The notes under the pieces are model-generated. The model made no database searches. It was not told the origin of the DNA and saw only the letters and a list, made by a program, of their open reading frames with translations. Both the position numbers and the translations under genes were made by a program. A stretch of DNA of 64,000 bases, taken from the NCBI GenBank assembly GCA_963785725.1, contig CAWAWS010000015.1:1-64000 (forward strand), in the 5' to 3' direction. This document shows, piece after piece, positions 1-64,000 of the stretch (its first letter is position 1; every line of letters starts with the position of its first letter). The stretch comes from an uncultured delta proteobacterium (GTDB taxonomy: Bacteria; Myxococcota_A; Polyangia; Palsa-1104).

Positions 1-1
1 C

Positions 2-460
2 GATCCGGTCGACAGCTTCTTCGGCCTCGACGAGACCGTGAACCCGGGCACGTCGTCGCCGCTCGGACCGGGCCTGGTCGTGCTGCCGAACTTCCCGACC
101 GGCGGCACGATCTCGGTCGCCTTCGACACGATCGAAACGTCGACCGGCACCGTGGCGACGTCGACGGGCTGCAAGTCGCTGGCGATGTTCGTCGCCAACG
201 TCAAGCCGCTGATTCTGGCGAACTGCAACACGTGCCACGTCGGCGCGGCGCCGGTCGCCGGCCTGGCCTTCGACACGACGCCGGATGCGGCGCTGTGCGC
301 AGTGGCGCTGACCGAGATCAACCCGACGACGCCGGCGATGTCGAACCTGCTCATCAAGCCGGATCCGAGCGCGAACGGGGATGCTGGCCATCCCAAAAAG
401 ATCAACCCGTTCACTGCCTATCAAACGGCAGTGACCAATTGGATAACCGCGGAAAAGTAG
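2..460 (+). CDS. 5'-truncated putative c-type heme protein (CNTCH)
   Basis: Frame is open from base 2 (DPVDSFFGLDETVNPG...). CxxCH motif plus a later GHP His. Start of a four-gene co-directional run. Confidence 0.7.
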   Translation, partial: DPVDSFFGLDETVNPGTSSPLGPGLVVLPNFPTGGTISVAFDTIETSTGTVATSTGCKSLAMFVANVKPLILANCNTCHVGAAPVAGLAFDTTPDAALCAVALTEINPTTPAMSNLLIKPDPSANGDAGHPKKINPFTAYQTAVTNWITAEK

Positions 461-475
461 AGCGAGGACCGAACC

Positions 476-1765
476 ATGCGCAAGAACATGCTCAAACAGT
501 TGGTCGTGCTGGCGGGAGCAGTCGCCCTGAGCGGCTGCCTCGGGAGCGCACCGCAGAGTGGCAGCGGAAGCGGCAGCGGATTGGCGGGCTCGGGCTCCTC
601 GGGCTCTGGCGACACCGGTGGCAGCTCGGGCGGCTCGACGAGCGGCGGCTCGACCTCGGGCAGCGGCTCGACGGGGAGCGGCACGGCCGACGGCGGCGCG
701 GCCGGCTCGGCGACCGACCCCGGCCTGGCGGCGCGGCAGATCGACTACGGCCAGGCGCTGCGCACGGCGGCGGTCAAGCTCATCGGCACCTTGCCGACGC
801 TCGACGAGCAGGCGGCGGTCACCGACGCGACCTCGTACGCGGCGCAGCTCGACAAGTACCTGGCGGATCCGCGCTTCGCGGTGCAGCTGAAGGCGTACTT
901 CGGCGACATGATGAAGATGGGCGGCTCCTTGCCGGTCGTGAACGCGGCGAACAAGACGGTCAACGTCAGCCTCGACACGGCGCCGACGTTCGCCACCGAG
1001 CTCGTCGTCAAAGACCTGCCGCTGACCGGCTTGTGGACGGCGACGACGAACACCTGCCCGACCTTGAACACGACGACTGGCGTCTTCACCGACGCGGCCT
1101 GCCCCATGGCCACGGGCGAGTCGGTCTCGGGCGTTCTGTCCGACCCGGGCGCGATGGCGCAGTTCTACTCGAACATGGCCTTCCGCCGCGTGCGCTGGGT
1201 GCAAGAGAGCTTCGTGTGTAACGCGTTCCCGACGGAGTTCTCGGCGACGCCGCAGCCGATGGGCTCGGGGCAGTTCACGTCGCCCTGGCCGTTCACCTCG
1301 ATCACCGGCGGCGCGACGGCGCAGATCAACTTCCAGGATACGTCGTCGATCATCTGCGCGAACTGCCACACGACCATGAACCACATGGCGCCCTTGTTCT
1401 CGCAGTTCGACGTGACCGGCGCCTACACCAACGCGATTCAGGTGCACACGCCGACGCCGGCGGCGCCGATCACGGTCATGGGTGACTGGCTGCCGGCGAC
1501 GGAGAGCCTGGCTTGGCGCTACGGCACGAAGGTGACGACGCTGGCCGACCTCGGCAACGCGATGGCCGCCGACCCGCAGGTGTTGAAGTGCCAGGTGCAG
1601 CGTGCGTGGAACTGGGCGATGTCGAAGACGGACATCGTCAACAGCTTGGCGGTCGTGCCGGACACGACGATTGCCGACCAGTGGGCGCTGTTCCAGTCGA
1701 GCGGTTACAAGCTCAAAGGCGTGCTGAAGAGCATCTTCACCGCCGACGATTTCGTGAAGTTCTAA
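476..1765 (+). CDS. Lipoprotein with CxxCH and DUF1585/DUF1588-like C-terminus
   Basis: Lipobox ALSGC, Gly/Ser linker, CANCH, and C-terminal LADLGNAMAADP..C...SGYKLKGVLKSIFTADDF pattern. Confidence 0.7.
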   Translation: MRKNMLKQLVVLAGAVALSGCLGSAPQSGSGSGSGLAGSGSSGSGDTGGSSGGSTSGGSTSGSGSTGSGTADGGAAGSATDPGLAARQIDYGQALRTAAVKLIGTLPTLDEQAAVTDATSYAAQLDKYLADPRFAVQLKAYFGDMMKMGGSLPVVNAANKTVNVSLDTAPTFATELVVKDLPLTGLWTATTNTCPTLNTTTGVFTDAACPMATGESVSGVLSDPGAMAQFYSNMAFRRVRWVQESFVCNAFPTEFSATPQPMGSGQFTSPWPFTSITGGATAQINFQDTSSIICANCHTTMNHMAPLFSQFDVTGAYTNAIQVHTPTPAAPITVMGDWLPATESLAWRYGTKVTTLADLGNAMAADPQVLKCQVQRAWNWAMSKTDIVNSLAVVPDTTIADQWALFQSSGYKLKGVLKSIFTADDFVKF

Positions 1766-1787
1766 GAGCGAGCGAAGGAGAACGATC

Positions 1788-2531
1788 ATGCTGCGCACTG
1801 CAAATATGAAGATGATGATCGCGGCGGCTTCGCTCGCACTCGGTGTGGCTGGCTGCTTGGGTTCGCAAACCGCGGGCGGCTCGACCGGCTCGACGGGCGG
1901 AGCGGATCCGACGAACGGAAGCCTGGGCATCGCGGCCGCCGGCACGTCGGGCGGCGTGTCGGGCGAGACGACGGGCGGAATCAACAACACGTTCGACCAT
2001 CCGACGGATCAGGACCCGTTCGCGATTCTGCAGCGGGTGGAGACCGAAGGCGCGCCGGCGGTGTCGACCAAGATGCACTCGTGCCAGAAGATGAAGTACG
2101 CGACGGTCGGCAACGTGCTGGCGGCGCTCGGCGTCAACATGGCCAACAAGACGGCGACCTCGGGCGGCGCGATTTACGCCGGCGCGGCGCAGGCGATGGG
2201 CGCGCCCGATTATGCGGCGCGCGTGTCGGAGTCGATCGAATTGACGACGGCCGGCGCGACCAAGCTGTTCGACATCATCACCGAGTCGGCGCCCGAGATC
2301 ATCGCGGCGGTGCCGAAGGCGGCGACGTGCATGACGGCCGGCGCGGCCTCGGCGATCTTCAACGCCGACGGGTCGTGCTCGAAGGCGGGGCTTAGCTGCA
2401 TCCAGGGCTATCCGGCGACGCAAGCGCAAATCGACCTGTGCAACAACGTCGCGACGTCGGCGTCGACGGCGACGATCGGACAAACCCTAGCCGTGGCGAC
2501 GCTGATGTCGGCCGCGCACAGCTGCGAATAA
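1788..2531 (+). CDS. Cys-rich hypothetical lipoprotein
   Basis: AAGGAG RBS, lipobox VAGC, several paired Cys, operonic spacing. Confidence 0.7.
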   Translation: MLRTANMKMMIAAASLALGVAGCLGSQTAGGSTGSTGGADPTNGSLGIAAAGTSGGVSGETTGGINNTFDHPTDQDPFAILQRVETEGAPAVSTKMHSCQKMKYATVGNVLAALGVNMANKTATSGGAIYAGAAQAMGAPDYAARVSESIELTTAGATKLFDIITESAPEIIAAVPKAATCMTAGAASAIFNADGSCSKAGLSCIQGYPATQAQIDLCNNVATSASTATIGQTLAVATLMSAAHSCE

Positions 2532-2547
2532 CCGAGGAGATAGGAAA

Positions 2548-3936
2548 ATGAGCCGTAAGAAATATATCGATCTCCCGGACCACGCGCGGCGGGACTTCAT
2601 CAAGTGGACCGTCGGATTGGGCGCGGCGTTGGGATTGCGTCCGTGGAAGGTGTTCGAGATTCAGGAGAGCATCGTCGGGCCGGCGGTGGCGGATTCGGCG
2701 TCGTGCTCGAGCGTGAACCGCTTCGTCGGCGTGGTGTGCGGCAACGGCGGGCACGCGTGGAATACGCAGCTGTGGCCGCATCCGGGCCAGGCGGGGCTGC
2801 CGACGGGCGCGTTCTACGCGCCGGGCAAAGCGGTGCCGCAGGCGGTGGGCACGGGTGACCACGCGATGTCGGTGGCGCCGGACGCGCCGAAGTTCGCGGC
2901 CAAGAAGATGTCGGCGTTCATCGGCGGCTCGAACGAGACGCACACCACCAAGCCGACGACGGCGATCACGGTGGCGGCGGGCATCAGCATGTTCGCGGCG
3001 GCGGCGGCGCTGCAGACGGCGTCGCCGACGTTGGTGCCGGCGATTGCGATTGGGCAGCAGCCGTTCGGCGCGGCGGCGGGCGCGCCGGCGCTGGCGTCGG
3101 TGGCGAACTCGGCGGGCCTGGTCGACCTGTTCAACTCGGCGTCGTCGACGGCGGGTGGCGCGCTGGCCAACGCGTCGGACGCGGCCTTGTTCGAGGCGTA
3201 CTACAAGGCGAACCTGTCGCTGCACTCGGCGGCGGCGCGGCCGACGATGACGTCGGGTCTGACGACGGGCAAAGTGGCGGCGAACCTGATCGGCAAGAAC
3301 CTGGCGTCGCAGCTGATGCCGACGGCGGCGGACTTGGCGCGCTACGGAATCACGGCGCAGACGGCGGCGAAGCTGTCGTCGATTGGAACGGCGCTGATCA
3401 CGACGGCGAAGGCGTTCGCGCTGAACCTGACGTCGCACGTGCTCTTGCCGGCGTTCGACGACGATCCGCACACGGCGTTCCAGAACATGGCGACGCTGAC
3501 GTCGACGGTGCAGTCGTACGGAAAGATCCTGGACGCGTTCATGTCGGACTGCATGTTGATCGACGACCCGATGTGCGCGGGACGGAAGATCGGCGACAAC
3601 CTGGTCATGGCGTGGCACGGCGACACGACGAAGAACGCGCTGAACTCGTCGGGATGGCCGGATGGCACGGCGAACAACCACAACGTGTTGTACGTGCTCG
3701 GCAACGGGTTCACGAAGGCGGGCTGGTTCGGCGGCATCCAGATGGACACGACGCTGTCGACGTGGGACCCGGTCAGCGGCAACAACGTGGCGACGGGCGG
3801 TATGACGTCGGCGGCGCTGGCGGCGCCGGCTTCGGCGGCGGTGTTGTTCGCGGTGGCCAAGGGCGATATGCGCCGCGTGCAGGACTTCTACCGCGGTCCG
3901 GCGCTCACGGGCATCACCAACCCGACGGATATGTAA
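2548..3936 (+). CDS. Tat-exported DUF1501/DUF1552-like protein
   Basis: Twin-arginine RRDFIK followed by a hydrophobic stretch. ETHT, DDPH and NNHN motifs. Follows a DUF1585-like gene. Confidence 0.65.
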   Translation: MSRKKYIDLPDHARRDFIKWTVGLGAALGLRPWKVFEIQESIVGPAVADSASCSSVNRFVGVVCGNGGHAWNTQLWPHPGQAGLPTGAFYAPGKAVPQAVGTGDHAMSVAPDAPKFAAKKMSAFIGGSNETHTTKPTTAITVAAGISMFAAAAALQTASPTLVPAIAIGQQPFGAAAGAPALASVANSAGLVDLFNSASSTAGGALANASDAALFEAYYKANLSLHSAAARPTMTSGLTTGKVAANLIGKNLASQLMPTAADLARYGITAQTAAKLSSIGTALITTAKAFALNLTSHVLLPAFDDDPHTAFQNMATLTSTVQSYGKILDAFMSDCMLIDDPMCAGRKIGDNLVMAWHGDTTKNALNSSGWPDGTANNHNVLYVLGNGFTKAGWFGGIQMDTTLSTWDPVSGNNVATGGMTSAALAAPASAAVLFAVAKGDMRRVQDFYRGPALTGITNPTDM

Positions 3937-3960
3937 CCAGCACGAAGGTCGGACCCCGAA

Positions 3961-4002
3961 CGGGCGGACGTCGCGGCACCCCCTCACCGCGGCGTCCGCC
4001 CG
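3961..4002. terminator. GC-rich hairpin between convergent genes
   Basis: CGGGCGGACGTCGCGG pairs with CCGCGGCGTCCGCCCG (one G-U). No U tract. Confidence 0.5.
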
Positions 4003-4046
4003 AGCGGATTCCGACGCAGCGAACCGAGCTCACGCCGTCGTAAACC

Positions 4047-5852
4047 TCAGGTCGGCGAGCCGCGCGTTCTCGTGCGGCGCGCCACCGCCTCGGCGGACGG
4101 CGCCTCCCAGAAGTGCGAATTCTCCTTCAGCCACTGCGCGACGACCCGCTGATTCGCCAGCAGATTGTGATCGCGACCGACCTGCTCGAGCGCATCCAAG
4201 AACTGCTCGCACGACGCGTAGCGATCGCCCGGCTCGTACATCAGCGACTTCATGATGCAGTCGGCGAGCGCCTGCGGAATCTCCGGCCGCACCACCGTCA
4301 GCGGCGTCAGATGCGGCCAGCCGACGCGTCCGAGATGCGCCAGCCGCGCCAAGTCGAGGTTGATGAGCTCGCCCGCCAAGAGCTCGTAAGCGATGGCGCC
4401 GACGCCGTATTGATCGGCGCGCGCGTCGACCGCTTCGCCGGCGCGCTGCTCGGGCGCCATGTATTCGGCGGTGCCTTTGACCTCGCCGAGCACCGTCTGG
4501 CGCACGCGCGCGCCTTCACGCGCCTTGGCGATGCCGAAGTCGCCCACCTTGACGATGCCGCTCACCGAGACGAAGACGTTGGCGCTCTTGACGTCGCGAT
4601 GGACGATGCCGAGCGGCTGGCCGTCGGAGTCGGTGGCGACGTGCGCCGCGTGCAAGCCCGAGCAAATCTGCCGCAGCACCGCCAAGCAGATGTCGAGCGG
4701 CAGCTTGACCGCGTTGGCCTCGTAGCCTTGCTGAATGCGCGCCAAATCCGCGCCTTCGACGTACTCCATGGCGATGAAGTAGTCCTCGCCCGCCTTGCCG
4801 AGATCGGAGATTTGCACGATGTTCTGGTGCGTCAGCTGCGAGGCGAGGCGCGCTTCGTCGAGGAAGTGATCGATCGCCACCGGGTCGAGCGCGTGCTCCG
4901 GGCGCAGGACCTTGAGCGCGATGTTCTTGGAGAAGCCGGCTTCGCCCTTGAGCTTGGCCAAGTGGACTTCGGCCATGCCGCCTTTGCCGAGCGAGCGCAA
5001 GATCGTGTAGCGCCCGAAGTCGTCGTTGAAGCGGCCGGTCGTGCGCACGGCCATCGGGCCCGATTCGCCGGCGGGCGTGGCCGTGTTCGCCGGCGCGGGC
5101 GCGGCGCGACGGCGTGGCGCGAGCGCGAAGCCGAGCGCCGCCAAGAGCACGAGCGCGCCCGTCGCCACCAGCGGCACGACCGGCTTGCCGCCGCCGGCGA
5201 CGACGAGCTTGGCGCCGTCGGCGCCGGCGATGGGCAGCGTCAGCGCATGTTGCGCGCCGGCCCCCGCCAATTGGCCGAGATCGCCGAGCTCGATCGCGCC
5301 GCCCGGTCCGACGAGCTTGGCGCGGGCGCCCAGCCGCTGCAGCTCGGCGCGCAAGTCGTCGAACGACACGGCGCGCGACACGGCGACGATACCGACGAGC
5401 TCGTCGGCGCGCTCGAGCGGCACGACCTGCTTATGGATGGTGATATAGAAGTTGTTGCCGACGATGCTGGCGTAGCGGCCGTCGCGCGCCAAGGACGCGA
5501 CCGCTGTCGCCTTTTCCGGCTGCAGCAGGAGCGACGTCGTGTGGCCGTCGCGCCAGCGCTGCCCGAGCTCGACGACTTCGCCCGGCTGCGCCGTCAGCGC
5601 CAGCTCGTCGTGTGTCAGGTCGCGCACCGTCGCCGCGTCGGTCGACACGGCGGCGCGCAATCCCGGCGCCGCGCTCGCCTCGTCGGCGCGCGCCGTCGCG
5701 CGCTCGGCCGCTTCGCGCACGCGCGCGTCGAGCGTCGCGGCGACCTCGTGCAGCTGCGTGTTGGACACGTGACCGCGACCGGCCACGATGAGCGACGCGC
5801 CCAGCGCGCCGCCGACGACCAGGACGGCGATGCGACTACTTAGCCCCGCCAC
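4047..5852 (-). CDS. Membrane Ser/Thr protein kinase with extracytoplasmic sensor domain
   Basis: LGKGGMAEV, ALK, HRDVKSAN, DFGIAK and YMAPEQ motifs. Two TM segments. GTG start 6 nt after GGAG, overlapping the upstream gene end. Confidence 0.9.
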   Translation of the reverse strand: MAGLSSRIAVLVVGGALGASLIVAGRGHVSNTQLHEVAATLDARVREAAERATARADEASAAPGLRAAVSTDAATVRDLTHDELALTAQPGEVVELGQRWRDGHTTSLLLQPEKATAVASLARDGRYASIVGNNFYITIHKQVVPLERADELVGIVAVSRAVSFDDLRAELQRLGARAKLVGPGGAIELGDLGQLAGAGAQHALTLPIAGADGAKLVVAGGGKPVVPLVATGALVLLAALGFALAPRRRAAPAPANTATPAGESGPMAVRTTGRFNDDFGRYTILRSLGKGGMAEVHLAKLKGEAGFSKNIALKVLRPEHALDPVAIDHFLDEARLASQLTHQNIVQISDLGKAGEDYFIAMEYVEGADLARIQQGYEANAVKLPLDICLAVLRQICSGLHAAHVATDSDGQPLGIVHRDVKSANVFVSVSGIVKVGDFGIAKAREGARVRQTVLGEVKGTAEYMAPEQRAGEAVDARADQYGVGAIAYELLAGELINLDLARLAHLGRVGWPHLTPLTVVRPEIPQALADCIMKSLMYEPGDRYASCEQFLDALEQVGRDHNLLANQRVVAQWLKENSHFWEAPSAEAVARRTRTRGSPT

Positions 5853-6819
5853 GCGCGACTCCAAACTTGTCCGTGCCCGGGTCGGCCGGGTGCGAATGCA
5901 CGTCGAGCGGCAGCGTGTTCTCGCCCGCGGCGATGACGACGTCGCGCGTCACCGGGTCGGTGCGCTCGCTCCAGATGCGCGCCTTGTACTTGCCGGGCTC
6001 GAGGCTGCGGAAGTTGAAGTGCCCCTTGTCGTCGGTGACCACGTAGTGCGGCTCGGACACGATGACGACGTAGGCGCTCATGTTGCGGTGCAAGTTGCAG
6101 CCGAGATGGACGATGCCGTCCTTGTCGAACGTGTAGTCGCGCGACTGGCCGCTGCGATAGATGCCGAGATCGAAGGCGGCCACGTCCGAGCGCGAGAAGA
6201 CGTTGTGATAGACGGTGTCGAAGTTGGGGAAGGTGACCGTCGAGCCGGTGGGCACGGTCAAGACGTGGGGCGCGAACTCGCGGTTGCGCTGCTCCATCGT
6301 GGCGTGGCGCGGCGTGCGCTTGCGGAACTTGCCGTCGGCGGGCTCGAGCGTGATGACCGCCGGCTCGCTCAGCGCCTGACCGTCGACTTTGAGCGTGCCG
6401 CGCAGGCTGCCGCGCTTCGGCTTCGGGTCGGGCTCGTCGGCGGCCGAATCGCCGACGGCGACCACCGGCTGCGGCGGCGTCGTCATCGGCAGCTGCTGCA
6501 GCGGCGTCTGCACGCGCGGCGGCGCGCCCTCGCGGAACACCTGCGCGATCGTGGCCACGCCCTCCGGTCCGACGATCAGCTCCGCCGACGAGAACAGCTG
6601 CTCGGCGAACGATCGATTGCCGCGCTCCTTGGCCACCGCCGCTTTGTCGAGCAGCGACGCGGCTTCACGCAGCGCCTCGGCTCTGTCCGCGACCGGTCCG
6701 GGCGCCGGCTTGGGCGCGGACGCGACGGCGGCGACCGGCGTGGCCGCGACCGGCGCCGCCGGTTTCGCCGTCGCACAGCCGGCCAAGAGACACAGCGACG
6801 CTACCGTTCGTTTGCGCAT
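5836..6819 (-). CDS. Cupredoxin-like / carboxypeptidase-regulatory-domain lipoprotein ('methylamine utilization protein'-like)
   Basis: Lipobox LLAGC. FAPHVLTV...FPNFD.VYHNVFS...GCNLHRNM supplies an H/C/H/M type-1 copper ligand set. Confidence 0.75.
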   Translation of the reverse strand: MRKRTVASLCLLAGCATAKPAAPVAATPVAAVASAPKPAPGPVADRAEALREAASLLDKAAVAKERGNRSFAEQLFSSAELIVGPEGVATIAQVFREGAPPRVQTPLQQLPMTTPPQPVVAVGDSAADEPDPKPKRGSLRGTLKVDGQALSEPAVITLEPADGKFRKRTPRHATMEQRNREFAPHVLTVPTGSTVTFPNFDTVYHNVFSRSDVAAFDLGIYRSGQSRDYTFDKDGIVHLGCNLHRNMSAYVVIVSEPHYVVTDDKGHFNFRSLEPGKYKARIWSERTDPVTRDVVIAAGENTLPLDVHSHPADPGTDKFGVARGGAK

Positions 6820-6828
6820 TCGCCTGGA

Positions 6829-6854
6829 TACGCAACGAGCCTGCAGATGGATCG
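6829..6854 (-). promoter_or_regulatory. ECF-type promoter CGATCC-N16-CGTA for the cupredoxin-kinase operon
   Basis: Same elements and 16-nt spacer as the sites at 6858, 7477 and 8978. Confidence 0.65.
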
Positions 6855-6857
6855 CAT

Positions 6858-6883
6858 CGATCCATTATACTCCGGCAAACGTA
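6858..6883 (+). promoter_or_regulatory. ECF-type promoter CGATCC-N16-CGTA for the truncated globin
   Basis: CGATCC at 6858-6863 and CGTA at 6880-6883. Confidence 0.65.
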
Positions 6884-6907
6884 CGTGTGGGTACCGGAGG
6901 ATCCCGA

Positions 6908-7348
6908 ATGAAGATCATGAAGGCAGCTCCACTCGCAGCGCTGTTGTTCGTCGGATGCGCCAGCACGTCGTCGGCCACGAAGGTCGATCCCAACGCCTCC
7001 TTGTACGATCGCCTCGGGCAGAAGCCGGCCATCACCGCCGTCGTCGACGATTTCGTCGCCAACATCGCCGCCGACGCGCGCATCAACGCCGCCTTCGCCA
7101 AGGCCGACATCCCGCACTTGAAGCAGATGCTGGTCGAGCAGATCTGCCAAGCCTCGGGCGGTCCCTGCACCTATACCGGCAAGGACATGAAGACGGCGCA
7201 CGAAGGCATGCACATCACCGACGACCAGTTCAACGCGCTCGTCGGCGATCTCGTCACCTCGCTCGACAAATTCAAGGTCGGCAAGAAGGAGAAGGACGAC
7301 CTCTTGGGTGCCCTCGGCGGCATGAAGGGCGACATCGTCGGCCACTAG
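6908..7348 (+). CDS. glbN: Group I truncated hemoglobin with lipoprotein signal
   Basis: SLYDRLG...AVVDDF...D.RI...F...GGPCTYTGKDMKTAH pattern. GGAGG RBS. Lipobox FVGC. Confidence 0.9.
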   Translation: MKIMKAAPLAALLFVGCASTSSATKVDPNASLYDRLGQKPAITAVVDDFVANIAADARINAAFAKADIPHLKQMLVEQICQASGGPCTYTGKDMKTAHEGMHITDDQFNALVGDLVTSLDKFKVGKKEKDDLLGALGGMKGDIVGH

Positions 7349-7476
7349 GTCGGCGCGCGCCGCCGCGCCGACCGTAATTCCGCTGCCACGACACGGCTAA
7401 TTCGCGCAGTACCTGAAACAAGCTCTCATCTTAGGTCGAATTGTCCCGCGTCCGAGACCGACGATACTTCTGCCGT

Positions 7477-7502
7477 AAATCCGCTCGACTCACTCGCTCG
7501 TA
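7477..7502 (+). promoter_or_regulatory. ECF autoregulatory promoter AAATCC-N16-CGTA
   Basis: Lies upstream of the ECF sigma gene with the same spacing as the sister sites. Confidence 0.6.
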
Positions 7503-7571
7503 TAGATTTCGTGGGCTGCGACAGGGCGTAAATCGTTGCGCTTCCTTGCGAGCCCGGGATATGACGGCTAG

Positions 7572-8174
7572 GTGCTGAGCTTCCTGCTTGCCATCGGCGC
7601 GCGGCTAACGGCCTCGCGAGACGAGGAGGCCGGGCTGATCGCCGCTGTCGCCCGCGGGGAGCGTGAGCCGCTGCGCCACCTGTACGATCGGCTGGCTGGA
7701 CATGCGTTGGCCGTGGCCATGCGCGTGTTGGGCTCGCGTCCCGAGGCGGAGGAGGTCGTTCAAGACGTGTTCGTCGAAGTGTGGACCCGCGCAGCGCTGT
7801 TCGACGCCACGCGGGGCTCGGCGCGAACCTGGGTGCTGTCGATGACGCGCAATCGCGCCATCGATCGGGTGCGCAGCCGCGGCGCGTCGGCGCGCATGGT
7901 CGACGGCGTGCGCGCCGAGGCCGCGCTGTCGCCGCTGGGCACGACGCCGCTGGAGAGCGCGGTCGCGCGCGAGTCGCGCGAGCAGATTCAGGCGGCGCTG
8001 GCGGTCTTGTCGGACGATCAGCGGCAGGTGTTGGAGCTCGGCTACTTCGAAGGGCTGTCACAGAGCGAGATCGCCGAACGGCTCGGCCAGCCGCTCGGCA
8101 CGGTCAAGAGTCGCGTGCGCGCGGCGCTGGAGAAGCTGGCGGCCGCGCTTGCTGGACGAGGCGGCGCCTCATGA
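7572..8174 (+). CDS. ECF RNA polymerase sigma factor (SigK-like)
   Basis: Region 2 AEEVVQDVF..VW...RNRAIDRVR. Region 4 YFEGLSQSEIAERLGQPLGTVKSR. Confidence 0.92.
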   Translation: MLSFLLAIGARLTASRDEEAGLIAAVARGEREPLRHLYDRLAGHALAVAMRVLGSRPEAEEVVQDVFVEVWTRAALFDATRGSARTWVLSMTRNRAIDRVRSRGASARMVDGVRAEAALSPLGTTPLESAVARESREQIQAALAVLSDDQRQVLELGYFEGLSQSEIAERLGQPLGTVKSRVRAALEKLAAALAGRGGAS

Positions 8175-8977
8175 CCTGCGCCGAGTTCAAGGAGCAGGTG
8201 GCCGCCTTCGCGCTCGGCATCCTCGACGCCGACGAGCGCGCCGCTTGCGAGCGCCACTTGGCCGAGCGCGAGCACCAAGGCTGCTTGACGGCGCTCGCCG
8301 AAGCCAACGATGCCATCGCCGTGCTCGGCTTGGCGCTGCCGGCGATTGCGCCGTCGGCGGCGACGTGGAGCGCCATCGAGTCGCGCACGCGCACCGTGGC
8401 CGCGAACGTCACGCCGCTGCGCCGGCGCAGCCGCTTGGCCGTGGCCGCGCCCTGGCTGTTGGCGGCGGCGATGCTGCTCGTGCTGCTCGTGAGCTTGCGG
8501 CAGAAGCAGCTCGTCGGGCGCGAAATGCAGGCCGTGCTCGATCGCTCCAACGACGCCTTGGCGCAGCGGAACCAGTGCGCGGCCGAGCTGGCGAGTATGC
8601 GCAAAGACGCCGAGCAGCGCCGCGACGCCATGGCCTTGTTACAACTGTCGGGGACGAAGCTGGTGACGCTCGCGCAGCAAGGCAGCGAGCATGAAGCTGC
8701 GCTGAACGTCATCTGGCACGCCGGTGTCAAGCGCGGCTACGTGCTCGGTCGCGGCATCACGGCACCGTCGGGCAAGGACTACGAGCTGTGGGTCATCCGC
8801 GGCACACGTAAGATTGCCGCCGGCATCCTGCACGGAGATGCCACCGGCGCGCTCGTCAGCGCAATCGATCCCAAGCTGCTGCAAGAGGGAGCGCCCGACG
8901 CCATTGCTGTTACACTGGAAGCGACGGGCGGCCGTCCACAACCCGAAGGCCCGATCGTCTTGGTCGGCAAAATCTGA
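8171..8977 (+). CDS. Anti-sigma factor, RskA-like
   Basis: ATGA overlap with the sigma gene. AAFALG.LD...ERHL..C N-terminus, one TM, and C-terminal DYELWVI...AIAVTLE..GGRPQPEGPIVL. Confidence 0.85.
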   Translation: MTCAEFKEQVAAFALGILDADERAACERHLAEREHQGCLTALAEANDAIAVLGLALPAIAPSAATWSAIESRTRTVAANVTPLRRRSRLAVAAPWLLAAAMLLVLLVSLRQKQLVGREMQAVLDRSNDALAQRNQCAAELASMRKDAEQRRDAMALLQLSGTKLVTLAQQGSEHEAALNVIWHAGVKRGYVLGRGITAPSGKDYELWVIRGTRKIAAGILHGDATGALVSAIDPKLLQEGAPDAIAVTLEATGGRPQPEGPIVLVGKI

Positions 8978-9003
8978 CAATCCGCGAGGAGTCCCGATTC
9001 GAA
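8978..9003 (+). promoter_or_regulatory. ECF-type promoter CAATCC-N16-CGAA
   Basis: Same geometry as the other three sites, ending 8 nt before ATG 9012. Confidence 0.55.
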
Positions 9004-9011
9004 TGGTCCTT

Positions 9012-9701
9012 ATGAACGCTGGGCTCACCATCATTGCGGTTCTCGTAGTGAACGTTTCCTTCTTCTTCCTCGCCGGCGGGCTGTTTCATTGGTGGTTCCA
9101 GCGCCTCGACGTCAACCGCTGGCGGCATCAGCCGTCCAAGCAGCAGACGCGGGCGATGATGCTGGAGAAGCTGCCGCTCGTCTTCACCAACGCCATCATC
9201 CTCAACACGATGATGGGCCTCGGCGTCGCCTACGGCTCGCGCTACGGTCGCGCTTACTGGGGCATCGGCACGCGCGGCGTTCCCTATTTCCTCTTCAGCA
9301 CGGCCGCGCTCTTCGTCTTCTATCACGGCGCGCTCTACTACTTTCACCGCACCATGCATCGCCCGGCGCTGTTCCGCCGCTTCCATCATCTGCACCACAA
9401 ATACAAAGCGCCCATGTTCCTCGACGCGCTCTACGAGCATCCGTTCGAGGCGTTCTACGGCGGCTGCGTCGTCATCGCGCCCTTGTTCTTGTTTCCGGTG
9501 AGCTATTACGGCTTCTTCTTTTTCCTCTCGGTCATGGGCGCGCACGAGATCATCGATCACTCGGGCTTCAAGGTGAACCTGCCGCTGTTGTCGCCGTCGC
9601 TGTCGCACGACGATCATCACCGCCGCTCGAACGTCTACTACGGCCAGCTGTTGCCGCTGCTCGACGACGCGCACGGCACCGTCGTCCGCAAAGCCTCCTG
9701 A
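9012..9701 (+). CDS. Sterol desaturase / fatty acid hydroxylase family protein
   Basis: His boxes HRTMH, HHLHH, EHPFE and HDDHH with TM helices. Alternative start at 9003. Confidence 0.85.
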   Translation: MNAGLTIIAVLVVNVSFFFLAGGLFHWWFQRLDVNRWRHQPSKQQTRAMMLEKLPLVFTNAIILNTMMGLGVAYGSRYGRAYWGIGTRGVPYFLFSTAALFVFYHGALYYFHRTMHRPALFRRFHHLHHKYKAPMFLDALYEHPFEAFYGGCVVIAPLFLFPVSYYGFFFFLSVMGAHEIIDHSGFKVNLPLLSPSLSHDDHHRRSNVYYGQLLPLLDDAHGTVVRKAS

Positions 9702-9831
9702 ACCGCGTCGCCTAGCTTGCGATCCGGCGCGTAATCCAGCGTCAGCCGCTGCGGTGCCTGCTCACATACCAGAGCGTATGCTGCGCGGGCTCCTCGCGGC
9801 TTTCTTGTCTTCCGCTTGTCTCCCAACACTG

Positions 9832-10398
9832 TCAATTACGAACCAGCCAGTACCAGTGTGAGCGCGCGAGCCGCCGCCGGCTCTTGCGCGCGTCCGCGAG
9901 CGTGAACGCGGGCGCGAACACGTCTTGCACGAGCGCCGGCGAGAAGTCGAGATCGCTCGGCGAGCCGTCGAGCGCCCAAATCAGATGCGTGGCGCCCGGC
10001 CCGAGCACGCGCGCCAGCTCGGCAGCGTAACGACGCTGGCCGTCGGGCGCGAGGCAATGGAAGCAGCCGACGTCGAAGGCGACGTCGAACGGCCCGCTGA
10101 TGCCGTCGAGCCGCGTCACGTCGCTGATGACGAAGCTCGGCTGCAGCGGATCCTGCGCGGCGTTCGCGCGCGCCTTGCCGATGGCGACCGGCGAGAAGTC
10201 GACGCCGGTGACGCGCAGTCCCTGCTGCGCGGCGTAGCGCGAGAAGCGGCCGACGCCGCAGCCGAGCTCGAGCGCGCTGCGCGGCGCGCCGTCGCGAACG
10301 AGCGCCTTGACCTCGTCGGGAACGCGCACGTCGCCCCAAAACGTCAGCGGCGCGCGATAGGCGCGATCGAACTCGGCGGGGGTGGTCGGCGGCTTCAT
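9832..10398 (-). CDS. Class I SAM-dependent methyltransferase
   Basis: ALELGCGVG, VTGVDFS and FDVAFDVGCFH motifs. Confidence 0.88.
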   Translation of the reverse strand: MKPPTTPAEFDRAYRAPLTFWGDVRVPDEVKALVRDGAPRSALELGCGVGRFSRYAAQQGLRVTGVDFSPVAIGKARANAAQDPLQPSFVISDVTRLDGISGPFDVAFDVGCFHCLAPDGQRRYAAELARVLGPGATHLIWALDGSPSDLDFSPALVQDVFAPAFTLADARKSRRRLARSHWYWLVRN

Positions 10399-10417
10399 CG
10401 TGAATTCCTGATATTGA

Positions 10418-10450
10418 ATAGCATGCTATGTAATGTAAATAGCAGGCTAT
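10418..10450. promoter_or_regulatory. Tandem MarR/SlyA-type operators
   Basis: Perfect palindrome ATAGCATGCTAT (10418-10429) and ATAGCAGGCTAT (10439-10450), 21 bp apart, between divergent genes. Confidence 0.7.
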
Positions 10451-10946
10451 GAAAGTCAAGGGCAGAGCGGGCTGGGATCCGCAATCGGCGGCGACGTTCT
10501 GGATCAACCACGCGTCGCGCTTGATCTTGCGGCGGTTCGAGCAGTCCTTGCGGCCGCTCGGCTTCGGCGTCGCTTATTTGCCGGTGATCGCGCTGCTCGA
10601 TGACGACGAGCAGCTGCTGCAGAAGGATCTGGCGGAGCGGGCGCACGTGGAGCAGCCGACGATGGCGGCGCTGCTCGGGCGCATGGAGCGCGACGGGCTC
10701 ATCGAGCGGCGGGCGCATCCGAGCGACAAGCGCAAAAGCCTGCTGGCGCTGACGGCCAAAGCGCAGGAGCGCATGCCGGCGGCGCGCGATCGGCTGGCGG
10801 AGGGTGCGGACGCGGCGGTCGCCGGCTTCAGCGCGCGCGAACGGGCGACGCTGATGGCGCTCTTGAAGCGGGTGGTGCAGAACCTCGACGAGACGTTCGA
10901 TCCCGCGGCGCCTGACGAGCGCAAGCGCCGCGTGAAGCGGGATTAG
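10449..10946 (+). CDS. MarR family transcriptional regulator
   Basis: QKDLAERAHVEQPTM..LLGRMERDGLIER..HPSDKR winged helix. Confidence 0.92.
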   Translation: MKVKGRAGWDPQSAATFWINHASRLILRRFEQSLRPLGFGVAYLPVIALLDDDEQLLQKDLAERAHVEQPTMAALLGRMERDGLIERRAHPSDKRKSLLALTAKAQERMPAARDRLAEGADAAVAGFSARERATLMALLKRVVQNLDETFDPAAPDERKRRVKRD

Positions 10947-10953
10947 CCGCCGA

Positions 10954-13065
10954 TCAGCTGATGGGCGGGACGATCTTGGACGTCCACTGCGCGATGTGGT
11001 TCGACTTGTAGAAGCGCTGGAAGGGCAGGGCGAACGCGACGAAGCTGCCGTCTTGGCCGGCGGCGACCTGGTCGGGATCGATGCCGACCATCCACAAGAC
11101 GTCGGCGTCGATGTCGCCGGCGGGCTCGGACAGGACGGCCGGCGGCGCGCGCAACCCGAAGCGACGCTTGGAGGCGAACGTCAGCCACATGAGGCGCGAG
11201 CCGATCTCGTTCGAGCGGCGGAAGACGTAGGGGCTGAACTTCGGATAGGTGTTGACGATGTCGGCCGAGGCGTCGAGCGGGCCCGGCTTGTTGGCGTTGA
11301 CGAGCTCGACGAGCTGGGCGTTGGCTTCGGGCTTGGCCGCGAACAGCCGCGACGTCGTGGCGGTGTCGAACCAGCACGACGAGTCGAGGTTGCTGCCGGG
11401 CGCGCACACGGCGCGATCGAAGGCGACCAGGCTCGAGTCGGGCGCGATCGTCGGATAATAGTAGCTCGTGTGATTGTCGGGCGGCGTGGCGACGGCGACG
11501 GGCGTGCCCCACGTGCCGCCGGAATTGGGCACGACGTAGAGCGTGCCGTTCCAGGCCTGCTGCAGCGTGGCGGCGGCGTTGGTCGGCTGCACGCCGACGG
11601 TGTCGTAGGCGATGAGATCGCCGAGCAGCGACCAGTCGGGATGGTCGGTGGGCAAGTTGTTGATGCTGGTGTTGGGCACGTCGGCGACGAACTTGCCGGT
11701 GGTGCCGTTGTAGATGCGCAAGTTGAGGTCGCAGGTGCCGCCGTTCGTGGTGCAGCTGGCGCCGCCGGCGGTGGCATCTTGGCCGGGATCGGTCGAGAAG
11801 TTGTTGACGCCGACATACTGCGTGCCGTCGGGGTTCCACGACTCGAAGAGGCTGCGATCGGCCATGCCGAAGGGCACGTTGGCCGTCTGCTTGGCGACGT
11901 TCCACAAGAGCGTGCGCGCGTCGTATTGGCCGCCGGCTTCGGCGACGAGCGACGTGCCGTCGTGCGACAGCGCGTGGCAGCCGAGGCAGGTGCCGGTGCC
12001 GACCGAGCCGGGCGTCGACGGCGTCAAGAACGTCGTGCCGGCGCTGTTGGTGCCGGCGAAGTCGAAGCGGACGATGGCGGTGCCGTTCGAGTCTTGGCCG
12101 CCGTTGTCGGCGCAGCCCGGTCCGACGCGGCCGACGGGCGGGTTGTTGTCGACGCAGGGCTTGTCGTCGCCGATCTCCCAATAGTAGATGGCGCCCTGAA
12201 TGTCGTCGAAGGAGAAGCTGACGTGGGTGCTGTTGGAGCTGCCGACGGCGTTGCCCGAGTCGTCGGTGCCGCGGACGGCGACGGTGACCGGATCGCCGCC
12301 GCGGTTGGTCTGTGACAGCCAGCGCCACAGCGTCGCGTCGGTGGTGTAGACGCAGCCGTACGAGACGGTGAGCGCGGCCGGCGTCGACGCGGCGTCGGTG
12401 TACGCCGGCGGCGCCGGGCAGCGCAGGTAGACTTTGACGTCGGTGACGCTGTTCTCGAAGCTGAGCTCGAAGAGCGTGTCGGGCGGCGCGACGGTGCCGT
12501 CGCCGCCGGCGGTGAAGTGGAACTCGAGCTGCCCCAAGTTCGGCGGCACGAGCACGTTGTCGTCGGGATAGACGAGGCGCGGGACGTTCAGATCGGTCGT
12601 CGACGGCGGGCCGTTGAAGACGGTGCCGGGATTGCTCGGCAAGCCCATCGAGCCGGGGTCGCTGTAGCGCTCTTGCAAGACGATGATGAGATCGCCCGTG
12701 CCCATGATGCTGCCGGCGGTGGCGACGGCGGCGGTGTGGCCGCCGTGATCGGTCGTCGACGTGAACAGCGTGCCGGTGAAGCTGCCGAGCGACGTATCGC
12801 CGACGGTCCAGCTGACCTTGGCGGTGATGTCGGCCGTGTGCCCGTCGGAGAATTTGCCTTGGGCCGTGTACGCCTGCGTCGCGGCGACGGCGCCGACGAT
12901 GGTGAGCGTGGCCGACGCCGGGTTGACGGTGATGGACACGAGGCCTTCGATGCCGGGCGCGGTGCCGGGGCCGTGGCTGGCGCCGTGATGGCAGCCGGCG
13001 ACGAGGGCGAGCGTAAAGCCGAATGCGAGCGATGTTTTAGGCGCGGACAAGCCAAGCGAGCGCAT
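10954..13065 (-). CDS. Large lipoprotein: Ig-like (Big_2) domain plus TolB/PD40-like beta-propeller
   Basis: Lipobox LVAGC, SITVNPASATL Ig pattern, SWNPDG/PDWS/PTIAPD/PKFSP repeats, and one CLGCH. Confidence 0.7.
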   Translation of the reverse strand: MRSLGLSAPKTSLAFGFTLALVAGCHHGASHGPGTAPGIEGLVSITVNPASATLTIVGAVAATQAYTAQGKFSDGHTADITAKVSWTVGDTSLGSFTGTLFTSTTDHGGHTAAVATAGSIMGTGDLIIVLQERYSDPGSMGLPSNPGTVFNGPPSTTDLNVPRLVYPDDNVLVPPNLGQLEFHFTAGGDGTVAPPDTLFELSFENSVTDVKVYLRCPAPPAYTDAASTPAALTVSYGCVYTTDATLWRWLSQTNRGGDPVTVAVRGTDDSGNAVGSSNSTHVSFSFDDIQGAIYYWEIGDDKPCVDNNPPVGRVGPGCADNGGQDSNGTAIVRFDFAGTNSAGTTFLTPSTPGSVGTGTCLGCHALSHDGTSLVAEAGGQYDARTLLWNVAKQTANVPFGMADRSLFESWNPDGTQYVGVNNFSTDPGQDATAGGASCTTNGGTCDLNLRIYNGTTGKFVADVPNTSINNLPTDHPDWSLLGDLIAYDTVGVQPTNAAATLQQAWNGTLYVVPNSGGTWGTPVAVATPPDNHTSYYYPTIAPDSSLVAFDRAVCAPGSNLDSSCWFDTATTSRLFAAKPEANAQLVELVNANKPGPLDASADIVNTYPKFSPYVFRRSNEIGSRLMWLTFASKRRFGLRAPPAVLSEPAGDIDADVLWMVGIDPDQVAAGQDGSFVAFALPFQRFYKSNHIAQWTSKIVPPIS

Positions 13066-13241
13066 GCAATACCTCCAGCGTGGTCAGGATATCACGCTCC
13101 CGAGGCTGAGCGAGCGCCGACACGCCATCGCTGGGGCGCGATGGAGGTGAACGTAGGCGGCGTTTGCCGCGCGGCGCGCCGCTGGTGACGGCGCGCCGGC
13201 GCCGATTGGACGGCCGGCGCGACATCGTCTACCGTCGCTGC

Positions 13242-14075
13242 ATGTCCAGCGCCGACGCCGCCGCACGCTTCTCCGCCATGCACGCTTCCGGCTGCTTCGT
13301 GCTGCCCAATCCATGGGACGTGGGCAGCGCCCTCTTCCTGCAGTCGCTCGGCTTCCGCGCCTTGGCGACGACGTCGGGCGGCTTCGCCTTCAGCCGCGGC
13401 CTGCCCGACGGCGAATGGGCCGTCGGCCGCGACGCCGTGCTGGCCCACGTGCGCGACATCGCCGCCGCGACCACGGTGCCCGTCAACGCCGACTTCGAGT
13501 CCGGCTACGCGCACGAGCCCGAAGGCGTCGGCGAGAACGTCGCGCTCTGCGTCGCCGCCGGCGCCGCCGGGCTGTCGATCGAAGACGCCACCGGCAACCG
13601 CGAGCAGCCGCTCTATCCGCTCGACCGCGCCGTCGCCCGCATCGCCGCCGCCCGCGCCGCCATCGACCAGAGCGGCATCCCCGTCGTCTTGACGGCGCGC
13701 TGCGAGGTCTACTTGATCGGCCGGCCCGACGCCGCGCGCATCGCCCGCGAGCGGCTCGTCGCCTACGCCGCGGCCGGCGCCGACTGCCTGTTCGCGCCGG
13801 GCATTCGCGACGCCGGCGAGATCGGCGAGCTCGTGCGCGCGGTGGCGCCGAAGCCGGTCAACGTGTTGGTCTCGGCGCCCTCGGCGGGCGTGTCGGTGGC
13901 GCGCCTGGCCGAGCTCGGCGTGCGCCGCGTGTCGGTGGGCTCGGCGTTGGCGCGCGCGGCGTGGGGCGGTTTTGCGCGCGCGGCGCGCGAGCTGGCCACG
14001 GCGGGCACGTTCGGCGGCTTGGGTGACGCGCTGCCGTTCGCCGAGCTGAACGCGCTCTTCGCCGGCCGCCGCTAA
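13242..14075 (+). CDS. Isocitrate lyase / PEP mutase family protein
   Basis: LPNPWDVGSA, ALATTSGG, PVNADFESGY, AGLSIED and AGADCLFAPG motifs. Confidence 0.9.
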   Translation: MSSADAAARFSAMHASGCFVLPNPWDVGSALFLQSLGFRALATTSGGFAFSRGLPDGEWAVGRDAVLAHVRDIAAATTVPVNADFESGYAHEPEGVGENVALCVAAGAAGLSIEDATGNREQPLYPLDRAVARIAAARAAIDQSGIPVVLTARCEVYLIGRPDAARIARERLVAYAAAGADCLFAPGIRDAGEIGELVRAVAPKPVNVLVSAPSAGVSVARLAELGVRRVSVGSALARAAWGGFARAARELATAGTFGGLGDALPFAELNALFAGRR

Positions 14076-14097
14076 ATTAGATTTCGCGGCCGCGGCC

Positions 14098-14457
14098 TTG
14101 CCGAATCGTGCCCGCGTGCCCATCCTCGTCAGCATCGTGAGCGCTCGCTCGTTGCAACTGTCGGTGACGCTGCTCGTCTGGACCTTCGTGGTCGCCGCGC
14201 TCGCCTTGCCGGCACTGTCCGTCCCGCCGTCGGCGCGCGGCCCGCTGCGCCCGCACGAGCAGGTGCTGGCGGTGCGCGAGGCCCAGATCGCGCCGGCGAC
14301 GATCGCGCCCGCGCTCGACGCCACGCCGACGCTCGCGTCGCTCACGCCGCTGGTGCTGCCCGTGCAGCGCGACGTCAAACTGTTCGCGCTTCCGCTCGTC
14401 CTCCCGCCGCTCTCGCGTACGCCCGTCTATCTCCAAAAGCTCGTGCTCTTGCTATGA
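14098..14457 (+). CDS. Small hypothetical protein with N-terminal hydrophobic segment
   Basis: ORF with a TM-like stretch and Pro-rich tail ending PVYLQKLVLLL. Start codon uncertain. Confidence 0.45.
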   Translation: MPNRARVPILVSIVSARSLQLSVTLLVWTFVVAALALPALSVPPSARGPLRPHEQVLAVREAQIAPATIAPALDATPTLASLTPLVLPVQRDVKLFALPLVLPPLSRTPVYLQKLVLLL

Positions 14458-14519
14458 GCGTTCGCGCTTCCGTCGCGTAAACACGAACGCTCTCGACAGC
14501 TCGAACGAAGGAGAGACCG

Positions 14520-14936
14520 ATGCGAACACTGTGCGTGTTGCTGACTGCTACCGTTTTGTCTTTGGGTGCCGGGGCGAATGCCGAGGAGCAGGCGCCGATT
14601 CAGCTGCGGCTCGTGACCGACGCCGGCGGCGCCGAGCTGCCGACGCGCGACGGCGGCAAGGTGCGGCTCGGTCCGCCGCTCTTGCCGGCGCCGCTCGAGG
14701 TCACGTCGGTGGCCAGCGCCGGCGCGGAAGTGCGCGTCACGCTCGGGCCGACGTCGGCGCGCGCGGTCGCGGAGCTCACGCGGCGCGTGGTCGGGCAGAA
14801 GCTGGCGATCGTCGTGGCGGGGGTCGTGCAGAGCGTGCCGCTCGTCCGCTCGCCGATTGTCGACGGCAAGCTGGCGATCACGCTGCATTCGCCGAACGAG
14901 GCCGCCGCGCTCGCGCACACGCTCGAACGCCAGTAG
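14520..14936 (+). CDS. Secreted stand-alone SecDF P1-head-like domain protein
   Basis: Signal peptide. AELTRRVVGQKLAIVVAGVVQSVPLVRSPIVDGKLAIT resembles the SecD P1 head. AAGGAG RBS. Confidence 0.7.
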   Translation: MRTLCVLLTATVLSLGAGANAEEQAPIQLRLVTDAGGAELPTRDGGKVRLGPPLLPAPLEVTSVASAGAEVRVTLGPTSARAVAELTRRVVGQKLAIVVAGVVQSVPLVRSPIVDGKLAITLHSPNEAAALAHTLERQ

Positions 14937-14948
14937 CCGAACCAGCCG

Positions 14949-14981
14949 AGCCGGCGGCGCAGGCGAGGCCGCCGGCTTTTT
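14949..14981 (+). terminator. Rho-independent terminator
   Basis: Stem AGCCGGCGGC/GCCGCCGGCT followed by a T run. Confidence 0.8.
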
Positions 14982-15026
14982 CACGCGCGCGCGACACGAC
15001 CGTGACGACGGCTTCCGCCGGCGTCC

Positions 15027-15055
15027 TTGACAGCCGCGCCGCGAATTCATACTGT
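15027..15055 (+). promoter_or_regulatory. Sigma70-type promoter TTGACA-N17-TACTGT
   Basis: Perfect -35, 17-nt spacer, TAnnnT -10. Confidence 0.65.
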
Positions 15056-15064
15056 CGCCCTGGT

Positions 15065-15083
15065 GAAATTGATTTTCAATTTC
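15065..15083. promoter_or_regulatory. Fur/PerR-like operator GAAATTGATTTTCAATTTC
   Basis: 19-bp AT-rich 8-3-8 inverted repeat just downstream of the -10 element in a GC-rich context. Confidence 0.65.
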
Positions 15084-15263
15084 GCGTGACGACAGCGCTC
15101 TTTACCGGACGAAGCGCGCGGCGCCGGCGTCTTTGGGCCACGACGCCAGGCTGCGCGCCGTGCTTCGCAGTGCTTCGGCGAGCGATTGGTCGTACGCTTC
15201 GGCGACGCTCGGCCATCGCGACGCGCTCGGTCGCAGGCGGCGCCCTGTCGTCTTGGGAGATTC

Positions 15264-15853
15264 ATGAACCGGGGAACTTGGCTCTTCGTCGCTGTCGTCT
15301 CACCCGCGTGGCTGTTCGGCGCCGGCTGCAAGCACTACGACCTCGACAATCCCAAGGATCGCATCGCCGTCGGCAAGCGCTACGTCGCCGATCGCAAGTG
15401 CGGCAGCTGTCATCAGTCGTCCACGAAGTCCGACGGCATCTTGTCGGGCCAGTCGACGCCGCAGTCCGGGCACGATGGCCTATGGCGACAACTTGACGCC
15501 CGACGTGGCGACCGGCCTCGGCGCCTGGGCCGACATCGAGATCGTGCGCGCCATGCGTAACGGCGTCGACCACGCCAACATGGTCTTGTGCCCGACCATG
15601 CCGCGCTACGACGGCTCCGACGGCACGGTGCCGGCGATGACCGATCTCGAGGCCGACCTCATCGTCGACTATCTGCGCAGCTTGCCGGCGGTGTCGCGCA
15701 CGATTCCCGTGTCGGTGTGCCCGCCCATCGAGCCGCCGGTGCCGCCCGATTCTGCTGCTGCCCGACGTGCCCGTCGATGCCAGCGTCCTCGACGCCGGCG
15801 TCGGCGATCTCGCCATCACCGACCTCGCCAACAGCGGGCCCGGCGTTGACTGA
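15264..15853 (+). CDS. Cytochrome c lipoprotein (two apparent frameshifts, ~15475 and ~15750)
   Basis: Lipobox GAGC and CGSCH, then NLTPD.ATGLGAW...MPRY...YLRSLPAV in the next frame. Confidence 0.75.
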
Positions 15854-17281
15854 TCGCGTCGTCGTGCTCGGCGGCGGCGCCTGCGGCATGACCGCCGCGT
15901 ACACGCTGGCGCGCGCCGGCGTCGACGTCACCGTGCTCGAGCGCGAGACGCGCGTCGGCGGCCTGTGCGGCACGCACGAGCGGCGCGGCTTCCGCTTCGA
16001 CCTCGGCGGCCACCGCTTCATCTCGCGCAGCCGCGCCCTCGACACGCTCGTGCGCGAGCTCTTGCAAGACTCGCTCTTGACGCGCACGCGCTCGAGCGCC
16101 GTTCTGCACGGCGCCGAGCGCTATCGTTATCCGCTCGAGCTCGACGACGTGCTCGCCAAAGTGCCGCTCCGTCGCGGCGCCCGCCTGATCGGCAGCTACC
16201 TCAAGAGCCAATTCGATCGCCTCGCCCATCCGCGACCCGACGTCAGCTTCGAGGACTGGGTCACGCGTCGCTTCGGCGCCGAGCTCTACGGCGACTTCTT
16301 CGGCCCTTACACCGAGAAGCTGTGGGGAATTCCGCCGACGCAGATCTCCGCTGATTGGGCGTCGCAGCGCATCTCGCTGCTGTCGCTGTCGGACGTCATG
16401 CTGCGCCTCTGCGGCCTGCGTCGCGGCGGCGCCCGCACCTACGCGCGGCGCTATCTGTACCCGAAGCTCGGCATCGGCGAGATCTTCGAGCGCATGGGCA
16501 GCCGCTTCATCGGCGACGGCGGCCGGCTCGAGCTCGGCGCGCGCGTCACCGGGGTCGAGCAGCGCGACGGCCGGCGTCACCGCGGTGCGCTACGAGCAGC
16601 GCGGCCGCGAGCACGCCGTCGCCTGCGACGCCGTCGATCTCGACGGTGGCGCTGCCGCTCTTGGCGCGCATGGTCGGCGGCGACGCGCTGCCGAGCGAGG
16701 TTTCGCGCGCTGCCAGTCGGCTGCAGTTTCGCGCCATTCGGCTGCTCAATATCTTGCTCGATCTGCCCGAGGTCTCGCCGCACACGTGGATGTACGTCTC
16801 GGAGCCGCGCTATCTGATGGCGCGCATTCAGGAGCCGCGGCAGCGCAGCCCCTTCGTCGCCCCCGTCGGGCAGACGTCGCTGATGCTGGAGATTCCGTGC
16901 GCCATCGGGGACGCGACGTGGAGCGCGCCCGACGCGGCGATTTACGCGCGCTGCATCGCCGATCTGAAGCAGCTCGGCTTCCCGCACATCGAAGCGGCGA
17001 CGATCGAATACTTCTCGACCTACGTCGAAGAGGGCTATCCGATCTATCACCTCGACTATCGGCGCGACCGCGATCGCGTGCTCGGCTTCGTCGGCGACCG
17101 CGCCAACGTCATCAGCTGCGGCCGCCAAGGCGCCTTTCGCTACATCTTCATGGACACGGCGATGGAGATGGGAATCGCCGCCGCGCAGGCGCTCTCGGCG
17201 CGCTTGCCGGGACGCACGCGCGCCATCGCCGACTTGGGCGCCGAGAGCGGCCTCGTCGAAGCGCGGGCGCTGACGGCATGA
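15846..17281 (+). CDS. FAD-dependent oxidoreductase, protoporphyrinogen oxidase / UDP-galactopyranose mutase-like (frameshifts ~16570-16640)
   Basis: VVVLGGGACG, VLER...GG, DLGGHRF, YTEKLWG, YPIY and GRQGAFRY..MD. TTG start overlaps the upstream stop. Confidence 0.8.
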
Positions 17282-17304
17282 GCGGCGGAGTGAAGGAGAG
17301 CGGC

Positions 17305-19648
17305 ATGCGTACCTGGATTCTCGCCGGACCGATCGTGGCCTTGGGCGTCGCCGCCGGCTCGTGCACGCCGCCGTTGCCCAAAGGCAAGCCGACGCCGACG
17401 ACCTACTTCACCTCGAAGACGACCGATAACCACTTCTATGTCGCCAATCACTTCTTGGCGTCGATGGAGATGCAGATCTCGGGCGAGCCCTTCGCGCAGC
17501 TGCTCGGCCGCAACCTCGCCGGCTACAACCGCTACAGCACGATCCCCGATTTGTACTTCGATCCGAACACCGGCATCGTCAGCGTCGATCCGCTCAGCTA
17601 TTCGATGGCCGTCGAGTCCTACGAATATTCCAAGCAGCCGATGAACAACACGTCGTTCGAGTCGGGCGCCGGGCTGTCGCTCGAATACGGCCCGGTCTTG
17701 AATCCGACGGGCGTGACCGGCGACGCCGCCTTCGCGCTCCTGACTCGATCGCCTGCAGACGCTGGCGCTCGAGAGCGGCGCGGGCACCGGCCTCGGCAAC
17801 TGGGTGCTGACGCCGGCGCCGACCGACAACCCGCTCAACACCTACGGGTGGCCGGGCTTTTGGCCCATCTTCGCCGAGTTCCAGTCGTTCGACACCAACA
17901 TCAACCCGACGAGCGGCTCGATGCGCGCCTGCTCCATCGTCGGCGGCTACGCGGCGGCGACGCTCGGCTCGCAGGTCGTCGGCGACTACGAGTGTGGCTA
18001 CAACTCGCTCAACTTACCGCTGCGCGACATCCAGGTCGTCAAGGTGCTCGATCCGGCGGCGCTCGGCTTTGCCATGTGGAAGCAGGGCTTGTGGGTCATC
18101 AATTACTGGCAGTCGCTGCATGACGTCGCCGGCAACCCGATCTCGCAGATCGCGGCCGCCGACCTGCCGATGGTCGGGCAGCCGAACAACACCGTCGTCG
18201 GCCAATATCCCGATCCGACCGATCCGACGGGCACGCGGCTCATCGACGGCGCGCCCGGCGTCTACTTCGGCGACATTCCGATCGAGGGCTGGCAGGGCCT
18301 CAACATGCTCGAGGAGATGCACAACAAGGCGACGCTGCTCTTGACGAAGCTGACGACGAGCGACGGCGCGACCTTGTGCGGCTTTGCATCGACGGCGGCG
18401 GCGATGGCGTACGACTACACGTCGCCGTTGCGCTGGGTGCCGTCGGAGGTGGCGGTCACGGAGACGGGCGGCACGGCGCCGGTGCCGGGCTACTCGTGGC
18501 GCGACTTTCCGCAGCCGGCGACGTTCACGGTGCAGACGCCGCAGTCGAGCCTGCACGGTCTGACGGCGCTGCTGGGCGGCTTCGCCGAGATGTTCGCGCT
18601 CACCGACTTCAACAACGCCGACGTCGGCGGACAGCCCTCGAGCTTGGCGACCTTCGACGGCGATCCGTTCCCGGCCGACAATCAGCTGCCCGACGGCGAA
18701 GACACGCCGCACGATCGCGCGCTGGCGAACATCAAGGTGGCGGTCGTCAACATGGATCGGCTGCACTTCGAGCCGACGCACGCCGTGCTCGTCGACACGG
18801 CGACGCCGCAAGCGCGCGGCACCACCGTGACGACGCTGACGACGGCCTATTCGATCGTCGCCTTGCGCGCGGCCTTGCGCTCGATCTCGTCGACGCTGGT
18901 GCTGTATTCGAACGACACGCCCGATGCCGTCGGCATCCCGACCGCGCTCGACGGCGCGCCGCTCGCTGGCGCGCCGGCGCCGCTGCCCGCGCGCATGCTG
19001 CAGCTCATCCGCGCGCAGGCCGACTTCTTGGCCGGCACGCTCGTCGGCGCTTCCGGCGCCGTCGCCAATTCCTACGACCTCGGCAGCGACAAGCCCGACG
19101 GCGCGCCGACGGCGATCGAGTCGGAGACGAGCGCCATTCGCGGCCTCCTCGAAGCGTACTTGGCGACGAGCGATACGAAGTACATCATGGCCGCCGAGAA
19201 AGTGTACGCCGACCTGGACGCGCGCTTCTGGATGAGCGACGTGCGCGCCTATCGCACGACCGCCGGCGTCGACGACACGCTCATCGAGACGCCGATCGCC
19301 TTCGGCACGCTGCAGGGCGCGCTGCGGCAATACTGGAAGCTCGTCGCCAATCAGCCCGGCAACGAGCAGCTCAACGCGGAGATTCTGCAGCGCGTGCAGC
19401 GCGTCAACAAGCTCGTCGCCAACGGCTGGGACGATGCCAACGGCGACAACAAAGTGCAGTATCCGCAAGAGTGCACCGGCGCCGGCCTGCAAATGGGCGA
19501 GCGCACGCTGACGGGTGAGCTCTCGCATCCCGAAGACGCCGGTGATCGCGATCACGACTGTGTGATGGAGATTTCAGTCGTCAAGCTGCCGGCCGCGCTC
19601 GCCGGCACCGTCGAGTTCGATCGAGTTGACCCGACGACGGCGCAATGA
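17305..19648 (+). CDS. Large Trp-rich hypothetical lipoprotein with (alpha/alpha)6-like C-terminus (frameshift ~17745)
   Basis: AAGGAG RBS, AAGSC lipobox. IRGLLEAYLATSDTKY..AAEKVY...RFW helical-hairpin pattern. Confidence 0.7.
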
Positions 19649-19670
19649 CATGACAAGGAAGTCGAAAACC

Positions 19671-21662
19671 ATGAAGTGCCTTAGCCTTACCTCTTTGTCC
19701 TGGTTGGCGCTGTCGTTGGTGTCGGTCGGTTGTGGCGGCGGCCATGGCAGCGGCGCGAACGGCGGTAAAGCGGTCGGCGTCGCGCCCATGTCGTCGTCGC
19801 TGGCGTTGACGTCGGACGACGCGCAGCTGTGGGTCGTCAACGCCGACTCCGACTCGGTGTCGCTGCTCGACGCCAAGGCGCGCACGCTCACCGCCGAGAT
19901 CGCGCTCGGCACGGCGCCGCCGGCGGTCGATCCGGTGACGATGCGCTTCGATCCCAAGGTTTCGCCGCGCGCGCTGGCGATCCTGCCGGGCAACGCCAAA
20001 GTTTACGTCGCCGGGCAGCGCGCCGACACCGTCTACGTCGTCGACGCGGCCAGCCGCAGCGTCAGCGCCAAGATCGCGGTCGGCGCCGAGCCGACGGCGG
20101 TCGTCGCGTCGGCCGACGGCACAGCGGTCTACGTCGTCAGCCACGAAGCCGCCGTGGTGACGAAGATCGATCCGACGACGAATACGGTCGTGGCGACGTT
20201 GCCGGTGAACGAGCATCCGTGGGGCGCGTCGCTGTCGGCGGACGGCAAGTCGCTCTTGGTGACGCATTTGCTGCTGCACGCGGGCATGACGGTCATCGAC
20301 ACGGCGACGTTCACCGTGCGCAACACCGTCGAGCTCGTGAATCAGCCGGCGGACACGGCGTCGAAGCTGGTGCCGAACGGCGTCCCGCGCGGCGTCTACA
20401 TGGCGGTGCCGCGGCCGGGCGTCGGTGGCGGCGACATTTGGCTGCCGCACATGCTGCTGGCGACGGGCTTGGCGCAGCCCGATCTCGACTTTCAGTCGAC
20501 GGCGTTTCCGACCATCTCGACGTTCGCCGCCGACGCGACGACGGTGGCCAAGCGGCTGGTCTTCAAGCCGCTGACGGTGCCGGGCGCGACGGGCGCCTTC
20601 AACGACTCCATCTCGGGTCCGCACGCGCTGGCGTTCACGCCCGACGGCACGCTGGCGCTGATGGCCAACTCGGCGTCCGAAGACGTCATGGTCTTCGACG
20701 GCAAGACGGGCAACGAGCGGCAGCTGGTGCGGCCGGTGCCGGGCGCGCTCTTGGAGGGCATCGTCGTCGACTCGACCGGCACGCACGCCTTCATCGACGG
20801 GCGCAACACGCACAACATCATCGCGCTCTCGATCATCAACGGCACGGCGCTCGACGTCGCGGTCGACGGCGATCCGATCGAGCGGCTGCAGAGCGGCGAC
20901 CCGATGCCGACGACGATGCGGCTCGGCCAGCGCCTGTTTTACACGGCCAACTCCTCGGCCTTCCCGATCACGCAGAACTTCTGGATCGCTTGCGCCACCT
21001 GCCATCTCGAGGGCGGCACCGACGCGGTGACCTGGAAGTTCGCGCAAGGTCCGCGCGACACGCCGTCGAACGCCGGCGGGCCGATCAACACCGGCTTCCT
21101 CATGCGCCAGGCGCTGCGCAACAACATGGAAGACTACGACGTCACGATTCAGACGGAGCAGGGCGGCCTCTTCCATCGCGACGTGCCGTCACAGCTGCCG
21201 TACTTGGACGCGCTCGGCCAATACACCAACTACGCCATCCCGTACCCGAACAATCCCAACGTCAGCGCCGACGGCACGCTCACGGCGCAGCAGACGCGCG
21301 GGCAGACGACGTTCACGAGCTTGTGCGCGAGCTGCCACACCGGCGCCTATTACACCGACAGCGGCGCCGGCAACCCGACGCTGGTCATGGACGGATCGCT
21401 GCCGATCCTGTTGCACAACGTCGGCACCTGCGTGCAAGGCACGTCGTTCGACGATCAGCCGCACAAAGACGACGTGGTCGGCACCTTGCGCACCGCCTGC
21501 GACTTCGACACGCCGACGCTGCGCGGCATCTTCGCCACCGCGCCCTATTTCCACGACGGCAGCGCCGCCACGCTCGACGACGTCGTCGCCCGGCTGCCGA
21601 TCTCGAGCTCACTTTTGGCGTCGGACCAAGCCGATCTCGTCGCCTTCCTAAAGACGCTATGA
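19671..21662 (+). CDS. YVTN/YncE beta-propeller fused to di-heme cytochrome c peroxidase (CcP/MauG-like) lipoprotein
   Basis: Lipobox SVGC, propeller repeats, CATCH and CASCH, RDTPS, and TPTLRGIFATAPYFHDGSAATL. Confidence 0.85.
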   Translation: MKCLSLTSLSWLALSLVSVGCGGGHGSGANGGKAVGVAPMSSSLALTSDDAQLWVVNADSDSVSLLDAKARTLTAEIALGTAPPAVDPVTMRFDPKVSPRALAILPGNAKVYVAGQRADTVYVVDAASRSVSAKIAVGAEPTAVVASADGTAVYVVSHEAAVVTKIDPTTNTVVATLPVNEHPWGASLSADGKSLLVTHLLLHAGMTVIDTATFTVRNTVELVNQPADTASKLVPNGVPRGVYMAVPRPGVGGGDIWLPHMLLATGLAQPDLDFQSTAFPTISTFAADATTVAKRLVFKPLTVPGATGAFNDSISGPHALAFTPDGTLALMANSASEDVMVFDGKTGNERQLVRPVPGALLEGIVVDSTGTHAFIDGRNTHNIIALSIINGTALDVAVDGDPIERLQSGDPMPTTMRLGQRLFYTANSSAFPITQNFWIACATCHLEGGTDAVTWKFAQGPRDTPSNAGGPINTGFLMRQALRNNMEDYDVTIQTEQGGLFHRDVPSQLPYLDALGQYTNYAIPYPNNPNVSADGTLTAQQTRGQTTFTSLCASCHTGAYYTDSGAGNPTLVMDGSLPILLHNVGTCVQGTSFDDQPHKDDVVGTLRTACDFDTPTLRGIFATAPYFHDGSAATLDDVVARLPISSSLLASDQADLVAFLKTL

Positions 21663-21738
21663 GCGTTTCGCGCGCGCGTGTGTGCGCCGATGACCCAACG
21701 GATTTCGCGTAGCTAGCTCGTCGTACGAAATCTGTCGG

Positions 21739-21765
21739 TAAAGTATGGACGGCAACGTCCGATGC
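21739..21765 (+). promoter_or_regulatory. Sigma28 (FliA)-type promoter TAAA-N15-TCCGATGC
   Basis: Fits the TAAA-N15-GCCGATAA consensus. Sister sites at 29126 and 51763. Confidence 0.6.
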
Positions 21766-21773
21766 GATCTGCG

Positions 21774-23105
21774 ATGATCTTCCACCGGCAACACACTCGT
21801 CACAACTTGGTCCTCGAAGCAGAAGTGAGCTGCGAGGGACGGCTCATTCAGGGCCGCACCATGAACATCTCCAAAGGCGGCTGCAGCGTCTTGTCACGGA
21901 CGCCGCTGACGGTCGGCTGTGAGCACTCGGTGCGCCTCAAGATCGACGGGCTCGGCGGCAAGCTGCCGGCCGCGGTCGACCTGAGCGCGATGGTCGTGTG
22001 GTGTACGCGCGCCGACCGCGACTTCCAGATCGGCCTCAAGTTCTTCAGCCAGTCGAACGAGACGGTGAAGCTGCTGGAGACGATCTTGGGGGCGGCCGCG
22101 GCGCAGGCGCCGGCCAACGATCGCGACGAGCCGGTCGTTACTCCCGTCGCCGCCGCGCCCAACCCCGATCCGTTCGCCTACGCGCTCGAGGATCTGGCGA
22201 CGGTCGACGGCTTCACGGTCTCGCACAGCCAAGAAGACCTCGATCAGGTCGATCGGCTGGCCGAGATGGTGGTCAACCACTTCTGGCAGAACCGGCCCGA
22301 TCCGCTGGCGTTCCCGCACTTGGCGACGCAGATGATCGACGCGCTCGAAGATCCCGAGGTCGACCTGCAGAAGATCGTCGGGCTCGTGCAGCAGGAGCCG
22401 GCGATCGCGGCGTCGCTCATGAAAGCGGCCAATTCGCCGCTGTTCCGGCGCGGTATGCCGGTGTTGAACTTGAACAGCGCGGTGACCAAGCTCGGCCTGC
22501 GCACCGTCGGCCACTTGGCGGCGGGCGTGGCGTCGACGGCGCTGTTCGACATGGCGGCGCGCACCGAGCTCGCGCTGCACGCCGGCCGCTGGCACTCGAT
22601 CTTCCATCACGCGCTGACGACGGCGTTCTCGTCGGCGTGGCTGGCCGAGCGCTGCCGCGTCTGGCTGCCCGATCGCGCGTTCTCGGCGGGCCTGTTGCAC
22701 GACGTCGGTAAGTCGCTGGCGCTGCGTTCGTTGAGCGCGCTGCAGATCGACGGCAAGGTCGACACGCAGCTGCCCGATCAGGTGGTGGAGATGGTGCTCG
22801 AGAAGACGCACCTCGAGCTCGGCGTCGAGATGCACGTCGCCTGGAGCTTGCCGGAGTATTTGCTGACGGCGTGCCGGCAGCATCACGACGAGACGCTGGC
22901 CGACTCGGCCGAGACGCGCGTCCTGCACGTCGTGCGCGTGGCGTCGGGGCTCAACGAGCTGCGCACGCAGCCGTCGCTGGCGGCGCAGCGGGCGCCGGCG
23001 TTGTGCCAGAGCTTGCGTACGCTCGGCCTCGAGCGCACGGGGTTGACCGTCATTCGCGAGCAGCTCGAGCACTTCGCGCAAAAGGTCGAAGGCATCATCG
23101 CCTGA
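21774..23105 (+). CDS. PilZ-HDOD domain protein
   Basis: PilZ RQHTR and NISKGG. HDOD QEPAIAASLMKAANS and AFSAGLLHDVGK. Start placed after the sigma28 -10 element (alternative 21762). Confidence 0.85.
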   Translation: MIFHRQHTRHNLVLEAEVSCEGRLIQGRTMNISKGGCSVLSRTPLTVGCEHSVRLKIDGLGGKLPAAVDLSAMVVWCTRADRDFQIGLKFFSQSNETVKLLETILGAAAAQAPANDRDEPVVTPVAAAPNPDPFAYALEDLATVDGFTVSHSQEDLDQVDRLAEMVVNHFWQNRPDPLAFPHLATQMIDALEDPEVDLQKIVGLVQQEPAIAASLMKAANSPLFRRGMPVLNLNSAVTKLGLRTVGHLAAGVASTALFDMAARTELALHAGRWHSIFHHALTTAFSSAWLAERCRVWLPDRAFSAGLLHDVGKSLALRSLSALQIDGKVDTQLPDQVVEMVLEKTHLELGVEMHVAWSLPEYLLTACRQHHDETLADSAETRVLHVVRVASGLNELRTQPSLAAQRAPALCQSLRTLGLERTGLTVIREQLEHFAQKVEGIIA

Positions 23106-23373
23106 CGTTCGCCGCCAGCTTCCCCCTGCCGTCGCCGCCCTCGTTCTCTTCGCTCGCCTGCACCGACCGCCTCAATCGTTAGACCCGGCCACGCCGCCCT
23201 AAAAGGCGCAGCCGCGTTCGCCGGCGCGCGCGCCGCCGCGTCACGACCGCCGGCGCGAACAGTCCGTGCCCGACGATCTTCGTGTGCGGCATGGCGTCAC
23301 GTGCGTGCGTGACGAATGTGCCGTGGATGGGGAACGGGGTTGCGGCAGGTAAAGCGGCGGGCGGTGGTCGCGG

Positions 23374-25992
23374 TCAGCTGGCCTTCGATTCCAGCTCGAT
23401 GTCGATGTCGACTTCCAGCTCCGCCGACGCACGCGAGGTGAACGGCAGCTCGATCACGAGGCGCGACCCGCGCCCGGCCGTCGACTCGAGGTGCGCCGTC
23501 CCGCCCGCCTCGACGGCGATGGCGCGCACGACGTCCATGCCGACGCCGCGACCGGACAACATCGTCACCGACTCCGCCGTCGAGAAGCCGGGCTCGAACA
23601 GGAGCTCGAGCAGCTCGTGATCGCTGACGACGGCATCGGCGCGCAGGCGGCCCGACTGCACCGCTTTGCCGCGCACGCGCGCCAGGTCGACGCCGCGGCC
23701 ATCGTCACGCAGCTCGATGCGCATGCGCTTGCCGTGCAGGCGCGCCTTGAGCGCGATCGTGCCTGCCGGCGGCTTGCCGGCGGCGGCGCGCGCCTCCGGC
23801 GTCTCGATGCCGTGATCGACGGCGTTGCGCGCGGCGTGCAGCAACATCTCGCCCAGCCGACGCAGACCCGGCTCGTCCGCTTCCACTTCGTCGCCGTCGA
23901 CCTCGAGCACGACCTCTTTGCCGAGCTCGCGCGCCGCTTCGGCGATCGTGCGCGCCAGGCGATCGGCCAGCGACGCGATCGGGCGCCGACCGAGGCGGTC
24001 GATGCTGCGGCGCAGGGCGTGCCACGACGTCGCCAGCGTCTGCCCGTCGCTGCCGAGCAGCGCCTCCTCGAACGTGCGGGCCGCGGCCGAGACCGCGCGG
24101 GCGCGCTCGGCGTCCTCGAGCGGCTTCGGCGGCAGCGTCGCTTCCACGGTCAAGCCGACGGCGTCGGTGCACAAGCGCAAGACGCGCGCTTCGGCCACCG
24201 GCGTTCCCTCGGCCAGCGCGGCGCCGACGCTGAGCAGGCCGGCTTCGTAGGTCATGGCCGCGATCGTCGCCAGCGCCGCCGTGCGCTCCTCGGCCGTGCC
24301 GCTGGTGCGCGCCGCGGCGCCGTGCAGCGCGCGCAAATGCTCGGCCGAGCGCGCGCCCGTCGCCCGCAGCTCGACCTGAAACGTCTGATACAGGCGCAGA
24401 TGCGAGTCGAGCTCGGCGATCCACTGCTCGACGCGCGCCGCCAAGCTGCGCTGCGGCCGCTCGCTCTTGCGCGCCTCTTGCAGCATGCGATCGACGTCTT
24501 GCACCTGCTCCGCCAGCGCCGTCAGCTGGAAACGCCGCGCACAGGCGCGATAGAGCGCCACCTGATCGCTCAGCGTCTGCACCGCTTGCAGCCCCTCTTT
24601 GCCACGCGGATGCGCCTGCCAATCGGCCAGCGCGCGCTCCATCTGCGACAAGAGGCGGCGCGCCTCCTCGTGAAAGAGGCCGAGCGCGTCGACGCGCGTG
24701 CGCGGCCACAAGTGTGGCTGCAGGGCGCGCCCCATCGCCTGCAGCTGCTGTAGCTCGTCGAGCGCCAGCGCGATCGGCGCGCCCGCTTGGTGGTCGCGCT
24801 CGGCGCGGCGCGCGATCGAGCGCACGCTGTCGACGCCGAGCGACGCCGCGCACGCCGTCAGCGCCGCCAACGCCGACGCGCGCTCGCTCGTGTCGGTCGC
24901 CTGCTGCACCTCGGCCAAGCAGCGCTCGGCTTCGGCGAGATAATGACGCGGCAGCGGACACTCGCGCAGCTCGCGCACCAAGGGCTTGAGCTGTCGCGCC
25001 AGCTGGCCGAGGCGCGTCCGCGCCTTGTCGTCATGGGGATCGCGCGCGGCCACGAGCGCGCGGCGCAGCGCGTCGAGCTCGATGCGCTCGACGCGACCGG
25101 CGAGCTCGTCGAGCGCCTCGCGGCTCATGCGCTCGGCCACGTCGTCGAGCGCGTCGATGAGCCGATCGACCTCCTCGCGATAACGCACGGCCGTCGCCTG
25201 CTTGTTGCTCGTGCCGGCCGCCGCCGTGACGCCGGCGCGCACGCGCGACAAGTGCGCGTCAATCGCCGCCAGCCGCTCCGGATCGACCGGCTCGGCCGAG
25301 GCGCGCACCGTCGACAAGTAATCCTCGGCCGCGTGCGCCGCTTCCTGCACGGCGGCGATGCCGAACGCGCGCGCCGTGCCCTTGAGCGTATGCAGCGAGC
25401 GAAACAGGTGATGCACCGCGTGGCGCGCCGCCGGATCGGCCACCAGCCGCTCGAACGCGCTCTGGCAATCGGCGACCAAGCCCGTGGCCTCGCACGCGAA
25501 CAGCTCGAGCTGCTCGGGCGTCGGCCCGGTCGCGACCGCCTGCGCCGTCGCGCCTTCGCCGGCCACTTCGGGCCGCACGTGCAGCATGATGCGCTCGACG
25601 ATGCCCGCGTCGTCGACGAGCGGCGAGCAGTCGATGGCGTAGACGCTGACGGCGCCGTCGTCGCTGCGGTAGGACGCGCGGCGCGGCGCCTGGTCGGCAT
25701 AAATGTCCCATGCGCCCGTGTCCTGCCCGATGACGCTGGCGATCCACAGCTGCACGAGACCGGCGGCGCCGTCGTCGGGGATGCCGAGCACCTCGTGCAC
25801 CGGCTTGCCGACGGCGGACGCCGACGTGACGCCGATGAGCTCGGTGCGCGCGAACGCGGCCTCGACGAGCCCTTCGGCGGTGACGACGAGGAGCGCGCCC
25901 GGCATGCCGGCCAAGACGCGCGCGGCCAAGTCGGCGCCGACGTCGTTGGCGGCCTGCGCATCGTTCGGCAGCGGCTGGTTCGGCGAATCCAT
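23374..25992 (-). CDS. cheA: CheA-like histidine kinase: PAS, Hpt, helical repeats, HATPase, no CheW/P5 domain
   Basis: Hpt LFRSLHTLKG. HATPase RNAVDHGIE, DDGRG, LFEPGFST and SGRGVGMDVV. Ends ~19 aa after IELP. Start uncertain (25992/26010/26046). Confidence 0.85.
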   Translation of the reverse strand: MDSPNQPLPNDAQAANDVGADLAARVLAGMPGALLVVTAEGLVEAAFARTELIGVTSASAVGKPVHEVLGIPDDGAAGLVQLWIASVIGQDTGAWDIYADQAPRRASYRSDDGAVSVYAIDCSPLVDDAGIVERIMLHVRPEVAGEGATAQAVATGPTPEQLELFACEATGLVADCQSAFERLVADPAARHAVHHLFRSLHTLKGTARAFGIAAVQEAAHAAEDYLSTVRASAEPVDPERLAAIDAHLSRVRAGVTAAAGTSNKQATAVRYREEVDRLIDALDDVAERMSREALDELAGRVERIELDALRRALVAARDPHDDKARTRLGQLARQLKPLVRELRECPLPRHYLAEAERCLAEVQQATDTSERASALAALTACAASLGVDSVRSIARRAERDHQAGAPIALALDELQQLQAMGRALQPHLWPRTRVDALGLFHEEARRLLSQMERALADWQAHPRGKEGLQAVQTLSDQVALYRACARRFQLTALAEQVQDVDRMLQEARKSERPQRSLAARVEQWIAELDSHLRLYQTFQVELRATGARSAEHLRALHGAAARTSGTAEERTAALATIAAMTYEAGLLSVGAALAEGTPVAEARVLRLCTDAVGLTVEATLPPKPLEDAERARAVSAAARTFEEALLGSDGQTLATSWHALRRSIDRLGRRPIASLADRLARTIAEAARELGKEVVLEVDGDEVEADEPGLRRLGEMLLHAARNAVDHGIETPEARAAAGKPPAGTIALKARLHGKRMRIELRDDGRGVDLARVRGKAVQSGRLRADAVVSDHELLELLFEPGFSTAESVTMLSGRGVGMDVVRAIAVEAGGTAHLESTAGRGSRLVIELPFTSRASAELEVDIDIELESKAS

Positions 25993-26064
25993 CGTATTGC
26001 CCTCGGACATGCGTCGGCGTAGCGCCATACCAAACAGACTCGACACTAAATCCCCCCCATCCGT

Positions 26065-26556
26065 TTACTGGTGCGCCGGTTCGTGAATGCGCAGACCGAG
26101 CAGCATCTTGATCGTTCCTGCCGCCGTATCGAGCGTGATGACGAGCGTGCGCCGCGTCAGCTGCAGGCCGTCCACGCCGACGTAGGTGGGCGGCGCGATC
26201 TCGACGTCGTAGCCGGCGTCGACGAGCTTGCCGGTGGCGTTGCCGGTGATGATGTTGGCGAGCTCGGACACGGCCTCGTGACAGACGACGAGATCGACGT
26301 CGTCCGACGCCAACATCTTGCCGGCGATGATGCGCGCCAAGCCCTCGGACACGACGCAGGTCAGCGGCCCGACGACGTTGCCGCGCAGCTCGATGGTCAC
26401 CCCCAGCCACGGCGGCGGATCGATCTGCGTCGTCACCGCCATCTCGCGCAGCGACGGCTCTTCGCCGACGTACGACTTGATCACATCGATCACCGGCTCG
26501 ATGACGGCGTTGACGATGTCGGCGCTGATGGGCGACTTCTGTGGCATTCCGCTCAT
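26065..26556 (-). CDS. cheX: CheX family CheY-P phosphatase
   Basis: AVSELANIITGNA (ExxN) and IAPPT. ATGA overlap with the ATPase stop codon. Confidence 0.85.
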   Translation of the reverse strand: MSGMPQKSPISADIVNAVIEPVIDVIKSYVGEEPSLREMAVTTQIDPPPWLGVTIELRGNVVGPLTCVVSEGLARIIAGKMLASDDVDLVVCHEAVSELANIITGNATGKLVDAGYDVEIAPPTYVGVDGLQLTRRTLVITLDTAAGTIKMLLGLRIHEPAHQ

Positions 26557-28208
26557 TTGGTCACTCGCAGGACTTCTTGGAAGCTGGTGGCGCCGGCGAA
26601 CAGCCGCTTGAGCGCCTGAAAACGCATGGTGCGAAAGCCTTCGGCGTTGGCGCGCTGGCGAATCTCGGCGTCGGTGGCGCCGCGGGCGATGAGCCCGCGC
26701 GTCACGTCCGACAGCTCGAGCAGCTCGCGAATGGCCAAGCGGCCGGCGTAGCCCGAGCGCTGGCATTCGCTGCAGCCGGCGCCCTTTTTCCACGTCGTGC
26801 CCGGCGGCAGCGCCGGCAAGCCGAGCGCCGAGCGCTCGCTCTCGGTCGGCTCGTACTCGACCGCGCAATGCTGACAAACCTTGCGCAAGAGGCGCTGCGC
26901 GATGACCCCGACCAGCGACGGCGCCACCAGATAAGGCTCGATGCCCATCTCCGTCAGTCGCGTAATCGCGCTCACCGCGTCGTTGGTGTGCAGCGACGAC
27001 ATGACGAGGTGGCCCGTGAGCGCGGCCTCGGCGGCGATGACGCCGGTCTCGTGGTCACGAATTTCGCCGACGAGGATGACGTTCGGATCTTGGCGCAAGA
27101 TCGAGCGCAGCGCGCCCGCGAACGTCAACCCGCGCTTGGCGTTGACCTGCACCTGGTTGATGCCCGGCAGCTGATACTCGACCGGATCTTCGACCGAGAT
27201 GATGTTGATCTCCGGCGAGCGCACGGCGTTGAGCGCGCCGTACAGCGTCGTCGACTTGCCCGAGCCGGTCGGTCCGGTCACGAGCAGCATGCCGTAAGGC
27301 ACGCGAATCATGCGCTCGAAGATCGCCAGCTGATCGGGATCGAACCCGAGCTGCTCGAGCGGCAGCGCCGCTTTGGTGTTGTCGAGGATACGGCAGACGA
27401 CCTTCTCGCCCCAGTAGGTCGGCAAGATCGAGACGCGCAGGTCGATGTCGCCTTCCTGCTTCTTCAGCTTGATGCGCCCATCTTGCGGCGTCTGGCGAAT
27501 GGAAATATCGAGCAGCGACAGAATCTTCACGCGCGAGACCAGCGCCGGATGCATCTCGATCGGCCGCGCGTCGACGTGACGCAAGACGCCGTCGACGCGA
27601 TAACGCACCACCGTCTCGCGCTCGGAGGCCTCGATGTGAATGTCGCTGGCGCGCATGGACACGGCGTCGGTGATGATGCGATCGACGAGCGCGGTCGCCT
27701 CGAGCAGCGCCTCTTGCGAGACGTTCTCGTCGGCCTCCTGCTCGGCGCGGCCGGCGCTGATGCGCGGCTCGTACAAGCGGCGGATGGCGCGCTCGATCTC
27801 GTTCGGCGACGCCACGACCGGCGTAATCGTGCGGCGCAAGGTCTGGCTCAGCCAGTCGAACAGCTCGATGCGCGTCGGGTCGCAACAGGCGACCGTCAGC
27901 TCCTCGGCCGACGCGAACGTCGGCACGAGCTTGTGCTTCTCGGCCAGCGCGCGCGGCACCAAATCGGCCAGCTCGGCCACCAATTCGATGCCGTCGAGCT
28001 CGAGGCGCGGCAGCTTGAAGTGCTCGGCCACCGTCGTCACCACCGATTCGACGGTGGTAAAGCCGTGGGCCGCGAGGCTCGCCTCGCTCATCTTCCCGCT
28101 GCGCAAGAGGTCGAGCGCGACGAGCCCGTTGGGGACGGCCGTGCGGCCCGACCGCCGTGAGGCGTCGTTGGCGGCCGGCCTTTGGGCGAGCGAAGGCGAT
28201 GGCTTCAC
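26553..28208 (-). CDS. pilB: GspE/PilB family secretion/pilus assembly ATPase
   Basis: ASDIHIE, PQDGRI, Walker A GPTGSGKST, EDPVEY, LRQDPNVILVGEIRD, TGHLV, and a tetra-Cys Zn motif. Confidence 0.92.
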   Translation of the reverse strand: MKPSPSLAQRPAANDASRRSGRTAVPNGLVALDLLRSGKMSEASLAAHGFTTVESVVTTVAEHFKLPRLELDGIELVAELADLVPRALAEKHKLVPTFASAEELTVACCDPTRIELFDWLSQTLRRTITPVVASPNEIERAIRRLYEPRISAGRAEQEADENVSQEALLEATALVDRIITDAVSMRASDIHIEASERETVVRYRVDGVLRHVDARPIEMHPALVSRVKILSLLDISIRQTPQDGRIKLKKQEGDIDLRVSILPTYWGEKVVCRILDNTKAALPLEQLGFDPDQLAIFERMIRVPYGMLLVTGPTGSGKSTTLYGALNAVRSPEINIISVEDPVEYQLPGINQVQVNAKRGLTFAGALRSILRQDPNVILVGEIRDHETGVIAAEAALTGHLVMSSLHTNDAVSAITRLTEMGIEPYLVAPSLVGVIAQRLLRKVCQHCAVEYEPTESERSALGLPALPPGTTWKKGAGCSECQRSGYAGRLAIRELLELSDVTRGLIARGATDAEIRQRANAEGFRTMRFQALKRLFAGATSFQEVLRVTK

Positions 28209-28699
28209 GAATTGGCCTCGAAGAGGGAATCGAGGTCATCTTGCGTGACGTGATCTTTGTGCAGCTCGGACTCGGCTTTGGCCGCCACCTGCGGCTTGGG
28301 CGTAATCAAGAGCTGCAACTCGGCTGCGCTCAAGATGCCGTCGACGTCGATCGCAGCGGCCGGTGCGGCAGCGACCGCGGCGACGGGCTTCGTGACGACG
28401 ACCGCGGCCATGGGCGGCGCCGGCAAGGGATCATTGGCGCGCGCGGCCGCGGCGAACGCGGTCGGCGGCGGCGGCAGGGCGCTGACGCGACGCGCGGCCG
28501 AGACCGACGCCGCCGCCGAAGCGCCGGGACCGACGACGGCCGCGGCCTTGACCATCTGATTGCCGCAACCGCCGCAGAAGCGATCGCTGGCGCTGTTGCC
28601 GAATCCGCAGCGCGTGCAGGCGGGGCGGTTGTCGAGCCCGCACTGACCGCAATAGCGGCGTCCCGATTCGTTGACGTGGCTGCAGCCGCTGCAAGTCAT
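28205..28699 (-). CDS. Double zinc ribbon protein with FliM/CheZ-like C-terminal peptides
   Basis: Four CxxC pairs, Ala/Pro linker, ILSAAELQLLI and VTQDDLDSLF. 4-nt overlaps with both neighbours. Confidence 0.8.
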   Translation of the reverse strand: MTCSGCSHVNESGRRYCGQCGLDNRPACTRCGFGNSASDRFCGGCGNQMVKAAAVVGPGASAAASVSAARRVSALPPPPTAFAAAARANDPLPAPPMAAVVVTKPVAAVAAAPAAAIDVDGILSAAELQLLITPKPQVAAKAESELHKDHVTQDDLDSLFEANS

Positions 28700-29094
28700 G
28701 GGCGACCTCCCACGGCGAGCGCAGGCCCGGGCGTGATGCCGGCGATGCGCTGCACGATGGCGCGAACTTTTTCCGCTTGAAAAGGCTTGAGCAAGTAGTG
28801 CTTCACGCCGGCTTTTTGCGCGGCGATGATCTTGTCGCGCGCCGTCAGCGAGCTGCACATGATGACCACTGCTTCCGGATGGAGCTGCAACAGCTCCGTC
28901 GCCGCGGTGAGCCCGTCTTTACCCGGCATGACGATGTCGAGCGTCATCAGCGTCGGGTGAAAGGTTTCGTACAACCGACCCGCGTCGTCTCCGCTGGCAC
29001 CCTCGGCGACGACGGTAAAACCGGCGCTCTCCAAGATGGCCTTGAGACTCTTGCGCATGACGGCGGAATCGTCGATTACGACCGCAGTGTGCAT
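28696..29094 (-). CDS. cheY: CheY-like single-domain response regulator
   Basis: IDDS, LDIVMPGKDG, IMCSS and LKPF. Confidence 0.9.
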   Translation of the reverse strand: MHTAVVIDDSAVMRKSLKAILESAGFTVVAEGASGDDAGRLYETFHPTLMTLDIVMPGKDGLTAATELLQLHPEAVVIMCSSLTARDKIIAAQKAGVKHYLLKPFQAEKVRAIVQRIAGITPGPALAVGGRP

Positions 29095-29125
29095 ACCGAC
29101 CTCTCGCAGTTTCGTAGCAAGAGGT

Positions 29126-29152
29126 TCATCGGCCCTCGATCGAGCCGCTTGA
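29126..29152 (-). promoter_or_regulatory. Sigma28-type promoter TCAA-N15-GCCGATGA
   Basis: Lies directly upstream of the cheY operon. Confidence 0.7.
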
Positions 29153-29244
29153 GTGGATTTTGGCGATCGACTGCGAATTTTTTTGCAGTGCCGACTACGA
29201 TGCGGGCGACGGTGCGGGTAAAGCGGCGGCGATGTGCGCGCGGG

Positions 29245-30165
29245 TCAGCCGCCGGCGGCCTCGCGGAACGCGGCGATCGTCTGATCTTCGTCGAACTTGT
29301 TGTTGAAGCCGGTGGCGGCGCGGAACGACGAGTCGTCGATGACCACCGGATACTTCAAGTGTGCGATCGCGCCCGGCTGTAGGTCGGGCAGCCCGAAGTG
29401 GCCGAACACGTGCTTCATGAGCAGCTCGGGCACGGGCACCGTCATGCGGCCCGCTTGGCGCGCGATCGACGCCAGCGGCATCGGCTGCGGCCCGGCCACG
29501 TTGTAGACGCCGCGCAGCTTCTTTTCGAGCGCGAGACAAATCGCGTCCGCCGCGTCCTCTTCGTGGATGAACTGGAACAGCGGATCGAAGCCGAGCACCG
29601 TCGAGACGCGCGGGCCCTTCAAGAACGTCGCCAGCGTGCCCGACATGCTGGGGCCGAGCGTGTACACCATGCGCAAGACGCAGGTGTCGAGCTGCGGAAA
29701 GCGCCACAGCGCCGAGCCCGCGTACAGATCGGCGGCGACCAAATCGGCCAGCTCGGGGAACGACGTCATCGCGAACGGCGGATCTTCTTCGGTGTGATAG
29801 AGCGCCGAGTCGGCCGCCGCGCCGTAGTAGGTGTGACGGCCGACGAAGATGCAGCGCGTGGCGCCGTAATGCGCGCAATGATCGAACACGGCGCGCGTGC
29901 CGAACAGGTTGATGCGAAAGCGGTCCTCGTTGCGCACCGTCAGATGCGTCACCGTCGCCATGTGGATGACCGCCTCCGGCCGCTCCTTGCGAAACACGTC
30001 CTCGGCGGCGCGCTTGCGAATGTCGATCTGGAAGATCTCGATGTCCTTCGGCGCGTCCGGCCACGGGCGGCGATCGATGCCCATCACTTGATGGCCGGCG
30101 TCGTGCAGCCGAAGGGCGACGTTGCGGGCGAGCCGCCCGGTAATGCCGGGAATGAGCACTTTCAT
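29245..30165 (-). CDS. NAD-dependent epimerase/dehydratase (extended SDR)
   Basis: [34 protein letters not shown] and GVYNVAG. Confidence 0.85.
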
Positions 30166-30962
30166 CGTAGGACTCTCTGCTCGCCCGTGCCGATGAGCTG
30201 GGCGATGCGCTGCTTGACCGATTCGACCTGCGCTTCGATGGCCGCATCTTCGTCCGTCGCCGAGCCGGTCATCACCATCGGCTCGCCGAACACGATCTTC
30301 AGCGGCACTTTCCGCGGAATCGGCAGCAGCCACGGCGTCACCGGAATGTAGGGCGCGCCGAACAGCTTGCCGAGCCGATAGAGGTTCATGAACGTCGGGA
30401 TCGCGTCGCCGCCGCCGATGAACGCGAACGGCACGATCGGCGTGTCCGTCGACAACGCCAGCCGCACGAAGCCGGAGCCGAAGTCGACGAGCGAGTTGCG
30501 CTCCCAGTACAGCTTGGCCGTGCCGCGCGCGCCTTCGGGGAAGACGAGCAGCATGCGATCGTCGTTCAAGAGGCGCGCCGCCTGCTCCGGCAAGCCCGTC
30601 AGCTGCCCGCAGCGACTGGCCCACTCGGCGACGAAGGGCAGCATGTTCATGAACTTCTCGGCCATGGCGTGCGCCAGCCGCGGCGGCTCGAGCTCGAGCA
30701 GCATCGCCGCCAGCACCATGGCGCCGTCGAGCGCTACGCCGCCCGAGTGGTTGCCGACGAGCATCACGCGGCCGCGCACCGGCACCTGCTCGATGTTCTC
30801 GACGCCGACGTGAAAGTAGTTCTTGTAGAACCAGGCGAGCAGCGACAGCCAGCGCACCAGATCCTTCTTCTGGATGCCGTACGGATCGCGCCCGTGCTTG
30901 TTGAAGGGCAGCTCCAGCCGGTCGACGCGCGCTTCGACATCGGGGTCGCGAAGGAAGGACAT
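30162..30962 (-). CDS. Lysophospholipid acyltransferase (PlsC/DAGAT-like)
   Basis: VGNHSGGVALD, LVFPEGARG and PIVPFA. Confidence 0.88.
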   Translation of the reverse strand: MSFLRDPDVEARVDRLELPFNKHGRDPYGIQKKDLVRWLSLLAWFYKNYFHVGVENIEQVPVRGRVMLVGNHSGGVALDGAMVLAAMLLELEPPRLAHAMAEKFMNMLPFVAEWASRCGQLTGLPEQAARLLNDDRMLLVFPEGARGTAKLYWERNSLVDFGSGFVRLALSTDTPIVPFAFIGGGDAIPTFMNLYRLGKLFGAPYIPVTPWLLPIPRKVPLKIVFGEPMVMTGSATDEDAAIEAQVESVKQRIAQLIGTGEQRVLR

Positions 30963-31028
30963 CGAACGCACACAGTATCATCGTCGCCGCCCGTCGTCGT
31001 GGCTGGTTCACTCGCGTTATGATGACGC

Positions 31029-32354
31029 GTGGCCATCGTCAGCCTGTCGCGCGCGCCGCTCCTCGGCAACTTGCTGGAGTTCCGCCGCGATCGCCTGGCG
31101 CTGTTCGCGCGGCTGCGGGCCGAGTGCGGCGACTTGGGCGCGTTTCACCTGGGGCCGCGCCGCCTCGTCGTCGTGTCCTCGCCGGAACTGGCGCACGAGG
31201 TCTTGGTCGCGCAAGCCGACGCCTTCGAGAAGGGCCCGACGTTGCGCCGGTTCGCGCGACCGCTGCTCGGCGATGGCCTGCTCTCCGTCGACAACGCGCG
31301 CCATCGGCGTAACCGTCGCCTGGTCGCGCCCGCCTTTACGCCGCGGTCGATCGCCCATCACGTCGCCATCATGCAGGAGGAGGCCGAGCGCACGGCGCAG
31401 CGCCTCATCGCCGCCGGCCGCGTCGACTTGGCCGACGAATGCATGCAGCTGACGCTGGCCATCATCGGCCGCAGCCTGTTCTCGTTCGATCTGTCGGCCG
31501 AAGCCGCCGCCGCCCGCGACGCGCTCGAAGCCGTGCAGCGCCACATCGACGGCATCCTGCGCGGCCTCTTTCCGCTGCCGACGTGGCTGCCGACGGCCGC
31601 CAATCGTCGCTTGCACGCGGCGCTGGCGCGGCTCGACGCGCTCATCGGCCGGCTCGTCGCCGAGCGCCGTCGCGGCGGCGCGCAAGCCGCGCCCGACGAC
31701 CTCTTGTCGGCGCTCGTCTTCAGCCGCGACGGCGACGGCGATTTTCTGAGCGATCGGCAGATTCGCGACGAGGCCATGACGCTCTTCGTCGCCGGCCACG
31801 AGACCACCGCCTTCGCGCTCGCCTGGACGTTTCACCTGCTGCTCGACCATCCCGACGTCGGCGCGCGGCTCGACGCGGAGCTGGCGCTGCTCGGCGGTCG
31901 CGCGCCCGGCTGGGACGATCTGCCGAAGCTGCCCTACACGCTGCAAGTGCTGTCCGAGGCGATGCGGCTCTATCCGCCCGGCCACACGCCCGGTCGCGTC
32001 GCCACGCGCGACGTCGTGCTCGCCGGCGAGCGGCTGCCCGCCGGCACGCTCGTGCTGGTGTCGATTTGGCTCCTGCATCGCCGTCCCGACTCGTGGCCCG
32101 AGCCCGAGCGCTTCGACCCCGATCGCTTCGTCGACGAGCGGGCGCTGCCGAAGCACGCCTATTTGCCGTTCTCGGCCGGACCGCGCAACTGCATCGGCGC
32201 GCGCATGGCGCTGGCGGAGATGCAGATCGTGCTGGCCGTGCTGCGCCAACGAACGCGGATCGCGCGCGCGACCACCGCCAGAATCGAGCCGGAAATGTTG
32301 GTGACGCTGCGACCGCGCGGCGGACTGCCCGTCGCCGTCCGTCCCGCTGTCTGA
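31029..32354 (+). CDS. Cytochrome P450
   Basis: AGHETT, EAMRLYPP, PERFDP and FSAGPRNCIG heme-thiolate motif. Confidence 0.95.
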   Translation: MAIVSLSRAPLLGNLLEFRRDRLALFARLRAECGDLGAFHLGPRRLVVVSSPELAHEVLVAQADAFEKGPTLRRFARPLLGDGLLSVDNARHRRNRRLVAPAFTPRSIAHHVAIMQEEAERTAQRLIAAGRVDLADECMQLTLAIIGRSLFSFDLSAEAAAARDALEAVQRHIDGILRGLFPLPTWLPTAANRRLHAALARLDALIGRLVAERRRGGAQAAPDDLLSALVFSRDGDGDFLSDRQIRDEAMTLFVAGHETTAFALAWTFHLLLDHPDVGARLDAELALLGGRAPGWDDLPKLPYTLQVLSEAMRLYPPGHTPGRVATRDVVLAGERLPAGTLVLVSIWLLHRRPDSWPEPERFDPDRFVDERALPKHAYLPFSAGPRNCIGARMALAEMQIVLAVLRQRTRIARATTARIEPEMLVTLRPRGGLPVAVRPAV

Positions 32355-32500
32355 ACTTTGGTCAGTGGCGAGCCTGGTGGCCGCTCGCGCGTAGCGGCGC
32401 CCACTTTCGTTACAAACTAATCCGCCGCCTGACCCTGATTCTTCGCGGGTGTGTAGTCGCGCACAGTTCTTGAATGACGTGATGCGTCAGGAGCGTGACG

Positions 32501-33250
32501 ATGCATAAGATCCACAAACATGAGCTCGAAGTCAGCGGCGTTCGAGTGGTATTCGCGCTTACGGTCCTTGCGCTGTGGAGCGCGGGCAGCGTCGCGCTGG
32601 CCCGGCTCGGTCAGCCGCTGTTGGCCATCCTCGCCGGACCGCTGTACACGATCCCGCTCATCTCGCTCGGCGAGTGGCTGGTGCACGGCGTGCTCTATCA
32701 CGGCCGCACGCCGGGCCTGAAATTCATCCGCGACATTCACCACGCCGGGCATCACTTCGCGCTCTTTCCGCCCGATCGCTACGTGCAGCACGGGCCGTTC
32801 GAGTTCATGCGCTTCCGCAAGCCGCTCGTGCCGTTCCAGATGAGCGACAACGCCGTCGACAACACGCTGACGTCGTGGTCGCAGACGGCGCTGCACTTCG
32901 TCGTCGGCATTCCGCTCATCCTCGTGCCGGCGTGGCTGGCGTCGCGCTCCGAGCCGTTCTTCTATTCGACGCTGGCGACGCTGGCGATCGTCTCGTGGCT
33001 GCTGTCGTACGTGCACGGCTGCATTCACACGCCGCGCGATCGTCTCATCGAGCGCATGGGCTGGTTCCAGTGGCTCGATCGGCATCACTACATTCACCAC
33101 GTCGATCTGTCGGCCAACATCAACTTCCTGTTGCCGATCTGCGACCTCCTGTTCGGCACGCAGAAGTGGGCGCTCACCGACGAAGAGCAGCGCCACAACC
33201 CGCACTTCGACGAAGCCAAGCCGTCGGCGGTGGCGCAGGTCCTGGCTTGA
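32501..33250 (+). CDS. Fatty acid hydroxylase / sterol desaturase superfamily membrane protein
   Basis: EWLVHGVLYH, HHAGHH, YVHGCIH and HHYIHH His boxes. DLLFGT. Confidence 0.8.
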   Translation: MHKIHKHELEVSGVRVVFALTVLALWSAGSVALARLGQPLLAILAGPLYTIPLISLGEWLVHGVLYHGRTPGLKFIRDIHHAGHHFALFPPDRYVQHGPFEFMRFRKPLVPFQMSDNAVDNTLTSWSQTALHFVVGIPLILVPAWLASRSEPFFYSTLATLAIVSWLLSYVHGCIHTPRDRLIERMGWFQWLDRHHYIHHVDLSANINFLLPICDLLFGTQKWALTDEEQRHNPHFDEAKPSAVAQVLA

Positions 33251-34110
33251 TTCAGCGTCCGCCGGCCGCGCCGCGCTCGCTCATCGCCGGCGCCAACGCG
33301 CTCATGCGCATGAAGGAATCGGCGCGCGCACAGTCGGGCGACGCGATCCTCGACGATCCGTTCGCCGGCGAGCTGGCCGAGGATCATTGGGTCGTCTCGG
33401 CGCTGCGTTACGGGCGCTTTGCGTTGCCGCTTTTGTATCGCGCCATCGACGAGCTGCAGACGGCGCATTGCGTGCGGCATCGCGCCCTCGACGAGCTCAT
33501 GTTGGCGGCGCTCGGCGACGGCTTTGCCCAGGTCGTCATCGTCGGCGCCGGCTACGACATGCGCGCCGCGCGCTTCGCCGCGCCGCTGCGCCGAGCGGGC
33601 GCGCGCGTCTTCGAGCTCGACCTGCCGGCGACGCAGCGACGGAAACGGACGAAGCTGGCCGCGCGCGAAGGAGTCGACGCCGACGTCGAATACGCGACCG
33701 TCGACCTCATGACGCAGACGATCGCCGACGCGATGTCGCCGACGACCTTCGCCGCGACCTCGCCGGCGCTCTACGTGCTCGAAGGGCTGATTCATTACTT
33801 GCCCGCAGCGCGGGTGCGCGAGTTGTGGGCCGAGCTGGCGACGGGCTCGGCGCCGCGGCGCGTGCTCGCCAGCTTCATCCGGCCGGACGAGGTGGCGCGC
33901 GCCGGCGGCCACCTGCGCGCGATGGTCGGCGCCGTCGGTGAAGTGCCGCGCCTGACGTTCACGCCCGAGCGGCTCGCCGCCGACGTGCGCGCCGCCGGCT
34001 TCGCGGGCTTCGCCAGCTGGACGTTCGCCGAGCAAGTGGCGGCGTTCGCGCCGATGGCGCGCGGCCGGCGCGTGGGCGCGACCCAAGACGTGGCGCGATT
34101 CGACCGTTGA
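33247..34110 (+). CDS. SAM-dependent methyltransferase (LCM / O-methyltransferase family)
   Basis: DPFA, QVVIVGAGYDMRAAR, VFELDLP and EGLIHYL. TTG start overlaps the upstream TGA. Confidence 0.85.
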   Translation: MIQRPPAAPRSLIAGANALMRMKESARAQSGDAILDDPFAGELAEDHWVVSALRYGRFALPLLYRAIDELQTAHCVRHRALDELMLAALGDGFAQVVIVGAGYDMRAARFAAPLRRAGARVFELDLPATQRRKRTKLAAREGVDADVEYATVDLMTQTIADAMSPTTFAATSPALYVLEGLIHYLPAARVRELWAELATGSAPRRVLASFIRPDEVARAGGHLRAMVGAVGEVPRLTFTPERLAADVRAAGFAGFASWTFAEQVAAFAPMARGRRVGATQDVARFDR

Positions 34111-34112
34111 GA

Positions 34113-35624
34113 CTACGGCGTCGCGCGCAGCTTCTTGCGCACGAGCGGAAAGAGCCAACGCAGACCGCGCGGCAGCACCTGTCGCAGCGCCGCGTCGGAC
34201 TCGGCGTCGCGCAGCTCGTACTGGTGCGCTTTGCCGACGAAGAACTGCGCCAGCCGTCGCTGCGCGGGCGACAGGCCGGGCAAGGTCAACGCGCGCGTGA
34301 GCTTGGCGAGGCCGCCATCCATCGACTGCGCGAGCACGATCGCGCTCCAAATCTCCAGCGCGCCCATCATGACGAGGCCGAGCGGCTGCTCGGGATCGAT
34401 CGCCAGGGCGCGCTCGGCCGCCGCCGTCGCCAGCTTGATGTACTCGGTGGCGTCGACGACGGGCTGGATGCGCGCCGAGCCGGCGAAGAGCAGCTCGGCC
34501 AAGAGCGCCGCCGCCGCCGCGTCGTCGGGCTGCGCGGCGAGCCAGGCTTCGACGAGCGCATGCGCGAGCGGCAGCCGCGTCTTGGCCAATTGGCGCGCGC
34601 GTCTGGCCAATTGGCGCGCGCGATCGGCTGCGCGCGTCGCGTCGAGCCGCGCCAGCTCGGCGGCGACCTCGCCGGCGGGCGCGCGCGTCACCACCGACGG
34701 CTTCAATTCCCACCAGCCGCGCCCGCGCCGCTCGGGATGCACGCTGTTGTAAGCGCGCAAGATGGCGAACCGCTGCGACACGGTGTTTTGCTGGAGATCG
34801 GGATGCGTCGCGTACACCTGCAGCCGCGCGTCGACGGCTGGGACCAGCTCCGGCAACGGCGTGCCGCGTGCGACCTCGGCGCGTACGGCGGCAAACAGGT
34901 CGGTGTAGAGCGCGACCAACAGCTCGATGCGGCGGTTGACGCGCTCTTTGCCGATGAGCGCGGTGCCGTGGCCGGCGAGCACGAATTCGGCGTCGAGCGC
35001 CTGCATCTGCCGCAAGAAGCCGATCCATTGGCCGTCGTCGCGCAGGCCCTCGTCGAGAAAAGGCACGCCCAAGTAAGGATAAGAGACGGTGGCGATGCCG
35101 TCGCCGCAGCACAAGACGTCGCGGCGCGGCCAGTGAACGACGCAGGCGTCGGGCGTCTCGACCCGGCCGGCCTGAAAGATGCGCAGCCGTTCGCCGCCGA
35201 CGTCGAGGATGAGCTCGCCCGTGAAGGTGCGCGTCGGTGGCGCGACCGCGGGCACGTCCTGAAAGATGAGACCGAAGGTGCGCGCGTAGTCGAGCCGCTC
35301 GTCGTCGCGCTCGTCGACGAAGGCGGCGGTGGCGGCGGTGGCGATGATCTCGGCGTCGGCGAAGGCGCTGTTTCCGCCCGCGTGATCGCCGTGATAGTGC
35401 GTGTTGACGACGTGCGTGATCGGCTTGTCGGTGACGCGCGCGATCGCCTCGCGCAGCCGCTGTCCGGCGCGCGGCGTAATCTGCGTGTCGACGACGACGA
35501 CGCAATCGGACAGCACCAGCACCGCCGAGTTGCTGAAGAAGCCGCGATACAAGTAGACGTCGTCGGTGACGCGATAGAGCTCGAGGTCGCCCGATTGTCT
35601 GCCGGTGGGTGCGATGCGCGCCAT
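34113..35624 (-). CDS. MBL-fold metallo-hydrolase with TPR-like C-terminus
   Basis: VVVDT, NTHYHGDHAGGN, GD and AGHG motifs, then a helical Ala/Leu-rich tail. Confidence 0.8.
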   Translation of the reverse strand: MARIAPTGRQSGDLELYRVTDDVYLYRGFFSNSAVLVLSDCVVVVDTQITPRAGQRLREAIARVTDKPITHVVNTHYHGDHAGGNSAFADAEIIATAATAAFVDERDDERLDYARTFGLIFQDVPAVAPPTRTFTGELILDVGGERLRIFQAGRVETPDACVVHWPRRDVLCCGDGIATVSYPYLGVPFLDEGLRDDGQWIGFLRQMQALDAEFVLAGHGTALIGKERVNRRIELLVALYTDLFAAVRAEVARGTPLPELVPAVDARLQVYATHPDLQQNTVSQRFAILRAYNSVHPERRGRGWWELKPSVVTRAPAGEVAAELARLDATRAADRARQLARRARQLAKTRLPLAHALVEAWLAAQPDDAAAAALLAELLFAGSARIQPVVDATEYIKLATAAAERALAIDPEQPLGLVMMGALEIWSAIVLAQSMDGGLAKLTRALTLPGLSPAQRRLAQFFVGKAHQYELRDAESDAALRQVLPRGLRWLFPLVRKKLRATP

Positions 35625-35639
35625 GCGGGGCTAGCTTAG

Positions 35640-36815
35640 ATGACGTTGGCCGGCGTCGTCGTGCGCAATGCGCTGGCGGCGCGCGCGCGCGTGGCCTTGA
35701 CGATCGTCGGCGTCGCCATCGCCGCCGCCACGTTCGGCTTCTTGCGCACCGCCATCGACGCCTACTACGCCGGCGTCGACGCGGCGGCGCGCGATCGCTT
35801 GGTCGTGCGCCATGCGTCGTCGATGCGCCTGCGCTTGCCGATGGCCTACGGCGCGCGCGTCGCCGCCGTGCCGGGGGTTGCGCGCGTCGCCGCCGTCGAC
35901 TTCTTCGGCGGCATCTACAAAGAGCCCAAATATTACTTCGCCAACCTCGCCGTCGAGGACGCGTTTCTCGACATCTATCGCGAATATGAAGTGGCGCCGG
36001 CCGAGCGCGCGGCCTACCTCGCCGATCCGTCGGGCTGCGTCGCGGGCGAGAAGCTGGCGCGCATGTTCGGCTGGCACGTCGGCGATCGCATCATCCTCAA
36101 AGGCACCTATTTCGCCGGCGATTGGCCGCTGACCATCCGCGCCATCTACCATCCGCGCGATGCGGCGACGATGGCGACGCAGCTGTTCTTCCACCATCGC
36201 TATCTCGACGACAACTTGCCCGACGACGAGCGCCATCGAGCGGGCGCGTTCGTCGTCACCGTCGCCGATGACGCCAGTGGCGCCGATGGTGATCGCTCGC
36301 CGGCGGTCGCGCAGGCCGTCGACGACGCGCTCGCCGGCAGCGACGCGCCGACCTTGACCGAGAGCGAGCGCAGCTTCCAGCTCCTGTTCATCGGCATGGC
36401 CGGCCAGGTCTTGACCGTCTTGCGCGTCGTCGCCGGCTTCATGCTCGTGCTGCTCGGCCTGGCGCTGGCGAACGCGATGGCCACCGCCGTCCGCGAGCGC
36501 ACCGGCGAGCTCGCCGTCATGAAGGCGCTCGGCTTCCGCGGTCGCCGCTTGGCCGCGATGATCGCCGCCGAAGGCGCGCTCATCGGCTGGGCGGGCGGCC
36601 TCGTCGGTCTCGGCCTGTGCGCCGCGTGGGTGCGCGCCTTCGCGTCCTTCATGGACCACAACCTGGGCGCGTTCTTCCCCATCTTCGCGCTGCGCGGCGC
36701 GACGATGGCCGCGATCGTCGGCGGCGCCGTCGTCATCGGCGCGCTGGCGGCCGGCTGGCCCGCCTGGCGCGCCGCCCGCATCGCCGTCGCCGATGCGCTG
36801 AGGCGCGTCGGATGA
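35640..36815 (+). CDS. ABC transporter permease (MacB/FtsX family)
   Basis: TM1, periplasmic domain, AVRERTGELAVMKALGF and PAWRAARI. Confidence 0.88.
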   Translation: MTLAGVVVRNALAARARVALTIVGVAIAAATFGFLRTAIDAYYAGVDAAARDRLVVRHASSMRLRLPMAYGARVAAVPGVARVAAVDFFGGIYKEPKYYFANLAVEDAFLDIYREYEVAPAERAAYLADPSGCVAGEKLARMFGWHVGDRIILKGTYFAGDWPLTIRAIYHPRDAATMATQLFFHHRYLDDNLPDDERHRAGAFVVTVADDASGADGDRSPAVAQAVDDALAGSDAPTLTESERSFQLLFIGMAGQVLTVLRVVAGFMLVLLGLALANAMATAVRERTGELAVMKALGFRGRRLAAMIAAEGALIGWAGGLVGLGLCAAWVRAFASFMDHNLGAFFPIFALRGATMAAIVGGAVVIGALAAGWPAWRAARIAVADALRRVG

Positions 36816-37949
36816 GGCTGTTCGCCTACCACGCGCGCAGCTTGTGGCAACGCCGCGCGACGACCGCGGCCACCGTCGCCGGCGTCGCGCTCGTGTCGTT
36901 CGTGCTGGCGACGGTTCTCATGCTCGCCGCCGGCATCGAGCGCACGCTCGGCAGCTCGGGCGAGCCCGACAACGTCGTCGCCTTGCGCCGCGGCGCCGTC
37001 GCCGAAATGCAGAGCCTCATCGCGCGCGACGCCATGGCCGCCTTGACCGTCGACGCCGCCGTCACCCGCGACGCGCGCGGCCCGATCGTCAGCGCCGAAT
37101 CGGTCGTGCTCGTCGTGCTCGGGCGCTCGAGCATCACCGTGCGCGGCGTCGGCGCGCGCGCCTTCGACGTGCACCGCCGCGCCCACGTCGTCGCCGGCCG
37201 CGCAATCGCGCCCGGGCGCGCCGAGATCCTCCTCGGCGCGACGCTGGCCGGCCGCTTCGACGGCGCCCACCTCGGCGGCCGCGTGCGCTTGGGTAAACAG
37301 CTGTTTACGATCGTCGGCATCCTCGGTGCCGGCGGCGCGTCCTTCGAATCCGAAGTGTGGGGCGCGGCCGACGAGCTCATGCCCGCCTTTTCGCGCACCG
37401 CCTATTCGTCGCTCGTCGCCCGCGTCGCGCCCGCCGATGCAGGCTTCTTTTGCCGCGCGCGCCGCCGCCGATGTGCGCACCGCCGTCGATGTCAGCGACG
37501 AAGTCGAGTACTACGCGCAGCAATCGCGCGGCCTCGCCACCTACGTGCGCATCCTCGGCCTCTTCTTGGCGATGGTGTTCGCCTGCGGCGCGCTCGCCGG
37601 CGCCATGATGACGCTGTGGGGCCAAGTCGCCGCGCGCCGTCGCGAGATCGGCGTCCTACGCGCGCTCGGCTTTCGTCGCCGCGCGATCTTGGCCGGCTTC
37701 GTCGCCGAAGGGCTCATGCTCGCGCTCGCCGGCGGCGCCATCGGCCTCGGCTGCGCGTCGCTCATGCAGCTGGCCAGCTTCAGCGTCTTCAACTTGGGCA
37801 CGCTGTCGGCGATGGTCTTTCACTTCCGCCTCGGCCTCGTCATCGCCACGACGACGCTCGCTTTCGCCGCCGCCATCGGCAGCGTGGGCGCGCTGTGGCC
37901 GGCCACGAACGCCGCGCGCCGCTCCATCGTCGAATCCTTGCGCGGCTAA
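36812..37949 (+). CDS. ABC transporter permease (MacB/FtsX family; frameshift ~37450)
   Basis: ATGA overlap. FESEVW and VAARRREIGVLRALGF. Confidence 0.82.
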
Positions 37950-37971
37950 ATGCGGTGCCGCGCGCGCAGCT

Positions 37972-39529
37972 TCAGGGGCAGCCGGTCTGCTGCTTCTTGT
38001 CCCAGCCTGGCGGCACGTTGAACGAGACCGAGCCCTTGCTCCAGCGGTCGAAGTTGGAGTCGGGCGTCGCGAAGACCCCGTCGTGACCCAGCTGGCCGCC
38101 GATCAGATGGTTGATCGGCTGCGCCGTCGAATGGCCCGGCGTCGTGTCGTTGTAGTCGCGGAAGTAGTTCTGCATCGTGTTGGCGACGGTCTGGCGGTCG
38201 CCGCTGCTGTCGCGCCCGGGATCGGTCGCGTTGAGCGTCTTGCCCATGCTGTTGAGCACGTTCTGAACGTCGCCGTCGTGATTGTTCATGCTCGTCTGAA
38301 TCGCGTCCGGCGTCGGATTGGGCGTGTCCTTGATGCCGGGATCGTTCTTCATCGCGTTGCCGAGATCCTGCAGCCGCTTCGAGGTCTCCGAATACGAGTT
38401 GGCGTGCTGCTGATCCTGCAAGTGATACGGGTTTTGCATCTCGATCGGGTGCGGCACCGACGTCGGATCGTTGGGCGGATTGGCGGCCGCGAAGCCCGGC
38501 GTCACGCCGTAAACACCCGAGCCGATGCCGTGGCTGGTGATGTCGATCTTGCCGCCCGGCCGCGAATATTCCGAGCCGCGCCCGTTCAGTCCCGGCGGCG
38601 CGTAGTGCGTGATGGTCGCCTTGCCCGTCGAGATCGGCTTGGTCTCGCCCGCATCGCCAGCCTTGTGTGGCTTCTGATTGGGATAGACGGTCGAAGGATA
38701 GGGACCGCCGTAAGGTGCGTCGCCGAACTCCTTGGTGACGGTGACCGAGATCTTGTTGCCGTCGACGCTGTTGACGGTGCCTTCGTAGACCTCGCCGTCT
38801 TCGTCGGTCCACTCGATTCTGGTCGCCCTTGACGAACGCGTTGTGTACCCACGCGCCGAGCGTGCCGACGAAGTAGGAGTGCGTGCCCTCGACCTCGAAG
38901 TTGTAGACCTCGGCGCGGGCCTCCACCGCTTGCACGGCGCCGACGCGCAGCTCGTCACCGTCGGCGTCGAGCAGCGGCTCGTCGGGCGCGAGCGCGTCGG
39001 CGCGCGTCCAGGCGCGATCGGCGGTCCAATAGAGGTGACCCGGCGTCGAGCGAACGACGTCGGCGCTGCCGTCGCTGCGCACGACGCTGACGGCGACGAG
39101 CGGCATGTCCGGCGTCACGAACAGCGCCGTCACCGGCGCGAGCGCCACGCGGCCCGTCTGCTCGTTACGCGAGAGCACGCGGTCGCCGCGCCGCACCTGC
39201 TCGATGGGCTCGGGACCGGATTCGGTCCACACCAGCGTGCCGGCGACGAAGCAGTGCTGGCCCGGAATCATGCACGAGCCGCCGGGGCAGCTGTCGCCGC
39301 TCGGCGTCCCATCGTTGGACGCCACTTGCGTGTCGGCGCACTCGGCGGGCGGGTCGCTGCCGTCGAGCTTGGCGCTGGCGACGGCCATCTTGCACTTCAC
39401 CTTCGTGCCGAACGCCTTGAAGCCGATGATGCAGGAGATGCCGACGAGCACGAGCGCCGTGATGTACTCGACGGCCGCGCTGCCGGAGCGGTGCGACCTG
39501 CGAACGGACCCGTGCCAGACGACAGTCAT
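37972..39529 (-). CDS. Flp pilin - Hint - putative toxin fusion (one extra A at ~38818)
   Basis: G|SAAVEY plus hydrophobic helix. Hint runs from CFVAGT to VHN. Removing one A joins KGDQ to IEWTDEDG and gives an open frame to the stop at 37972. Confidence 0.8.
38840..39253 (-). other. Pretoxin-type Hint (bacterial intein-like) domain, 138 aa
   Basis: C1 CFVAGTLV, block B STPGH, VYNFEVEGTHSYFVG, terminal HN, +1 residue Ala. Confidence 0.9.
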
Positions 39530-39544
39530 GTCGGACCCTGCCTG

Positions 39545-39561
39545 AGCAAGCGACATGCCGT
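39545..39561 (-). promoter_or_regulatory. Sigma54 promoter ACGGCATGTCGCTTGCT
   Basis: GG-N10-GC with TTGC. IHF-like TTTCAAGCAATTA at 39574-39586 and inverted repeat TGAGGC-N5-GCCTCA at 39599-39615 further upstream. Confidence 0.65.
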
Positions 39562-39639
39562 CTTCGTGAGCTGTAATTGCTTGAAAGAATGAGCGGTATG
39601 AGGCGGCTGGCCTCACCGGCGGCGGGCGTTTCCCCAGTC

Positions 39640-40880
39640 TCAGCCGCCGTACTGCGCCAAGATCTTGGTGAAGTCGTAGGGCTGCTGGTCGACGCTGCTG
39701 CAGGCGCCGTCGGCCCAATTGTGCGGCACGCTCGGATCGCAGGCCCGATCGCGGTTGAGCGCCCAGTTCGCCAGCCAGCCGAGGTGCTTCGACTGCGCGT
39801 AGGCGAGCAGGCCCTTGAACGTATCGGTCGTGAACAGCTCGCTCGGCTGATCGGTGTGGCCGTTCATGAGCTGGAGGCCCGTGTGCGCGTAAGCCTGCGC
39901 GTCGGTCCAAGCGGGAAAGAGCGCTTTGAGCTGCGCGTGGACGTCTTCGGCGACGGCGATGTCGGCGTCGGTCATCGTCGCTGCCGGGCCGCCGTAATCG
40001 AAGTCCATGATGTTGAAGATGTCGATGCGCGCGCCGGCGGCGATGGCGAGGCTGATCTGCGCCCTGCCCGTGTCGGGGAAGCCGACGGTGGTCATCGGGA
40101 ATCGTCAAGCGAGACGTTGAGCGTGCGGCCGGCGGCGGTGGCGGCGTCCTCCAGGAGCTTGACGGCCTGGAAGCGCTTGGTCTCGTTGGCGGTGTCGCCG
40201 AGCGCGGCGTTCTCGACGTCGAGATCGATGTGCGTCAGCTGGTACTTGTCGATGACGGCTTGGTACGCGGCGGCGAGCGCGCTGGCGCTGCCGCACGACT
40301 GGCCGAGCTCGGTGCCGTTGTAGCCGCCGAACGAGATGCCGACGTCGCCGCCGGCCGCGCGCGCCGCCGCGATGACGGCGGCGACCGTGGTGTCGACTGG
40401 AAACCGGGTTGGCCGCGAGACCGTCCCAGGCCGGCGTGCAGCTGCCGCTGTCGAGCACGAACGCCAAGAGGAAGCTCTTCTCGCCCGTCGCCGCGATGAC
40501 GTCGGGCAGGCTCTGCGGCGAGTCGTCGAGCGGCATGAAGTAGGTGGGCGACCAGAAGCCGCCGGGCGTGCTCGGCCGCCGCACCGGCGTGCGCTGCCGC
40601 CACCCGGCGCTGCCGCCGCCACCGCCGTTGGCGTTCCGCCGCCGCCGCCGTTGGCGCTGCCGCCGCCGCCGGCGTCTCCGCCGCCGCCGCCGTTGGCGCT
40701 ACCGCCGCCACCACCGTTGCCATTGGATGTTCCGCCGCCGCCGCCATCGGCGTGCCGCCGCCGGCCGAGTGGCCCATGTCGCCGCTGCCATCGCCGTTTC
40801 CGGCCGTCATCCGCCGCAACCGGCGGCGGTAAGGCAAGGGCAAGCGAACCGGCCAGCGAAACCACGAACGAAGCGCGCAT
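39640..40880 (-). CDS. Secreted GH18 chitinase (several frameshifts)
   Basis: Signal peptide, GGGGSANG linker, [14 protein letters not shown], catalytic IDLDVE (DxDxE), MDFDYG and WALNRD. Confidence 0.8.
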
Positions 40881-40978
40881 GGCGCCCGTCACCGCAAGCG
40901 CCGCGCCAGCAACAACTGCTGGAAATCGCGCGGCCGAGCTGGGGAGCGGCGCACGCAGCCGTCAACCGCATGTGGACG

Positions 40979-41141
40979 GAGGGACGTCCCCGATTCTCTC
41001 CCGTCGCTGAGCCTGCTGCGCCGCCGGTCTGCCGCGTCTCTCCGCGGTCACAGGCCTACGGGCCAGCTCCCTTCGTCGTTCCTCGCCGCCCGATGTCCTC
41101 GCGACGGCGCACCTCGGTCCGGGAATCCGGGACGCCCCCTC
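40979..41141 (-). repeat. Long imperfect inverted repeat, candidate structured RNA or MITE
   Basis: GAGGGACGTCCCCGATTC pairs with GAATCCGGGACGCCCCCTC. Inner CCGTCGC/GCGACGG helix. Confidence 0.4.
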
Positions 41142-41181
41142 GGCTGTTTCGCGATAGGATACGCGGCGAAGGAGCTCTGTC

Positions 41182-42190
41182 ATGGCCGACCGGATCGGAC
41201 TCGTCGCATTCTGGAAGAACTACGATCGCAAGCTCTACCTGCGCGCCGCGCAGCTCGCCGACGAGCTCGGCTACGACTCGTTCTGGGTGCCCGAGGCGTG
41301 GGGCTACGAGATCTCCACGCTGCTCACCGAGATGGCGCTGACGACCAAGCGCATCAAGCTCGGCACCGGCATCTTCAACGTCTACAGCCGCTCGCCCGGC
41401 CTCATCGCCATGACCGCGGCGACGATCGACGAGATCAGCGAACGGCCGCTTCATCCTCGGCATCGGCACCGAGCGGCAAGAACGTCATCGAAGGCTTCCA
41501 CGGCCGCAAGTTCGACAAGCCGCTGACGACGGTGCGCGACGTCATCCGCGTCGTGCGCACGCTGCTCGCCGGCGGCAAATTGTCGGACGCGCACGCGGAG
41601 ACGGCGGAGTATCGCCCGTTCGCGCTGGAGATGAAGCCGCTGCGCAAGTCGATCCCGATCTACGTCGCGGCGCTCAAGCCGAAGGCGATCGAGTCGATCG
41701 GCGAGCTGCGCCGACGGCTGGATTCCGACGTTCTGGCCCTACGACAAGTTGCACGAAGGCCGTGCGCTGCTACGAGGCCGGCGCCAAGAAGGCCGGCCGC
41801 GACGCGAGCCAAATCTCGACCGCGCCGTTCACGACGGTCTTGCCGCTCGGCCTGGAAGCGGGCGGCATGATGGCCAAGCGCATCATCTCGTTCTACATCG
41901 GCGGCATGGGCGACTATTACACCGAGCTGCTCTCGAACTTCGGCTTCGCCGACGACTGCAAGCGCATCGTCGAGCTCTACGCGTCGAAGGAGACGCGCGG
42001 CCAGGCCGCGGCCGCCGTGTCCGACCGCATGATCGAGGCGCTCACCATCGCCGGCGACCCGGCGCATTGCGTGGCCGAGCTCAAGCGCCGCCGCAGCTTC
42101 GGCATCGACTTGCCGATCTTGAACTTGCCCACCGATATGCCGTGGGAGATGGTGGAGCTGTTCATTCGCGGCATGGCGCCGACCGCGTAA
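41182..42190 (+). CDS. LLM-class (luciferase-like) flavin/F420-dependent oxidoreductase (~4 indels)
   Basis: [34 protein letters not shown] and IPIYVAAL. Confidence 0.85.
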
Positions 42191-42297
42191 CGTCGCAAGA
42201 CTCGTCTGCAAACGACTGTAAGCACTCTTTTTCTGAAGGATCGGTCACGTCTCCGTCACTCACTCGGTGCGGATCGACCCGATCCGTCGGAGGACTC

Positions 42298-43188
42298 ATG
42301 TCGGCGCGCTCGTCTCTGGTTTGCGTACTGTCGCTCTCGCTGTGGGCCGGCTGCCGTTCGGACGGCTTGACGACCACGGTGCCGGTCGTCGACAGCGGCA
42401 GCCCGGTCGTCGCCGCCGACCTGAGCTTGGGCCCGACCGGCACCTGCAGCCACAACTCGTGCGTCACCGGCATCGCGCTCATCTCCGGCTGCGATCCGTG
42501 CGTCACCGCCATCTGCGCCAAGGACACCAACTGCTGCGGTCGCAACTGGAACGCCACCTGCGTCGAGGAGGTCAGCTCGATCTGCGGCGTGTCGTGCGGT
42601 GGCGACGGCTTCGACGCCGGCACACCCATCGACGCCGCGCTGCCCTCGACCGACGACGGCAACCCGATGCGGCTGGCCTGCTCGCCCAACTTCGGCAGCG
42701 GCTTGACCGCCGCGCACGGCCGCCTCGACGGCTATCTCGTGACCATCCTGCCGCCCAAAGGCGGCTACCAGTGCAACGGCGACAGCCAGCACGTCCACTT
42801 GCAGGTCATGATGATGGGCGCCGTCTACGACATCGCCGTCAACGTGCAGGACGACAACGGCGGCGACGTCTACTTCTTGGCCAAGAACATGATGATGCCC
42901 GACGGCGCCTGGGCCGAAGGCTGGCACGCCGGCTACGGCCTCGGCTACGCGAGCTTGGGCGTGAAGTCGACCGATTTCACGGCCATGGACATCGGCCCCT
43001 TGTCGACCGAGGTCGAGAACGAGCTCGCCACCGTCAATCACATCTCGGTCTTCGGCACCGGCTACAACGCCAACGGCGCGCACCTCATTCACTACGAGGG
43101 CGGCACCAACGACGGCGCCATCGTCATCGAGCCGCAGGATTCGCCGTCGCGGCTGCTCATGTTCCGCTTCGTCGAAGATACGTTCTAG
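42298..43188 (+). CDS. Cys-rich lipoprotein with YukJ/DUF2278-like C-terminal domain
   Basis: GGAGG RBS, WAGC lipobox, 8-Cys module, then HVHLQV...YDIAVNV...ISVFG...GAHLIH...DGAIVI. Confidence 0.6.
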   Translation: MSARSSLVCVLSLSLWAGCRSDGLTTTVPVVDSGSPVVAADLSLGPTGTCSHNSCVTGIALISGCDPCVTAICAKDTNCCGRNWNATCVEEVSSICGVSCGGDGFDAGTPIDAALPSTDDGNPMRLACSPNFGSGLTAAHGRLDGYLVTILPPKGGYQCNGDSQHVHLQVMMMGAVYDIAVNVQDDNGGDVYFLAKNMMMPDGAWAEGWHAGYGLGYASLGVKSTDFTAMDIGPLSTEVENELATVNHISVFGTGYNANGAHLIHYEGGTNDGAIVIEPQDSPSRLLMFRFVEDTF

Positions 43189-44169
43189 CTAACGACCGAC
43201 CGGCAGCGCGGCCAGGAACGTCAGCGCCCCCGCCAGCGTCGCGTACTCGATGAAGATGGGCCACGACGGCGGCTGCGGCGGGCGCGACTGAAACGCGCGC
43301 ACGAGCGCCATGATGGCGAGCAGCGCGACCATCCCTTCGCGGCTGACGTACCAGGCGACGCCGAGCAGGATCGCCATCGCCAATTGCTGGCCGCGATCGA
43401 GCGCGCCGAACGCGCGGCCGCCGTCGAGCGGACCGAGCGGCAAGAGGTTGAACAGGTTGATGTACGCCGACAGCTGCGCCAGCGCGAGCCAGTAGTCGCC
43501 GCCGCCGCCGAAATAGCCGATCGCCCACGCCAGCAGCGACGCGCCGAGGCCGAAGCGCGGACCAGCCAGCCCGACGCGCGCCTCTTGGTAAGCGTCGGCG
43601 ATGTGCTGCTTGAGCCGCACGAGCGCGCCCAGCCCGGGAATGAACATCGGCGCCGACGCGTCGACGCCGTAATGGCGCAGCATGATGACGTGGCCCATCT
43701 CGTGGATGTAGATGGCGAAGACCATGCCGACGGCCATCTTCAAGCCCCAGCGGTGCCAATAGACGCCGGCGAAGACGAGCATCGAGGCCAGCGTCGACAG
43801 CTTGGTCAGGCCGAGGAGGATGAGCTTGCCTTTGCCGAGCAGCGCGAGCAGCGAGCCGCCCAGCGTCGCGCCTCCGAGCCACGACTGCGACCGCGAGCCT
43901 TTGGCGCGCGGCGCGTCGACCGCCTGGCCGAGCTCGACGATGCGGGCGGCGACTTCGCGATGCTGGCGCGTCTCTTCGGGCAAGAGCGGCAACGCCGTGC
44001 GCCAGGCCGCGAGCGCGCCGCTCAAGTCGCCGGCGCGCTGCCGTTCGTCTGCGCGCGCGGCCAGCGCCTTGAGCTCGGCGGCGTGCACGAGCGCGCGGCA
44101 CGACGGGCAGGCGAGCAGCGACGGCGGCAGCGCGGCGCCGCACTGCGCGCAGCGCGCGTCAGCCGACAT
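43189..44169 (-). CDS. Site-2 protease (M50) with N-terminal zinc ribbon
   Basis: HEMGH, LAGP and FNLLPLGPLDGGR. CxxC...CxxC N-terminus. Confidence 0.9.
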   Translation of the reverse strand: MSADARCAQCGAALPPSLLACPSCRALVHAAELKALAARADERQRAGDLSGALAAWRTALPLLPEETRQHREVAARIVELGQAVDAPRAKGSRSQSWLGGATLGGSLLALLGKGKLILLGLTKLSTLASMLVFAGVYWHRWGLKMAVGMVFAIYIHEMGHVIMLRHYGVDASAPMFIPGLGALVRLKQHIADAYQEARVGLAGPRFGLGASLLAWAIGYFGGGGDYWLALAQLSAYINLFNLLPLGPLDGGRAFGALDRGQQLAMAILLGVAWYVSREGMVALLAIMALVRAFQSRPPQPPSWPIFIEYATLAGALTFLAALPVGR

Positions 44170-44806
44170 GCGGCGGCGGGCTGACGACTGGCGTGCTCAC
44201 GACGTGCGGTCCCGTGATGGCGAGCTGCGGCGTGCGATTGAGCTTCCACGCTTCCCACAGCGCGAAGCTATTGACGAGGCCCGATAGCGGCGAGTAGTAG
44301 CCGCTGAGGATCGGGCTGATGAGGAGTGAGAGGATGCCGGCGATCTCGTGGCGACTGTCCTGGAACTGCGGCTGCTTGAGCATCTCTAGAAGTTCGGGAA
44401 AGAACGTCAGCGCGACCGAGAGATACGTCAGACCGACAGCGAGCGCCTGGTAGCCGAGGCCGCCTTTGCTGTTCGCGCCCTTGGCGACGGCTCTGCCGAC
44501 CATGTAGCCGACGAGCACCGAAATGAGGCCGAGCCGATAGCCCGTGATCGCCGTGACGCCGTAGTAAATCGCGGCGCCCAAGATGGCCGCGCCGGTGCCG
44601 CCCAACAGCGCCTTGCCGAAGCTGCCTTGGCCGAAGCGCTCGCCGACCGACGCGAGCACGCGGGCGTGGCAGGCGGCGCACAAGATCTTGCCCTGCACCG
44701 TGAAGTAGCGGTCGACGATGGCGCTCTGGCAGCCGACGCAGCTCTGCGCGCTCGGGCCTTTGGCGACGTCGTCATCGGCGCGATCGAACTGCAGCGGCTC
44801 GCTCAT
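44159..44806 (-). CDS. Zinc-finger membrane protein
   Basis: CVGC...CAAC followed by several TM helices. Overlaps the protease gene. Confidence 0.7.
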   Translation of the reverse strand: MSEPLQFDRADDDVAKGPSAQSCVGCQSAIVDRYFTVQGKILCAACHARVLASVGERFGQGSFGKALLGGTGAAILGAAIYYGVTAITGYRLGLISVLVGYMVGRAVAKGANSKGGLGYQALAVGLTYLSVALTFFPELLEMLKQPQFQDSRHEIAGILSLLISPILSGYYSPLSGLVNSFALWEAWKLNRTPQLAITGPHVVSTPVVSPPPHVG

Positions 44807-44870
44807 CGGCGCATGATGGGCGCGTCGGCGGCGATCGTCGGTAATGCGGATCACGAGTTGTGTCGAATGG

Positions 44871-46602
44871 TTACGCGACGTCGGCGGCGCTCGCCGGCGG
44901 CTCGGTGGGCACGACGAAGCGGACGGTGGTGCCGACGCCGACCTGGCTCTCGACGGTGATGCGGCCGTGGTGCGCCTCGACGATGCGCTTGGCGAGCGCG
45001 AGGCCGAGGCCGACGCCGCCGGTCTTGCGGGCGCGGCTCTTGTCGCTGCGGAAGAACGGCTCGAACAGCCGCGGCATGTCGCCGGCGTCGATGCCGATGC
45101 CGTGGTCGCTGACGGCAAATTCGATGTCGTCGTCCCGTTTGGCGATGGTGAGCCGAATGGTCGTGCCCGGCTCCGAATATTTGGCGGCGTTGTTGAGCAG
45201 GTTGTCGACGACGCGGCGGAGCATGGCGCCGTCGCCGTAGAGCGTGGGCGCGTCGCCGGCGTCGACCTCGAGCGTGTGGCGCGCGTGCACGGAGCGGAAG
45301 GCGGCGGCGGCGCGCTCGGCCAACTTGCCGCTGTCGATGGCCTCGTAGCGCAAGGTGAGCGCGCCGACGGCGCCGTCGCGGCCGAGATCGAAGCGCGCGA
45401 CGGTGAGCACGTCCTCGACGAGGCGGTCGAGATCGCCCCAATCCTCGGCGATTTCGCGCAGGCACTGCCGCGCCGACTCCATGTCGCCTTCGGCGGCGAT
45501 GTCGAGCGCCACGCGAATGCGCGCCAGCGGCGTGCGCAGCTCGTGCGAGACGTTGGCCAAGAACTCGCGCTGGGCGCGCAAGAGCGCGTTGACTCGCTCG
45601 GCCATGAGGTCGAACGTCTGCGCGACGGCGCCGAGCTCGTCGTTGCGGCGCACGCCGGCGCGCGCGGTCAGGTCGCCCGAGCCGAACGCTTCGGCCGCCG
45701 ACGCCATGCGCGCCAGCGGTCGCGCCAAGCTGCGCGCGAACAGGAACGAGATGACGGCGGCGCCCAAGAGCGCGCAGGCAATGATGATGGGTAACAGCGA
45801 AGGCGACGGCCACAAATGCGCCGGCGGCGGCGAGTGCTGCCGGCCCGGCGGCCCGAACGCGCCCGGCGGCGCGAAGTCGCGCGGCCCGTGTGGCCGATGC
45901 GGCCGGTGCGGAATCATTTGGATCATGCGAGCCGGGTGGGCGATTAGGCGCGTTCGGCCCGTTTGGTCCGTTCGGCCCGTTCGGCTCGGGCGGCCGATGA
46001 CTGCCGAGCTCCGGCGGACCGTCGGGCTCGGGCGGCGGCACGTGGTCGTCGGGTGGCGGCGGCCCAATCGATGCCGGCGAATCGGGCGCATCGGGCGAGC
46101 CGGGCGGCGCGTGCAGTTGCGCGTGCGGCGAACGCATGCCCGTCATCGGCAGGTCGCCGAGCGGTCGATAGTGCACGAGCCCGTAGCCGACCATGGCGCC
46201 GTTGCGCATGATCGGCACCGCCGTCACCGGCAGCGGTCCACGATGGGGAATGAAGATCATGGCCGCCTTTTGCAGCCGCGCCAAGGCTTCGGCGGCGAGC
46301 GGCTCGAGCGGCGGCTCCGTCGAGGCCACCAGCTTGCCGTCGTTGCGATAGAAGCTGAGATCGATGTCCTCGAGCTTCGCCAGCGAGCGCGCCAACGCGT
46401 CGGGCGAGTCGAAGAACTCGGCGAAGCCGTCGAGCACCGCTTTTTGCCGCACCTGCAGCGACTGCCAGGGCGCCTTTTCCAACAGGCGCTGCACGACGAA
46501 GATGGCGATGCCGGCCACCGCCAGCTGCGCGACACCGACGAGATAAATGCTGAGGAGGAGGCGGCGCTTGGGCGGCCGCGCGTCAGTCGGCGGCGTGGGC
46601 AT
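44871..46602 (-). CDS. HAMP sensor histidine kinase with Pro/His-rich periplasmic region (frameshift ~45910)
   Basis: HAMP DELG, ANVSHELRTPL, NLLNNAAKY, DHGIGI and GGVGLGL. Confidence 0.88.
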
Positions 46603-47338
46603 CGTCTTCGCCGGCGGCCAGCACATAGCCGGCGCCGCGCACGGTCTTGAGCATGCGCGGATGGCGCGGATCGTCGCCCAACTTTTGCCGCAGCCGCGAA
46701 ATGTGGCCGTCGATGGAGCGGTCGAACGCCTCCTCGGCCGAGCCTTTGGCGATGTCGAGGAGCTGCTCGCGCGAGAGCACGCGGCCGGGCCGCTCCGCAA
46801 ACGCGCGCAGGAGCGCGAACTCGTAGCCGGTGAGCGACATCGGCTTGCCGTCGACGCTGGCGACGAGCGCGCCGACGTCGAGCAGGAGGCCGCCGACGCG
46901 CAGGATGCGCTCGGCCGGGCCGGTGCGGCCGCGCGCCCGGCGAACGTGCGCGCGAATGCGGGCCAGCAGCTCGCGCGACGAGAACGGCTTGGTCACGTAG
47001 TCGTCGGCGCCCGACTCGAGGCCGAGCACGCGATCGGCCTCTTCGCCGCGCGCCGTCAACATCACGATGGGCACGTCTTGGCGCTGGCGCAGCGCGCGGC
47101 AGACTTCGATGCCGTCGCGGCCGGGCAGCATGATGTCGAGCAGCACGAGGTCGAATGCCTGCCGCTTGGCTTGCGTCAGCGCCTCGTCGCCATCGGCCGC
47201 CAGCGTCACGTGCACATGATGGTTCGACAGATACTGCGCCGTGATGCGCGCCAGCCTCTCGTCGTCTTCCACGAGCAGCACCGAGATGCCGCCGACGTCG
47301 GATGCGCTTTCCACGATTTTTAGTATAGGCGAGGACAA
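46583..47338 (-). CDS. OmpR-family response regulator
   Basis: VEDD, LDIMLP, MLTA, KPF and DRSIDGHISRLRQKL...TVRGAGY. Start uncertain. Confidence 0.93.
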   Translation of the reverse strand: MSSPILKIVESASDVGGISVLLVEDDERLARITAQYLSNHHVHVTLAADGDEALTQAKRQAFDLVLLDIMLPGRDGIEVCRALRQRQDVPIVMLTARGEEADRVLGLESGADDYVTKPFSSRELLARIRAHVRRARGRTGPAERILRVGGLLLDVGALVASVDGKPMSLTGYEFALLRAFAERPGRVLSREQLLDIAKGSAEEAFDRSIDGHISRLRQKLGDDPRHPRMLKTVRGAGYVLAAGEDDAHAAD

Positions 47339-47487
47339 GTGCGCGCACGTGCGGCGATTGTGAACAAGTGTTCGCGTCTAAATCAGCGCGCGGCCGTTGC
47401 GCACACTTGTCGACGCAGGCTTTACGCGGCGGTAACGCTGGCGCGGCATGCTCGTTCTCGCGCCGAATCGCGCACAGGAGAACGCCC

Positions 47488-47784
47488 ATGAAGAAGCTGA
47501 GCTGGATGTTTGGACTCTCGACGGCGCTGGCGCTCGGTGGCGTCGCGCTCGCCGATGACGCCAATACGAATGACGGTCCGCCGCCCGGCCACCACGGTCA
47601 CCATCGCCCGCCGGAAGCGGCGTTCACCGCCTGCGCCAGCCTCACCGAAGGCGCCGCCTGCACCGCCGAAGTGCATGGGAACACCGAGACTGGCAAGTGC
47701 GTCAAAGTCCCCGAGCAGTTCAAGGACGACGCCGGCAAGCTGTTCTGCGGCTTGCCGCATCCGCCGCATCCGCCGCATCCGTAG
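47488..47784 (+). CDS. Small secreted 4-Cys, His/Pro-rich protein
   Basis: AGGAG RBS, signal peptide, PPEAAFTAC..L.EG.AC, and a PHPPHPPHP tail. Confidence 0.8.
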   Translation: MKKLSWMFGLSTALALGGVALADDANTNDGPPPGHHGHHRPPEAAFTACASLTEGAACTAEVHGNTETGKCVKVPEQFKDDAGKLFCGLPHPPHPPHP

Positions 47785-47928
47785 CGCGCGCCAGAACAGC
47801 CGGGCGCGGCTGTGCATTCCCGGCACGTGACGAAACGTGCGCGCGCGATGATGAAGCGCGCAGGGAAGCACGATTCGGCGAACGCAAAAGGCGGCTGCGG
47901 CGTTCAATAGAAAGGAGGGTAGTGCACC

Positions 47929-48165
47929 ATGGCGCAGTCGCAGCTGCAGCGCTTCTTAGAACGCACGCTGGCCTTCGCGCACGAGGCGCTGGAGGCGCCG
48001 ACCGTCGAACGCTTGCGACGGGTTCGCGATTACATGGACGTACTCGGCCGCGTCGAGCGGCTCCAGATGACGCTGGCCGAGGCGCGTCAGATCGTCGTGC
48101 TGGTGACGCAACTGCGCACCGTGTGCGCCGCCGCCGATCGGCAGCTGCAGCAGCTCGGCGGCTAA
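47929..48165 (+). CDS. Small helical hypothetical protein
   Basis: Strong AAAGGAGG RBS. 78 aa. Confidence 0.65.
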   Translation: MAQSQLQRFLERTLAFAHEALEAPTVERLRRVRDYMDVLGRVERLQMTLAEARQIVVLVTQLRTVCAAADRQLQQLGG

Positions 48166-48172
48166 ACACTGT

Positions 48173-48670
48173 TTAACTCTTGTTGGGCCGCTTGGGCGTC
48201 CACGCCCAGATCATGCGGCATTCCACCGGCTCGATACCGGCCTCGTCGGTGACGTTGACCGCCACCGTGACCTCGCCTTTGTCGCTGTCGCGAATGTGGG
48301 CGCGCTGTTCGTCGCTGAGCGTGGCGACGGCGCGCAAGCTGCCGGTCGCGCGCTTGCGATAGTCGAGCGCCAGCGACTTGATGACCGGCACGCGATCGTC
48401 GGGCACGTTCATGCCGACGACGAAGCCGCTGGCGGTCTCGGCCAAGAGCGCCATCGCCGCCGCGTGCACGCTGCCGATGTGATTCTGCACGCGCGTGCGG
48501 TTGCGAATGCTGACGACCGCGCGCGACGCCGTCAGCTCCTCGACGCGCAATCCTGCCGTGCCGACGAACTTGACGATGCGACCGAGCACGAGCGAGCGCG
48601 CGGCCGTGCGCAGCGGCGCAGGGAGGCGGTCGAGCGGGGCGAGCGAGCGACTCAAGCGATTGGCGGCCAT
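48173..48670 (-). CDS. Hotdog-fold thioesterase (PaaI/DUF4442-like)
   Basis: VQNHIGSVHAAAMALLAETASG and LDYRKRATG. Confidence 0.85.
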   Translation of the reverse strand: MAANRLSRSLAPLDRLPAPLRTAARSLVLGRIVKFVGTAGLRVEELTASRAVVSIRNRTRVQNHIGSVHAAAMALLAETASGFVVGMNVPDDRVPVIKSLALDYRKRATGSLRAVATLSDEQRAHIRDSDKGEVTVAVNVTDEAGIEPVECRMIWAWTPKRPNKS

Positions 48671-48733
48671 GGGCGCGAATGAGAGCACGATCGCGATGCC
48701 CCGGCGGCGCTTTTTGGCTCGCATTTGCCCGAC

Positions 48734-48750
48734 CTGGCACGTATTCGGCA
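48734..48750 (+). promoter_or_regulatory. Possible sigma54 promoter CTGGCACGTATTCGGCA
   Basis: TGGCAC with GG-N10-GC upstream of the hemerythrin gene. Confidence 0.45.
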
Positions 48751-48820
48751 TTGACCAAGCTCGGGATGCGATCGGCCGCCGCGGTCGATCGTCACAATCA
48801 TCGATTCCCGAGGAGGTGAC

Positions 48821-49307
48821 ATGGACGCCATCAAGCTCTTGAAGCGGCAGCATCGGCTCGTCGAGAAGCTGTTCGCGCGCTTCGAGGAGAGCGACAGCAA
48901 GGCCGAGAAGAAGCAGCTCTTGTTCGCCATCGCCGACAACTTGGCCGTGCACGCGACGATCGAAGAGCGCCACTTCTATCCGGCCGTGCGCGAGCGGCAG
49001 ACCGAAGAGCGAAGTGCTCGAGGCGTACGACGAGCACCTCGAGATCAAGCGGCTCATTCTCGATTGCTTGCACCAGACCGAGGCGCCCGGTTTCGACGGC
49101 ATGGTCGCGGCGCTGAAGGGTTGCGCCCAGCATCACGTCGAGGAAGAGGAGAGCGAATTCTTCCCGCACGTGCAGCAGCTGTTCACGACCGAGGCGATGG
49201 AGGCGCTCGGTCAGACGATGGAAGCCGAGAGCGAGCAGCTCATGGCCGCGGGCGAGCCGCGCAAGAACGTGAAGGTCGAGTCCGAGCAGCCGGCCGCCAA
49301 TTTATAG
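48821..49307 (+). CDS. Hemerythrin HHE domain protein (frameshift ~49010)
   Basis: MDAIKLLKRQH, HATIEERHFYP, EH and HHVEEEE..FFP. GAGGAGG RBS. Confidence 0.85.
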
Positions 49308-49320
49308 CGGGACGAAGCAT

Positions 49321-49356
49321 GGCGCGCGCCGCCGCACCATTACGGCGGCGCGCGCC
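49321..49356 (+). terminator. Perfect 14-bp hairpin after the hemerythrin gene
   Basis: GGCGCGCGCCGCCG-CACCATTA-CGGCGGCGCGCGCC. Confidence 0.55.
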
Positions 49357-49876
49357 CTGTGTGGACCAGGCGCGCCAGCCAGGCGCGTTTACCGCTTGCG
49401 AGCCAGCGTCTGACGAAAGAACGCAGGCCCGCAGCGTCCTGTTCAGCGCTTCGTTACTCCTTGTAGGAGAGCGTGAAATAACGCGATAACCATTTCACGC
49501 CTCGGTTCCGTTCGATATCCGAAATTCCCCTCAAATCAGCTTTCCGATATCGAGTTATGTCCCCCTTCGAATCACCTCTCGCAGAGTCCATCGGCAGCAA
49601 GTCGCTCGGGTTGAGGCCCGGCTTCGCCCGCTGTTCACGAAAGTGCGATCGCAGCTAAGTGCAGTAAAATTCAACGGCACTCGCGCGAAATTCGTACGTC
49701 GATGTGCGACAAGGTGACGCCTCGCCGCCGGTTTGCATTCACCGTTCGGGAGGCTCGACTACAGTCGTTACGCCCATTCGGATTTTTTTACGTAATAAGA
49801 ATTTCTTCGCTAGAGGTGCGTTCTCCCGCTATGGCATTGTGACTTTCATTCGCGTTGCGAAATGGGAGGATATGCC

Positions 49877-51283
49877 ATGATGAAGCTGCGCACTTGGGCC
49901 AGTCTCACCCTGACGATGAGCTTGATCGTCGGCTGCGGGACGCCCGAAACCGAGGGTTCGACATCCTCCGAACAGGCGTATAAAGCACGCAAAGCCGCGC
50001 GCATCGCCGTCGTCGGTGCTGGACCTTCAGGTCTGACCGCCGCCTACACGTTGCAGCAGCTCGGCTACACCAACGTCACGGTGTTCGAGAAGTCGCCGCA
50101 GGTCGGCGGCAAGGTGCTCTCCTATAATAACGGGACGAGTATCACGGAGCTCGGCGCCGTATTTGCCTCGGCCGATTATGTCTTGGTCAACTCGCTGGCC
50201 AAGAAGTTCAATATCCCGACCGTACCGAGCACGTTGCCGCAATACGTGATCGATCCCTCGGGCAATAAAGAGACCTTCCCGGCGTACATCCAGGCGAAGT
50301 ACACGACGGCGCAGCTCTTGGCGGCCACCGTCGCGTACGCCGCCGTGCAGACGCTGTTCGCCATCCCGATCAACCAGAACGGCTTCGCCAACCTGCCGCC
50401 GGACTTGACGCTGCCGTTCAATCAGTTCGCGGCCAAGTATGGCATCGCGCCCATCGCCGACCTGGCCAAGTGCCTCATGATCGGCTTCGGCTACGGTTAT
50501 TACGAGAATACGCCGGCGATTTATTACATGAAGCTCCTCGGCTGGCTCATCAAGATCGGCGGCACGAGCGGCCTGGAAGCGGCGACCTACTACACGTTCC
50601 CCACCGGCTATCAGTCGCTGTGGATCGCGGTCGCGGGCTCGCTGCCGAACGTCCAGCTGAACTCGGCCGTCACGAAGATCGTGCGTAACCCGTCGTCGGC
50701 GAACCCGGTCACGGTCACGATCAACGGCACGACGACGCAGAACTTCGACGCCATCATCATCTCGGCGCCGCTCGACAAGGTCGGCGGCTTCATGTCGCTG
50801 ACGAGCACGGAGAGCGCGCTCTTCTCGCAGGTCGGCGGCGAGCGTTACGTCGTGAACCTGTTCGCGGCCGCGGGTCTGGCGACGGGCGAGGCCGACTATA
50901 TCTACGACAACACGCCGGCGACGGCGATCAACCACGCGTCGGTGTGGGCGAACTCGAACCCCGCGCAGCCGGTCTACATCGACTACCAGATCGTCGATCC
51001 GGCGGCTTCGGAAGACCTGATCACGTCGACGCTGGCGAGCGACGTGAGCACCTACGGCCACGGCGTGTTCGAGGGCCTGTTGCTGCGCCAGGAGTGGCCG
51101 GAGTACTTCCCGCACGTGTCGTCGGCGTCGATGCAGCGCGGCTTCTACAACTCGGTCGAAGCGCTGCAGGGCGCGAACAACACCTACTACGTCGGTGGCG
51201 ACCTCAGCTTCGAGACGGTCGAGCACTCGGCGCGCTACGCGCAGGCGCTGGTGTTGAAGAACTTCCCGCTCGCGCTGTTCTAA
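49877..51283 (+). CDS. FAD-dependent lipoprotein resembling polyunsaturated fatty acid isomerase (PAI)
   Basis: LIVGC lipobox, RIAVVGAGPSG, ELGA, FGYGYY and YFPHVSS...VEALQG.NNTYYVG..LSF. Confidence 0.75.
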   Translation: MMKLRTWASLTLTMSLIVGCGTPETEGSTSSEQAYKARKAARIAVVGAGPSGLTAAYTLQQLGYTNVTVFEKSPQVGGKVLSYNNGTSITELGAVFASADYVLVNSLAKKFNIPTVPSTLPQYVIDPSGNKETFPAYIQAKYTTAQLLAATVAYAAVQTLFAIPINQNGFANLPPDLTLPFNQFAAKYGIAPIADLAKCLMIGFGYGYYENTPAIYYMKLLGWLIKIGGTSGLEAATYYTFPTGYQSLWIAVAGSLPNVQLNSAVTKIVRNPSSANPVTVTINGTTTQNFDAIIISAPLDKVGGFMSLTSTESALFSQVGGERYVVNLFAAAGLATGEADYIYDNTPATAINHASVWANSNPAQPVYIDYQIVDPAASEDLITSTLASDVSTYGHGVFEGLLLRQEWPEYFPHVSSASMQRGFYNSVEALQGANNTYYVGGDLSFETVEHSARYAQALVLKNFPLALF

Positions 51284-51311
51284 GCCCGCACCGCACTACC
51301 GCTTCAAAATG

Positions 51312-51357
51312 GCGGCCCGCACTCGGCATGGAAACCGAGGCGGGCCGCTTCTTTTTT
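51312..51357 (+). terminator. Rho-independent terminator
   Basis: GCGGCCCGC.CTCGG/CCGAG.GCGGGCCGC stem followed by TTCTTTTTT. Confidence 0.75.
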
Positions 51358-51366
51358 GCGCGAAGA

Positions 51367-51753
51367 TTACGAGGCGCGGACGGCGCCGCCCTTGGTGGCG
51401 ACGATGAATTTGACGACGGCCTTGAGCTTCTCGGCCTCGAACGGCTTCAGCAAGTAGTAGGCGACGCCGGCCCTTTGGCAGGCGAGGATCTTCTCGCGGC
51501 TGGTGATCGAGCTGCACATGATGACGAGCGCTTCGGGATGGCGGCGCAGCAGATCGCTGGCGATGGCGATGCCGTCGCGGCCCGGCAGCACGATGTCGAT
51601 GAGGACGACGGTCGGGCGATGCGTGGCGTAGAGGCCGAACAGCTCCTCGCCGCTGCCGCCTTCGCCGACGGTCTCGTAGCCGATTTCGAGGAGAATCGCC
51701 TGCAGTCGCCGTCGCATGATGGGCGAGTCTTCGATGATGACGGCGGTGGACAT
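51367..51753 (-). CDS. cheY: Second CheY-like response regulator
   Basis: IEDS, IDIVLPGRDG, HPEALVIMCSS and LLKPF. Clear paralog of 28696..29094. Confidence 0.88.
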   Translation of the reverse strand: MSTAVIIEDSPIMRRRLQAILLEIGYETVGEGGSGEELFGLYATHRPTVVLIDIVLPGRDGIAIASDLLRRHPEALVIMCSSITSREKILACQRAGVAYYLLKPFEAEKLKAVVKFIVATKGGAVRAS

Positions 51754-51762
51754 CCACTCACT

Positions 51763-51789
51763 GCATCGGCGGCAATCGCGGCGACTTGA
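51763..51789 (-). promoter_or_regulatory. Sigma28-type promoter TCAA-N15-GCCGATGC
   Basis: Ends 9 nt upstream of the cheY ATG. Confidence 0.7.
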
Positions 51790-51893
51790 ATCGGGCGCCC
51801 GCTTTTTCGGCCGGTCGCGGCCGACGCCGGTCGAGCCGCCCGATCCGGCAGGGAACATTGAAGCTCGTGCGCCAAGCGGCGCGGCCGCGCGGC

Positions 51894-54253
51894 TTACGAC
51901 TCGCTCGACGTGCGGCGCGTGGGCGCGCGGCCGGCCGGCTGCTCGGGCCGAAGGCACGGCGCCAACGGCGGAATCGGCCGCGTGACCGGCGCTTCGCCGT
52001 CGAGCTCCAGCATCTCGCCGTGATGCGCCAGCTGCAGCTTGCCGCCCGTCGTCAGCGAATAGGTCGCGCGCCGCGGGCCGATCTGCACGCACAGCTTCAC
52101 GCCGCGGTGCATGATGTTGAACGACAGCTGCGTCAGACCATCGGGCAGCCGCGGCGTGAACGACAGGATGCCGCCGTGATCGCGCAGCCCGCCGAAGCCG
52201 GCCACGAGCGCGATCCACGTGCCCGCCAGCGAGGCGATATGCAAGCCGTCGCGCGCGTTGTGCTCGAGATCGTGCAGATCCATGAGCGCCGCTTCCGCCA
52301 GATAGTCGAGCGCCAGGCGGAGATGGCCGACCTCGGCCGCGATCACCGCCTGCGTGCACGCCGACAGCGACGAGTCGCGCACGGTGATGCGCTCGTAGTA
52401 GTCGAAGTTGCGCGGCTTCTGCTCGGCCGTGAAGGCGTCGCCGCACAGCTGCATGCGCCAGCACGAGATCGGGCTGCTTGACGACCTGCTTGCGATAGAG
52501 ATCGAAGTAGGGGAAATGCAGCATCAGCGGATATTGGTCGGGTTTCGTCCGATCGAAGTTCCACAGCTCGTGCTGCGTGAAGCCCTCGGACTGCGGATGC
52601 ACCTTCAAGTCTTTGTCGTACGGGATGAACACCGTCGACGCGGCGGCGCGCCAATCGGCCATCTCCTCGTTGCGTGACGCCGAGCTCGCGCGCGACGTCC
52701 TGATGGCGCTCGCAGGCGTCGGCGGCGCCGGCGAGGTTCCGCTGCGCCATCAGGTTCGTGTAGACGTTGTTGTCGGCGAGGGCGCTGTATTCGTCGGGCC
52801 CGGTGACGCCGTCGATGCGGAAGTCGCCGTGCAAGCTCGTGGTGGCCGAGCGAGCGCCACAGACGCGCGGTCTCGACGAGGAGCTCGACGCCGATCTCCT
52901 GCTCGAACGCCACGTCGCCGGTGGCGGCGACGTAGCGGATGACGGCGTCGGCGATGTCGGCGTTGACGTGGAACGCGGCGGTTCCGGCCGGCCAGTAGCC
53001 CGAGCACTCCTCGCCGTGAATCGTGCGCCACGGAAACGCGGCGCCGGCGAGCCCGAGCTCCTTGGCGTGCGCGCGCGCCAGGTCAGCGTCGAGTGGCGCC
53101 AGCGCAGCGCGTCGCCGGCGGCGTCGGGGTCGAGTACGTCAGGACGGGCAGGACGAAGGTCTCGGTGTCCCAGAAGGCGTGGCCGTCGTAGCCGGTGCCG
53201 GTCAAGCCCTTGGCGGGATGGCGCGGCGCTCGGTGCGCGCGCCCGCCTGCAGCACGTGAAAGAGCGCGAAACGCACCGCTTGCTGCAGCTCGGGGTCGCC
53301 CTCGAGCTCGACGTCGGCGCGGCCCAGAAGTCGTCGAGGTAGCGGCGCTGCTCGGCGAGCAGGCCGTCGATGCCGGTCTGCCGCGCCGCCGCCAGCGCCG
53401 GCCGCGACCTGATCGCGCAGCGCCGGCTGCGTGCGCCGCTTGGACCAGCCGTGCGACACGAGCTTGACGATGCGCAGCTGCTGTCCCGGCTCGAGCACGT
53501 CGCTGGCGACCACGCGTGACACGCTCGGCGTCGATTCGCGATCGATCTGCAGCTGGGGCGTGCCGTCGATGTGGTGCCACATGGCCGCGCCGACGTGAGG
53601 CCGCTCGCCTTGGTGCGATGGACGAGAATGCCGAGGTCGTCGAGGGCGCCGTGAGAGCAGCGGCTCGAGCGGTGACGTCGAGCACGGCCGCCGACGCGCG
53701 GATCGCGCGCCGTCGCCGGCAGCTGCTCGTTGGCGACCAGCTCCGACTGCACGACGACGTTCATGGCGCTGTCGACCGCCTCGACCTCGTAGATGATGGC
53801 CGCGATCGAGCGATGGGTGAAGGACACCAGCCGCGTCGAGGTGACGCGGACGGTGCGCCGCGCCGGCGAGGTCCACTCGCGGTGCGCGTCAGCGTGCCGG
53901 CGCGCAAGTCGAGGACGCGCTCGTGCTTGCGTGAGCTTGCCGTAGCGCACGTCGAACGGCTCATCGTCGACGAGCAGCCGCACAGACTTGCCGTTGGTGA
54001 CGTTGATGAGCGACTGGCTCGACTCGGGATAGCCGTAGCCCGCCTCGGCATAAGGCAGCGGACGCAGCTCGTAGACGCCGTTCAGATAGGTGCCCGGCAG
54101 GCCGTGCGGCTCGCCCTCGTCGAGGTTGCCGCGCAGGCCGATGTGGCCGTTGGACAGCGCGAACAGCGACTCCGTCTGCGCCAGCACGTCGAGGCGCAGC
54201 TCGGTCTCGTGCAGCGCCCACGGCTCGACGCGATAGCTCGAGCTCTTGATCAT
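51894..54253 (-). CDS. GH65 disaccharide (trehalose/maltose/kojibiose) phosphorylase (many indels)
   Basis: [45 protein letters not shown] and DSSLS, spread across shifting frames. Confidence 0.85.
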
Positions 54254-55002
54254 GTCGTCTCCAACAGCTCGGCCAAGTCCTGCACGACGATGCTGCCGCC
54301 ATGCTGCTTCAGCGCCGCCGCCTGGCCGACCCGATCGACGCCGACGACCCACGCGAAGTGGCCGGCGCGGCCCGATTCCACGCCGGCCAGCGCGTCCTCG
54401 AAGACCGCTGCTTCGTCGGCGCCGACGCCGAGCGCTTTGGCCGCCGCGAGATAAGTATCGGGCGCCGGTTTGCCGGCCAAATGCTGCTCGGCGGCGACGA
54501 GGCCATCGACGCGCGTGTCGAAATAGTCGGTCACGCCGGCGGCCGCGAGCACGTCCTTGCAATTGGCGCTCGACGACACGACCGCCGTCTTCAATCCCGC
54601 CGCGCGCACCGCCTTCAAGTAACGCAGCGAACCGGGATAGGCTTCGACGCCGTTCTTTTCGATGAGCGCCAAGACCAGGTCGTTCTTGCGCGCGCTCAGG
54701 CCGGCGATGGTGTTCGCCGTCGGTGGATCGTCGGCCTTGCCGGCGGGCAGGTCGATGCCGCGCGACTGCAGGAACGAGCGCGTGCCGTCGGCGCGCGGCT
54801 TGCCGTCGACGTATTGGTCATAGTCGGCGACGGCGTCGAAGGGCCGAAACGGCGTCCCCGTCGCTTCGGCGCGCAGCCGCAAAAAGCCGTCGAACATCTG
54901 TTTCCAGGCGGCGGCGTGGACTTTGGCGGTCTCGGTAATGACGCCGTCGAGGTCGAATAGACAAGCCTTTACGGCCGCGGGAAGCCCGAGCTTCGTCGTC
55001 AT
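54250..55002 (-). CDS. Beta-phosphoglucomutase family HAD hydrolase
   Basis: [19 protein letters not shown] and [10 protein letters not shown]. Overlaps the GH65 start. Confidence 0.92.
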
Positions 55003-55145
55003 GCCTCTTGTTTATAGGCACGCAGCGGTAAGGCGTCCGGCGAACGCCGTAGTTTGGCGCATTTTTTCGAACACTTCATGAGCACTTAAGTGGTGCGCCG
55101 GCGAAAGCAGCGATAAAGTGGCCTTTCACGCGGGGACAATAAACT

Positions 55146-55556
55146 ATGGAAAAGCCTTTCACGATCCAGGAATTGAATCAGATTCTGCCGCGCTTGCGAG
55201 CGACGGTGGAAGCGGCGGCCCGCCTGGCCGAGGTGCAGCGCGCCGTCGAGGAGATTGCGCGGCCGGCGGTGCGAATGGGACGGCCGCCCAAGGACGCCGC
55301 GGCGACGCCGAAGGCGGCCAAGTCGGGCGCCGGCAAGCGCGGGCGCAAGAACGACCCGGCCAGCGCGTCGACGCTGCGCAGCCGCATCGTCACCTATCTC
55401 GGCACGGCGAAGAAGGGCGCGGCGTTGCGCGATCTCGCCGGCGCCCTCGAGGCCGACGCCGAGGCCGTGCGCTACGGGCTCAACATCTTGCGCGGCGAGA
55501 AGAAGGTGCGCATGACCGGCTCGCGCGCGACCGCGCTCTGGCACGCCGGCAGCTGA
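55146..55556 (+). CDS. Small basic putative DNA-binding protein
   Basis: N-terminal helix, GRPPK and KRGRK basic linker, winged-helix-like C-terminus. Confidence 0.6.
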   Translation: MEKPFTIQELNQILPRLRATVEAAARLAEVQRAVEEIARPAVRMGRPPKDAAATPKAAKSGAGKRGRKNDPASASTLRSRIVTYLGTAKKGAALRDLAGALEADAEAVRYGLNILRGEKKVRMTGSRATALWHAGS

Positions 55557-55660
55557 TCCGCTCGCCGCACTGATCCTTCCGTCTTTTCTCCCGTTACATT
55601 GGCCGCTTCACCGTCGTCCCAGGCCGCATCGGGACCGGCAAATCGTGCTATAGACGCGCC

Positions 55661-57218
55661 GTGAATTCCGGCTGGCGCGGCGCGTTCCTGTGGCCTTGGC
55701 TCGCGCTCGTCGCGCTCGGTTGTGCGCTTTACGCCGCCACCATCGGCGCCTTCTTCGTCTCCGACGACTTCACGCTCTTGCGCGCGGTGGCGGAGCACGG
55801 GCCGTTCGCCGTCTGGTCGGGTCCGCGCTCGGCGGCGCCGGTGTTCTTCCGCCCGCTCACGTCGCTCAGCTTCTTCATCGACTACCGGCTCTATGGCTTC
55901 CGCGCGTGGGGCTTTCATCTGACCAACGTGCTCTTGCACGCGACGAACGCCTGGCTCGTCGGTCGCATCGCCGCGCTCGCGTGCAAGCAGCGCCCGCTGG
56001 TGGCGGCGACGGCGGCGCTCTTGTTCCTGGCCGGCCCGGCGCACGGCGAGTCGGTGGCGTGGGTCGCCGGCCGCACCGACGCGCTGGCGACGGCGTTCGG
56101 CTTGGGCGCGTTCGTCTGCTACCTGCACACGCTCGAGTCGCCGCGGCGACGCTGGCCGGCGCTGGCGTTCGCGCTCTATCTGCTCGGGCTGTGCGCCAAG
56201 GAGTCGATGGTCGTGCTGCCGCAAATCGTCCTCGCCTATCAGCTGCTCGTCGTCGGGCAGTGGCGGGGACGCGGCGCCTGGCTCGCGGGCGCGCTCATCA
56301 TCGGCTTCTTCCCGTTCGTCGTCTTGCGGCGGATGGCGGTCGGCGGCTGGATCGGCGGCTACGGCGCGGCCGTGCACCTGCTGCATGCGCCGGGATATCT
56401 GTGGGTCAATGGCCGGCGCCAGCTCGAGCATGCGCTCGGCTTCGGCGTGCCTACGCACGGCAGCGCGCTGACGCTGGCGGCCTACGTCGTCCTCGCCTGC
56501 GCGCTCGTCGCGGTCGTCGGCGCGCTCGTTGCCGATGTGTGGGCGGCGCGCGCGCCTTCGCCGCGCGCTCTCGCCGTTCCTGGTCGCCGCCGTCGGGCTG
56601 TCGATGCTGCCGACGTGGAACCTGGCGATCTCGGCGTCCGGCACCGAAGGCGAGCGCTACGTGTATCTCGCGACGGCGTGGCTCGCGCTGCTCATCGCCA
56701 TCGTGGTCGCGCCGGCGCTGGAGCAGCCGCGGCGCTTGGCGCTCGCCGGCGCGCTCGTCGCCAGCGGCGCGCTGTTGCTGGTCGTGCGCAACACGCGCTG
56801 GCATGACGCGGGCGCGCTCAGCCGGGAGGTGGTCGCGACGATCGCCGCGCAGCCGCTCGGCTACGACCCGCTGACGATCGTCAACGTGCCCGACTCACTG
56901 CGCGAGGCCTATGTCATGCACACGGGGATTTGGGACGCGCAGCTCCTGTTCGCGCCCAAAGGACCGCCGCTGTACATCGGCGCTTACCAGGCGCTGGACA
57001 CGCCGGACGAGCCAGTCCGCGTCGAGCGGCAGGGCGATCGCGTCACGCTGACCTTGCCGGAGGATGCGCGTCGGCTCGGCTATTGGTCGGCGACGGCGCC
57101 GGACGCGCCGTTTCGCGTCGTCGAGCAGTCGGCGCGCCGTCTGGTGCTGGCGCTGCCGCCGGCGCGACGGGCGGCGGCGTTCGTGCACGGCGCGCTGCAG
57201 CCGCTGCTGGGGAATTGA
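55661..57218 (+). CDS. GT-C fold membrane glycosyltransferase-like protein (frameshift ~56560)
   Basis: SDDF, FFRPL, HLTNVLLH, ESVAWVAGR, AKE and ERYVY, with many TM segments. Confidence 0.75.
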
Positions 57219-57228
57219 GCGCGAGCGC

Positions 57229-58290
57229 TTAGGCGCGCGCGACTTTGCGGTCGGACGTTGTGCGCGGCAGGCGCTCGTCGATCCAGGCGTCGAGCTCGGC
57301 CCACTGCGCGAACAGCCAGTCGACGATCGCCTCGCGCTCGGTCGGAATGTCGGCGAAGGGAACGCGGCGGAACTCGACCTGGATGCGGCGGCCGATGGCG
57401 CGACCGTGGATGAGGTCGGCGAACGTGGCCGCGCCTTCGTAGCCAACGTGCGTGCAGAAGACGACGTCGGCGCCGGGGTTGCGCTCGAGCAGGCCAATCG
57501 GCCCGCCCAGGCGCGGCGGCAAGAGGTGTCGCAGCCGGCGCGCCCGCTGCAGCCGCACCGGGTCGAGCTGGTCGCCCAAGCGCTCCATGATGCGCTCGCG
57601 CTTCTTGGGCGAAAAGCGCGTGCCTTCGGGATAGAGGACGATGGCGTCTTGCGGGCCCAGGTTCTCGAGCAGCGCGCAGACGGCGTCGATTTCGCGCGCC
57701 GGATTCTTGGACGCGCGGGCGACGAAGCAGGTGTCGAGGCGGCCGCCGATGACGTCGAAGATGGGGTCGGCGCGCAGCTCGCGTTTGGCGATGTAGCGCA
57801 GGCGTAAGCCGGCGCGACCGCCGATGTAGACCGGCGCCAGCGGCGTGTCGCCGATGCTGGCGTGGCGGAAAAAGACGAGGATGGGGCCGCCTTCGTCGAT
57901 GGCGTCCATGCCGCTGACGTCGACGGCGAGGCCGAAGAAGAGGCCGCCCGAGCCGTGCAGCACCGCGCCCCAGGCGTTCGAGAGCGTGTGCGTCCAGCGC
58001 ACGAGGCGCGCGCGATTGCCGAACGCGAACAGCCACTGCAAAAAGGCGACCGTCAGAAAGACCGCCTCGCCGACGAGGTAGGTGGTGAAGAATCCGACGC
58101 AGCGCAGCGTAGCCAGCCGGCGTGGCTCGAACGGCGCCACCAAAATCGCCAGCAGCGCCGTCAGCGGCAAGAGCGCCAGCGCCAGCGTCGCCGCCACGAA
58201 CATCAGCGGAATGCTCTTGGCGCGCCGGCTCCAGGTGCTGGTCCAACGTTCGCCTTGCGGAGACGGCCGCTCATTCAGCGGAAGGGACAT
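57229..58290 (-). CDS. 1-acyl-sn-glycerol-3-phosphate acyltransferase family protein
   Basis: RHASIGD, IAKREL, LYPEGTRF and HLLPPR. Confidence 0.85.
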   Translation of the reverse strand: MSLPLNERPSPQGERWTSTWSRRAKSIPLMFVAATLALALLPLTALLAILVAPFEPRRLATLRCVGFFTTYLVGEAVFLTVAFLQWLFAFGNRARLVRWTHTLSNAWGAVLHGSGGLFFGLAVDVSGMDAIDEGGPILVFFRHASIGDTPLAPVYIGGRAGLRLRYIAKRELRADPIFDVIGGRLDTCFVARASKNPAREIDAVCALLENLGPQDAIVLYPEGTRFSPKKRERIMERLGDQLDPVRLQRARRLRHLLPPRLGGPIGLLERNPGADVVFCTHVGYEGAATFADLIHGRAIGRRIQVEFRRVPFADIPTEREAIVDWLFAQWAELDAWIDERLPRTTSDRKVARA

Positions 58291-58538
58291 GCGCGCACGA
58301 TAGCGCCTCGCGAGCGGTCGTGGAGTGCGCCGACGGGAATATGACCCGGCCATGACGTGGCCGTGACAGAGTCGCGCCCGCAAAAGCCGCGTCGCGCACC
58401 GCGGCGAAGCCGAATTCTTGTAACGCGCCGCGCGAAAAGGCGGCGCTGGCGCTCGGCTTTGTGACGGTGGCGCAGGCGGCGGCGGCGTGGTTCCATCCGC
58501 TGTCCACAACTGTCGCAGGGCAGACTGGTCGAGGAGAC

Positions 58539-60686
58539 ATGAAGCGCAAGGTTCGCATCGCAGTCGGGCTGCTCGTCACGTTGGTGTTGGCCGCGGGCGC
58601 GTGGCACGTCCTACGCAAGCGGCTGCGGCCGGCCATCGCAGCGCCCGACGCGGCGACGCTGGCGCAGGCGGCGCGCGTGCGCATCTTGCGCGACCAATAC
58701 GGCGTGCCGCACATCTTCGGCGAGTCCGATGCCGACGCCGCCTTCGGGCTCGCTTACGCCAACGCCGAGGACGATTTTCCAACGGTGCAGCTGACCTTGG
58801 CGGCGGCGCGCGGCAAGCTGGCGACGCAGCTCCTGACCAAGGAAGCGCTGAGCAACGACTATTACGTGCGGCTCGTGCGCGTCAAAGAGGCGGTCGACGC
58901 CGAGTACGAGCAGCTGACGCCGGAGACGCGGGCGCTGCTCGAGGGCTACGCGCGCGGGCTCAACCTGTACGCCGCGCGCCATCCGCGCGAGGTCGACTCG
59001 CGGCTCCTGCCGTACAGCGGTCGCGACGTCGCCGCCGGCTTCGCGCACAAGCTGCCGTTGATGCTCGATCTGCCGGGGGTTTTGCGCGCGCTCGATGCGC
59101 CGACGGCCAAGAACGTCGGCGACAAGCTGGCGCTCGCGCGGCCGGCGGACGAGCGCGCGTTTCCTGCGTCGAACAGCCACGCCGTCATTCGCACGCGCTC
59201 GCCCGACGATCGCACGCGGCTCAACATCAACTCGCATCAGCCGTGGGAAGGCCCGGTCACCTGGTTCGAGGCGCAAGTGGTGTCGCAAGAGGGCTGGAAC
59301 ATGACGGGCGGAACGTTTCCCGGCGCGCCCGTTATTTTGCACGGCCATAACGACCATCTCGGCTGGGCGCATACCGTCAACCTGCCCGATCTGGTCGACG
59401 TCTATCGCTTGCAAATGAATCCCAATAATCCCAATCAATATCGTTTCGAAGGGCAATGGCGTGATTTGGAGCGTGAGTCGGCGCCCATCGAAGTCGATAC
59501 CGGCATAGTCGAGCTGACGTTCCATAAAGACGTCTTGCATAGCGTGCACGGGCCGGTATTCGAGACGAAACAGGGGTTCTTTGCCATTCGTTATGCCGGC
59601 GCCGAGCGGCGCGTGCACGCCGCCGAGCAGTGGTATCGCATGAACAAAGCGCGCGACTTCAACGAGTGGAAAGCGGCCATGAAGCTGCAGGCCATCCCCA
59701 TGTTCAATACGACTTACGCCGATTACGACAATGTATTTTACGTTTATAACGCGCTATTGCCGGTGCGTCTCGAGGGCTTCGATTACAAGACGGTGCTGCC
59801 CGGCGATCGCGCCGATCTGATCTGGAATGACTACGTGTCGTTCGATCATTTGCCGCAGGTGCATAATCCGGCGGCGGGCTTCGTCACCAACTGCAACGGC
59901 ACGCCGTTTCGCGCGACGACCGGCGACGACAATCCCAAGCGCGCCGATTTTCCGGCCGCCGACGGCATCGAAGACACGGTCAACAATCGCACGCTGCGCT
60001 CGTTGGCGCTGTTCGGCGCCGGCGGCAAGATATCGGGCGACGATTTTCTGCGCTTCAAATGGGATCGCGAATATGCCGCCGATTCACAGTTGGCGCTCGA
60101 CGTATTGACGCCACTTTTACACGGATATACGGCGGCCAATGAGGACGAAGCGCAGGCATTGGCGTTATTGCGCGGCTGGAATCGCGTCGCCAACGAGGAT
60201 TCGGCGGCGGCGACGCTGGCGATATTGACCGGCACGCCGGTGTTGAGCCCGCCGCGCGGTGAGGCGGCGTTGACGCCGGTCCCGGCCTTTCATCGCGCCA
60301 TTGCGCTCTTGAAGAAGCATTATGGGCGCGTCGATGTGCCTTTAGGGACGGTGCAGCGTCTGCGCCACGGCGCGGTCGATCTGCCGCTCGGCGGCGGGCC
60401 CGACGTCTTGAACGCCGCGCACTCCAAGCTCGTCGACGGGCATCTCGTGGGCGTGGCCGGCGACTCCTATATTCTCGAGGTCGCCTTTGGTCCCGATGGG
60501 CCGACGTCGTCGCAGTCGATCGTGCAATATGGCGCCAGCAATCGTAAGGATTCGCCGCATTATTCCGATCAGGCGCCGTTATTCCTACGCCACGAATTCA
60601 AGCCGGCGTGGCGCAGCGAAGCCGATATTCGCGCGCATCTGGAGCGCGAATATTCGCCCGGTCATGAAAACGACGGCGCCAAATAA
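58539..60686 (+). CDS. Penicillin / AHL / glutaryl-7-ACA acylase family Ntn-hydrolase
   Basis: RDQYGVPHIFG, AYANAED, nucleophile SNS, NSHQPW and GWAHTVN. GAGGAG RBS. Confidence 0.92.
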   Translation: MKRKVRIAVGLLVTLVLAAGAWHVLRKRLRPAIAAPDAATLAQAARVRILRDQYGVPHIFGESDADAAFGLAYANAEDDFPTVQLTLAAARGKLATQLLTKEALSNDYYVRLVRVKEAVDAEYEQLTPETRALLEGYARGLNLYAARHPREVDSRLLPYSGRDVAAGFAHKLPLMLDLPGVLRALDAPTAKNVGDKLALARPADERAFPASNSHAVIRTRSPDDRTRLNINSHQPWEGPVTWFEAQVVSQEGWNMTGGTFPGAPVILHGHNDHLGWAHTVNLPDLVDVYRLQMNPNNPNQYRFEGQWRDLERESAPIEVDTGIVELTFHKDVLHSVHGPVFETKQGFFAIRYAGAERRVHAAEQWYRMNKARDFNEWKAAMKLQAIPMFNTTYADYDNVFYVYNALLPVRLEGFDYKTVLPGDRADLIWNDYVSFDHLPQVHNPAAGFVTNCNGTPFRATTGDDNPKRADFPAADGIEDTVNNRTLRSLALFGAGGKISGDDFLRFKWDREYAADSQLALDVLTPLLHGYTAANEDEAQALALLRGWNRVANEDSAAATLAILTGTPVLSPPRGEAALTPVPAFHRAIALLKKHYGRVDVPLGTVQRLRHGAVDLPLGGGPDVLNAAHSKLVDGHLVGVAGDSYILEVAFGPDGPTSSQSIVQYGASNRKDSPHYSDQAPLFLRHEFKPAWRSEADIRAHLEREYSPGHENDGAK

Positions 60687-60758
60687 TCGCCGGCGCGTTT
60701 CGCAATAGAGGGCAGAGTGGGACAAAACGCCGCAGCGACCGCTTAAGGCTTAGTCGCG

Positions 60759-62819
60759 CTAGTTGCTCCAGCGTTGGCGTAGGCGGGCGCCGAGGTCGAG
60801 GCGCGCCGGCGCCGGCGCGTCGTCATTCGTGTCGGGGGACGCGGCCAAGCCGTGGCTCGTGCGCGTAAAGCGGTCGATGATGGCGTCGGGGATGAAGCGG
60901 GTGCGCGGCGCATAGACGTGGGTATCGCCATATTTACGCTGTTGGCGCACGAAGAAGCGCTGCGGATGAATGACGTGCAACTGCTCGCGCGCTCGCGTCA
61001 ACGCGACATAAAAGAGACGCCGCTCTTCTTCGATCTGCTGCGGCGTCTCCGTCGCCAAATCGGACGGCATCGAGCCGTCGGCGCAATTGATGACGAAGAC
61101 GTTGTCCCATTCTTGGCCTTTGGCGGAATGAATGGTCGAGAGGATCAAATAATCTTCGTCGCGTAGGGGAGGGCCCGCTTGATCGCCGGTCGCCGACGGC
61201 GGATCGAGCGTCAGCTCCGACAAGAAGCGCTCGCGCGATGGATAGTGAATCGCGATCTGCTCCAGCTGATCGAGATCTTGCGTGCGAATGTGCGCGTGAT
61301 CGTAGATGCGGCCGAGGTGCGGCTCGTACCAGCGACGGACGAGGCCGAGCTGCGCCGCCCACGGCACGTCGCCGCGCAGCTGCCGCAAGAGCTCGCACAG
61401 CGCCGGCCAATCGGCGCGCGCGCTCGCCGGCGGCGCGTGCGCGGCCAACGCGGCGAGCGCGAAGTTGGCCGTGGCCAGCTCGGTCGTGGCGCGCTGCGCC
61501 GTCGACGGGCCGACGCCGGGCAGGAGCTGCAGCACGCGAAACGCCGCCGCCCGATCGCGTAGATTCTCGCTCCAGCGCAAGAGGCACAGCGTGTCTTTGA
61601 CGTGCGCGGCCTCCAGGAACTTGAGGCCGCCGAACTTCACGAACGGCACGTTGCGACGGGCGAGCTCGACCTCCAGCGCGTCGGAATGGTGCGACGCGCG
61701 GAAGAGCACGGCCTGCCGCTTCAACGGCACGCCTGCTTCGCGCGCGGCCAAGATCTCGGTGACGACGTAGTCGACCTGCGCGTCTTCGTCGAGCGCGCAC
61801 ACGAGTCGCGGCTTGTCGACGCCGCCGCGGCGCGAGAACAGGTTCTTGGTGAAGCGCTCGGCGGCGTAAGCGATGACGGCGTTGGCGGCGTCGAGGATGG
61901 GCTGCGTCGAGCGGTAATTTTGCTCCAGCGTGACGACGCGCGCCGGCGGCGAAAAGCGCGCCGGGAAGTCGAGGATGTTGCGCACCGTCGCCGCGCGAAA
62001 CGCGTAGATCGACTGCGCGTCGTCGCCGACCACGGTGACGCCGCGGCCGTCGGGCGCCAGGCGCGCCAGAATCTGCGCCTGCAGCGCGTTCGTGTCCTGA
62101 TATTCGTCGACGAGGAAGTGGTCGAAGCGGCGGCGCATGCGCGCGGCCACGCCTTCGTCTTCGAGGAAATGCAGCCAATAGAGCAGCAGATCATCGTAGT
62201 CGAGGACGTGTTGCCGCTGCTTTTGCTCGACGTAGGCGGAGAACAGCTGGCGCAAGGCGTCGGCGTGCTCGGCGCACCACGGAAAATGATCCTTGAGCGT
62301 CGTCGCCAGCGGCTCTTGCGCGTTGACGGCGCGCGAATAAATGGCGAGGCAGGTGCCCTTCTTCGGGAAGCGGCGGGCGGCCGTGGCGAGGTCGAGATCG
62401 TGGCGCAGGACGTCGAGGGCGTCGGCGGCGTCGGAGCGGTCGAGCACGGTGAACGCCGGGTCGAAGCCGACGTCGGCGGCGTGCAGGCGCAAGAGCCGAT
62501 TGGCGACCGCGTGGAACGTGCCCGACCAGGTCAGCGACGGCGCGGCCGTCGTCGCGGTCGAGGCGTGCGCGAGTAGGCGTTGCGCGCGTGTCGTCATCTC
62601 GGCGGCGGCGCGGCGCGAGAAGGTGAGCAGCAAGATGCGGCGTGGATCGGCGCCGCGATCGATCAGGTGGGCGACGCGATGGGCGAGCGTGTTCGTCTTG
62701 CCCGATCCGGCGCCGGCGATGATGAGCAGTGGGCCCGACTCGTGAACGACGGCGGCGCGCTGCGCGTCGTTGAGGGTGGCGAGCGCGTCCCGAGAGACGA
62801 TGGCGGCGGCGCTGGACAT
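60759..62819 (-). CDS. uvrD: ATP-dependent SF1 helicase (UvrD/PcrA/Rep family)
   Basis: AGAGSGKT, VDEYQDTN, VGDDAQSIY, QNYRS, TIHSAKGQEW and EERRLFYVALTRA. Confidence 0.93.
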   Translation of the reverse strand: MSSAAAIVSRDALATLNDAQRAAVVHESGPLLIIAGAGSGKTNTLAHRVAHLIDRGADPRRILLLTFSRRAAAEMTTRAQRLLAHASTATTAAPSLTWSGTFHAVANRLLRLHAADVGFDPAFTVLDRSDAADALDVLRHDLDLATAARRFPKKGTCLAIYSRAVNAQEPLATTLKDHFPWCAEHADALRQLFSAYVEQKQRQHVLDYDDLLLYWLHFLEDEGVAARMRRRFDHFLVDEYQDTNALQAQILARLAPDGRGVTVVGDDAQSIYAFRAATVRNILDFPARFSPPARVVTLEQNYRSTQPILDAANAVIAYAAERFTKNLFSRRGGVDKPRLVCALDEDAQVDYVVTEILAAREAGVPLKRQAVLFRASHHSDALEVELARRNVPFVKFGGLKFLEAAHVKDTLCLLRWSENLRDRAAAFRVLQLLPGVGPSTAQRATTELATANFALAALAAHAPPASARADWPALCELLRQLRGDVPWAAQLGLVRRWYEPHLGRIYDHAHIRTQDLDQLEQIAIHYPSRERFLSELTLDPPSATGDQAGPPLRDEDYLILSTIHSAKGQEWDNVFVINCADGSMPSDLATETPQQIEEERRLFYVALTRAREQLHVIHPQRFFVRQQRKYGDTHVYAPRTRFIPDAIIDRFTRTSHGLAASPDTNDDAPAPARLDLGARLRQRWSN

Positions 62820-63412
62820 CTGTGCAGCTTAGCTGTGGGCTGCGCAAATGTACAGGATCTGCGCCTCGGCGCGCGAACGTCGTCGCTGCGCAGGCGCGGC
62901 CGCGGCTGCGAACACTGAAGCGATCGCTTAAGTATTCGGCCGAGACGCGGTCGCCCATCGCCGAGGCCGCTCGTCGCGGCGCGCGAACGCGACGGCTGCG
63001 CCGCCCGCGCGGGCTCGGCAGCGAACGTACGCGTTCAGCACAAATCGCCCGCGACAGACTGCGCGGTGCGCTCGCGAAGCGCGTCGCGAAGAATCAATCG
63101 ACCCCTCCGTTGCGAACGACCTCGCGCTACGGGAAGCGGCGTTCTCCGAGTGTGCAGCGCGAGATGAAGCGGACGGCCTCGGCTGGCAGCATTGCGGCGT
63201 GTACAGCGCGAGATAAGCGGGCGGTCTCGGCGGGCAAACAGCACCGCGTGCAGCCCGAGACGAATCGGACGCTCTCGGCGAGCACGATCGCCGCGCATGC
63301 AGTGCGAATGGCGGGTCGCGAAATGAGAACGGGCGTTCCACTCATGCGTGCATCGGCCGCCGAAAACACGCGCCAACCCGTCGGTCGGCGGCCATTTGCG
63401 CATGCCGATCGC

Positions 63413-63429
63413 TTGGCACGCGCGCTGCT
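63413..63429 (+). promoter_or_regulatory. Sigma54 promoter TTGGCACGCGCGCTGCT
   Basis: TGGCACG with GG-N10-GC, 14 nt upstream of ATG 63444. Confidence 0.6.
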
Positions 63430-63443
63430 TTATCGATACCGTC

Positions 63444-63587
63444 ATGAACGACTTCGACGACGAGGATACCCAGCCGTTCACCCGCAGCGTCGCCGCCGAC
63501 GACGAGCTCGGCCTCGAGGCGGCCGACGATTGGTTCTGGAGCGACACCGAAGCCGCCGAAGCGCGCATGCTCGACGCGATGCCGTGA
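63444..63587 (+). CDS. 47-aa highly acidic microprotein
   Basis: MNDFDDEDTQPF...DDWFWSDTE. GC3-rich codons and an upstream sigma54 site. Confidence 0.55.
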   Translation: MNDFDDEDTQPFTRSVAADDELGLEAADDWFWSDTEAAEARMLDAMP

Positions 63588-63706
63588 CAAAACCAGTGGC
63601 GCATGTCCAGGTTGTTTCTCATGCGTTTCCTAGCGGTTAAAACCGACCGATGAGGGCGACAAGAGGCTCGAAAGCGAGGCGCGACTCTGAAACCCTCAGT
63701 CGCGTG

Positions 63707-64000
63707 ATGCCCTCGAAGGTGCCGCCCGTGTTGTCCGCCGTCGCGCCCGCCGAGGACGTCGACAGCGACGCGATTCAATTTCGCCGCATTCACGGCTATC
63801 GACGCGCGTTCGTGAAGGTGGGGCAGGGCCCGGTGCTGCTGCTCATTCACGGCATCGGCGATTCGTCGGACACGTGGCGACCGATCATTCCGCTGTTGGC
63901 GCGCGATCACACGGTCATCGCGCCCGATCTGCTCGGCCACGGCCGCTCCGACAAACCGCGCGCCGACTATTCGGTCGCCGCCTACGCCAACGGCATGCGC
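63707..64000 (+). CDS. Alpha/beta hydrolase (3'-truncated by window end)
   Basis: GPVLLLIHGIGDSSDTW...VIAPDLLGHGRSDKPRADYS. Alternative in-frame start at 63650. Confidence 0.88.
   Translation, partial: MPSKVPPVLSAVAPAEDVDSDAIQFRRIHGYRRAFVKVGQGPVLLLIHGIGDSSDTWRPIIPLLARDHTVIAPDLLGHGRSDKPRADYSVAAYANGMR

Follow-up and report, generated by a model that had tools for sequence, protein, structure and literature searches.

Class III histidine kinases (HKIII) are reportedly CheA-like kinases that lack both the CheW domain and a dimerisation domain and are encoded near a single-domain receiver and CheX, and their link to pili is said to have been drawn from genome co-occurrence with PilT. The Dif and Frz systems of Myxococcus and the Chp system of Pseudomonas are built on MCP-CheW arrays and a CheA with the P5 domain. 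CheZ has a C-terminal CheY~P-docking peptide, and an RLGxxL-type motif in the N-terminal subdomain marks the MshEN ATPases that bind c-di-GMP. The class III kinases were described by Adebali et al. (2017, J Bacteriol 199:e00218-17) and have been tied to type IV pili (PMC6501615). For FliM and FliY, the CheY~P-docking motif is the EIDALL of their N-terminal peptide, and the archaeal adaptor CheF, whose contact with CheY is near the phosphorylation site and not at the FliM groove, has ArlCDE and not the ATPase as its docking partner (PMC9126983). In Xanthomonas and Pseudomonas, PilB is controlled by PilZ and FimX, and Vibrio MshE and Myxococcus PilB bind c-di-GMP with their MshEN domain (PMC11656802); the available part of that article makes no mention of a CheY-binding PilB adaptor. 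Myxococcus PilB is also a signalling protein upstream of Dif, independent of pilus assembly (PMC5544727). The route by which CheY-like proteins reach the pilus motor is only partly known.

The window, as we call the whole stretch of 64,000 nucleotides that was analysed, carries five adjacent genes on the reverse strand: cheY (28696-29094; 132 aa; Pfam Response_reg, E 2e-23), a zinc-ribbon gene (28205-28699; 164 aa; Pfam DZR, E 3e-7), a PilB/GspE-type ATPase gene (26553-28208; 551 aa; Pfam MshEN and T2SSE, E 3e-127), cheX (26065-26556; 163 aa; Pfam CheX, E 5e-12) and a kinase gene (23374-26046; about 890 aa; Pfam Hpt, E 2e-13, and HATPase_c, E 6e-16). The cheY/zinc-ribbon, zinc-ribbon/ATPase and ATPase/cheX junctions are each a 4-nt overlap, and 18 nt separate the cheX stop from the kinase gene when this is taken to begin at the GTG at 26046, a start with equivalents in three close homologues. 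Coordinates and Pfam matches thus agree with the initial annotation, which had described four overlapping genes with cheA close behind. It had also seen no MCP, CheW, CheR, CheB, PilC or pilin gene nearby. Congruently, six-frame searches of the genome for CheW and MCP gave no match inside the window (the nearest lie about 105 kb off on the same contig), tblastn queries with the CheW, MCP, CheR and PilC proteins of this genome found none in the window, the pilin N-terminus pattern had no match there, and no CheB was present among the Pfam-scanned neighbours. The kinase stop lies 268 nt from a convergent PilZ-HDOD gene (21762-23105, forward strand; Pfam), which possibly belongs to the same accessory block: HDOD genes also come after the type B operons, and only short scraps of it were matched in congener DNA, where the flanking genes do match. 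An assembly chimera is unlikely, given a GC content of 0.70 in the operon against 0.68 in the window, homologues in other assemblies (the kinase at 83-91%, the zinc-ribbon protein at 69-86%) and a gene order that is repeated in other genomes.

A gene-neighbourhood check found the five genes together at 19 of 28 type A loci of other genomes, all from one related family. The window's order recurs in 15 of these genomes, as the initial annotation would have it, and the other four loci are kinase-first; among the nine remaining type A loci, five are broken by contig ends, and from four complete ones cheX, the kinase or the ATPase is absent. No CheW, MCP, PilC or PilT was detected in the fetched flanks of the 19 five-gene loci, nor any PilC, PilT or pilin at any type A or type B locus with the queries used. 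Although a lone 4-nt overlap is commonplace in gappy, GC-rich DNA, the overlaps were kept at 22/24 cheY/DZR and 22/24 DZR/ATPase junctions of other genomes (with starts chosen preferring overlap), so their conservation is not due to chance. Ten of the 19 five-gene loci encode long soluble kinases. The other nine have short kinases with long N-terminal extensions that contain hydrophobic stretches (by eye; no Pfam assignment) and seem to provide an input of their own; these short kinases are probably membrane-anchored. One core combined with two kinase types points to a fixed output with a swappable input. Type B loci, at which our queries detected no kinase and no CheX, end in an HDOD gene and have their own receiver beside the ATPase in all eight loci where it is intact. 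Two further loci, L114 and L115, hold kinase, CheY and CheX with neither the zinc-ribbon gene nor the ATPase among the matches listed. When genome contigs were scanned for the kinase, which matched a common CheA motif, at least 80 mostly canonical loci were listed, and none of these had the ATPase or the zinc-ribbon gene. The zinc-ribbon protein as lone query retrieved nothing real in 40 relatives, and a phylum search of 401 genomes, in which the best nine candidates per genome were scored and only G047 was followed up, gave matches in at least 26, most of them within long frames such as other kinds of zinc-ribbon protein have.

From its N terminus, the kinase consists of a PAS-like domain (25570-25953; residues about 26-153 from the ATG at 26028), a P1-like Hpt domain assigned by Pfam (25234-25509) with His213 as phospho-acceptor, a helical spacer that holds a His-less Hpt copy (24349-24693) and a CheA-type (P4) ATP-binding domain with N, G1, F and G2 boxes (23437-23997), all on the reverse strand. 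The P4 domain matched that of CheA (1i58) with Z 22.5 and an rmsd of 2.5 A over 181 residues, and the Hpt domain matched CheA P1 (1tqg) with Z 14.9; H213 is invariant in 7/7 aligned kinases. The His-less bundle aligned to the true Hpt by hhalign with a probability of 86.6% (E 4e-6), and the distance from the Hpt histidine to the N box is about 520 aa, against about 147 in the short-type kinases. Two low-confidence helices (residues 638-680) precede the ATP-binding domain in the model, and part of this stretch aligns with residues 264-509 of E. coli CheA (6s1k). The PAS-like domain scored below the PAS_4 cut-off (E 0.0017) and was modelled by AlphaFold with pLDDT 90 and a PAS-type topology. The kinase had been credited with a PAS-like input of its own; the domain is supported, but because the short kinases of the family share it, a private sensor is only a candidate, and the domain is the sole candidate input in this soluble kinase.

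The proposed absence of P5 was borne out. Pfam matched neither CheW nor H-kinase_dim in the kinase, and about 58 residues follow the G2 box, compared with 183-535 in all seven canonical CheAs of the genome; this end measures 38-74 aa in the 22/22 homologues with a correctly placed G2 pattern (4/26 were left out). A P5 hidden behind an indel was excluded, since the 268 nt of space are too few for the 138-position CheW domain and gave no six-frame CheW match. Devoid of this array-docking domain, the kinase lacks the usual means of joining receptor arrays. Of the outcomes that would have refuted the initial annotation, the two open to checking here, an order confined to this genome and a P5 domain, did not occur. 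The circuit that had been annotated, a soluble, array-independent kinase-CheY-CheX set gene-linked to a PilB/GspE-type ATPase, is supported, with the ATPase as its candidate output.

An Hpt and a CheA-type ATP-binding domain on a single chain with no CheW (P5) domain fit a class III-type kinase, to judge from the domain content. The likeness to HKIII extends to the adjacent single-domain receiver and CheX, a genome that encodes PilT (the gene lies next to the canonical pilB and pilC of C7) and a proposed type IV pilus output, and possibly to the lack of a dimerisation domain and to a sensory-type domain at the N terminus. Unlike HKIII as reportedly described, this kinase is soluble and has the long spacer with its His-less Hpt copy, and its operon contains no soluble chemoreceptor gene but does contain a PilB-type ATPase and a candidate adaptor. 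The locus resembles Dif, Frz and Chp in linking type IV pili with a CheY, a kinase of the CheA type and a phosphatase of the CheC/CheX type, but it has neither the MCP-CheW array nor P5, and the operon is not a canonical CheA (class II) chemosensory system. As HKIII had already been described, a receptor-less CheA is not new, and the view that this layout differs from the known systems is upheld for the wiring to the ATPase but not for a CheW-less CheA with receiver and CheX. What is new, as far as gene content tells, is the wiring of kinase-CheY-CheX, a candidate adaptor and a PilB-type ATPase in one operon. A literature search, mostly outside subscription journals, found no paper that describes this five-gene operon or joins a CheY-zinc-ribbon-ATPase module to class III kinases.

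The CheY has D8, D9, D53, S81 and K103 as well as Y100, the equivalent of E. coli Y106. Throughout the 29 type A CheY rows, D8, D9, D53, R86 and K103 are invariant and Y100 is conserved in 28; in 29/29, V, I or M occupies the position that we take, by its numbering, to correspond to E. coli K119. In E. coli CheY, K91, Y106 and K119 line the FliM-binding face (bioRxiv 10.1101/781468). The nearest solved structures are archaeal and Thermotoga CheY. CheX carries the E-x-x-N motif (SELANII), a pattern found in 22/22 homologues, and is predicted to be a CheX-type phosphatase. An orphan paralogue of the operon CheY lies at 51367-51753 of the window.

The zinc-ribbon protein, a predicted adaptor, has two Cys4 ribbons followed by a variable Pro/Ala linker and, at the C terminus, a peptide that is conserved (Pfam DZR and alignments). 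Its C-terminal motif, VTQDDLDSLF (28220-28249, reverse strand; family pattern [VI][ST]Q[DE][DE][LI]DxLF), is a QxxLDxLF-type peptide that resembles the EIDALL of FliM and FliY position by position. The initial annotation had overlooked this docking-like tail. The motif is present in 33/33 zinc-ribbon proteins from operons, counting those whose end is complete, and in 0/9 from non-operon loci; 121/142 short profile-search matches also carry it, a proportion enriched by construction because the profile includes the tail. Only 5 of the 21,498 ORFs in the genome have it within their last 16 aa. The variants ELDALF, QIDALF and EIDKLF match EIDALL at 4-5 of six positions. Like EIDALL, the tail motif is short, acidic and amphipathic and hangs on a flexible tether; unlike EIDALL, it sits at the C terminus, where CheZ also has its peptide, it closes with an invariant Phe, and its carrier is a zinc-ribbon protein and neither a switch nor a phosphatase domain. 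The tail profile did not retrieve FliM or CheZ from PDB sequences (chains of at least 20 residues), where its best matches were at chance level, as were all its matches in Pfam. The idea that the tail completes a truncated MshEN helix bundle was set aside, as the invariant spacing of Q, D, L and F appears to suit EIDALL better. We regard the tail as a candidate FliM-like docking peptide for CheY~P.

The ATPase has a shortened MshEN region with no RLGxxL, and its Walker A, Walker B, Asp and His boxes and Cys4 are intact. It scored 542 bits with TIGR02538 (PilB; cut-off 676) and 527 bits with TIGR02533 (GspE), both below cut-off, and in the tree, which carries a long-branch warning, it is a paralogue outside the canonical PilB and GspE clades. 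The catalytic columns are retained in 25/25 type A ATPases, and a motif scan found RLGxxL in 0/25 (one is frameshifted and uninformative), two copies in the genome's canonical PilB and one degenerate copy in 4/8 type B ATPases. Judged by these motifs, it is a second, separate PilB/GspE paralogue, catalytically intact and free of the c-di-GMP motif, and a member of the PilB/GspE/MshE extension ATPase family, yet not an orthologue of canonical type IVa PilB. Its earlier naming as a pilus/secretion ATPase was right as to family, but the loss of the c-di-GMP motif had been missed. The canonical pilB-pilT-pilC locus of the host is on C7 and a GspE-type gene lies beside pilin-like genes on C13; neither pilT nor pilC adjoins the operon ATPase. 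Since the queries used detected no PilC, PilT or pilin at the type A and type B loci, the pilus role is a prediction from family membership.

Our preferred reading, to which we give a probability of about 0.4, is that CheY~P binds the zinc-ribbon tail and gates the ATPase, in a short kinase-to-motor circuit. From its sequence and model, the kinase would work outside arrays through its Hpt and CheA-type catalytic domain, and the CheY and CheX of the operon are very likely its cognate receiver and phosphatase. The motif suggests that the alpha4-beta5-alpha5 face of CheY~P probably binds the tail. That the zinc ribbons touch the ATPase, to which translational coupling points, has slightly better than even chances; the most plausible site would be the c-di-GMP-blind N-terminal domain, by analogy with PilZ in Xanthomonas. 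The ATPase, a predicted alternative type IV pilus extension motor, might, at even odds, borrow the cell's PilC/PilM platform encoded elsewhere and rival the c-di-GMP-sensing canonical PilB. In its widest form, held just as tentatively as its core, the reading is that a zinc-ribbon adaptor with a portable FliM-like peptide would let CheY~P directly switch a dedicated c-di-GMP-blind PilB paralogue; this would be the long-predicted output of class III histidine kinases and would add a third CheY-motor coupling to those by FliM and CheF, and in flagellated myxobacteria it may coordinate the pilus with the flagellum. Such a circuit would resemble the PilZ-FimX and c-di-GMP systems, in which a small adaptor or ligand on the N-terminal domain of PilB controls extension, but its proposed input is CheY phosphorylation, its adaptor is unrelated to PilZ and its dedicated ATPase paralogue is encoded apart from the pil locus. 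As with archaeal CheF, an adaptor would stand between CheY~P and a motor that belongs to the type IV filament superfamily, and the CheY structures nearest to ours include archaeal ones; the zinc-ribbon protein is unrelated to CheF in sequence.

CheY could instead mainly target the flagellar switch, with the zinc-ribbon protein as a tethered CheY~P sink or as a second output through which the ATPase would be coordinated with swimming. The host has a full flagellar cluster with motAB, although on a different contig from the operon; four relatives tested in its family are without FliG and its congeners are without the operon. Speaking against a pilus-only reading, flagellar clusters contain or adjoin two of the type A and two of the type B operons. 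A PAS gene and a sigma-54 activator, back to back with flgB, precede the operon in G315 and G316, and in G218 and G382 the type B block sits between flgE and fliM. Operons within 10 kb of flagellar genes thus occur in 4/25 FliG-positive family genomes, against a chance of about 0.002 per genome, though these kin are not independent and probably represent two events; FliG is also present in 9/9 type B genomes. Against this, no FliG match was obtained in 11/28 type A genomes, some of them 92-93% complete, the 17/28 with FliG show no clear enrichment over the family's 73/138 (Fisher p 0.29), and the host's FliM-like protein, missed by Pfam FliM, starts with the degenerate motif VLDPAEVAAIR. We consider a mainly flagellar target unlikely. 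Equally doubtful is a signal that runs the other way, with the ATPase as a hub of signalling or sensing and its nucleotide state controlling the tail's hold on CheY~P upstream of, for example, exopolysaccharide. It would have a precedent in Myxococcus PilB (PMC5544727), and it agrees with an ATPase that is never beside pilus genes, a window kinase with no obvious sensor except the PAS-like domain of the family, and type B loci that end in an HDOD gene and yielded no kinase or CheX; yet the short kinases, with their extended N termini at 9/19 loci, seem to bring their own input, and the ATPase keeps every catalytic and Cys4 motif of a working motor.

Two further explanations strike us as improbable. 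The CheY-adaptor switch might gate the ATPase as proposed but drive a type II secretion system or another type IV filament: the GspE model scores nearly as high as that of PilB (527 vs 542 bits), and the host's GspE-type gene adjoins pilin-like genes. The tree, with its long-branch warning, nevertheless puts the ATPase in neither clade, and the Cys4 motif and MshEN domain are common to both types and do not discriminate. Alternatively, a class III kinase-CheY-CheX module and a zinc-ribbon-ATPase module could be co-transcribed and never touch, which would suit L114 and L115, with their kinase, CheY and CheX only, and the kinase-free type B loci. Type B, however, retains a receiver beside the ATPase at every intact locus, the genes are interleaved and translationally coupled, with CheY and CheX flanking the zinc-ribbon and ATPase genes, and the tail is invariant in the operon proteins only.

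For the gating of the ATPase by CheY~P, which we prefer, the operon names a full candidate chain of kinase, CheY, phosphatase, adaptor and ATPase and supplies the CheY-zinc-ribbon-ATPase module with a probable cognate kinase and phosphatase. The hosts seen are genome assemblies without known genetics, and the chain is made of small soluble proteins that could be reconstituted in vitro or in Myxococcus. Short contigs from a soil RNA run were about 90-95% alike to parts of the operon, and equally so to its flanks.

The five ORFs of the operon lie where the initial annotation had placed them, all on the minus strand, and the 4-nt overlaps that it described are present at the first three junctions. 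They encode, in order, a CheY (28696-29094, Pfam Response_reg), a double-zinc-ribbon protein (28205-28699, DZR), an ATPase (26553-28208, MshEN and T2SSE), a CheX (26065-26556, CheX domain) and a kinase (23374-26046, Hpt and HATPase_c). Congruently with its statement that no CheW or MCP gene is nearby, our genome-wide family searches returned 19 CheW and 6 MCP matches, none of them within the window. Only 268 nt separate the stop codon of the kinase from a convergent PilZ-HDOD gene on the plus strand (21762-23105), which is absent from the congeners along with the operon.

A CheX search of 301 genomes from the class yielded a single strong match, along with several weak ones, and these pointed to a related family, f17, represented by 138 genomes. 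The zinc-ribbon profile matched in 68 of these 138; we examined the best 30 loci, with wide flanks for 40 matches, as well as 16 further regions obtained through the CheX search and 5 added later, leaving out the weakest matches. With two unpublished genomes (G325 and G326) excluded from the locus counts, we identified 28 loci, in 28 genomes, with an operon like that of the window (type A). In the gene-neighborhood check proposed for the five-gene set, all five genes stand together in 19 of the 28, 15 in the window's order and 4 with the kinase first; five of the remaining loci are cut by contig ends and four are without cheX, the kinase gene or the ATPase gene. In one genome (G283) the 4-nt overlap is found at all four junctions. 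We conclude that the operon is real and conserved. A second arrangement (type B, 9 loci) consists of a zinc ribbon, an ATPase, an atypical receiver and usually an HDOD protein, in this order; the ATPase gene is broken in two of these loci and the zinc-ribbon gene frameshifted in one, and neither kinase nor CheX was found in the nine. When the genome's own proteins were used in tblastn, no CheW, MCP, CheR, PilC or PilT was detected in either type of locus. HDOD genes, which follow type B operons, were also seen near one type A locus (L155).

An ATPase profile search of 401 genomes of the class, with three candidates scored per genome, separated off a clean top band (887-925 bits) that comprised 17 genomes, namely the window's genome and 16 from f17 (G325 and G326 included). 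Below it were six type B matches at 633-799 bits and everything else at or under 601 bits; the window's four congeners, like the further members listed for its own family, were absent from the top band of this search. Congener DNA aligns on both sides of the 21.7-29.2 kb region, and inside it only generic ATPase and kinase cores do so, which argues that this block is accessory in the window's genome, either gained or patchily lost.

The absence of a P5 domain from the kinase, also claimed initially, is borne out by the lack of any Pfam match to CheW (nor was H-kinase_dim matched) and by a short end after the G2 box, of ~58 residues as compared with 183-535 in the genome's seven other CheA-type kinases. 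The whole-chain AlphaFold model (mean pLDDT 70, 7 sequences) lays out an alpha/beta N-terminal domain, an Hpt domain, a long helical spacer and an ATP-binding domain; its closest structure is CheA P4 (1i58; Z 22.5, rmsd 2.5 Å over 181 residues) and it also matches CheA P1 (1tqg; Z 14.9). Modeled in isolation, the N-terminal domain reaches a pLDDT of 90 with PAS-type topology, and its PAS_4 match is below the cut-off (E 0.0017; 2 of 27 rows). Residues ~446-560 are a second copy of the Hpt domain that lacks the His (hhalign 86.6%). The 19 complete loci carry either a long soluble kinase (10) or a short one (9), the latter with ~147 residues between the Hpt His and the N box and a long N-terminal extension; the PAS-like domain is common to both. 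A homologue with 91% identity to the kinase has the source label 'Polyangia bacterium', which makes the host a probable member of this class of myxobacteria. Adebali et al. reportedly described such an architecture, with CheY and CheX adjacent, as class III histidine kinases in 2017. By architecture, and following that description, the operon kinase appears to be of class III type, so that the idea of a receptor-less CheA was already known from genomics.

Next, we studied the ATPase. Walker A, Asp box, Walker B, His box and four Cys are invariant in all 25 aligned proteins, and the window's ATPase scores below the cut-offs of both the PilB model (542; cut-off 676) and the GspE model (527; cut-off 630). 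In a phylogeny built from 33 ATPase cores, whose root is unsure, for which the program gave a long-branch warning and from which four rows with no Walker A match had been dropped, canonical PilB (5), GspE-type (5) and type B (4) proteins each form groups supported at 100/98 or better, and a 99/98 branch divides all 18 type A rows from them. None of the type A ATPases has RLGxxL, which we take to be a c-di-GMP motif, within its first 130 residues, where the genome's canonical PilB, on contig C7, has two; a stricter pattern matched nothing, this control included. PMC11656802 reports MshEN-mediated c-di-GMP binding by Myxococcus PilB and identifies residues 12-163 of Xanthomonas PilB as bound by PilZ. 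Loss of the nucleotide site and translational coupling to a small adaptor fit an exchange of input, in which the ATPase would have switched from c-di-GMP to CheY~P; it is the gene coupling that suggests contact between adaptor and ATPase. The genome's GspE-type gene (contig C13, 29548-31383) is spread over three frames, like several other assembly genes, and these splits are probably assembly errors.

In the zinc-ribbon protein, conservation is limited to the Cys ribbons and the 15 C-terminal residues, which are joined by a linker of ~30 to 170 residues. This tail, [VI][ST]Q[DE][DE][LI]DxLF, has an invariant Q, D and F. The motif is found in all 33 complete-ended operon proteins vs none of 9 from non-operon loci, and in two of three type B proteins collected later. 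It also ends 121 of the 142 short proteins among the best 150 matches listed from 1.8 billion representatives, a count enriched by construction because the search profile contains the tail. Of the genome's 21,498 ORFs, many of them spurious frames, just 5 carry it close to their C-terminus. Variants among the listed matches include DLDRLF, ELDALF, QIDALF and EIDKLF. These resemble the 'EIDALL' motif of FliM and FliY, which is described in PMC9126983 as bound by CheY~P in the helix 4/helix 5 groove, with K91, Y106 and K119 named on the CheY side in a preprint (bioRxiv 10.1101/781468). The operon CheY keeps Y100 in 28 of 29 sequences and has an invariant Arg opening helix 4. The position that presumably corresponds to K119 carries no Lys. 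As evidence against docking, neither FliM nor CheZ came up when PDB sequences were searched with a profile of the tails. The motif, its tether and the place of the gene in the operon together suggest that the tail may be a docking element for CheY~P.

A full chain from kinase through CheY and adaptor to the ATPase is tentative, and we give it a probability of roughly 40%. Flagellar gene neighbors and a flagellar cluster in the host complicate a pilus reading. On contig C29 (27000-69300) the genome has a complete-looking flagellar cluster with motAB, whose FliM-like protein is divergent, missed by the Pfam FliM model and degenerate in its N-terminal CheY-docking motif. Two type A operons (G315, G316) follow a PAS gene and a sigma-54 activator that are next to flgB, and two type B operons (L164 in G218, L168 in G382) lie between flgE and fliM, with an ATPase gene that is truncated in the first and frameshifted in the second, through decay or assembly error. 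FliG was found in 73 of the 138 f17 genomes, among them all nine with type B and 17 of the 28 with type A, but in none of the four genomes tested from the family to which the window belongs. This distribution and these neighbors indicate that type A needs no flagella, yet the module has a history beside them. Signal flow may also run either way, since PMC5544727 describes signaling by Myxococcus PilB, upstream of Dif, that does not depend on pilus assembly. The layout had initially been set apart from the Che, Frz, Dif and Chp layouts; its kinase-CheY-CheX part is not wholly new, the kinase class being known already. What does appear new is that a class III-type kinase circuit is encoded in the same operon as a dedicated PilB-type ATPase and a candidate adaptor for CheY docking, and no description of the five-gene operon was found in the literature searched, which covered few subscription papers. 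Its five soluble proteins make the question of class III output testable.

Several other loci were recorded. Apart from an orphan paralogue (51367-51753, minus strand; 56% identical), the genome has no further close copy of the operon CheY, and no kinase, CheX or zinc-ribbon gene was found beside this paralogue. At L108:2728-6085 (G279), a FIST-domain gene immediately precedes the gene of a short class III-type kinase; cheX is divergent there, and zinc-ribbon and ATPase genes are absent. Short zinc-ribbon proteins of another family (L177, L178, L179, L180, L185, L187, L188, L190 and L191) share a conserved tail of their own, T-x-P-I-x-[IL]-x-[DE]-like, and have no adjoining ATPase. Elsewhere in the window, a 614-aa protein with no Pfam match is followed by a beta-propeller and cytochrome c protein (17804-21662, plus strand), a pair with several paralogous copies in congeners. 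ORFs at 37972-38958 (minus strand) and upstream have a Flp/TadE-like N-terminus, after which come an intein-like (Hint) segment and a variable C-terminus; judged by eye, this layout resembles that of polymorphic toxins and is apparently interrupted by a frameshift. Finally, the type B order of zinc ribbon, ATPase, atypical receiver and HDOD is seen at L162:8098-11596 and likewise in L165, L192 and L170; ftsA is near the operon in L165 and L192, and that of G131 sits among the cell-division genes, with ddl on one side and ftsQ on the other, and is accompanied by a divergent receiver gene.

Follow-up and report, generated by a model that had tools for sequence, protein, structure and literature searches.

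Whether Tad/Kil pili deliver toxins, and which toxins these would be, is described as open in the available text of the Kil papers (PMC8460266, PMC12075869). The question is raised within a single gene by the window, a 64,000-nucleotide stretch of DNA that forms the start of contig C15 in an 8.9-Mb assembly of 47 contigs. An earlier note had read a minus-strand gene in this stretch as a Flp pilin fused to a self-cleaving Hint domain and a putative toxin, and had proposed it as a pilus-delivered polymorphic toxin. Here we ask how far that reading is borne out by the gene itself, by its relatives and by the pilus genes of its host.

Architecture of the pilin-Hint gene and its frame break

Read on the minus strand, the gene encodes a basic leader followed by the motif G|SAAVEY and a hydrophobic helix; a linker with four Cys then leads into a pretoxin Hint domain of 138 aa, and a tail of 288 aa completes the protein. 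The start proposed earlier, at 39,615, is replaced here by the ATG at 39,529, the likely start codon, as the natural proteins P0009, P0010 and P0011 begin at the equivalent Met; in frame from this ATG, the leader, processing motif and helix read as previously described. The features of the locus are as follows.

39546..39559, minus strand: sigma-54-like -24/-12 element (inferred), 30 to 17 bases 5' of the start codon
39482..39529, minus strand: basic prepilin leader, residues 1-16, Gly-terminated, with a type IV prepilin peptidase site predicted from sequence
39392..39481, minus strand: Flp-like pilin helix, SAAVEY (Glu+5, Tyr+6), a hydrophobic and then amphipathic segment up to Cys46
39254..39391, minus strand: Cys-containing linker with Cys64, Cys81 and Cys86
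38840..39253, minus strand: pretoxin Hint domain (BIL-A-like), Cys93 to His229-Asn230, then Ala
37972..38839, minus strand: C-terminal payload (288 aa where the copy is intact), beginning with about 50 beta-rich residues and matching no family
38817..38820, minus strand: frame break, one extra base in the window relative to natural copies that are intact; likely an error of assembly
37326..37949, plus strand: convergent neighbor, an ABC-type permease (FtsX) whose end lies 22 bases from the pilin-Hint stop codon

The N-terminus carries the Flp-type motif in full (basic leader, G|xxxxE, aromatic residue at +6, hydrophobic helix), and its helix shares 15 of 33 residues with the standalone Flp pilin of the same genome and 19 of 33 with that of a relative. 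The Flp_Fap check suggested in the earlier note gave a divided answer, in that the Pfam model does not match the window copy but does match paralogs and homologs; a profile built from the six pilin parts of this genome matched standalone Flp pilins of relatives with E-values down to 4e-17. The intact protein is a 518-aa fusion rather than a small all-helical Flp subunit, and could therefore serve only as a minor, modified pilin. Beyond the helix, the Cys-rich linker noted before is present, with Cys46, Cys64, Cys81 and Cys86 likely forming two disulfides.

The Hint domain is equally distinct. The 138-aa segment recognized by eye (CFVAGT...TPGH...VHN) corresponds to Cys93-Asn230 and matches PT-HINT with E=1.1e-20 and 74.8 bits (cut-off 27.7), and all of the Hint blocks are in place, including Cys1, the block B TxxH, the block F His and the terminal His-Asn. 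The nearest solved chains are a bacterial intein-like domain, 2lwy, with E=1e-13, and the Streptomyces umbrella toxin, 8w20, with E=6e-11. The residue that follows the domain (+1) is Ala, and the Cys, Ser or Thr found there in inteins is absent.

Downstream of the Hint domain the coding frame is broken. Third-position GC places a switch of frame near 38,845-38,810, and the remainder (37,972-38,832) is open in another frame up to the stop at 37,972. The natural protein P0009, which possibly derives from the same sample as the window, is intact at 518 aa, identical to both window pieces away from the junction, and ends in a 288-aa tail, in good agreement with the approximately 290 aa predicted once one base is removed. 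Further intact relatives occur at 97% and 62% identity, one of them named Polyangia bacterium, so that the lack of intact homologs, which had been set as grounds for abandoning the reading, does not apply. Going by the names of close homologs, the host is likely a myxobacterium of the Polyangia (Myxococcota). Additionally, a 1,865-nt contig of run X1 spans 37,965-39,721 with 44 other letters and has one base missing at 38,817; the extra base suspected at about 38818 is thus absent from this contig, and the break lies within 38,817-38,820.

Because intact natural copies exist, we regard the break as a likely assembly error. A real frameshift in the strain, which would make the window copy a pseudogene and leave the family unaffected, is very improbable. 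The records compared are contigs, the strain of the bridging contig is about 97.5% alike, and the public entry of the same contig carries the split form (P0012), all of which would fit a genuine mutation; P0009, however, is intact with a protein identical on both sides of the break, and the assembly has other single-base differences from contigs nearby as well as several split genes. Frameshifts also appear to divide several neighbors at window positions 35640-37949, 40092-40892 and 41182-42190 and the tail of the paralog on contig C7 (L005:5432-8008), a pattern typical of indel errors in the assembly.

Variable tails and immunity genes in the family

The genome contains five paralogs of the window gene (tblastn), and all six of its PT-HINT matches belong to pilin fusions whose tails differ from one another; the six proteins can be aligned over pilin, linker and Hint but not beyond. 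One of the five other tails resembles a papain-fold Gln amidase, with E=9e-5 and a score of 24.0 bits that falls just short of the cut-off (24.1), and the others are unmatched. Flp_Fap matches two of the paralogs weakly; with the cut-off at 32.2, the paralog on contig C4 reaches 32.9 bits when the genome is searched and 28.4 bits when the protein is. No immunity candidate lies downstream of any of the six genes, five of which face a convergent gene while the sixth precedes a sigma-54 regulator. One paralog is located 3-5 kb from a Tad locus and five are scattered far off. A sigma-54-like element, modeled on the -24/-12 consensus, precedes all six genes by 27-40 bases when the pattern is relaxed after inspection (41 of 1955 likely genes in the background) and five of the six under a stricter pattern (77 of 1955), although the copies of the element share ancestry; a scan for sigma-70 promoters found none.

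In a tree of Hint domains, built from 42 fusions and 20 other proteins after six intended loci were dropped for want of a parsed Hint, the fusions cluster without forming one clade, and deep support is weak. The Hint of the window copy falls outside the supported clade that holds those of the other five paralogs, although the pilin joined to it belongs to the local type; module shuffling between pilin and Hint may be inferred from this.

Two paralogs have chitinase genes immediately upstream: on contig C20 a pair of GH19 genes (L003:8384-11135) and, in the window, a frameshifted, putatively GH18-like ORF at 39640-40892 (minus strand) that has no Pfam match. This arrangement is a weak hint of fungal targets.

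To survey the wider family, we searched 1.84 billion representative proteins with a profile of the six N-terminal parts and considered the best 150 matches. Judged by range, 77 of these span both pilin and Hint; four borderline rows were left out, and five of the 77 look truncated. A set of 77 tails, in which the six local ones are included, falls into 52 BLAST clusters. Toxin-type Pfam domains were matched in 23 of the 75 pilin-Hint homologs scanned (E<=1e-3), with five more at E-values of up to 0.005. The 23 comprise ADP-ribosyltransferases of VIP2, Scabin, exotoxin A and HYD1 type, together with barnase-like RNases, GH-E nucleases, glutamine deamidases, M91 peptidases, DXD glycosyltransferases and a hydrolase; two of the 75 tails match non-toxin domains and the remainder have no Pfam match. 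Further RNase, HNH, deaminase and Scabin-like tails were found at genome loci. The proposal that homologs should differ at their C-termini was thus answered clearly, with hypervariable and often toxin-type tails joined to a conserved N-terminal trafficking module, as in polymorphic toxins.

The N-terminal parts are constrained throughout. Neither Gly16, the predicted prepilin peptidase site, nor any catalytic position of the Hint varies among 40 family members, the G-x4-E-aromatic motif is kept in 60 of 82 proteins, and Flp_Fap matches ten of the 75 homologs, one of them over the cut-off (P0125 scores 33 bits). Among 80 proteins in which the +1 residue could be located, Cys does not occur there and Ser or Thr occurs in ten, so splicing is not the rule; the earlier expectation of cleavage without splicing, based on the Ala of the window copy, therefore extends to the family.

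In addition to the proteins themselves, we took 40 genomic regions, of which 38 have a Hint ORF and 30 are pilin-type loci with downstream sequence. A gene of an immunity family follows nine of these 30 loci (Pfam), namely barstar in seven cases, of which two are below the cut-off at E of about 1e-4, and Imm74 and Imm6 in one case each. The 15 downstream ORFs scanned with Pfam include, besides these nine, four small co-oriented genes without a match and two unrelated genes. Barstar follows seven of the eight barnase-like payloads. Three of the barstar pairs are orthologous between two sister genomes, which leaves about six independent cases of immunity. These cognate genes, which the earlier note did not foresee, add support at the level of the family. 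Since relatives carry toxin-type tails and immunity genes, the family is, judged from its sequences, a polymorphic toxin system with a Flp pilin as its predicted carrier.

Several other gene arrangements were observed at these loci. In G262, L043 / L151 encodes a TadE-type minor pilin that continues into a Hint domain and a short tail of toxin-like character; the next gene matches the CdiI_N immunity family (E=2e-30), and the TadE-type minor pilin may represent a second pilin class used as a carrier. L241 and L243-L247 are Hint-toxin genes with a membrane N-terminus that is not a pilin; four of them have a small downstream gene (Imm74 at L241 and CPCC at L244 by Pfam, two others by likeness), and two precede a TadE-like gene. 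The tails of L222, L234, L238, L239 and L256 resemble, by eye, what we take to be CNF1/YfiH-type deamidases; they have no Pfam match and no adjacent immunity gene.

The payload of the window copy itself matches nothing in Pfam, NCBIfam (best E 0.08), PHROGs, the PDB by sequence, a phage collection (tblastn) or the ESM Atlas. Homolog searches returned only three clusters of payload relatives, all of them pilin-Hint fusions, and copies only 52% alike conserve clusters of His, Tyr, Asp and Gly residues. A comparison by hhalign with 16 tail groups gave at best 2.7%, for the beta-rich start. Two more specific assignments were considered and set aside: a His-clade ADP-ribosyltransferase, suggested by eye from conserved motifs beyond the beta-rich start, reached at most 1.1% in hhalign to ART-type tails and drew no support from ART-PolyVal, and an HNH-like nuclease motif, our first guess, had no match anywhere. 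No cognate immunity gene was found at the window locus, where the next gene is the permease; ending as close as it does, this convergent gene leaves no room for one downstream.

From its position, its pattern of conservation and its family, we lean toward the payload being a toxic enzyme, the likeliest reading of the tail. The lack of an immunity gene would then imply a target that is absent from the cytoplasm of the producer. That the tail is instead an adhesin, recognition or signaling domain displayed on the pilus, within a family that carries toxins only in part, seems rather unlikely to us. Some family tails do match non-toxin domains (Stv, DUF4116) and sister genomes encode long Flp-like pilins without a Hint, which, along with the missing toxin match and immunity gene at the window, would suit such a role. 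On the other hand, the tail occupies the toxin slot behind an intact PT-HINT, its residue clusters persist between divergent copies, and many members with enzyme-type tails likewise lack immunity genes. The toxin tail of the earlier note therefore stands as far as many relatives are concerned, whereas for the window copy neither a family match nor an immunity gene speaks for it.

To assess the distribution of the family, we scored the best 4-20 candidates per genome in several searches. Full pilin-Hint matches were present in at least three of 301 genomes of the class, at least nine of 251 genomes of another family (a tenth is doubtful) and at least two of 89 genomes in a third search. Across the phylum, at least one of 401 genomes had such a match, with none outside the window genome among the best four candidates per genome, and in the host's own family none of the 14 other genomes had one among the best candidates scored. 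A locus scan of GTDB listed 75 loci, at least two with pilin and Hint and the others mostly unrelated Hint proteins. Copy numbers reach ten in G754, five in G848 and four in G811. Named members include Pendulispora albinea, P. rubella and P. brunnea, which we take to be cultured, as well as Polyangia MAGs.

Tad machinery and the route of the payload

The genome has the machinery that a Tad pilus would need, as the earlier note had asked: a Tad locus at C15:211-222 kb contains genes for Flp, RcpC, an FHA-fused ATPase, a second ATPase, two platform proteins, and TadE-like and TadG-like proteins, while a secretin, a TPR protein and an A24 peptidase are encoded together at C4:103-105 kb. Genome-wide there are four secretins and two A24 peptidases. 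RcpC was found in all nine fusion-bearing genomes tested and in 35 of 61 relatives, a comparison in which kin are not independent and RcpC is common in the group. Two FHIPEP genes (C29:50385-52328 and C7:204920-206809), possibly one flagellar and one a type III export gate, are present as well.

One further gene connects the Tad locus with the fusions.

G000:C15:211152-211385 (L001:11153-11386), minus strand: 77-aa pilin at the edge of the Tad locus, with no Hint and no payload

This pilin breaks off at the point that corresponds to the beginning of the Hint, within the genome it best matches two of the fusions, and the four Cys of the linker are invariant across it and the six paralogs; it is possibly the ancestor of the module or an adapter pilin. 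The pilin parts of the fusions also resemble pilins of their hosts, a likeness that could stem from ancestry alone. In G754, G811 and G848, all 20 fusion pilins have the multicopy standalone pilins of G754 and G811 as their best match, and of the six in the window genome four best match a host-family pilin, with one tie and one best match in another family.

Other observations concern the pilin genes themselves. In G754, about 15 Flp pilin genes, nearly identical to one another, stand in tandem at C1:9.400-9.412 Mb, and G811 has about ten near-identical copies at C1:3.66 Mb and elsewhere; the fusion pilins of these two genomes resemble the multicopy pilins and not the other Flp type of the same genomes. 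Beside the Tad locus of the window genome, a Flp-like pilin with a low-complexity tail of about 1,100 aa (G000:C15:225205-228753, minus strand) has the same sigma-54-like element upstream.

We consider it probable that the window gene encodes a polymorphic toxin composed of Flp pilin, Hint and payload, likely matured in the manner of a pilin and likely incorporated into a Tad pilus, with predicted self-release by the Hint domain. In this scheme the protein would be exported by Sec, the pilin helix would reside in the inner membrane and the linker disulfides would form in the periplasm, after which the prepilin peptidase would remove the leader at Gly16. The fusion would be one of the minor subunits of the Tad pilus and would probably occupy the tip or a place close to it, since the shaft could hardly accommodate a head of about 50 kDa. 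The Hint domain would then cut at Asn230 and/or Cys93 without splicing, and the payload would be shed at the contacted cell. As nuclease, NADase and deaminase payloads are paired with immunity genes, these would likely act on bacteria, including kin, while copies without immunity genes, such as the window copy, would more likely act on targets that the producer lacks, for example eukaryotic microbes, or outside its cytoplasm.

These proteins could also be real polymorphic toxins that never enter a pilus. The pilin part would then do no more than supply a class III signal and anchor the protein in the membrane, the payload would be freed by the Hint in the periplasm, and exit would occur by another route, such as type II secretion, vesicles or outer-membrane exchange. 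We regard this as unlikely, albeit not negligible. The fusion genes are scattered outside Tad operons, the genome's four secretins and two A24 peptidases could serve other export routes, and a folded head of such size would have to pass the secretin. Moreover, Hint-toxin-immunity genes with a plain membrane N-terminus occur in the same genomes and the same Hint clade (L241, L243, L244), which would agree with simple anchoring. In pilins, Glu+5 and the aromatic residue at +6 serve filament assembly and not anchoring. Their retention in 60 of the 82 proteins hence argues for a pilin that is assembled, as do the way in which the pilin part follows the Flp type of its host and the presence of the four-Cys sister pilin inside the Tad locus, and we favor incorporation into the pilus.

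Relation to known systems and implications

Polymorphic toxins with a pretoxin HINT are already known, and what is new here is the Flp pilin as the trafficking module of such a system. In common with the toxins surveyed by Zhang et al. (2012; PMC3482391), the family has a trafficking N-terminus, a HINT ahead of a variable toxin, and barstar, Imm6 and Imm74 immunity proteins. That survey ties HINT to T2SS, T5SS, T7SS and TcdB/TcaC routes, and its main text, in the version available, does not mention "pilin", "pilus", "Flp" or "TadE", although the additional file might list such architectures. In the available text of a paper on ARC toxin domains, "Flp pilins" are named in one phrase among the elements fused to these domains and a Pendulispora albinea protein appears in a figure (PMC12605009); an ARC-like tail with Imm74 occurs in our family as well (L224). 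The same text calls such elements extracellular or cell-wall anchors, and mentions neither Tad, nor a Hint domain, nor the family, nor any test of the P. albinea protein (PMC12605009). Apart from this passing mention, literature searches, which covered few subscription papers, returned no paper describing the pilin-Hint family.

Among solved structures, the BIL domain 2lwy resembles the Hint described here in its full-length match (E=1e-13), its His-Asn end and its non-nucleophile +1 residue, but the Hint here sits between a pilin and a toxin slot. The carrier of the Streptomyces umbrella toxin UmbC is an ALF-repeat particle with lectin spokes and not a pilin. Similarly to the pilin-Hint proteins, UmbC combines a HINT with a variable toxin at the tip of a stalk, according to the available portion of the report (PMC11062931, PDB 8w20).

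A further parallel is the Kil system of Myxococcus xanthus, whose pili carry variable minor pilins that are proposed, in the available text, to deliver unknown toxins (PMC8460266, PMC12075869). Like the Kil genes as described there (PMC8460266), the Tad locus of the window genome includes an FHA-fused ATPase and FHA proteins, and the secretin lies beside the prepilin peptidase in a separate cluster. There are also differences: the text accessible to us describes Kil with one ATPase, while the locus here has two of the T2SSE family, and in Kil the Tips are trimers of TadE/F/G type, without a Hint, whose effectors are proposed to be proteins in their own right, in contrast to the covalent fusion of the payload to a Flp-type pilin. 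Hint or intein is not mentioned in the available portion of the Kil pilin paper (PMC12075869). A link between the pilin-Hint fusions and the Kil system is suggested by analogy.

The candidate pilus-delivered polymorphic toxin of the earlier note is supported for the family, by the Tad genes, the variable toxin-type tails and the immunity pairs, and less so for the window copy, the tail of which has neither a toxin match nor an immunity gene. Dozens of tails without a family match, that of the window included, are candidate new toxin domains. A pilus route, if true, would join the known modes of export of polymorphic toxins. More broadly, we judge the chances to be evenly balanced that the Tad pili of Polyangia constitute a toxin secretion system in their own right, in which toxin-tipped Flp pilins, up to ten per genome, would be carried on a retractile pilus and Hint-released payloads would be delivered at or into the cells it touches, with those paired with immunity genes directed against bacteria and kin and those without against eukaryotic microbes or prey. 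With toxin, release protease and pilin in one polypeptide, and with matched immunity genes in the family, the question of toxin delivery by Tad/Kil pili becomes directly testable.
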